Under the pieces are notes generated by a model. That model was not told where the DNA came from and did not search any database. It was given only the letters and a program-made list of their open reading frames with translations. 28,869 nt of DNA from a virus (lineage: Duplodnaviria; Caudoviricetes). Below, one piece after another: positions 1 to 28,869 of this stretch (the first letter of the stretch is position 1; every line of letters starts with the position of its first letter). The translations under genes were made by a program, and so were the position numbers. The stretch spans positions 1 to 28,869 of the IMG/VR virus record IMGVR_UViG_3300031938_000024. One strand, given 5' to 3'.

Positions 1-2
1 TC

Positions 3-542
3 GCGCGGGACCAGCAGCCCGAGGGGCACGCTCATTGGATTCGCGTCTTCGAGACGAGCGTGACGCTTAACGCGCCGACGGGCATGCTGAGCGCTGGCGG
101 CTCGAATCCAACCAACAGCGGTAGCACACTGGTGCTGAGGCAGATCGCGGATCGGCTATACGAGAACGGCGATCAGGTTGCTGACTGGCCGGCCGTCCGT
201 TGGGTATGGTCGATGATCCCGATCCCGGTCGCGATTGCCGCGTGGGCGTGGGTGGCCATCGCCGTCGAACTGCCCGTGTCCGTACACGTGCTGATCCTTG
301 CGATCATCGCCCTCGGCAGCGTGCCTCTCGTGCAGAAGGCGATGGCGAGCGTTCGCGCAGTACGCCTGCAGCAGGACGCGCCGCCGCACTGGGTGCGATT
401 CCGAGGGGAGTCTCGCAAAGAGACGATTCAGCGTCGAGCCGATACCCATGAGAATCTCAAGGTCGGCGCGATCACTCTTGTTGCCGGTGCCCTCCTCGGT
501 GTGCTCGGCACGCTGCTGACGACGGCGCTCACCGGAGGCTGA
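3..542 (+). CDS. Hypothetical membrane protein, probably 5'-truncated by the window edge
   Basis: Frame is open from position 3 (ARDQQPEGHAHWIRVFETSV...); two adjacent hydrophobic helices plus a C-terminal one (VGAITLVAGALLGVLGTLLT). Confidence 0.65.
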   Translation, partial: ARDQQPEGHAHWIRVFETSVTLNAPTGMLSAGGSNPTNSGSTLVLRQIADRLYENGDQVADWPAVRWVWSMIPIPVAIAAWAWVAIAVELPVSVHVLILAIIALGSVPLVQKAMASVRAVRLQQDAPPHWVRFRGESRKETIQRRADTHENLKVGAITLVAGALLGVLGTLLTTALTGG

Positions 543-576
543 CGAGGCGGCCGACCCGCTCTGGTCGACCGCCTCG
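543..576. terminator. Hairpin between convergent genes
   Basis: CGAGGCGG-C-CGACC/CGCTCT/GGTCG-A-CCGCCTCG: 13 WC pairs; the one mismatch becomes a G-U pair on the minus strand. Confidence 0.6.
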
Positions 577-579
577 CAT

Positions 580-813
580 TCATCCCTTACTCGATCGCGG
601 ATCGGGCTTCGGGTCGATCGTGTTCTTGTAGCGCACCTGGCCGTTGGTACCGTGCACGCTGATCTCGCCGCCCTGACCGGCTGCCAGCCGATCACGCAGG
701 GCGTCGTACGCGCCCTGCTGCGTGTCGTTCCGGACGGTCGCTCGCTGCCCGTCCTGGCGCTTGCCGACCCAGCTGTCGCCATCCTTATAGACGTTGTACT
801 CGTCGCTTCCCAT
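580..813 (-). CDS. DUF2188-like small protein (77 aa)
   Basis: MGSDEYNVYKDGDSWVGKRQDGQRATVRNDTQQGA...GEISVHGTNGQVR pattern; GAGGAGAGGGG RBS just upstream of ATG 813. Confidence 0.8.
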   Translation of the reverse strand: MGSDEYNVYKDGDSWVGKRQDGQRATVRNDTQQGAYDALRDRLAAGQGGEISVHGTNGQVRYKNTIDPKPDPRSSKG

Positions 814-892
814 ACTCACCCCCTCTCCTCGTTGAGGAGGCCAGGATAGCCGCCGACGCGTTCGTTCGGGCGGCCGGAGGAGCAAAGGTCTC

Positions 893-1189
893 ATGGCTGC
901 AGGCGTTCCGGGGCGGAGTACCGCCGCGCACCGGAACAACCGCAAGGCGCTGAAGGATCTGACCCGCGAGCACAACCTGCCGTGCGCGATGTGCGGTAAC
1001 GCGATCGACTGCGACCTGCCGCACACCGATCCGTGGTCGTTCGCGTACGACCACATCAAGTCGATCAAGACGCACCCGGACCTCGCCGACGACCCGGCGA
1101 ACGGCCAGCCGTCTCACAAGCGCTGCAACGAGAACAAGGGTGCGAACGACGCCCGACCCGGCCTCGGCGATCCGTCTGAGGTCTGGTGA
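893..1189 (+). CDS. HNH endonuclease (phage packaging-associated)
   Basis: CAMC...YDHIKS...N...HKRCNENKG motifs; GGAGGAG upstream; lies before the terminase genes. Confidence 0.92.
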   Translation: MAAGVPGRSTAAHRNNRKALKDLTREHNLPCAMCGNAIDCDLPHTDPWSFAYDHIKSIKTHPDLADDPANGQPSHKRCNENKGANDARPGLGDPSEVW

Positions 1190-1207
1190 CCGATGAGAGG
1201 AGACACC

Positions 1208-1447
1208 ATGTCGAACCGTCAGAGCACCAAGCAGACCGCGACCGCCGTCCGCCCCACGCCGGCCGAGCAGGCGGCCGAGAAGCCGGAGCAGGCCGAGGCC
1301 ACGGATGCCGAGCACACCGTCGCCAAGGGCGAGACCCTCGACGACATCGCGGAGAAGACCGGAGTCCCGGCCGCGCACCTGCAGCGCCTCAACGCGATCA
1401 AACGCCCCGAGCTCGTCTGGCCGGGCATGCGTCTGCGCCTCCGCTAG
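1208..1447 (+). CDS. Small stand-alone LysM-domain protein (79 aa)
   Basis: HTVAKGETLDDIAEKTGVPAAHLQRLNAIKRPELVWPGMRLRL is a canonical LysM; AGGAG RBS before ATG 1208. Confidence 0.88.
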   Translation: MSNRQSTKQTATAVRPTPAEQAAEKPEQAEATDAEHTVAKGETLDDIAEKTGVPAAHLQRLNAIKRPELVWPGMRLRLR

Positions 1448-1456
1448 TCGACACCG

Positions 1457-2029
1457 TCACGGGCGTCCGTGATCGATCCATCGCCAGCGCGGGTCTGGGC
1501 GTGAAGTGATGCGGGAGACTGCGCGACCGATTTCACGCGAGGCGGATCGGTCGGCGCTGTCGTCGAAGCGGTCGAACATTTGCTGCGCAAGGAGACGTGA
1601 GTATAGGGATTCCGCGATATCAGCGATCGTCGCGAAGACCTCGGCGAGCAACTCCATCGCGGGCAGCGTTGTGTCGATGTAGCTGATCTCGCCGATGCCT
1701 CGAACTGGCTCTGACTCGGGATCCTCACGCAGCGGTTGCAGGGTGGTCCACTGGTCGTGCTCGATGCGATTCCGGTACTCGATCACGAGTCCGAGGGAGT
1801 CTGCGATCTCCGATTGGGCGTGGGACTCGAGGACATCTTCGAGGTCCGCACCAGCGAAGGTATTCAGTCTCTTCCCCAAAGTCTGGTCAGCGCGGGCAGG
1901 AAACCCGGTCAGGTCGACGATGCCTCCGAGCGCGTGGTTGATCTGCGTAGCTGCTTTGGTCACCACACCGCGTGCTCGGTCCAGTCGCTCGCCTCGTGCC
2001 AACCCTGCTGCGTACCACTCGCGTTCCAT
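1457..2029 (-). CDS. Antisense accessory (moron) gene with HEPN-like Rx4H motif
   Basis: 190-aa mostly helical-looking ORF filling the gap between LysM and TerS; contains YRNRIEH. Confidence 0.6.
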   Translation of the reverse strand: MEREWYAAGLARGERLDRARGVVTKAATQINHALGGIVDLTGFPARADQTLGKRLNTFAGADLEDVLESHAQSEIADSLGLVIEYRNRIEHDQWTTLQPLREDPESEPVRGIGEISYIDTTLPAMELLAEVFATIADIAESLYSRLLAQQMFDRFDDSADRSASREIGRAVSRITSRPDPRWRWIDHGRP

Positions 2030-2064
2030 CCGATCAGCATCTCATCCGTCCTCGCTCTCGCTAG

Positions 2065-2135
2065 AGGGGTAGGGGGGTCGAATCCCTAGCCGTGGGGGCT
2101 CCGCACCGCACCGGGGGTGATCTATCCCCCTCCGC
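2065..2135. other. Candidate cos/packaging-initiation region
   Basis: Non-coding G-run/C-run segment (GGGGTAGGGGGGTC...GGGGGTGATCTATCCCCC) between the HNH region and TerS, the usual cos position in HNH/HK97-type phages. Confidence 0.45.
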
Positions 2136-2142
2136 TCGCGTT

Positions 2143-2335
2143 TGTCCCATGTCCCACACCTCGGGAGGTGGTCGCGATGCCGATGACACCCGAGGAGAAG
2201 CGCAAGCGCGACCGTGAGCGAAAGCGCCGGCAGCGCTCGAATGCCAAGGGATCGGCAACCCTCGAAGCACTCCCGCAGATCGGGCCGGCGACGATCCGGC
2301 GACGTGGGACAGAGGGTGGGACATCGGGTGGGACA
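2143..2335. repeat. Five copies of TGGGACA: two inverted (2143-2149, 2150-2157) and three direct with 12-bp period (2304, 2316, 2328)
   Basis: TGTCCCATGTCCCAC upstream of terS; GTGGGACA-gagg-GTGGGACA-tcgg-GTGGGACA within terS. Confidence 0.85.
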
Positions 2336-2671
2336 GCGGACGCGTCCGCGCCTCCGCCTCCGAGCGGCCCGACGAACCTGTCCGCGGCCGAGGATCTCGT
2401 CGCCGAGCTCAACATCTCCACGGCCGCCGCGCGCTACCGGGTCGCTCTGATCCTGCAGCTCGCTCGTGACCTCGACGAGCCGTCCGCGATCCCGCAGCGA
2501 TCTTCCCTCGCGGCGAAGTACACCGAGAACGTCGACGCCCTGCTCGCGATCGCGAAGCCGAAGGAACGCGACGAGCTCGACGAGATGCGCCGCATGTTCT
2601 ACCAGGGGGAGACCGGTGGCATCGACGACGACCCGGAAGCGCGCAGCCGTCCCACGCGCAAGAAGGCGTAG
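2177..2671 (+). CDS. Terminase small subunit (putative)
   Basis: GGGAGGT RBS before ATG 2177; basic N-terminus; LARDLD...DELDEMRR C-terminus; directly upstream of and overlapping TerL. Confidence 0.75.
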   Translation: MPMTPEEKRKRDRERKRRQRSNAKGSATLEALPQIGPATIRRRGTEGGTSGGTADASAPPPPSGPTNLSAAEDLVAELNISTAAARYRVALILQLARDLDEPSAIPQRSSLAAKYTENVDALLAIAKPKERDELDEMRRMFYQGETGGIDDDPEARSRPTRKKA

Positions 2672-4163
2672 CGCGCCGCGGCGGGTGTACGGGCACGAGG
2701 CACCTCGTGTCTTCACCCCGCCGCGGCGACCGCTCACGCCGCAGACCTCCGCCGGTTACGCCGCGATCCACTTCGCGATGTGGCTGCACCTGCAGCTCGC
2801 CGGCACCCGCTACGCCGAGCTCGCTCCGAAGCTGAACCCGTGGCAGCGCTGGTTCCTGATCCACGCACTCGAGCTCAACCCGGATGGGTCGTACCGGTTC
2901 AAGACGGTGCTCCTCTGGGTGGCCCGGCAGAACGGCAAGACGTTCATCGCGGCCCTGCTGATCCTGTTCCGCATGATCATGGACGGCGACGCGCAGGTGA
3001 TCGGCGTCGCTCAGAAGCTCGCCACGGCTAAGAAAACCTGGGACCACGCACAGTCGATCATCGACGCGATCCCGCGACTGCGGCAGGAGTTCGCGAAGGC
3101 GAACAACATCAACGGCGAGTTGTGGTTCGAGCTCACCGGCGGGCAACGCTACTGGGTCGACTCCGCCGACAACGGCGGCCGCGGCCTCACTTTCGATCTC
3201 GTGTTCGTCGACGAGATCCTGAAGCACAAGACGTTCAAAGCGTGGTCGGCGCTGTCGAAGACCACGGCCGCGCGCCGTCGCTCGCAGCTCATTGCCGCGT
3301 CGAACACGGGCGACCTCGAAGCGGTTGTGCAGCGGTTCCTGCACAAGCAGGCGATCCAGGCCATCGAGGCGAACGACGACTCGACGACGATCGGCCTGTT
3401 CTGGTGGACACCGCCGCCGGGGATGCCGCTCGACACCCCCGAGGCGTGGGCGTACTCGAACCCGTCGATGAACTACAACCTGCCGCAAGAGAACCTCGCC
3501 GCCTACTGGGTGTCGGACCCGCGGCCCGTGTTCGAGTCCGAAGTCGCGAACATCTTCATCGACTCCACGACCGGCGGCCCGTTCCAACAGGGCATGTGGG
3601 CGAAGGGGCTCGATCGGCTCTCGAAGCGCGCCGACGGTGCCGACGTCTACATCTGCATCGAGGTCAGCTCGGACCGCACACTCGCACACATCGGCTTCGC
3701 TGCGCTGCGGGCTGACGGGTTCATTCACGTCGGCATCATGCAGAGCCTGCCGGGGACCGACTGGGTTGTGCCGTGGCTCACCGCTCCCGAACGCCGGTTT
3801 ACCCCGGCCGGCATCACCTTCCAAACCAACGGCGCTCCGGTGTCGTCCCTCGTCGGCGAGTTCGAGGCCGCCGGCCTCGAGGTCACCCCGTGGGGCGGCC
3901 CCGACCTCGGCCGCGCGACTGGGCTCCTGCTCGACCACGTCAACCTGCAGAAGCTCCGACACCGGCATCAGCCGTTGCTCGAGGTGGCAGCGCAGAACGC
4001 CGTCGTGAAGAAACTCGCTGACGCGCTCGTCATCGACCGGTCGGGATCCGCTCACGACGCTTCACCGCTCTCGGCGATCGCCGGCGCGCTGTGGCTGCTG
4101 AAGAACCCGCCGACAACACCCGAGCCGCAGATCCGCACGCTCAAGAGGAGGACACGTGGCTAA
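2616..4163 (+). CDS. Terminase large subunit
   Basis: Walker A VARQNGKT, GRGLT, Walker B LVFVDE; start reassigned to GTG 2616 after GGGGAG. Confidence 0.95.
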   Translation: MASTTTRKRAAVPRARRRSAPRRVYGHEAPRVFTPPRRPLTPQTSAGYAAIHFAMWLHLQLAGTRYAELAPKLNPWQRWFLIHALELNPDGSYRFKTVLLWVARQNGKTFIAALLILFRMIMDGDAQVIGVAQKLATAKKTWDHAQSIIDAIPRLRQEFAKANNINGELWFELTGGQRYWVDSADNGGRGLTFDLVFVDEILKHKTFKAWSALSKTTAARRRSQLIAASNTGDLEAVVQRFLHKQAIQAIEANDDSTTIGLFWWTPPPGMPLDTPEAWAYSNPSMNYNLPQENLAAYWVSDPRPVFESEVANIFIDSTTGGPFQQGMWAKGLDRLSKRADGADVYICIEVSSDRTLAHIGFAALRADGFIHVGIMQSLPGTDWVVPWLTAPERRFTPAGITFQTNGAPVSSLVGEFEAAGLEVTPWGGPDLGRATGLLLDHVNLQKLRHRHQPLLEVAAQNAVVKKLADALVIDRSGSAHDASPLSAIAGALWLLKNPPTTPEPQIRTLKRRTRG

Positions 4164-6051
4164 GTTCACCGATCGAGTCCGGGACGCCTGGCGCTCGCTC
4201 GTCACCCGTGCGCAGTCGCGGCTCCCGTCGCTGCGCGGTGGTCGCACTGCCGCCGGCGTCTACGTGACGCCGGAGCAGTCGCTGCAGGTGATGGCCGTGC
4301 TCACCTCGGTGCGCCTCGTGGCCGAAGCGGTGTCGAGTCTGCCGAAGTCGGTTGTTGTTCGCCGTGGCCGTGACCGAGTGACTCCGTCGCCGAAGTACCG
4401 CACGCTCGTCTACCTGCTGACCGTGCAGCCGAACCCGGTGATGGATGCCGCAGAGTTCTGGCGCACGGTCGTCACTTGGATGCTCATTCGCGGGAACGCC
4501 TACGTGTTCGTGCACCGCAACGGGGCCGGCGACGTCATCGGCCTGTGGCCGGTCCCGCCGACCGATGTGAAGGTGCTGCGCACGTCGACGGGTGATCTCG
4601 CCTACAAGCTCAGCCACGACGGCAAGGAGACGTGGCTGCCGGTCGAACCCGGTTACGTGGCAACACACCTCGAGATCCTCCACTATCGCTGGTTCGGCAC
4701 CGGCCCCGAGGCGCTCTCGCCGATCGGCGTCGCCCGTCAGCAGGTCGGCATCTCCGTGGCGGCGACCGCATACATCGGCGGATTCTTCGAGCGTGACGCG
4801 ACACCGGAGACGGTGCTCACCACGCAGGGCAACCTAACCGACAAGCAGTGGGATCGCCTCGTCACCCAGATGGAAGACCGACACCAGGGGTTCGAGAACT
4901 CGCATCAGCTCGCCGTCTTCGAGGGAGGCGCGAAGCTCGAGCGCGTCTCACTCTCGCCGGCCGACGCGCAGTTCCTCGCGATCTACAAGCTCACCGAGGG
5001 CAAGATCGCATCGATGTACGGCGTCCCGCCGCACAAGATCGGCGACCTCGAGCACGCGACCTTCTCGAACATCGAGCACCTCGGGATCGAGTTCGTGCAG
5101 GATGCACTGCTGCCGCCGATCACCCGGATCGAGAACGTCACGCAGCGCCTGTTCGACGACGTTGACATGCGGCTGAAGTTCGACCCGAAGGGGCGAATGC
5201 GCGGCGACACCGCGGCGCAGACCGCGTCCTACGCGGCCGGTCGTCAGTGGGGCTACTACTCCGTGAACGACGTCCGCTCGCTCGAGGATCTCCCACCCAT
5301 CGAGGGTGGCGACACGTACCTCGAGCCGATCAACATGGTGCCGGCCGGCGCGCAGCCCGTGCAGCGCGACGGCCTCCCGCCGGTCGAGATCGCACAGCTC
5401 CGCCCGACGGCACTGCGTGCGATCGAACCGCTGCGTCGCGCAGCATCTGAGGACGCGCCCGCATGGCTGACACGTCTCGACGCGGTGCTCTCCGGCTTCG
5501 TCGCGGAGCAGCGCGAGGAGATGCTCGGCGAGCACTACACAGCCGACGACCAGCCCGAGTGGGACGGGCGTCTCGCGGAGGCGCTCGAGCCGATCATCGG
5601 CGGTGCCATCACCGATCTCGCGAACCGCGAGGCGGCAGCGCACGGCGGCGTGTTCGTCCCCGCGTTCGCGCAGAACTGGGTAGCGGCGGCGTCGCTGAGT
5701 CACGCTCAGGCGTTCAACTCGCTCACCTTCCTCGGCCTGCTCGCGATCGAGCCCGACGATCAGGAAGTGTTCGACGTCTTCGCTGCCGCCGCGCGGCGCG
5801 TGCCCGAGGCCGCACGTCGGACGCTCGACATCGTCGGATCCTTCGCACGGTTCGAGGGCGCATCGCAGGCCGGCGCGACGTCGAAGCGATGGATCGCCCG
5901 GGACGAGCAGCACGAGTCGATGCAGGGCGAGACCGCCCCGATCGACGAGCCGTTCTCCAACGGCGCGAAGTGGCCGCGCGATCTCGCCGCCGGCGCAACC
6001 GAAGTCACGGGATGCACCTGTGACGCCGAATACGACAAGGAGTCGACATGA
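4156..6051 (+). CDS. HK97-family portal protein with fused C-terminal MuF-like minor head domain
   Basis: PNP.M, GNAY, SP, IASMYGVPPHKIG, NIE, NDVRSLEDLPPIEGGD portal motifs; extra ~230 aa ending KRW...H...G...IDEPF...GCTC. Confidence 0.93.
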   Translation: MAKFTDRVRDAWRSLVTRAQSRLPSLRGGRTAAGVYVTPEQSLQVMAVLTSVRLVAEAVSSLPKSVVVRRGRDRVTPSPKYRTLVYLLTVQPNPVMDAAEFWRTVVTWMLIRGNAYVFVHRNGAGDVIGLWPVPPTDVKVLRTSTGDLAYKLSHDGKETWLPVEPGYVATHLEILHYRWFGTGPEALSPIGVARQQVGISVAATAYIGGFFERDATPETVLTTQGNLTDKQWDRLVTQMEDRHQGFENSHQLAVFEGGAKLERVSLSPADAQFLAIYKLTEGKIASMYGVPPHKIGDLEHATFSNIEHLGIEFVQDALLPPITRIENVTQRLFDDVDMRLKFDPKGRMRGDTAAQTASYAAGRQWGYYSVNDVRSLEDLPPIEGGDTYLEPINMVPAGAQPVQRDGLPPVEIAQLRPTALRAIEPLRRAASEDAPAWLTRLDAVLSGFVAEQREEMLGEHYTADDQPEWDGRLAEALEPIIGGAITDLANREAAAHGGVFVPAFAQNWVAAASLSHAQAFNSLTFLGLLAIEPDDQEVFDVFAAAARRVPEAARRTLDIVGSFARFEGASQAGATSKRWIARDEQHESMQGETAPIDEPFSNGAKWPRDLAAGATEVTGCTCDAEYDKEST

Positions 6052-6638
6052 CCCGCACTCTCGAGCGTCGCGTCTTCCCGCTGACGGATATCCAGATCCG
6101 CGCCGCGAACGATGACGACCGACGCCTGCACTTCACCGGACGCGCTGTCGTGTACGACCAGCTTTCCGAGGATCTGGGCGGATGGCAGGAAGTCATCAAG
6201 CCGGGCGCTGCGACGCGCACGCTCGCGACGAATCCCGACGTTCGGTTCCTCATCAACCATGATCCGAACCTGCTGCTCGGGCGGACGACGTCGAGCACGC
6301 TGCGGCTGACCGAGGACGCCGACGGCGTGCTCGTCGATGCCGACATGGCTGACGTCTCCTACGCGCGAGACCTCGCCGTCTCGCTCGAGCGCGAGGACAT
6401 CACGCAGATGTCGTTCGGATTCTGGGTGCTCTCGGACAGTTGGTCGGGGTCGCTGCACGAGGTGCGCGAATTCGACTTCGAGGGCGGCGACGTCTCCGTC
6501 GTCACCTATCCGGCCTACACGCAGACCTCCGCCGAGCTGCGCGCCATCGCGCAGCAGCACATCGCCGCGGCGGAGGGCTACCCGCTCGAGCGCGCGAAGC
6601 ACCGGCTCCACGAGCTCGAGCTGCTCTCCAACATCTGA
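6048..6638 (+). CDS. HK97-family prohead protease
   Basis: FTGRAVVYD, E.IKPGA, FLINHD, MSFGF, DVSVVTYPAY motifs. Confidence 0.95.
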   Translation: MTRTLERRVFPLTDIQIRAANDDDRRLHFTGRAVVYDQLSEDLGGWQEVIKPGAATRTLATNPDVRFLINHDPNLLLGRTTSSTLRLTEDADGVLVDADMADVSYARDLAVSLEREDITQMSFGFWVLSDSWSGSLHEVREFDFEGGDVSVVTYPAYTQTSAELRAIAQQHIAAAEGYPLERAKHRLHELELLSNI

Positions 6639-6704
6639 CCGACCCCACAAACGTGCCCGTCCGAACGGTGCGGGACACAACCCAACAAGGAAAGGAGCGT
6701 GGCT

Positions 6705-7928
6705 ATGTCCACCTCTGTTCAGCTCCGTCAGGAGCGCGCTCGCACCGTCGAGGCGATGCGAGCCATCACCGATCTCGCCGAGGGCGAGAACCGCAACCTG
6801 AGCGCGGAGGAGCGGCAGTCGTACGACCGCGGCGAGTCCGAGTTCCGTGATCTCTCCGAGCGCATCGAGCGTCAGGAGTCGCAGGAGCGTCGCAACGCCG
6901 AGCTCGGCGAGGCGATCAACGGCGGCGGGGACACCCCCGGTGCCGGTGGCGGGGAGCAGCGCGCACAGGCGCAGCGCTCCGCGTTCCTGCGCTTCGTCCG
7001 CGGCGGCGCGATGGCGGCCGAGCAGCGTGCTCTCGTGGAGAACGCCGCCGGCGAGATCCTCGTCCCCGAAGACCTCGAGGCCGAGATCAACCGTGAGGTG
7101 CCGCGCCTGAGCGTCATCCGCGGTCTCGCGAGCGAGCGTCCGACCTCGAGCAACCGCGTCCGTCGCCGCTCGCTGTCCGAGGTGGCCGTCGGCTGGGGCA
7201 AGCTCGAGACCAACGAGCAGAACCTCACTGACTCGATGCCCGACAGCCCCGAGCAGGAGTACACCTACATCGAGGATCTCTACGGTCTCGCGAAGATCGG
7301 CGAGGACGAGCTCGACGACTCCGACGTGAACCTCGAGGCGTTCGTCCGCGACAGCTTCGCCCGCGCCGCGGCCGAAGCCGAGGACACCGCGTTCACGGTC
7401 GGCGTCGGCCACACCGCGCACCAGCCCGTCGGGATCTTCTCGACGGCCGGCGGAGTGTCGAGCCTCGTGTCCGCCGCGACCGACTACTCGGGCAACTCGG
7501 GTGCGAACGGCGCGAACGCGTTCGTCGACGACATGCAGGCGCTCATCTACGCCGTGCCGGCGCAGTACCGCACCAACGGTGCGTTCCTGACCTCGTCGGC
7601 GAACGAGCTCAAGCTGTCGACCCTGAAGGACGGAAACGGTCAGTACCTCTGGCGCGCATCCATCCAGGCCGGCCGCCCGAACACGTTCCTCGGCTATGCC
7701 CTCCACAACCAGGAGGACGTGGACAGCTTCGCCGCCGGCAAGGCGATCGCGGCGTTCGGCGACATCAACGCCGGCTACCGCATCTACGACCGCCTCGGCA
7801 TCACCGTGAAGCGGCTCGAGGAGCTGTATGCCGAGGACGGCATGATCGGCTTCAAGTTCCGCAAGCGAGTCGGCGGCGACGTCGTCCGCCCGCAGGCGCT
7901 GAAGCTGCTCCGCCTCAAGACCGCCTGA
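6705..7928 (+). CDS. HK97-fold major capsid protein with N-terminal scaffold (delta) region
   Basis: AAGGAG RBS; coiled-coil N-terminus; LVPED, G.G..QP.GI, LKDGNGQYLW, FGD, RVGG motifs. Confidence 0.96.
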   Translation: MSTSVQLRQERARTVEAMRAITDLAEGENRNLSAEERQSYDRGESEFRDLSERIERQESQERRNAELGEAINGGGDTPGAGGGEQRAQAQRSAFLRFVRGGAMAAEQRALVENAAGEILVPEDLEAEINREVPRLSVIRGLASERPTSSNRVRRRSLSEVAVGWGKLETNEQNLTDSMPDSPEQEYTYIEDLYGLAKIGEDELDDSDVNLEAFVRDSFARAAAEAEDTAFTVGVGHTAHQPVGIFSTAGGVSSLVSAATDYSGNSGANGANAFVDDMQALIYAVPAQYRTNGAFLTSSANELKLSTLKDGNGQYLWRASIQAGRPNTFLGYALHNQEDVDSFAAGKAIAAFGDINAGYRIYDRLGITVKRLEELYAEDGMIGFKFRKRVGGDVVRPQALKLLRLKTA

Positions 7929-7943
7929 CCCCAGGCGACCCCA

Positions 7944-7979
7944 CGGCGGCGGCCGGGAACACCACCCCGGCCGCCGCCG
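7944..7979 (+). terminator. 14-bp GC hairpin after the capsid gene (terminator or mRNA stabiliser)
   Basis: CGGCGGCGGCCGGG-aacaccac-CCCGGCCGCCGCCG, a perfect stem with no U-tract. Confidence 0.6.
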
Positions 7980-8009
7980 ACCACAACCTCGACGACGGGA
8001 GCACCCGCG

Positions 8010-8588
8010 ATGCCCGAGCCCACAGAACCCGCCCCGGATCTGCTGCTCACCGCCGAGGAGGTGCAGGCAGTCACGAACACGCAGCTCTCCGCATCCGAGG
8101 CGCAGTCGATCGCCGCGCAGGCGACTGACGCCGTCCGCGATTACTGCGGATGGCGCGTCGCGAAAGCCGCGAGCGAGACGCTCGTGCTGTCCTCGCGCGG
8201 CGGACGCGCCCTGTTCCTGCCGAGTCTGCAGATCAACGAGATCACCGCCATCACCGTCGACGGGCACACCCTCGCCGTCGACGACTTCGACTGGGATCCG
8301 AACGGCATCCTCGAACGCGTCTCAGGCCGCTGGCCGCGCGGTCGCCGCGCGGTCACCGTCACCCTCAACCACGGCTACGCGACCTGCCCCGGCGGCATCT
8401 CGCAGGCCATCTCCGCCGCCGTCGCCCGCGGCGTCCTCGTCCCCGCCGGCGGCATCGCCTCCGAGACCGCGATCGGACAGTCCATCGTCTACTCCCGCAT
8501 GAGCGCCGGCGGCCTCGCGGCCGGCGCGATGTTCGTCTCCGACGAGCTCGAGCGACTCGACCGCCACCGACTGCAGGCAAGCCGATGA
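8010..8588 (+). CDS. Head-to-tail adaptor
   Basis: Position after capsid; AVRDYCGW, LFLPSL, VTVTLNHGY motifs. Confidence 0.8.
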   Translation: MPEPTEPAPDLLLTAEEVQAVTNTQLSASEAQSIAAQATDAVRDYCGWRVAKAASETLVLSSRGGRALFLPSLQINEITAITVDGHTLAVDDFDWDPNGILERVSGRWPRGRRAVTVTLNHGYATCPGGISQAISAAVARGVLVPAGGIASETAIGQSIVYSRMSAGGLAAGAMFVSDELERLDRHRLQASR

Positions 8589-8908
8589 GACTGCGACCGA
8601 GCTTCACCCCGCACACCGTCACCGTCCGCGACCGCCTCGGCGGCGGCAGCATGGGCGAACGCCACGGCAGCCCTCGCACCGTCACACACGTCTGGGTCGT
8701 CGACGAACAGGCGGCCATCCTCGACGCGAGCGGGAACGAGGTCGTCTCCAACGCGCAGGTCTCGACGAACATCGACGAGATCATCCCGCTCGGCTCGTTC
8801 GTCACCGTGTGGAAGGGCGAACCCGGAGAGCGCGAGGGCCGCGTCGAGAAGATCGCTGTCTTCCGCCACGAGCGCCTGCCACAGAGCCGCACGCTGTTCA
8901 TCGTCTAG
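8585..8908 (+). CDS. Head-to-tail stopper/closure protein
   Basis: ATGA overlap at 8585; MRLRPSFTPHTVTV...DASGNEVVS...IPLGSFVTV; synteny. Confidence 0.75.
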   Translation: MRLRPSFTPHTVTVRDRLGGGSMGERHGSPRTVTHVWVVDEQAAILDASGNEVVSNAQVSTNIDEIIPLGSFVTVWKGEPGEREGRVEKIAVFRHERLPQSRTLFIV

Positions 8909-8917
8909 GGGGTCGCC

Positions 8918-9235
8918 GTGGGGGAGTACAAACCCATCCTCTCGACCGTCGAAAAGGCCGCGCAGGACGCGATGCGAAAGGCCGGCCGGGAGCTGCTCAA
9001 GCGATCGAACCAGCTCGCTCCGCGCGACGACGGCGACCTCATCAAGTCGGGCAAAGTCGTCATCGACGACCTGAGCATGTCCGTGCGCTACACCGCCCCG
9101 CACGCCGTCTTCCAACACGAGCACCTCGACTGGGAACACGGCACCGGCGGGCCGAAGTTCCTCGAGGTCGCATCCGACGAGGTCGACATCGGCGCGATTG
9201 TCGCGGCCGCTGTAGAGGAGGCGCTCGGTGGATGA
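8918..9235 (+). CDS. HK97 gp10-like neck/tail-completion protein
   Basis: APRDDGDL.KS, YTAPHAVFQHE, GPKFLE motifs. Confidence 0.75.
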   Translation: MGEYKPILSTVEKAAQDAMRKAGRELLKRSNQLAPRDDGDLIKSGKVVIDDLSMSVRYTAPHAVFQHEHLDWEHGTGGPKFLEVASDEVDIGAIVAAAVEEALGG

Positions 9236-9641
9236 CGAGACGATCACCAACCGCCTTGGCGAGATCCTCGGACAGCTCCCCACCTTCGCGTGGAGGCCGT
9301 TCGGCCCTGACCCGACGGACCTCGAGATCGGGCTCTACTACGGAGCCGTGCAGGACAAACCCGACCGGGGCGTCGGCATCTCCGTCTACAGCCCCGCCGA
9401 CCAACCCGACCTGCTCGCACGCCGCGTGCAGTTCGACGTGCGCGGCGGTCGCGGTCAGCCCTTCGGCGCGGACCGCCTCGCCGGCATCCTGTTCACCGTC
9501 CTCGACCATCGCCCTCGCGGCAGTGGCTTCGCAAGCATCCTCCGCACCTCATTCACTCGACTGGGTGCGGACACCAACGGCCGCGACCGGCGGACCGAGA
9601 ACTACCTCATCACCCTCGACAACCAGGAGGCAACACCATGA
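9228..9641 (+). CDS. Tail terminator (putative)
   Basis: VQFDVRG and LGADTNGR...NY motifs; directly before the major tail gene. Confidence 0.75.
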   Translation: MDDETITNRLGEILGQLPTFAWRPFGPDPTDLEIGLYYGAVQDKPDRGVGISVYSPADQPDLLARRVQFDVRGGRGQPFGADRLAGILFTVLDHRPRGSGFASILRTSFTRLGADTNGRDRRTENYLITLDNQEATP

Positions 9642-10396
9642 ACCAGCAGACCACCCTGCCCCCCGACACCGTCCTCGGAAAGTCCTTCGAGTACGGCATC
9701 GACGTCAACCTCGGCACCGCCGGCGCTCCCGTCTGGCAGCCGATCCGCCGCATCAGCGCATGGCAGCCGTCGCACCCGCCGGTGAACACCGACGTCGGCT
9801 CCTACGACGACCTCGGCTCGCCGAATGAAGACGTCACCGGCCGCGGCTTCGCAGCGTCGTTCACCGTCCAGGGCAACCGCAGCACGACCTCGGGGCTCTA
9901 CCTGCCCGAGCTCGAGGCGCTCGTCGCCGCATCGAAGGGCACCCTCGAAGGGGCCGTGCTCGACGTGCGCTGGTATCACAAGCCGGAGATCGGCACCCCG
10001 CACCCGACGGACGCCGGCCGCTCGCTCGTGACGGTCGAGATCACCCGCTCGAACACCGACAATGCCGGCATCGAGATCAAGTCCGTCACCCTCACCGGCA
10101 AGGGCAAGACGCAGCCGATCGCGAACCCGTTCCTCGGCTGGGACGTCACCGCGCCCGTCATCGGCGCAGTCGGCCCGCAGAACGCCGGCGACGGCGACCT
10201 CATCACCATCACCGGAACCGGCCTGCTCAACGCGAGCGCGGTCACCTTCGGCGGTGACCCGGCCGCCGACTTCACCGTCGTCAGCAGCGCGGCCATCATC
10301 GCCGTGCTGCCGATCGGTGACGCCGGCACCGTGCCCGTCGTGGTCACCACGCCGGGCGGCGTGTCGACCTCGTTCCCCTTCACCCGCGGGGCGTAA
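9638..10396 (+). CDS. Major tail protein with C-terminal IPT/TIG (Ig-like) domain
   Basis: Synteny; C-terminal P.I..V.P...GDLITITGTGL.NASAVTFG...VPVVVTTPGGVS. Confidence 0.88.
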   Translation: MNQQTTLPPDTVLGKSFEYGIDVNLGTAGAPVWQPIRRISAWQPSHPPVNTDVGSYDDLGSPNEDVTGRGFAASFTVQGNRSTTSGLYLPELEALVAASKGTLEGAVLDVRWYHKPEIGTPHPTDAGRSLVTVEITRSNTDNAGIEIKSVTLTGKGKTQPIANPFLGWDVTAPVIGAVGPQNAGDGDLITITGTGLLNASAVTFGGDPAADFTVVSSAAIIAVLPIGDAGTVPVVVTTPGGVSTSFPFTRGA

Positions 10397-10399
10397 GTC

Positions 10400-10810
10400 G
10401 TGGCGACCGCTACCGACTTCTCGTCGTGGGCGGTGCCCGATCTCGTCCTCACGCTGGGCGGACACGAGTTCATCGTGCATCCGCCCAGCGTGGACGACAT
10501 GGGCAAGCTGCTCGCGTGCGCCGTCCGCGGAGAGGTGAACCTCGGCCTCATCTCCGGCACAATCCCCGCCGAGGTGCAGGGGGTGCTCGACACCATCAAG
10601 GACGAGCACCCCGCCCTCGGCGCGGCCTATCACGAGATGATCGCCGCCGGCATCAACCCGATCACCATCGACCGCATGGGCTACTACGCGGTGTTCTACT
10701 GGGCGCGCGGCAAGGACTTCGCCGACCGGCTCGCCGTCCTGCTCTGGGCGCGAGAGCAGGGCGAGGCGGCAGCCGCTGCAGAGACGACCGACGCCGTCCC
10801 AAAAGCCTGA
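10400..10810 (+). CDS. Tail assembly chaperone (short, gpG-like form)
   Basis: Between major tail and tape measure genes; ends at slippery C CCA AAA. Confidence 0.85.
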   Translation: MATATDFSSWAVPDLVLTLGGHEFIVHPPSVDDMGKLLACAVRGEVNLGLISGTIPAEVQGVLDTIKDEHPALGAAYHEMIAAGINPITIDRMGYYAVFYWARGKDFADRLAVLLWAREQGEAAAAAETTDAVPKA

Positions 10811-11148
10811 AGACGGCGGAGGACTGGGCACCGTACGGCATCGGCGAGCCCGACGCTGACGGCTGGTATCAGGACTACCGGCAGCCGCCGGCGCACCTGA
10901 AACCGGCACCGCCCGCCCCGTCGTCGAAAGCACCCGAGATCGACGGCTCGTGGCTCGCCATCGTTCTGCACTGGCGCATCGTCGTCGCCGAGCTCATGCA
11001 GCGCGGCATCGACCTCTACGATCCGGCCGTCCGCGCACGCCCCTGGCCGGGCGTGCGGACGCTGATCTTCTCACTGCTCGAGACCGACACCCGCCTGCGA
11101 GCAGCGCTACGGAAGGACACCCCCGATGCCAAAGCTGACGATCGCTGA
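10798..11148 (+). CDS. Tail assembly chaperone -1 frameshift extension (gpGT-like)
   Basis: The -1 frame is open from CCCAAAA (10798-10804) as PKSLKTAEDWAPYG... to 11148, overlapping the TMP start. Confidence 0.85.
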   Translation, partial: PKSLKTAEDWAPYGIGEPDADGWYQDYRQPPAHLKPAPPAPSSKAPEIDGSWLAIVLHWRIVVAELMQRGIDLYDPAVRARPWPGVRTLIFSLLETDTRLRAALRKDTPDAKADDR

Positions 11149-13951
11149 CCTCGAGGTTCTGTTCACCGCGAACACGATGGCCGTGTCGAAAGCCGACAAG
11201 CAGATCCTCGCCATCGGCAAGAAAATCGAATCCAACCCGATCGAGATCGGCGCGGACGCGAAGGGCGCGCTCGGCGGCATGGACCGCGTCGAGGACGCAG
11301 CGAAGAAACTCGTCTCTGAGCGCGCCGTCGTCAAGCTCGACGCCGACATCTCCCGCGCGGAGAAGAACCTCGAGCGCGCCGTCGACAAGCTCGAGGATCT
11401 GCACATTCGCGCGGAGGGTGGTCTCGATGTCACCGCCGACGTCAAGCGCGCCGAGGCATCAATCCAGCGCGTCGAGCGTCAGCTCACCGGCCTGCGCAGC
11501 GCCCGCAACGTGGTCGATGTCGAAGTCGACGAGGAGCCGGCCGAGAGCGGCCTGAAGCGATTCCTCAGCCTGTTCCGCAAGAAGACGGAGGAGGCGGGCG
11601 ACGAGGGCGGCCGTTCACTGACGCAAGGGCTCGACGCGGCCACGCGCGGCGCAGGGCAGAAGGTCGGCGACGTCGTCGGCGGAGAGCTCGAGTCCACCCT
11701 CGTCGACGCGCTCGCAGCGATCCCGGTCGCCGGCGGAATCGTGCTCGCCGGTTACGCGATCGGCAAGGCTGTGATCGGCGGCATCCAGGACGGTCTGAAC
11801 CAGGAGAAGGGACGCGACCGCCTGCAGGCACTCACCGGCATCGGCGAGGCCGACGCGCTGCGCATCAGCCGGGCCGCCGGCGAGGCGTACGCGAACAACT
11901 TCGGCGAGTCCGTGGAGTCCAACATGGACGCCTCGAGGCTCGCCCTGCAGTTCGGCATCCTCGACCCGACCGCCACCACCCGCGACGCGCAGCTCGTCGT
12001 GCAGGGTCTCGCCGGCATCGCCGACGTGCTCGGCGAAGACGTGCGCCCGATCGCGCAGACCGTCGCGCAGCTCCTCAGTAACGGGCTCGCCCCGAACGCG
12101 CAGGCCGCCTATGACCTGATCGCCGCCGGCGCACGCAACGGAATGAACCGCAATGAGGATCTCCTCGACACGCTCACCGAGTACCCGTCACTGTTCAAGC
12201 GCCTCGGCCTCTCCGGCGACGAGGCGCTCGGGCTCGTCAACCAGGGCATGAAGGCGGGTGCGCGAAACAGTGACCTCGCGGCCGATGCCCTGAAGGAGTT
12301 CCAGATCCGAGCGACCGACGCCTCGGAGCAGTCCGCCGCAGGATTCAAGGCGCTCGGCTTCGACGCCGAGGCCATGACCGCGAAGATCGCCGCCGGCGGA
12401 GCTGGAGCTCGCGAAGGGCTCGGCGAGGTGCTCACCGCACTGCGCGAGATGGAACCGGGCGTCGAGCGGAATAATGCGGCGATCGCGCTGTTCGGCACGC
12501 AGGCTGAGGATCTCGGCGAGGCGCTATTCGCGATGGATCTGACCACAGCCGTCAACCAGCTCGACGGCGTGACCGGATCCGCACAGCGCATGTTCGACAC
12601 GCTCGCAGGGAATGACGCGTCCAAGATCGACCAGGCACAGCGGAATATCGAGGTCGCCGCCGACGGCATCAAGGGTGCCCTCGCGGCCGCATTCTCCGAG
12701 CCGCTCGGCGACTTCGCCGACTGGGTCTCGCAGAACCGCGGCCCCGTCCTGCAGTTCTTCTCCGACCTCATAAACGGGGCGATAGATTTCTCGATCTCCG
12801 CGACGGAGGGTGTGGGATCGTTCGTCGCTGGGCCGCTCGCCGAGATGGTCGAGGGACTCGCCGTAGCGATCAAGTTCTTCAACTGGGGAGCTGACACCTC
12901 CGAGCTCGACAAGCTCGCTGAGGGTATGCGCGGCTTCGAGACGACCACCGACGGAGTCGTCGACAAGCTCGAGGGAATGCGGTCTGAGTTCAACGGGTTC
13001 GCCGATGGGCAGATCGCCCTCGGGTATGTCAACGACGCGGCACTGCGCACCGCCGAGTCAGTGTCGCAGGTCGGGCTCGCCGCGGACGGCACCCGGTACT
13101 CGATCGAGGGACTCGACACGGCGAACCTCCGTTCGTCGGAGTCGGGCAAGGCGCTCGATGATCAGTTGAAGGCGTCCGCGTCATCTCTCGATGCGGAGTA
13201 TCAGGCGGCGCTTCTCGCGGGGGAGTCGCAGCAGAACCTCACTGATCGATACAACGCCACCTCCGGGGCTCTCATGGGGCAGCTCACGGCGATGGGGCTC
13301 TCGCAGGAGCAGGCGCAAGCGCTGATCGACACTGTGCTGCAGACGCCCGAGCAGGCCTATACCGTGTACTCCTCGAATGCGTCCGCCGAGGCCGCAGTCG
13401 TCGACGGGCTGAACCAGAAAATCGTGCAGCTCCCGGACGGCAATTTCGTCGTCGTGACGGACACGTCGCCCGCGCAGCGCGATCTCGACGACTTCCTCGC
13501 ACGCAACGCGTCGAAGCGGATCAACATCGCAACGGGCCTGGGCGGCACTGGTGGTCTGGTCATGGGCAGCGGTGGCATCGTCGAGATGATGGCGGCCGGC
13601 GGCATCCGCGGAACAACCCCGATGCAGCCACTCGCGCAGATGGTGTCACCGAACACGTGGCGGATCGTCGGTGATCGACCTGACGTTGACGAGCTCTACG
13701 CGCCTCTCGACGGGTCTGCCCGCTCGTGGAACCTGCTTATGGAGGGGTTTCGCCGAATGCCGGGCAAGCCGCCCGAGCTCATGGCAACGGGCGGCGTCAC
13801 ATCGCCGGCAACCGTCGTGCCCGGCGGGGACGTGAACGTCACCGTCGTGAACAAGTCCGGGGTCGCACTCGACGATCTGATCGAGCTTCGCATCGAGCAG
13901 GCGGGGCGTTCTCGCCGTATCGGACTGAGCAACGGAAAGAGGAGGAAGTGA
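11126..13951 (+). CDS. Tape measure protein (941 aa)
   Basis: Longest ORF, Ala/Gly-rich and helical; ADALKEFQIRA and ALFGTQAEDLG motifs; AAGGA RBS. Confidence 0.95.
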   Translation: MPKLTIADLEVLFTANTMAVSKADKQILAIGKKIESNPIEIGADAKGALGGMDRVEDAAKKLVSERAVVKLDADISRAEKNLERAVDKLEDLHIRAEGGLDVTADVKRAEASIQRVERQLTGLRSARNVVDVEVDEEPAESGLKRFLSLFRKKTEEAGDEGGRSLTQGLDAATRGAGQKVGDVVGGELESTLVDALAAIPVAGGIVLAGYAIGKAVIGGIQDGLNQEKGRDRLQALTGIGEADALRISRAAGEAYANNFGESVESNMDASRLALQFGILDPTATTRDAQLVVQGLAGIADVLGEDVRPIAQTVAQLLSNGLAPNAQAAYDLIAAGARNGMNRNEDLLDTLTEYPSLFKRLGLSGDEALGLVNQGMKAGARNSDLAADALKEFQIRATDASEQSAAGFKALGFDAEAMTAKIAAGGAGAREGLGEVLTALREMEPGVERNNAAIALFGTQAEDLGEALFAMDLTTAVNQLDGVTGSAQRMFDTLAGNDASKIDQAQRNIEVAADGIKGALAAAFSEPLGDFADWVSQNRGPVLQFFSDLINGAIDFSISATEGVGSFVAGPLAEMVEGLAVAIKFFNWGADTSELDKLAEGMRGFETTTDGVVDKLEGMRSEFNGFADGQIALGYVNDAALRTAESVSQVGLAADGTRYSIEGLDTANLRSSESGKALDDQLKASASSLDAEYQAALLAGESQQNLTDRYNATSGALMGQLTAMGLSQEQAQALIDTVLQTPEQAYTVYSSNASAEAAVVDGLNQKIVQLPDGNFVVVTDTSPAQRDLDDFLARNASKRINIATGLGGTGGLVMGSGGIVEMMAAGGIRGTTPMQPLAQMVSPNTWRIVGDRPDVDELYAPLDGSARSWNLLMEGFRRMPGKPPELMATGGVTSPATVVPGGDVNVTVVNKSGVALDDLIELRIEQAGRSRRIGLSNGKRRK

Positions 13952-13952
13952 G

Positions 13953-14765
13953 ATGGCCGCACCACTGCTGACACCAGAGCTCGCCGGGAACCCGTTCGTC
14001 GAAGTGTTCTTCGACGGCGTCGACCCCCTCGCAAACTCGCTGACGATCTACCGTCTCAGCGAGGAACGCGAGTGGCTCGTGCGCGGCGGCGTCGGTATCG
14101 CCACCGGCGTCGCCGCGCTCGACTTCGAGGTGCCGTTCCGCACGCCGGCGACGTACCGCGCCGAGCAGTTCGACCTGCTCGGCAACAGTCTCGGGTTCAC
14201 CGACTCGACGACGACGACCGTCGATTACGACGGCACCATCGTGCACAACCCGCTCGCGGCGTCCAGCCTGTGGGCTCCGGTGCGTGTCGGGCCCGACAGC
14301 TTCGCACCGCTCAAGCGCCCCACCAACGGCGAGCTCGTCTACGTCGAGGATGCGTCCGCGGGTACGTGGATCGGCACCCGCCGACAGGGGCTGCGGGATC
14401 TGAACGTGCAACTACTGACCGACACCATCGACGCCGCCGACCGGCTACAGGCGATGCTCGGCACCTACACGACCCGACAGGTCGGGGTGCTCTGTATCCG
14501 CACGACGTCGTCGGTCAGATGGCCGCGTACGTTCTTCGCTCGCGGCGACCTCGAGGAGCTCGACCGGACGGTGCGCTTCGGCGGATCTCACATCGCGTTC
14601 AGCTCGTCGTTCGACGAGGTGCAGCCGCCGTTCTCTGGCCTGGCGACGCCGCTGCTGACCTACGACGATCTCGATGCCTTCGGCGACTACGCCGCGCAGG
14701 ATGCGGGATGGCTGACCTACACCGACCGCGATCGAGCGTACGAGCTCGCGGGCCTGGCCGGATAA
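13953..14765 (+). CDS. Minor tail protein (distal-tail-like)
   Basis: Directly follows the TMP; DFEVPF...TYRAE motif. Confidence 0.75.
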   Translation: MAAPLLTPELAGNPFVEVFFDGVDPLANSLTIYRLSEEREWLVRGGVGIATGVAALDFEVPFRTPATYRAEQFDLLGNSLGFTDSTTTTVDYDGTIVHNPLAASSLWAPVRVGPDSFAPLKRPTNGELVYVEDASAGTWIGTRRQGLRDLNVQLLTDTIDAADRLQAMLGTYTTRQVGVLCIRTTSSVRWPRTFFARGDLEELDRTVRFGGSHIAFSSSFDEVQPPFSGLATPLLTYDDLDAFGDYAAQDAGWLTYTDRDRAYELAGLAG

Positions 14766-14778
14766 CGGGGGTGACGGT

Positions 14779-14973
14779 ATGGCAGTCGTGAATCTCGGAG
14801 ATGACTTCGAGAGGGCGATCATCGAGGCCGCCGGCCTTGAGGATCTGAACCTCGATCCGGGGTCGATGCGAGTCGGTCTCCTCAATGACCCAATGACGAC
14901 CGTGCGGTTCACGCTCGTCGTCGATGTTCCGTTCGAGGCGGTGCGCGCGGCGATGGCCGCAGCGATCGAGTGA
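14779..14973 (+). CDS. Hypothetical protein (64 aa)
   Basis: Fills the gap between tail genes; GGGGG upstream; phage-like codons. Confidence 0.6.
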   Translation: MAVVNLGDDFERAIIEAAGLEDLNLDPGSMRVGLLNDPMTTVRFTLVVDVPFEAVRAAMAAAIE

Positions 14974-14983
14974 GGAGGTTGTC

Positions 14984-16099
14984 GTGCGCTTCTCCACTGA
15001 GCTGCTCGCCGGTGTCCTGTCGGGGTCGTTCGACCACTACTGGTCTGCGGACCTGATCTACAACGGTGAGCGGCGGCTGCAGGACGTACCGCTCACCGAA
15101 CCGCGATTCAACGAGGACGGCAGCGCAACCGTGCAGCAGTCGGGGTCGTGCCGCATCGTCTGGTCGGACACGTTCGGCGAGGCGATGGCACCTCGAGAGA
15201 TCACCGACGCATTCGCGCCGTTCGGGGCGCAGCTCCGCATCTACTCGAACGTGACGGCGGGGCCGTTCTCCGAGCGCATCCAGTTCGGGACGTTCGAGAT
15301 CACCGATGTGCCGTCCGCGCGTGACGAGGACATGGTCTTTCGGGATCTGATCGTCTCGGCCGGATCCGAGATCGAACTCGAGCTGAAGGAACTCCTCGCC
15401 GGTGTCGACGAGGAAACGTTCGACGTCCCGTCGTCCCCCTCGGATCTCGGGTCGACGTGGTCCGAGGTGGGCCGCGTGTCTGGCCTGCAGCTCGCGCGAA
15501 CCGTGGAGGACCGTCCGATCACGCGGTCGATTATGTATCCCGACTCGAAGCTCGATGCGGTCTACGAGCTCATGGACGTGATGCTCGACAGCGTCCCTCA
15601 CATGACCGCGGACGGCGCGCTGTCCGCGCGCCCGAACGCTCGCCCTCTCCCCGTGCACACGCTCCGTCGCGGCGACGGTGGGCAACTGATCAAGGTTGGG
15701 CAGAAGATGTCCGCCGATCAGGTGCGAAACCGCGTGGTGGTGCGTGCCACGTCCGGGCAGCAGAAGGCTGTGATCGCGATCGCGGAGATCACCGAGGGGC
15801 CGCTGCGCGTGCGTGAGACGAACGGCGCGCGATCGCCATTCGGGGCGCGCACGTTCTACCAATCGAGCGAGCTCATCGACAGCCAGACCGGGGCGCAAGC
15901 CTGGGCCGATGCGACGCTGCCGACCGTGTCGACGCTGAAGGCATCGATCGTCCCCGTCGAGATGACGTTCGACCCGCGCCTCGAGCGCGGCGACGTTGTC
16001 GTCATCCAGCGACTGCGCGGCAACCTGATCGGCCGAGTACGGACGATCGCCCGCTCCGGGCGCGCACGCATGTCTCTGACGGTGGAGGTCTCGCCATGA
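14984..16099 (+). CDS. Minor tail protein (baseplate hub-like)
   Basis: GAGGAGG RBS before GTG 14984; NRVVV, SPFG, DPRLERGDVV motifs. Confidence 0.8.
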   Translation: MRFSTELLAGVLSGSFDHYWSADLIYNGERRLQDVPLTEPRFNEDGSATVQQSGSCRIVWSDTFGEAMAPREITDAFAPFGAQLRIYSNVTAGPFSERIQFGTFEITDVPSARDEDMVFRDLIVSAGSEIELELKELLAGVDEETFDVPSSPSDLGSTWSEVGRVSGLQLARTVEDRPITRSIMYPDSKLDAVYELMDVMLDSVPHMTADGALSARPNARPLPVHTLRRGDGGQLIKVGQKMSADQVRNRVVVRATSGQQKAVIAIAEITEGPLRVRETNGARSPFGARTFYQSSELIDSQTGAQAWADATLPTVSTLKASIVPVEMTFDPRLERGDVVVIQRLRGNLIGRVRTIARSGRARMSLTVEVSP

Positions 16100-16971
16100 C
16101 CGACGAGACCGACGTTCTCCTCGACATCGTCGACGGCAAGTCGGCCGTTCGCATCGTCGCCGGTGCCTATCGCGGGCTCAACGGACTGCGAGCCTGGGTC
16201 GACTTCGAGGGCGGCCGGGTGCCGGCACACTTCGCAACATCGTGGCGACCGGTCGTGAACGATCCCGTCTGGGTGCTGATCGTCGACGGCGTCGCATGGG
16301 TCACCGGCCCGACGTCACCGCTCGCCTCGGAGGGCACCGTCGTATCCGTAGCCGGGGGAGTAGCCACGATCTCGACCGATGTCGGGAACGTCGCCGCGAC
16401 ATACAACACGGGAGTGACGCTTACCGCAGGGCAGCCCGTGAAGCTCCTTGCGCACGGCGGCTATCACGTCGTCGGCGTGAAGGCATCAACCCCGACGAGC
16501 CCGACACCCGATCCGGGAGGCGGCGGCGGCTCGACCGTCGTGACACAGATATTCCTCCCGATCGACGCCGCATCGTTCCAGAACGGGTGGTGGACGGGAC
16601 GTGTGATCGCGGGCTCCTCGAACCAGGGGTGCTGGTTCTACGACTTCAAGATGCCGTGGACGATCCCGGCATCCGCGGTGCCGAGCTCGATCGAGATCTA
16701 CCTCAACCCAGTGCAGATCCAGGGCTCGGACCCGATCTTCACAACGCACCAACACGGCACACGTCCGCCGGGCTCCCCGGGCCTCGTCGGCGGTGTGCCG
16801 ATCGACGTCACCGGCCCCGGCTGGTACTCGCTCCCGCTCGTGTTCTTCAACGCGCTGAAGTCGGGCGGCGGTGCTGCAGGAGTCGGTCTCAATCACGGCG
16901 GATACAACATCTTCGCCTCGCTCGCACAAGACCCGCAGTGCGGAGCAATCCGCACGACTTACCGCTACTAG
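16096..16971 (+). CDS. Minor tail protein
   Basis: ATGA overlap; Pro/Gly linker (PTSPTPDPGGGGG) between two beta-rich domains. Confidence 0.75.
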   Translation: MTDETDVLLDIVDGKSAVRIVAGAYRGLNGLRAWVDFEGGRVPAHFATSWRPVVNDPVWVLIVDGVAWVTGPTSPLASEGTVVSVAGGVATISTDVGNVAATYNTGVTLTAGQPVKLLAHGGYHVVGVKASTPTSPTPDPGGGGGSTVVTQIFLPIDAASFQNGWWTGRVIAGSSNQGCWFYDFKMPWTIPASAVPSSIEIYLNPVQIQGSDPIFTTHQHGTRPPGSPGLVGGVPIDVTGPGWYSLPLVFFNALKSGGGAAGVGLNHGGYNIFASLAQDPQCGAIRTTYRY

Positions 16972-16981
16972 GAGGCACCCT

Positions 16982-17632
16982 ATGGGGTTCACAAACGGCA
17001 CCGGCCCCGAAGGTCTGCCGATCTTCAACAAGAACCCGCAGACGGTCCCCGACCTGACCCGGCTTCGTGATCTCATCCGAGAGCGTGGCAACCGCTTCAA
17101 AGGCACCACGGGAGAGCGAGACGCGTTCACTAACGCCGGCTTCGCGGTCGAGGGGCACGAGTGGTTCGACACCACGATGGGGTGCCTGCTGATCCGACGG
17201 GGGTCCGCCTGGAAGCGCGACGTCTCGTTCCGCACTTTCACACTCGCTCGAGGCGGGATGACAGACAACACGGCGTTTTTCCAGGTGCCCACCGAAGACA
17301 CCGCCAAGGACAGCGAACCGGCATTCCTCTACTCCTACGACGGGGCATCCGGCAAGCTCACGCCCGAGGCCGGCATTTACCTGCTCCACGCGAAGGGCCA
17401 CCCAGGGTCCGTCGCTACCGGAGCATCGTTCATCCAGATTCGCAGCAGCGCGACAGCGGTGGGTCTCCTGGCGCGCGCGTCTGTCTCGGTCAACTCCGAT
17501 CCCTGGATGGCGTGCACGGCTCTTTTCCGCGCGGACGGCACCGAAGGATTCATCACCGAGATCCAGAAGGTCACCGGCGGCGCGCACGGCAGCTTTGGCA
17601 TTCTCAACGTCACCAAGCTCACAACTATCTGA
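16982..17632 (+). CDS. Minor tail or receptor-binding protein (putative)
   Basis: AGGAGG RBS before ATG 16982; GTTGERDA...EG..WFDTT motif of actinophage tail-tip proteins. Confidence 0.7.
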   Translation: MGFTNGTGPEGLPIFNKNPQTVPDLTRLRDLIRERGNRFKGTTGERDAFTNAGFAVEGHEWFDTTMGCLLIRRGSAWKRDVSFRTFTLARGGMTDNTAFFQVPTEDTAKDSEPAFLYSYDGASGKLTPEAGIYLLHAKGHPGSVATGASFIQIRSSATAVGLLARASVSVNSDPWMACTALFRADGTEGFITEIQKVTGGAHGSFGILNVTKLTTI

Positions 17633-17649
17633 GAAAGGGAACGAACACG

Positions 17650-17820
17650 ATGAGCACTCCTGCAATCCCTGACGCCGACGCGATCGTCGAGATCCTCAAG
17701 GCGGACGGTGCGCCGCCGCGGATCATGCTCGACATCGGCGGCAGCGCTGACATCGACGGCGACGGCATCGTCTACGCCTCGCTCGACACCGCCGGCGAGC
17801 TCGTGCTCGAGGACGCCTGA
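17650..17820 (+). CDS. Small acidic hypothetical protein (56 aa)
   Basis: AAAGGGA upstream; MSTPAIPDADAIVEILK...; fills the gap before the endolysin. Confidence 0.6.
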   Translation: MSTPAIPDADAIVEILKADGAPPRIMLDIGGSADIDGDGIVYASLDTAGELVLEDA

Positions 17821-17822
17821 CG

Positions 17823-18542
17823 ATGGCTTTCACTTACACCGGGACGCAGGTCGAACTCGGGTTCGGCCGCGGCTGGCTCAATGCACCGGCCGCCGCGTCG
17901 ATCCGTCGCATCGACCGACAGATCGGTCACGCGCTGCAGGTCACGGAAGCCGGGCGTACCTGGGCGCAGCAGAACGTTCACTACCGGAACTACCTCCGCT
18001 ACGGCTCGCCGATCGCACTCTCGCCCGATGCGCCCTCGCTGCATCAGATGGGTAACGCGATCGATTCCAACGAGGCGCAGCGCATTCATGCCGTGATGGA
18101 AGACCACGGCTGGCGGCGCACCGTCTATCGCTACGTCAACGGCAAGTGGACTCTCGTCGAGCCGTGGCATTACGAGTACTTCCCCCAGTACGACAACCAC
18201 ATCAACGAGTCGGCAGGCGGCTCGTCCACATCTCCGGAAGGACTGTTCATGTTCCTGAGCAAGTACGACGAGGAGCTCATTCGTAACGCCGTCGTCGACA
18301 TCAACAACCGCACTGCCGCGATGGCGAAGGCGATGGAGGTCGCCGACGCGAAGGTCGCTGGGATCCACGCGATCTACGTCGAGCGGGATGCGAACGGGTG
18401 GACGTTCGCCAACGTCGTTCAGTCGCACGTCGTCGCGACCCTTGCCGAGCTGCGTGCCGCGGGAGTGGCGACAGGCGGCATCGACGTCGATGACCTCACG
18501 AAACGGATAGTCGACGAGCAGGCGCGACGTCTCGCGGACTGA
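17823..18542 (+). CDS. Endolysin, M15-family Zn peptidase with C-terminal helical domain
   Basis: GRTWAQQ, SLHQMGNAID (SxHxxGxAxD) and EPWHYEY motifs. Confidence 0.88.
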   Translation: MAFTYTGTQVELGFGRGWLNAPAAASIRRIDRQIGHALQVTEAGRTWAQQNVHYRNYLRYGSPIALSPDAPSLHQMGNAIDSNEAQRIHAVMEDHGWRRTVYRYVNGKWTLVEPWHYEYFPQYDNHINESAGGSSTSPEGLFMFLSKYDEELIRNAVVDINNRTAAMAKAMEVADAKVAGIHAIYVERDANGWTFANVVQSHVVATLAELRAAGVATGGIDVDDLTKRIVDEQARRLAD

Positions 18543-18567
18543 TCACTCACCCACGGAGGGGACTCGC

Positions 18568-18828
18568 ATGGACTGGTGGGTCACTCCACTCGTCGCCGTG
18601 TTGGTGGCGCTCATCGGAGGTTCCGGCGTGTGGGCAGGTGTCCTGCTCACACGCCGTTACCAGATGCTCACTCGGCAAGACGCCGAGCGCGCCGCGGCGC
18701 ACAAGACGCTCAACGAGACGCAGCAGCAGAAACTGCGCGTCGTGAACTATGCCACGCGCCTGCGGGCGCACATCGAGCGCGGCGATCCGCCGCCTCCCGA
18801 GGACTGGCCGGAGGGTATCTATGACTGA
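18568..18828 (+). CDS. Lysis-cassette membrane protein (N-terminal TM plus coiled coil)
   Basis: GGAGGG RBS; hydrophobic N-terminus; LRAHIERGDPPPP. Confidence 0.75.
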   Translation: MDWWVTPLVAVLVALIGGSGVWAGVLLTRRYQMLTRQDAERAAAHKTLNETQQQKLRVVNYATRLRAHIERGDPPPPEDWPEGIYD

Positions 18829-19426
18829 GTCGAAACGGCGGCGCTTCGGCGTCGCGCTGCTGCTGATCCTCGTGAACTCGTCCGCGATCCTCGGCGTCAT
18901 CGCGCTCGGCGTCGTCGCCTACCAGCAGGGCGAGCGAGCAACTCACGCCGAGGCGACAGCCGCGGCCGAAGCCGAGCAGCGCGACGCCGAGGCGACGGAG
19001 CGGGGCGAAGCGATCGAGGCTCTCCGCGAGCAGGTGCTCGAGCTCGGCGAAGAACCCGTCGTCGACCCCGTGCCTGAGTCGACGAGTCCCACCGTGATCA
19101 ACGGGAAAGACGGCAAGGATGCACCGCCGCCCACCGCCGATCAGCTGCTCGCCGCCGTGCAGCAGTGTTTCGCCGCCGGGCTGTGCACCGCGCCGAAGGG
19201 CGACCCCGGCGCGACAGGCGGCACCGGAGGGCAAGGCCCACCCGGCAACGACTCGACCATCGCAGGCCCGTCCGGCATCGGCATCTCCACCATCACGTGC
19301 ATGGACGACGGCGCCTGGCGCTTCACCATGACCGACGGCACCACTCGCGACACCCCCGGCCCGTGCCGGATCACACCCACCCCCGAACCCACGCCCGATC
19401 CTCCCGAAGGAGCACCCACACCATGA
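18821..19426 (+). CDS. Membrane-anchored protein with short collagen-like repeats
   Basis: GGAGGG RBS before ATG 18821; TM helix, coiled coil, GDPGATGGTGGQGPPGND, two Cys pairs. Confidence 0.75.
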   Translation: MTESKRRRFGVALLLILVNSSAILGVIALGVVAYQQGERATHAEATAAAEAEQRDAEATERGEAIEALREQVLELGEEPVVDPVPESTSPTVINGKDGKDAPPPTADQLLAAVQQCFAAGLCTAPKGDPGATGGTGGQGPPGNDSTIAGPSGIGISTITCMDDGAWRFTMTDGTTRDTPGPCRITPTPEPTPDPPEGAPTP

Positions 19427-19899
19427 GCAAACTCACCAGTCTCGAGTGGTGGAAGGCAGCGCTCGTCCGCGCCGCCTACACCGCCATCGCCATCGCGATC
19501 CCGTACATCGCAGCGGTCAAGTTCGCCGACGTGCCGTGGCTCATGGTCGCGTCGGCCGCATCCGTCGGCGCGATCCTCTCGATCGCCACCTCGCTGTTCG
19601 GCCTCCCCGAATCGGAGGGAACCGACCTGCCGTGGTGGCTCGCCGCCCTCGAGCGCGTCGCAAAGACCTTCGGGCAGTCGCTCGCCGCCGGCCTCACCGG
19701 CGCGACCTTCCTCGCCGACGTCGACTGGACAGTCGTCCTGCAGGCCGCACTCGGAGCGGCGTTCATCTCGCTGCTGCGCCTCATCCTCGCGACGCTGCCG
19801 AACGACCCGAGCCCGAGTATCGCGATGGTCGAGACCGTCGAGGGAAGCTGGGTGCGCGACGACGACGCACCCTCGAGCCGCGCCTCGCAGGTGATCTGA
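19423..19899 (+). CDS. Holin, r1t-like, tandem two-domain
   Basis: AAGGAG RBS with ATGA overlap; WWKAALVRAAYT...DVPW and WWLAALERVAKT...DVDW repeats. Confidence 0.82.
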   Translation: MSKLTSLEWWKAALVRAAYTAIAIAIPYIAAVKFADVPWLMVASAASVGAILSIATSLFGLPESEGTDLPWWLAALERVAKTFGQSLAAGLTGATFLADVDWTVVLQAALGAAFISLLRLILATLPNDPSPSIAMVETVEGSWVRDDDAPSSRASQVI

Positions 19900-19923
19900 G
19901 TAACAGCGCACGGCGCACCCGAT

Positions 19924-19960
19924 GACCCCCACCCAGCTTCGGCCGGGTGGGGGTCGTTTG
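19924..19960 (+). terminator. Intrinsic terminator ending the late operon
   Basis: GACCCCCACCC...GGGTGGGGGTC 11-bp stem followed by GTTTG. Confidence 0.75.
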
Positions 19961-19971
19961 CGCGTTCGCGG

Positions 19972-20048
19972 TGACACGTCGCGATTCACCACGGCGACGC
20001 GTCGCGCGCGGCCGCCGACCTGTCGCGCGTGACTCGGGCGACGCGTCG
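19972..20048. repeat. Four phased palindromes CGAC-NN-GTCG
   Basis: TGACACGTCG 19972, CGACGCGTCG 19995, CGACCTGTCG 20016, CGACGCGTCG 20039 (spacing 23/21/23). Confidence 0.6.
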
Positions 20049-20072
20049 TGTCGCGCCGGCGAGTCGCGACCT

Positions 20073-20381
20073 CTACATGCCGCGCTGGATACTGAGCGGC
20101 GGCGTGCTGTGGTTGGGGAGTGAGCGTCGGTGGACGCCGAGCGCGAGCCACGGCTCAAGCCCGGGGAGCTCGCGCAGCGCCGTGCATAGCACGCGGGTGT
20201 AGTCGTCCTCGAAGAACCCGACCCACGTCCCAACGGACTCGGTGAGCAAGTCGACGCGGTCGCCTGCTGTGGCGCGGAGCTCGTCGATCACCGGCGCGGG
20301 ATCTGTCGTGTACCGATTGCGCGAGCAGATCGCGTCGAGCGTGACGGTCAACATGGCATCGGGTGTGAGCCCTCGGGGCAT
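20073..20381 (-). CDS. Hypothetical protein (102 aa)
   Basis: GAGGAAGGA upstream of ATG 20381; MPRGLTPDAMLTVTLDAICSRNRY... Confidence 0.7.
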   Translation of the reverse strand: MPRGLTPDAMLTVTLDAICSRNRYTTDPAPVIDELRATAGDRVDLLTESVGTWVGFFEDDYTRVLCTALRELPGLEPWLALGVHRRSLPNHSTPPLSIQRGM

Positions 20382-20418
20382 GGCCGGATCATCCTTCCTC
20401 CGGCCGAGACGATCGAGT

Positions 20419-20610
20419 CTAGGCGCTTGGGCCGACATCTGCCTTCGACCGGGTCGGGACGAACGCGCGAACGATGAGCCAGAGAACAACCCCTACGAGG
20501 CCCGCTCCGAGGAGGGCCATGACCGCGGCCGCCGTGCCGCCGGTGATGATCCCGATCGTTACAGCGAAGGCGAGGGCGAGGATCGCGTACACCGCGAGGA
20601 AGATCCGCAT
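20419..20610 (-). CDS. Small two-TM membrane protein (63 aa)
   Basis: MRIFLAVYAILALAFAVTIGIITGG...LLGAGLVGVVLWLIVRAF. Confidence 0.65.
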   Translation of the reverse strand: MRIFLAVYAILALAFAVTIGIITGGTAAAVMALLGAGLVGVVLWLIVRAFVPTRSKADVGPSA

Positions 20611-20667
20611 GCTGACCACGATCCCACACGCGTCGAGCGGCGGCAATCAGGGCCGCGGCTGGTCGTG

Positions 20668-20716
20668 GGGATCAGGGGCGCGTCACGTTCCTGACCGGTG
20701 TCTGATCCTGCGCGGG
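20668..20716. other. att-like recombination site A (serine integrase type), central dinucleotide TT at 20688-20689
   Basis: GGGATCAGG-ggcgc-GTCACG-tt-CCTGAC-cggtg-TCTGATCC-TGCGCGGG; 13/20 arm symmetry; same geometry as the site at 23542. Confidence 0.7.
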
Positions 20717-20875
20717 ATTAGAGCGCATTCACACCGGTGACAGGTGGCGCGCCCTGGCGAGGCGACGGCAGGGATCAAAGGGTCTCTCTGGCAAGCGCGG
20801 CCGGTGAAGCTACTCCCATGCGGGGCGCTCGTCAATCCTGTTGGTAGTTCCTACCCTGCTGGACAAGATCGGCGC

Positions 20876-21364
20876 ATGAACGCTCGTCCATACTGTTCGC
20901 GAGTCCTTTCGGCGATGGCCGGGTTCGCGACACTTGCCGCTCTGCTATCCGGATGCAGTGTGTCTATTCCCTCGGATCCTGAAGGAACGCTGACGGCGGT
21001 GCGAGGGGGAGAACTTCATGTTGGGGTGTCGCCCGATCCTCCTTTGGTCGTCGGCAGCGGCGGGACTCCTACCGGAAGTGTCGTCGATCTGGTGGAGGGT
21101 TTCGCTGCGAGTCTGGATGCAGAGCCAGAGTGGACGGTGGCGACGGAGGAGACGCTTGTCGGGATGCTGGAGGACGGAGATCTCGATCTCATCGCCGGCG
21201 GGATCACCTCGGATACTCCGTGGTTGGAGCGTGCGGGGGTGACTCGCAGCTTCACCGGGGTCGATGGAGCGGACGGTCGTGAGCTCGTGATGTTGGTCCC
21301 TCTCGGAGAGAATGCATTCCTGTCGACGCTCGAGCGATTCCTTGATGAAGAGGCGAACGAATGA
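20876..21364 (+). CDS. Lipoprotein, short solute-binding-protein (family 3)-like fold
   Basis: Lipobox LLSG/C; GELHVGVS, LVEGFAASLDA, LEDGDLDLIAGGIT motifs; overlaps the next gene (ATGA). Confidence 0.75.
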   Translation: MNARPYCSRVLSAMAGFATLAALLSGCSVSIPSDPEGTLTAVRGGELHVGVSPDPPLVVGSGGTPTGSVVDLVEGFAASLDAEPEWTVATEETLVGMLEDGDLDLIAGGITSDTPWLERAGVTRSFTGVDGADGRELVMLVPLGENAFLSTLERFLDEEANE

Positions 21365-22338
21365 AACGCCTCCACGAGTTCGGGCGCGCGGATCTGCCTC
21401 ACGAACAGACAGAAGCACTGCGCAAGGCAATCCGCTGGGAGTGGTTCACCATCGCGTACACGAGCGTGACCATCGCGGTCATCGCCCTCGTCGTCGGCAA
21501 CTCGCAGGCGATGCGCACCGCCTGGATCGAGGACATGCTGTCGCTGATCCCGCAGTTCGCGTTCCTGATCGCGTTGCTGTTCGTGCGCCGGAGGCCGACT
21601 CGTACTCACCCGTACGGCATGCATCGAGCGATGGGTATCGGGCACTTGGTCGCCGGCGTCGCGCTCTTCGTGGTCGGCGCGAATCTCGCGGTCGAGTCGG
21701 CGCTCGGGTTGATCGCCGGTGAGCATCCGACGATCGGAACAGTGCAGATCTGGGGTCAGACGATCTGGCTGGGTTGGTTGATGGTCGGGGTGATGGCCGT
21801 CGTCATCGTCGGCCCCATCTTCTTTTACGGTCCGGCCAAGGCGAAGCTCGCACCCGTCCTGCACAACAAGCTGCTCTACGCGGACGCTGATATGGCGAAA
21901 GCGGATTGGCAGACGACGGTCGCATCCATCGTCGGCGTTCTCGGGGTCGGCGTCGGCGTGTGGTGGCTCGACGGGGCCGCGGCGATCTTCATCTCCCTCG
22001 GGATCATCTGGGATGGCGTGCGGAACACGAAGGCCGCGGTGGTCGATTTGATGGACGAGCGCGCCCGCACCTACGACAGCAAGAAACCTCACCCGCTCGC
22101 CGGTGACATCGTCGCTCACCTTCGTGCGCAGCCGTGGGTGACAGATGCTGCTGTCCGCCTCCGTGACCAAGGGCAGGTGTTTCATGTCGAAGCATTCGTC
22201 GTTCCCCGCCGCGGAAAAGTCGCGGCCCGTGACATCACCGCGGCGGCGGAAGCGATCGCCGCCCTGGACTGGAAGATGCAGGATGTCGTCATCGTGCCCG
22301 CCGAACAGCTGCCGGATGAGGCAGATCCCGGGCGCTGA
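21361..22338 (+). CDS. Cation diffusion facilitator (cation efflux) family transporter
   Basis: About six TM helices; S.AM...WIED, PT..HPYG..R, LYADA..AKADW, WWLDG.AA, C-terminal RLRDQGQVFHVE. Confidence 0.85.
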   Translation: MKRLHEFGRADLPHEQTEALRKAIRWEWFTIAYTSVTIAVIALVVGNSQAMRTAWIEDMLSLIPQFAFLIALLFVRRRPTRTHPYGMHRAMGIGHLVAGVALFVVGANLAVESALGLIAGEHPTIGTVQIWGQTIWLGWLMVGVMAVVIVGPIFFYGPAKAKLAPVLHNKLLYADADMAKADWQTTVASIVGVLGVGVGVWWLDGAAAIFISLGIIWDGVRNTKAAVVDLMDERARTYDSKKPHPLAGDIVAHLRAQPWVTDAAVRLRDQGQVFHVEAFVVPRRGKVAARDITAAAEAIAALDWKMQDVVIVPAEQLPDEADPGR

Positions 22339-22391
22339 TGTCCGACACGCGCTGCACGTGCTAGCTCGACGATCGCTGATTTTCAAGGGTC

Positions 22392-22420
22392 TAGACCAAT
22401 ATTCCGGGCGCTCTTAACTT
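22392..22420 (+). promoter_or_regulatory. Putative sigma-A-type promoter
   Basis: TAGACC-N17-TAACTT, about 110 bp upstream of ATG 22532. Confidence 0.45.
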
Positions 22421-22430
22421 GGTCGCAGAT

Positions 22431-22524
22431 CTGGTGGACGACGAGTAGCCCGTTCCCCGAGGTGCGATCCCCGCGCCCTCACCGGCCACTCTCGCCGCCA
22501 GCAAATGGTCCTTTGAGAGTGGAG
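22431..22524 (+). ncRNA. Candidate structured 5' leader with alternative RBS-sequestering fold
   Basis: 22431-22446 pairs with 22488-22501; alternatively CCACTCTC 22486-22493 pairs with GAGAGTGG 22515-22522, overlapping the RBS. Confidence 0.4.
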
Positions 22525-22531
22525 TACCGCA

Positions 22532-22813
22532 ATGTCTGACCCCAGGTTCGAGCTTCGGAAGATCACCGACACTGAATGGCTGATCCTCGACCACAAATAC
22601 GCTGCGCACGACGCCCGCCAGACGGTGGCCTGCATCTACCAGGTCGACACCGTCGAGGTCGACGTCATCTGGCTGCGCGACCTCCCGCTGGCGAACTGCT
22701 ACATGTCCGCTGGCGACGTCCTCAGCGACCTCCAGCGCTTCCACGCGACGCCCGACCGAACCACCGCCCCGATCACCATCCCCCACCTGCCCCCGTTGGC
22801 GCCGACCGCCTGA
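22532..22813 (+). CDS. Hypothetical protein (93 aa)
   Basis: GGAG RBS; MSDPRFELRKITDTEWLILD...VACIY...VIWL; GC3-rich codons. Confidence 0.75.
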   Translation: MSDPRFELRKITDTEWLILDHKYAAHDARQTVACIYQVDTVEVDVIWLRDLPLANCYMSAGDVLSDLQRFHATPDRTTAPITIPHLPPLAPTA

Positions 22814-22822
22814 GGTTTAGTC

Positions 22823-23152
22823 ATGGGCACATTCCTGTACGACGGCGGCATCAAAACGGAGATCGAAGATCGGGCGCTTGCCCACATCCAACTCGTGATC
22901 TCAGCGAAGCTCCGACGCGGAGAGCCATTCGCGTTCACCTGGCGTGAGGACATGAGCGTCGGTGGCGGGCGAACCAGCGTGTGGGTTCACCCCGGGAGCG
23001 CGCTCGTCTTTAAGTTCCACGGAAGCCGGCAACCGTCGATCAACCGACGATGGGTTGACGCTCTGGCATACGCAGCGAATTCCCCGGGCGGTCTATACCT
23101 CATGTCGGAAGAGACCGCAGAAGCATCGGCGGAGCACCAAACCCACGCCTGA
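22823..23152 (+). CDS. Microbacteriaceae small protein (DUF7882-like, recalled), copy 1
   Basis: GAGG RBS; IEDRALAH...KLRRGEPF...W...GRTSVWVHP...ANSPGGL. Confidence 0.8.
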   Translation: MGTFLYDGGIKTEIEDRALAHIQLVISAKLRRGEPFAFTWREDMSVGGGRTSVWVHPGSALVFKFHGSRQPSINRRWVDALAYAANSPGGLYLMSEETAEASAEHQTHA

Positions 23153-23161
23153 TCGGGGCGC

Positions 23162-23488
23162 CTAGGCGTCGGCGTCAGGCTCAGGGGTTTCGAGAACCTC
23201 ATCAACGAGCATGATGCCGCCAGTCGAGTTCGCGGAATGCATCAGTTCCTCGATCCACTTCACATTCAACTGCGGCGCCTCGGGTTCGTCGAACGTGAAG
23301 CGGAGCGGGATCGAAGGGTGAATCCAGATCGTCGAACGCCCTGCCGGGTCACCCTCCGGGTGCTTCCACGACAGCGTGAAACTCTCGTTTCTGCGGAGCT
23401 TTGTCGCAATGACCACCTTGAGGTGTGCGAGTGCCCGGTCCTCGATATGCACGGGATCGTTTGCCGCGCCGTAGTGAAGAGTTGCCAT
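23162..23488 (-). CDS. Microbacteriaceae small protein (DUF7882-like, recalled), copy 2
   Basis: IEDRALAH...KLRRNESF...W...GRSTIWIHP...ANSTGGI; TATGGT 6 nt before the ATG suggests leaderless mRNA. Confidence 0.8.
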   Translation of the reverse strand: MATLHYGAANDPVHIEDRALAHLKVVIATKLRRNESFTLSWKHPEGDPAGRSTIWIHPSIPLRFTFDEPEAPQLNVKWIEELMHSANSTGGIMLVDEVLETPEPDADA

Positions 23489-23533
23489 GCTCTCACCATA
23501 CTTAGTCCGCGCGACGGCGCTACGACGCCGCCG

Positions 23534-23591
23534 CCCGCGCAGGGATCAGAACCCATTCACGCTCGTGACTATGTCCTGATCCCACCGCGGG
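23534..23591. other. att-like recombination site B next to the integrase 3' end, central dinucleotide CT at 23562-23563
   Basis: CCCGCG-ca-GGGATCAGA-accca-TTCACG-ct-CGTGAC-tatgt-CCTGATCCC-ac-CGCGGG; 22/28 arm symmetry; 3 bp from the int stop codon. Confidence 0.8.
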
Positions 23592-23594
23592 AAA

Positions 23595-25040
23595 TCAGGA
23601 CTCGTGCGGGACGATTTCGATCCGGGCGTGCGGTCGACCCGGGGTGACCTCGACTCGCGCGATGAGCGAGCGTAGGTACTCTCGGCGCTCCTCGACAGTG
23701 AGGTCACTCCAACGCTCGAGAAGGACGGGCAGCACGCGAAGCGGTGCGGACTGCTGGACTTCGGTCGTCCGGAGCTCCTGCTCGAGCGCAGTTGCCTGCG
23801 TCGCGTATCGGTCGCGCAGCGTCTCATAAGCCGCTTGCGGCATGCCCATGCTGAGGCGCTGCTCGACGAGCATCACCTGCCGGTTGGCAAGGTCCGCGAG
23901 CTGCCGCTTTAGATCGGCGGTGGGGTCTGCCGTAACTCGACGGGGGCGTCGCTCGATGCCTGCGCGCACCTCGGAGCGGACCCGTGACTCGTGCTCGTGC
24001 AGCCAGGCGCGCACGGCGTCGTCGATGAGCGACTGTGCGACGTAGCCGCCGTCATGGGTGCCCTTCTCCTTGCCGTCTTTGCACCGGTACGATTGCTCTC
24101 GGTCCTGGCCGTGGGTGCCACCGTGCATCTTCGATCCGCACGCGCACCAGACCATGCCCGAGTAAGCGTAGGTCGAGCGTTCAGATCGCCGGTAGACGCG
24201 TCGGCGGCCGCGAGCCTCGAGGTACGCGCTCCACTCGTCGTCGGTGATGAGCGCCTCGTGGATGCCGCGCTTCTGTTCGCCTTGATAGGTGATCAACCCG
24301 GCGGCGAACCCCGAGTCGAGCACACGACGAAGGGTGCGTTCGGACCACAAGCCGTCGCCTTTACCGCCGTAGCCAGCGACAGGGCGCGTGGGGCCAGTGT
24401 TCAACCAACGCACGAGAGCGTAAACGCTCTCGCCCGAGATGTAGCGGCGGTAGGTCTCGGCGAGCACTGCGCCGGTGATCGGGTCTGGGGTGAAGCCATC
24501 GGCGGGCGAGTATGCGTATCCGAATCGCGGCTTGCCGTTGATCGGCTTTCCCTCGCGGAATCGTCGAGAGTGGGCTTCGCGCCAAGTGTCCCCGATGAGG
24601 TCCGCCTGATATGCGTTGAACTCGCCGACCATGCCGCGGGCGAGGCGTCCGTGTGAGGTGCGATCGTCGATCGGTTCGGTTGCGGAGAGGAGCCCACCGC
24701 CGAGCGCGTCGACTCGGTCAAGGGCGACCGCCCACCGCAGGCGGTGGCGCGCGGTGCGGGAGAACTTCCAGACGACGATGACCTCGAACTCGCCGGCCTC
24801 GAGCCGCTCGATCGACTGATCGAGTCGCGGCCACCACGCCGAGCGAGCCCGCGAGCCTGTCTCGTCGATGCCCTCGACCCAGTCGACGATGTCGATACCG
24901 TTCGAGGCTGCGTACGATTCGATCGCGTGCCGCTGTACCTCCGGGGAGGTCATGCCGTCACGCTCGCGCGAGACGCGGATCATTCCGAGGCCGCGCCGAC
25001 GCGATGGAGCGGCGGCAAGGTGGCGGCGCGCGCTCGGCAC
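23595..25040 (-). CDS. int: Large serine recombinase (integrase), 481 aa
   Basis: Catalytic IRVS, S..VQ, SRTAR, RFGY recombinase domain, CACG...YRC zinc ribbon, coiled coil; GTG start overlaps the upstream TAG. Confidence 0.95.
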   Translation of the reverse strand: MPSARRHLAAAPSRRRGLGMIRVSRERDGMTSPEVQRHAIESYAASNGIDIVDWVEGIDETGSRARSAWWPRLDQSIERLEAGEFEVIVVWKFSRTARHRLRWAVALDRVDALGGGLLSATEPIDDRTSHGRLARGMVGEFNAYQADLIGDTWREAHSRRFREGKPINGKPRFGYAYSPADGFTPDPITGAVLAETYRRYISGESVYALVRWLNTGPTRPVAGYGGKGDGLWSERTLRRVLDSGFAAGLITYQGEQKRGIHEALITDDEWSAYLEARGRRRVYRRSERSTYAYSGMVWCACGSKMHGGTHGQDREQSYRCKDGKEKGTHDGGYVAQSLIDDAVRAWLHEHESRVRSEVRAGIERRPRRVTADPTADLKRQLADLANRQVMLVEQRLSMGMPQAAYETLRDRYATQATALEQELRTTEVQQSAPLRVLPVLLERWSDLTVEERREYLRSLIARVEVTPGRPHARIEIVPHES

Positions 25041-25498
25041 TATGCCACCCCGATGCGGTGCGCCCACTGTCCGGCGCCCATCTTCGGCGCGACGTAGACA
25101 TCCTCGCCGATACGGATGAGCACTCGGCGGAACGCTTCGACGAGGTCCGTCGTGACGTGCAATGCGATAGCCATCGCCTCGAGGTGACCCTCGTGTCGAG
25201 CTTCTTCGACGCGATAGTCGTGAGGATCGATCAGACGCATTGCCGCCCACTCGTCAGCACGCCGCTCCTGCTTCGCGTTGATCGGTCCGAACATCGATGG
25301 CGTGTCTCCGAAGGCCGCATGACATGCCTCGTGCGCGAGCGTACTCACGTAGCGCCGGAATCGCAGGTCGTGCTGGATGCGGATCAGCCGCTCGTCGTGC
25401 AGATATTCGCCATCGCGATCATCTGGCAGGTCACAGAACTCGACCCGCACTCCGATCGAATCGAGCCCGTCGTATAGCTCGAGAATTTTCGAGTCCAT
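25040..25498 (-). CDS. ImmA/IrrE-family metallopeptidase (anti-repressor protease)
   Basis: TLAHEACHA (HExxH) and ERRADEWAAMRLI motifs; between repressor and integrase. Confidence 0.9.
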   Translation of the reverse strand: MDSKILELYDGLDSIGVRVEFCDLPDDRDGEYLHDERLIRIQHDLRFRRYVSTLAHEACHAAFGDTPSMFGPINAKQERRADEWAAMRLIDPHDYRVEEARHEGHLEAMAIALHVTTDLVEAFRRVLIRIGEDVYVAPKMGAGQWAHRIGVA

Positions 25499-25879
25499 TC
25501 AGAACTCCCCCTCGTCCCCTCCGGGGTCGCGAGACTTCTTCTTTGCGACCGCTCGCCTATCCTCCGTGGAGCCTCTGACACCGAAGTTCCCGGGGATGAC
25601 GTTGCCGCCTGCGGCCGCCGCCTGGGCGCGCTCGATCAGCTGCACCTCGGTGACGCCGAGTGCGCCGGAGATCGCCGCGAGATCCCAGATGTTGAGCACG
25701 ACGCGGCGGCCGGTCTTCACGTTCCCGCCGTCGAGGCGGTCGGACATGTACTGCGACGACTTGTTGATCAGACGACCCAACGCGCGAGAGGAGAGGGACT
25801 GACGACCCATCTCGGCTTTGATCTCGGTAACGAGGGCATCGGCGAAGAGTTCTGCAAGCTCTAGTTCTGACACGCCCAT
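25499..25879 (-). CDS. Immunity repressor (XRE-type HTH); start may be 25882, 25879 or GTG 25873
   Basis: LSSRALGRLINKSSQYMSDRL HTH and LAAISGALGV; divergent from the Cro-like gene. Confidence 0.85.
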   Translation of the reverse strand: MGVSELELAELFADALVTEIKAEMGRQSLSSRALGRLINKSSQYMSDRLDGGNVKTGRRVVLNIWDLAAISGALGVTEVQLIERAQAAAAGGNVIPGNFGVRGSTEDRRAVAKKKSRDPGGDEGEF

Positions 25880-25880
25880 C

Positions 25881-25909
25881 ATTCTGCCGTGTGCATGAAT
25901 TTTGCACAA
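25881..25909 (-). promoter_or_regulatory. Leftward (lysogenic) promoter
   Basis: TTGTGC-N17-CAGAAT on the minus strand, 7 nt before in-frame GTG 25873 (leaderless). Confidence 0.55.
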
Positions 25910-25974
25910 GTTGCCTGGCAAAGTTGACAGTGCATGGATTTCCATGCGACGTTAACTGCATGGAAAATCACGCA
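25891..25974. promoter_or_regulatory. Three operator-like sites
   Basis: GTGCATGAATTTTGCAC 25891-25907; GCATGGA-TT-TCCATGC 25932-25947 (perfect IR); TGCATGGAAAATCACGCA 25957-25974. Confidence 0.7.
25924..25953 (+). promoter_or_regulatory. Rightward (early lytic) promoter
   Basis: Perfect TTGACA, 18-nt spacer, TGn-GACGTT, 6 nt before ATG 25960 (leaderless). Confidence 0.6.
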
Positions 25975-26283
25975 GTCGAGAAGCAGGCGGCCGACGATGT
26001 TCGCCGGCTCGCCGACGAGGTCCGGGCGGCCTTCGAGGAGCATGCGAACGACGTCGTCCGCCGGATCGCCGAGGAGGTTCGCGCCGAGCTCGCTCGCAAG
26101 CGACTTCCGGCCCGAAAGCTCGCCGCTGTGCTCGGCGTCACCGAGGGAACCGTAGGTCGTCGGTTGAACGGTGAGACTCCGTTCAACACGATCGAGCTGA
26201 TCCTGACGTCGGGTTTTCTCGGGCTGAGCTACACCGAGCTCACGGACCGCGCGACTCGTGGTCTGCTGGCGGCGGCATCGTGA
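25960..26283 (+). CDS. Cro-like HTH DNA-binding protein
   Basis: EVRAELARKRLPARKLAAVLGVTEGTVGRRLNGETPF..EL motif. Confidence 0.85.
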   Translation: MENHAVEKQAADDVRRLADEVRAAFEEHANDVVRRIAEEVRAELARKRLPARKLAAVLGVTEGTVGRRLNGETPFNTIELILTSGFLGLSYTELTDRATRGLLAAAS

Positions 26284-26444
26284 GCGGCGCAGGGATTGTG
26301 TCGAAGGTCGAGCCGTCGGACGCCGCGTGGCGGCGATCTGGCGACATCGCCGCCCGCATCCTCGAGAACCTCGCTCAGCGCGACGCCCGCGCCGCTGCTG
26401 AGCGCGAGCCCTCGAGCTCAGCGCAGTTGGTGAGCGCCGCATGA
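26280..26444 (+). CDS. Small hypothetical protein (54 aa), absent from the ORF track
   Basis: GTGA and ATGA overlaps at its two ends; MSGAGIVSKVEPSDAAWRRSGDIAARILENLAQRDARAAAEREPSSSAQLVSAA. Confidence 0.65.
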   Translation: MSGAGIVSKVEPSDAAWRRSGDIAARILENLAQRDARAAAEREPSSSAQLVSAA

Positions 26445-26719
26445 ACTCCCGGTCTGGGGGCCGGGTGCCCGCTGGGGTATCGGGCGTGGCTGGTCGGGGC
26501 ACCGTGGGGACGGTTGCCCCGGCCGGTCGACTGAGTCCGCTCGTCCGCGCCGCCGCCGTTGGCTACTTCATCGCCGGGGTCATCGTCGGGATCGTCGCGA
26601 TCTCGCTCGCCCCGTGGGGTCTGCTGCTCCTCGTCTTCGCGCTCGCCGCGGTGTTCGTCGCCTTCTTCCTGCACCTCATGGCCGAGGGGCTCGCCACGAT
26701 CGAGAGGGACGAAGCATGA
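26441..26719 (+). CDS. Two-TM membrane protein
   Basis: ATGA overlaps on both sides; hydrophobic hairpin. Confidence 0.65.
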   Translation: MNSRSGGRVPAGVSGVAGRGTVGTVAPAGRLSPLVRAAAVGYFIAGVIVGIVAISLAPWGLLLLVFALAAVFVAFFLHLMAEGLATIERDEA

Positions 26720-27462
26720 GCGCGCTCGAGGTCTTCCAGTACGCCGACCGCGAGGTTCGCACGATCTCGATCGACGGCGAACTCTGGTTCGTGCTCGCCG
26801 ACATCTGCGGCGTGCTCGGCATCGCGAACTCCGGCAACGTCGCTGCGCGCCTCGACGGGGCTGATATCCGTCAGACGGATATCAGGTCCGGCGGCCAGGC
26901 CCGGTCGGTCACGATCGTCTCCGAGTCCGGCATGTACGAGGTCGTCATCCGCTCGGACAAGCCCGAGGCTCGCCGGTTCCGCTGGTGGGTCACGCACGAG
27001 GTCATCCCGTCGATCCGTCGCACCGGCGCCTATGTCGTCGAGACACCTGAACAACTCATGGCGCGAGCCGTGCTCAACGCGCAAGAGATCATCGCCCGCA
27101 AGGACGAGCAGATCGCCACGCTCGCACCGAAGGCCGAGGCGTGGGAGGAGATCGCCGACGCCGGGAGCGACTACGCGGTGCGCGATGTCGCCCCGATGCT
27201 CAGCCGCGCCGGGATCGAGACCGGCCCGCAGCGGCTGTTCGCCTCGCTCAGCGAGCTCGGCTGGATCTACCGCGGCGAGAAGCAGCGGTGGTCGCCGTAC
27301 GCCCGCGCCGTCGACTCCGGCTATCTCAAGGTCCGCGCGATGCCGCCGTACCGCGACCGCGACTCGGGCGACCTCGTGCCCGCGGCTCCGCAGGTGCGCG
27401 TCACCCCGCGAGGTGTCGAGCGGCTCCGAGTCCTGCTCGGCGTCGGCACCCTCACCCACTGA
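26716..27462 (+). CDS. Phage antirepressor (BRO-N plus KilA-C/ANT)
   Basis: VRTISIDGELWFVLADIC, VSESGMYEVVIRSDKPEA..F..WVT.EVIPSIRRTG.Y, LAPKA, VRVTPRG. Confidence 0.93.
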   Translation: MSALEVFQYADREVRTISIDGELWFVLADICGVLGIANSGNVAARLDGADIRQTDIRSGGQARSVTIVSESGMYEVVIRSDKPEARRFRWWVTHEVIPSIRRTGAYVVETPEQLMARAVLNAQEIIARKDEQIATLAPKAEAWEEIADAGSDYAVRDVAPMLSRAGIETGPQRLFASLSELGWIYRGEKQRWSPYARAVDSGYLKVRAMPPYRDRDSGDLVPAAPQVRVTPRGVERLRVLLGVGTLTH

Positions 27463-27477
27463 CCACCTACACACGAC

Positions 27478-27509
27478 GGTGGGGCGCCCGTTGCACCGGA
27501 CGCCCCACC
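27478..27509 (+). terminator. Intergenic hairpin in the early operon
   Basis: GGTGGGGCG-c-CCG-ttgcac-CGG-a-CGCCCCACC. Confidence 0.5.
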
Positions 27510-27528
27510 CAAAACGAAAGGCAAGCAC

Positions 27529-27816
27529 ATGCCTCAGACACAGGATACCGAGGACGTCGCCGTCACGGTGAGCGGGTTCGAACCCCTCACCGCCGACATG
27601 CACGTGAGCGGCCTCATCCGCACGGACTCCGTCGTCCCCGAGCGCCGCGGCGTCTGGCCGCTCGCGCCGTGGCGACGGGTGCTGCTGCTCTCCGCTCTCC
27701 TGCTCGCCGCGCTCTGCGGCCCGGCCGCCGCAGCGCCGGGAGTCAACGGCGCTGAGCTCGGACTCCTCATCAGCTTCGGCGCGTTCGTCGCCACATTCAC
27801 CCCCGGGAGGGACTGA
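27529..27816 (+). CDS. Hypothetical membrane protein
   Basis: GAAAGG upstream; two C-terminal hydrophobic segments. Confidence 0.65.
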   Translation: MPQTQDTEDVAVTVSGFEPLTADMHVSGLIRTDSVVPERRGVWPLAPWRRVLLLSALLLAALCGPAAAAPGVNGAELGLLISFGAFVATFTPGRD

Positions 27817-27818
27817 AC

Positions 27819-28799
27819 ATGACCCCGCAGATTACCGAGGCTCGCGTCGTCGTACCCGACGACGCACCCCGCACCGTCTGGATGCTCGAGCGCGGCGAAG
27901 GTGTCACCGCCTCCGATGCATGGAAGATTGCGCGCGCCGGCATCAAGGCCCGCCGCACGATCGCCGAGCAGAAGATGAACGGCTCCACCTTCCGCGGCAA
28001 CAAGGCCACGAACGCGGGCCACGCTCGCGAGGCTGCGCTGCTCGACGAAGCGGCCGAGCGCCTCGCTGCGCTCACCCCGAACGGTGCGCTCTGGGCGTCC
28101 GTCGAGAACGACCTGCACCGGGCGACGCCGGATGCCATTGGCATCGACCCGGACGGCGCGCTCGTCGTCGTCGAGGTCAAGTCGCACGAGGACGGATGGA
28201 AGTCTGACGAGATCCCGGTCGAGCACCTCGCTCAGATGCAGTGGCAGATCCACGTGCTCGGCGCCGACTACGCCCTCTATGGGTTTGAGGTCCGCGACGA
28301 GGACGATATGCCTCCGATCGAGGGCGCGACCTGGATTCCGGTCCCTCGCGACGAGGAGATGATCGCGTGGCTCGTCGAGCGCGCCGACGACTTCATCGCC
28401 TGGCGCGACGCCGGATGCCCCGACGTCGACGACCTCCCGGCAGACGTTGCCGAGGCGGTCGCCGAGTGGGCGCCTCTGAAGCGCGATCTCGACGCGGCCG
28501 TCGCGTCGGAGAAGGTCGCGAACGCGAAGGTCAAGTCCGCTACGGCGAAGCTTCCCGGCGCGCTGCGGTTCGGCGCAGTCGGCATGACCGAGCACGGCGG
28601 CTTTCAGACCACCGTGTCCGAGACGGTGTCGATCGACGAGGCCGCGTGGAAGGCCGCCGCACCCGAGGTGCACGCGCACGTCGAGGCGTTGCGCGTCGAA
28701 CTCGCCGTGCTCGAGGCATCCGCGCTGAAGCACTTCCCGCGCGTCACCCGCAAGGCGCCGTCGCTGCGATTCCAGGAGGTTGAGAATGTCGACGACTGA
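27819..28799 (+). CDS. YqaJ/lambda-exonuclease-like recombination nuclease
   Basis: R..GVTASD, GHARE, ATPDAI...VEVKS, QMQWQIHVLG motifs; GGGAGG RBS. Confidence 0.92.
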   Translation: MTPQITEARVVVPDDAPRTVWMLERGEGVTASDAWKIARAGIKARRTIAEQKMNGSTFRGNKATNAGHAREAALLDEAAERLAALTPNGALWASVENDLHRATPDAIGIDPDGALVVVEVKSHEDGWKSDEIPVEHLAQMQWQIHVLGADYALYGFEVRDEDDMPPIEGATWIPVPRDEEMIAWLVERADDFIAWRDAGCPDVDDLPADVAEAVAEWAPLKRDLDAAVASEKVANAKVKSATAKLPGALRFGAVGMTEHGGFQTTVSETVSIDEAAWKAAAPEVHAHVEALRVELAVLEASALKHFPRVTRKAPSLRFQEVENVDD

Positions 28800-28869
28800 G
28801 CTCATCGAGAAGAAGACCATCGGCGAGGTCGAGCACATCGTGCACGCCTCGGGTGAGTGGGACGGCACC
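28786..28869 (+). CDS. 5' part of the next early gene (possibly a RecT/Bet-like annealase, by position only)
   Basis: AGGAGG RBS and ATG 28786; MSTTELIEKKTIGEVEHIVHASGEWDGT runs off the window. Confidence 0.55.
   Translation, partial: MSTTELIEKKTIGEVEHIVHASGEWDGT

Follow-up and report, generated by a model that had tools for sequence, protein, structure and literature searches.

The phage genome analysed here holds a 2.8-kb cassette, and its integrase probably gains and drops such cassettes through a choice among several attR sites at excision, because the relatives show the same slot empty, differently loaded, or phage-free in the chromosome. The window, by which we mean the whole stretch of 28,869 nucleotides of the virus record IMGVR_UViG_3300031938_000024, is likely a temperate Microbacterium phage in its unintegrated form, in one arrangement, with the cassette bounded by site 3, which is of attR type, and by the phage attP (site 2).

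Phage genes on both sides of the cassette

To the left, phage sequence is marked by a holin gene (19,423-19,899, plus strand; PF16945, E = 3e-15), the last of the lysis module. To the right, a large serine integrase of 482 aa (start codon assumed) is encoded on the minus strand (23,595-25,043), and its gene ends 12 bp from arm D of the attP. The Resolvase, Recombinase and Zn_ribbon_recom (zinc-ribbon) domains are found together in this one protein, which is the layout of large serine integrases; it has relatives with 91-94% identity, and the nearest annotated one, from Arthrobacter phage Maja, has 47%. The lysogeny module also comprises an ImmA/IrrE-like metallopeptidase (25,040-25,498, minus strand; PF06114, E = 2e-7). 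In the INPHARED set no phage came close to the region and only single genes matched; two plasmid gene matches were also obtained, and a consensus scan gave no promoter-like site.

Three att-type sites in the window

A preliminary description of this DNA had reported two imperfect inverted repeats, with centres 2874 bp apart and four arms, A to D. Both were recovered at the same positions with the same arms (40 bp in our delimitation), and the consensus pattern matched the window exactly twice, with none further at up to 3 mismatches and 0 expected from 100 shuffles. The first repeat, site 1 (20,669-20,708), is an accessory attP-like palindrome situated outside the cassette, with two phage-type arms (0.69-0.75 identity to phage-type arms at register 0) around a TT core at 20,688-20,689. 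A TT-core palindrome is present at the same place in three relatives, the empty G001, G003 and G449. As a TT core is unable to pair with CT sites, site 1 probably serves for binding only or as a spare. The second repeat, site 2 (23,543-23,582), is the phage attP and consists of arm C, a CT core at 23,562-23,563 and arm D, arm C doubling as the right end of the cassette. The homology of five prophage records (L001, L002, L011, L012 and L013) to the window ended at this core in all five cases, and four of them continued with arm D and then host pilin-gene sequence.

A third site, overlooked in the preliminary description, lies 6 bp to the right of site 1. This site 3 (20,715-20,757, plus strand) is of attR type, with a phage-type arm (20,715-20,733), a CC core (20,734-20,735) and an arm of a different type, hereafter the X arm (20,736-20,757). 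The left arm agrees with the phage arm at the attR of the empty G001 in 16 of 19 positions, the right arm with nine other X arms in 13-19 of 22 positions, and the CC core was found again in run X1. Judged by these alignments, site 3, with its breakpoint at 20,734, is the true left boundary of the cassette. The edge had previously been set at 20,688, and breakpoints elsewhere than there were part of what the description had itself named as counting against its model. At the attL and attR pilin junctions of G001, G002 and G003, the switch between phage and host sequence occurs at the central dinucleotide.

That model takes sites 1 and 2 for the hybrid outcome of a single insertion, an attL/attR pair between which deletion would leave a symmetric A-D site and a C-B circle. 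The equal geometry of the two sites, the motifs that are both alike in A and D and the outer stretch that is alike in B and C fit this idea. However, the cores differ (TT versus CT), all four arms are phage-type, and the pairing does not favour hybrids, C-D being the most similar arm pair (22 identities, ungapped, over the inner 30 bases, with 17 for A-D, 16 for A-C, 16 for B-C, 15 for B-D and 14 for A-B). Neither predicted product was found: the A-D and C-B junctions are absent from the viral contigs, the 401 Microbacterium genomes and run X1, and site 1 is intact beside attR in G001 and in two loaded relatives, with the breakpoint at site 3. The full consensus pattern had 0 matches in the viral contigs. 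The hybrid-site model, largely refuted by G001, is very improbable.

The cassette and its cargo

The cassette extends from the X arm to phage-type arm C (20,736-23,561; 2828 bp core to core) and has a GC content of 0.63 compared to 0.67 for the phage. It contains the five genes listed in the preliminary description, which are of host type. Cargo 1 (20,876-21,364, plus strand) codes for a likely lipoprotein with an SBP_bac_3 domain (PF00497, E = 2e-7) and a lipobox-like motif in the translation, and cargo 2 (21,361-22,338, plus strand) for a cation diffusion facilitator (CDF) family transporter (PF01545, E = 8e-18; TIGR01297, E = 3e-18, under its cut-off). Cargo 3 (22,532-22,813, plus strand) codes for a 93-aa protein with no Pfam or NCBIfam match and with homologues in Microbacterium chromosomes; its DNA matches at 70-81% in G342, G231 and G149. 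Cargo 4 (22,823-23,152, plus strand; PF25355, E = 9e-36) and its convergent paralogue cargo 5 (23,162-23,488, minus strand; PF25355, E = 2e-39) are DUF7882 proteins. The X arm and the phage arm were each absent from the chromosomal orthologues of the cargo (3/3 for both). That the orthologous loci have neither arm weakens the view of the cargo as host DNA next to a secondary attB.

Contigs of run X1 bridge both cassette junctions with no differing letters and a flat depth of 6.6-7.1; these contigs are not biologically independent, since X1 is possibly the source sample. The run showed a single arrangement: with about half of it covered, joints of the empty, attL or attR kind were absent from its contigs, which lose rare variants. 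Runs X2-X4 gave short related pieces only. Host DNA could in principle have been joined into the phage contig during assembly: the cargo sequence is widespread in Microbacterium chromosomes, 372 of the 401 genomes matching part of it, and no single X1 contig spans it whole. But the bridging contigs were assembled separately and have equal depth across the junctions, and the same site architecture occurs again in isolate genomes, which makes such a chimera extremely unlikely.

A conserved arm at the left end of the cassettes

The att-type sites align in a single ungapped register with a CT core in 16 of 17, to which the CC core of site 3 is mismatched. Among ten X arms, identity at +7 to +22 amounts to 66%, a level that 0 of 5000 shuffles reach, and falls to 30% just past this stretch; among the seven X arms recovered without the X pattern it is 68%. 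The conservation extends over unrelated cargo and ends sharply at +22. Compared with phage-type arms at register 0, the X arm scored 0.33, against 0.72, so that it is not phage-type at this register. Its placement on host-type arms is ambiguous, with the best shifts at -1 and -5 (0.47) and 0.41 at 0. Between attP and attB arms of large serine integrases, a register shift of 4-5 bp in the outer motif is expected; the register of the host arm on arm D has peaks at +6 (0.62) and +1 (0.46). The two ends of the cassette differ in arm type, X and phage-type, and two attL sites from prophages of opposite orientation have phage-type arms, not X.

X-arm patterns gave 0 matches in viral contigs and 4 in metagenome contigs, namely the window's own contig (L095) and three chance matches in unrelated genes. 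The phage arm with its core matched once in the 401 Microbacterium genomes. A site scan of these genomes had matches in 7 (2 already known, 3 new, and G315 and G292 dropped as chance matches on viewing), and a scan of 381 genomes likewise in 7 (3 known, 2 new, and G333 and G027 dropped as chance matches).

Empty, loaded and lone states at the pilin gene

The phages of this group enter, at one dinucleotide in mid-gene, a small target gene that is flanked by tadC and tadE-like genes and likely codes for a Flp pilin. In four close relatives, attL consists of arm D followed by the 5' arm from the pilin gene. Among the close relatives with a readable attR end (n = 3, a count leaving out L001, L002 and L003, where the record ends early or has no match), one is empty and two have two X-arm cassettes each. 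The empty allele, G001, has the palindrome, 7 bp, and then phage arm, CT and pilin 3' arm. In G003 (Microbacterium sp. Leaf320, a sequenced isolate) the palindrome is followed by sites that mark off a CAP12-type TIR gene and a weak HEPN match, and then by attR; in G002 the sites mark off an NDT-like gene and an AIPR/AbiU gene, again with attR after them. The decayed element of G449 has two cassettes, in the order palindrome, VanY-domain gene, arsR-arsC-like pair and attR. Cassettes of the relatives often carry anti-phage genes (TIR, HEPN-like, AIPR).

Lone cassettes in the pilin gene had been predicted in advance and were then found by the scan of the 401 genomes, one of 1075 bp with DUF1254/1214 in G233 and one of 1568 bp with an ATPase in G254; neither genome has a match to the window integrase. 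G253 has one X site off the pilin locus, with the pilin gene intact. Patterns tuned to the close subfamily detected no inner sites in G004 or G005, and a pattern-based search may have overlooked diverged inner sites in these two and in G140, G253 and G254.

Four states are on record: a prophage without cassettes, a prophage that has cassettes ahead of attR, a cassette on its own inside the pilin gene, and an unintegrated phage with a cassette; the same cassette was not seen in two different states among those found. The order of X arm, cargo and phage-type arm is constant, and units of 0.8-2.8 kb form direct-repeat arrays. The nine cassettes have att sites at both ends and are without integrase or transfer genes, and their cargoes are mutually unrelated by blastn and tblastx. 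The proposal of an exchangeable cassette bounded by integrase sites is thus upheld by the empty allele G001, the eight other cassettes and the unrelated cargo, but not in its specific site model.

Such islands might be passive relics, in which case the cassettes would be decayed elements of another, unseen integrase family, formed by classic CIME accretion, with X as the attL-side arm of that family and with phages that integrate alongside and occasionally carry them off. This is an established route to tandem islands in the systems treated in PMC5704250 and PMC3146451. It agrees with the plain decay of G449, with the integrase-3'-end-like sequence preceding the arm before one G003 cassette site, with right arms that are mutually different, as expected of different phages, and with the off-locus X site of G253. 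Yet no X arm occurs in any attL site read for this integrase family, the nine cargoes contain no visible integrase remnant, no parent element was found, and the cassette ends are unlike in type whereas one attP would give like arms. The retention of X across unrelated cargo, with its sharp stop, also speaks against relics, and we consider this explanation unlikely.

A candidate route for cassette movement

We favour gain and loss of cassettes by the phage integrase, and the states seen are compatible with the usual reactions of attP with attB and of attL with attR. The second of these would need a directionality factor, for which small genes adjoining the palindrome, with DUF3263 among them in G003 and G449, are candidates. 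In phage serine integrases, attL and attR are distinguished by the asymmetric core alone, and core complementarity sets the outcome, as described in PMC11722253 and PMC3836970. A lone cassette would present a junction of host arm and X arm acting as a rebuilt attB, which a phage would enter via attP x attB. The cassette could then be left or carried off at excision, because the X arm would rebuild attB and the phage-type arm would be a second attR. Excision between attL and the inner attR would leave the cassette in the chromosome; excision between attL and the outer attR would take it along and restore the pilin gene, and the right arm of the cassette would become the new attP arm, which is the layout of the window. 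Repeated rounds would give cassette arrays. This route would cover the movement of ready cassettes, not the first entry of cargo between the arms. As the CC core at site 3 would prevent re-deposit, the window's copy is probably fixed in the phage.

Another possibility is that neighbouring attR-type sites recombine and release a circle, re-inserted at attP or attR as in integrons. The direct-repeat arrays of small units with a common core would suit such circles, and in the experiments of PMC11470126 tandem SCC cassettes are cut out by CcrAB both one at a time and in combinations. However, directly repeated CT-core attR sites should yield no products, given that core complementarity governs the outcome, the circle junction is absent from run X1, and the canonical route accounts for each observed state, so that free circles appear improbable. 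There was no sign of the two-site cassette exchange, akin to natural RMCE, that had been suggested earlier.

Comparison with known systems

By analogy, the arrangement resembles CIME accretion and SCCmec tandem cassettes, in a phage-borne form. CIMEs are described as integrase-less cargo between att sites, stacked at one target and co-excised at the outer site (Guedon et al. 2017, PMC5704250). The likeness lies in stacked, att-bounded units without integrase at one target that would leave with a neighbour, as the window layout suggests. The CIMEs of PMC5704250 are described in ICEs/IMEs at gene ends, the incoming element using an attR with the gene end, whereas in our case a temperate phage is the carrier, insertion is in mid-gene, and attB is apparently rebuilt on the attL side by a conserved arm that is not the host's. 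CIMEs derive by decay from an ICE/IME whose own attL and attR they keep; the left ends of our cassettes are X arms, which resemble none of the attL arms read, and no parent element was found.

SCCmec and tandem SCC-like elements (CcrAB/CcrC) share with our system a large serine recombinase, tandem att sites at a single locus and defence-rich cassettes lacking a recombinase (Hossain et al. 2024, PMC11470126). The SCC cassettes tested in PMC11470126 were of 17-26 kb, formed circles in all combinations and were not prophages, in contrast to the 0.8-2.8 kb units with asymmetric ends found here; the enzyme of the window belongs to the phage integrases (the CcrB model gave it a score of 18 versus a cut-off of 900), and its target is in a tad locus, not rlmH. 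The Dehalococcoides ssrA islands (DsiB) are similar as tandem serine-recombinase islands, some without an integration module (McMurdie et al. 2011, PMC3146451), but those described in PMC3146451 have 20-bp direct repeats of the ssrA end, an intact target gene and no phage carrier.

In the integrases of SPbeta, phiBT1 and phiC31 the domains are arranged alike, the sites span 40 bp around a central dinucleotide and attP is found by the integrase 3' end; here, several attR-type sites per prophage and an accessory palindrome of another core are added. Integrons, too, string together small cassettes of unrelated content, many of which serve defence. In integrons, the tyrosine recombinase IntI lies beside attI, cassettes are co-oriented under one upstream promoter, and attC sites act as single-stranded hairpins. 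The system described here instead has double-stranded att sites and cargo genes in both directions, and the enzyme adjacent to the cassette is a serine recombinase; the cassette junctions consist of two dissimilar arms. The chemistry thus differs, the integron-like interpretation given earlier does not hold, and the arrangement is not, on this comparison, an integron.

Biological meaning

No description of such a phage cassette system was found in the literature consulted, mainly open-access texts without supplements. Somewhat short of an even chance, in our estimate, is the wider reading that one family of actinobacterial temperate phages maintains a shuttle, in which a dedicated X arm rebuilds the site, defence and stress cassettes are deposited in the host pilin gene and collected there through ordinary choice at excision, and the TT palindrome is a spare attP that would admit the phage to hosts with TT in the pilin codon. 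One may speculate that the pilus gene is also a phage receptor. The system offers a new integrase with a natural attP, attB and variant sites, TT and CT cores among them. If our reading is right, it would show in concrete terms how anti-phage and stress genes enter and leave prophages at the lysis-integrase hotspot, would make 'aberrant excision' reversible and site-specific, and would explain integrase-less islands inside a pilus gene. The shuttle, if true, would amount to precise, repeatable specialised transduction arising from canonical serine-integrase reactions alone.

Inverted repeats and attachment site of the phage

The linear virus record of 28.9 kb has no terminal repeats. Its genes for terminase, portal, capsid, tape measure and holin precede a cassette region, beyond which a large serine integrase is followed by an ImmA-like peptidase and the early genes. 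Since Microbacterium prophages hold integrases 91-94% identical to that of the window, the phage host is likely a Microbacterium. Site 1 (20669-20708) is separated from the lysis terminator by two small reverse-strand genes without family (20073-20619); this pair is 82% conserved in the genome G449, and one of the genes matches gene 29 of Microbacterium phage Footloose.

The two inverted repeats of the preliminary description, site 1 and site 2 (23543-23582), were both recovered, their pattern giving 2 matches against 0 expected (100 shuffles). The hybrid pairing proposed for them, outer arms A with D and inner arms B with C, was not borne out: over 30 bases the two arms of site 2, C and D, were the most alike (22 identities, against 17 for A-D and 16 for B-C), and the cores are unlike, TT in site 1 and CT in site 2. 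Both cargo junctions were bridged, with 0 differing letters and at a depth of 6.6-7.1, by contigs of the sequencing run X1, possibly the source sample. Alternative joints were absent from these contigs, which drop rare variants and none of which covers the entire cargo.

In four related prophage records (L001, L011, L012 and L013) host sequence comes after the integrase, arm D and the core, in that order, and a fifth record, L002, stops at the core. At the opposite prophage ends a phage-type arm is joined through the core to the 3' part of the target, a 65-codon gene flanked by a T2SSF/TadC gene and TadE-like genes. This gene gave no Pfam match and is, judged by position and sequence, likely a Flp pilin. 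Since site 2 is flanked by phage DNA and both of its arms are phage-type, it is an attP at which the window is not integrated. An attP was also readable directly after the integrase in L127:11392-11438, a record sized like Arthrobacter phage Maja, and in L120:11441-11560. A second, unrelated insertion system strikes the same pilin gene a few codons further upstream, with large islands in G411 (L197:2530-2560) and G254 (L158, upstream of 17325), the latter carrying Pycsar-like genes; in G231 (L187:1210-1520) there is an insert of 294 bp, accompanied by a duplication of the gene start.

Boundaries of the cargo

Site 3 (20715-20757), overlooked in the preliminary description, consists of a phage-type arm sharing 16/19 positions with the G001 attR arm, a CC core and a 22-bp arm conserved at cassette left ends (X arm). 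The window cargo genes are ordinary Microbacterium genes, with 372 of 401 genomes matching some part and a best chromosomal match of 79% across three genes. Homology to the chromosomal copies begins about 50 bp past the X arm and fades ahead of arm C; neither the X arm (0/3) nor the phage arm (0/3) accompanies these copies. DUF7882 genes are not confined to cassettes: G002 (L137:11183-11530) and G449 (L173:7189-7527) have them between their lysis genes and the att sites.

Seventeen sites aligned ungapped, 16 of them with a CT core. The X arms (n=10) were 66% identical at +7..+22 and 30% at +23..+35; none of 5000 shuffles came up to 66%. The seven found without the X pattern were 68% identical, and one G449 X arm missed by the pattern 55%. 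Identity of the X arm was 28% both to the pilin 3' arm and to arm D; in a register test it was not phage-type and found no clean placement with host-type arms. Among the nine cargoes, blastn and tblastx gave no match of one to another. The main rival to a working cassette system is passive accretion of decayed elements from an unseen family.

Allele states in related genomes

The attR end was readable in three of six close relatives. G001 is an empty allele. G003 (Microbacterium sp. Leaf320) carries two cassettes of 1061 and 798 bp, with a CAP12/Pycsar-type TIR gene (E 4e-19) and a HEPN match below cut-off, and G002 two of 1064 and 1956 bp, with an NDT-like (weak match) and an AIPR/AbiU gene. 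Homologous TIR genes end just ahead of a phage-type arm in G002 (L137:13182-14090) and G003 (L052:9889-10830); the G002 copy lacks a left site, as though its cassette had lost the X end.

A search for the phage arm joined to the pilin 3' part matched 7 of 401 genomes and yielded G233 and G254. In both, the pilin 5' arm, CT and the X arm precede one gene, a phage-type arm and the pilin 3' part; neither genome had a match to the window integrase. The X-arm pattern matched 7 of 381 genomes and contributed the decayed element of G449, which has the palindrome and two cassettes (one with a VanY-domain gene, the other with arsR and an arsC-like gene), and, in G253 (L176:9318-9360), a lone phage-arm/CT/X site far from the intact pilin gene of that genome, where no window-type integrase was found. 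The G253 site directly follows a GmrSD-HEPN pair in a restriction-rich island, where HsdR-like, McrBC and methylase genes also lie. Reversed-pattern controls gave 0 matches, and four genomes from the pattern searches were discarded as chance matches after viewing. In the more distant prophages G004 and G005 no inner sites were found with the patterns used, and in L005 and L016 the attR abuts the integrase. In G140 (L162:18630-18680), after acyltransferase-like genes, CT joins a phage-type arm to about 18 bases like the pilin 3' arm, beyond which the DNA is unrelated; the G140 pilin gene is intact elsewhere, and this junction may illustrate the way in which such arms move.

The feature itself is real, and what needed correction was its boundaries and the roles of the sites. 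Support for the proposed swappable cassette comes from alleles in the empty, loaded and orphan states.

The accessory palindrome

The TT-core palindrome of site 1 recurs in G001, G003 and G449, each time 6-7 bp ahead of the first attR-type arm. Similar second palindromes stand near att in L005, G005 and L120, in the last with a TT core about 70 bp beyond attP. Because the palindrome is kept in G001, which lacks any cargo, site 1 is no cargo boundary, contrary to its earlier designation as a cassette edge. Its arms are phage-type. The core of native attB is not constant (TT in G253, CT in G140 and G231), and TT also occurs at some attL sites (L001, L002, L129, G411), which makes a role of site 1 as a spare attP possible; none of the prophages viewed had used the accessory palindrome. 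A DUF3263 gene adjoins or overlaps the palindrome in G003 (L052:10926-11186) and G449 (L173:8330-8623), with no DUF3263 match at this position in the window; its product is a candidate directionality factor or regulator.

Proposed mechanism and known systems

With B|b for the pilin attB, P|D for attP and Pc for the cassette phage-type arm, a lone cassette is B|X-cargo-Pc|b, as in G233 and G254. A phage integrating at B|X would produce B|D-phage-P|X-cargo-Pc|b, as in G003 and G002. Excision through the inner attR would leave the cassette behind, and through the outer attR would release the phage P|X-cargo-Pc|D, the arrangement of the window, and restore B|b. Every step would be attP x attB or attL x attR, which PMC11722253 and PMC3836970 describe as established reactions of serine integrases. 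The four states were observed, and we infer the transitions between them. The CC core of site 3 suggests that the window cassette can no longer be dropped from the phage.

By the membership tests of integrons and of SCC, the system belongs to neither. No report of it, or of a prophage using several attR sites likewise, was found in the literature, in which subscription journals were poorly covered. The system works like CIME accretion (PMC5704250), the tandem cassettes for defence in SCC (PMC11470126) and the ssrA islands of Dehalococcoides (PMC3146451), whereas here the carrier is a phage, the target lies mid-gene, the units are small and their ends asymmetric.
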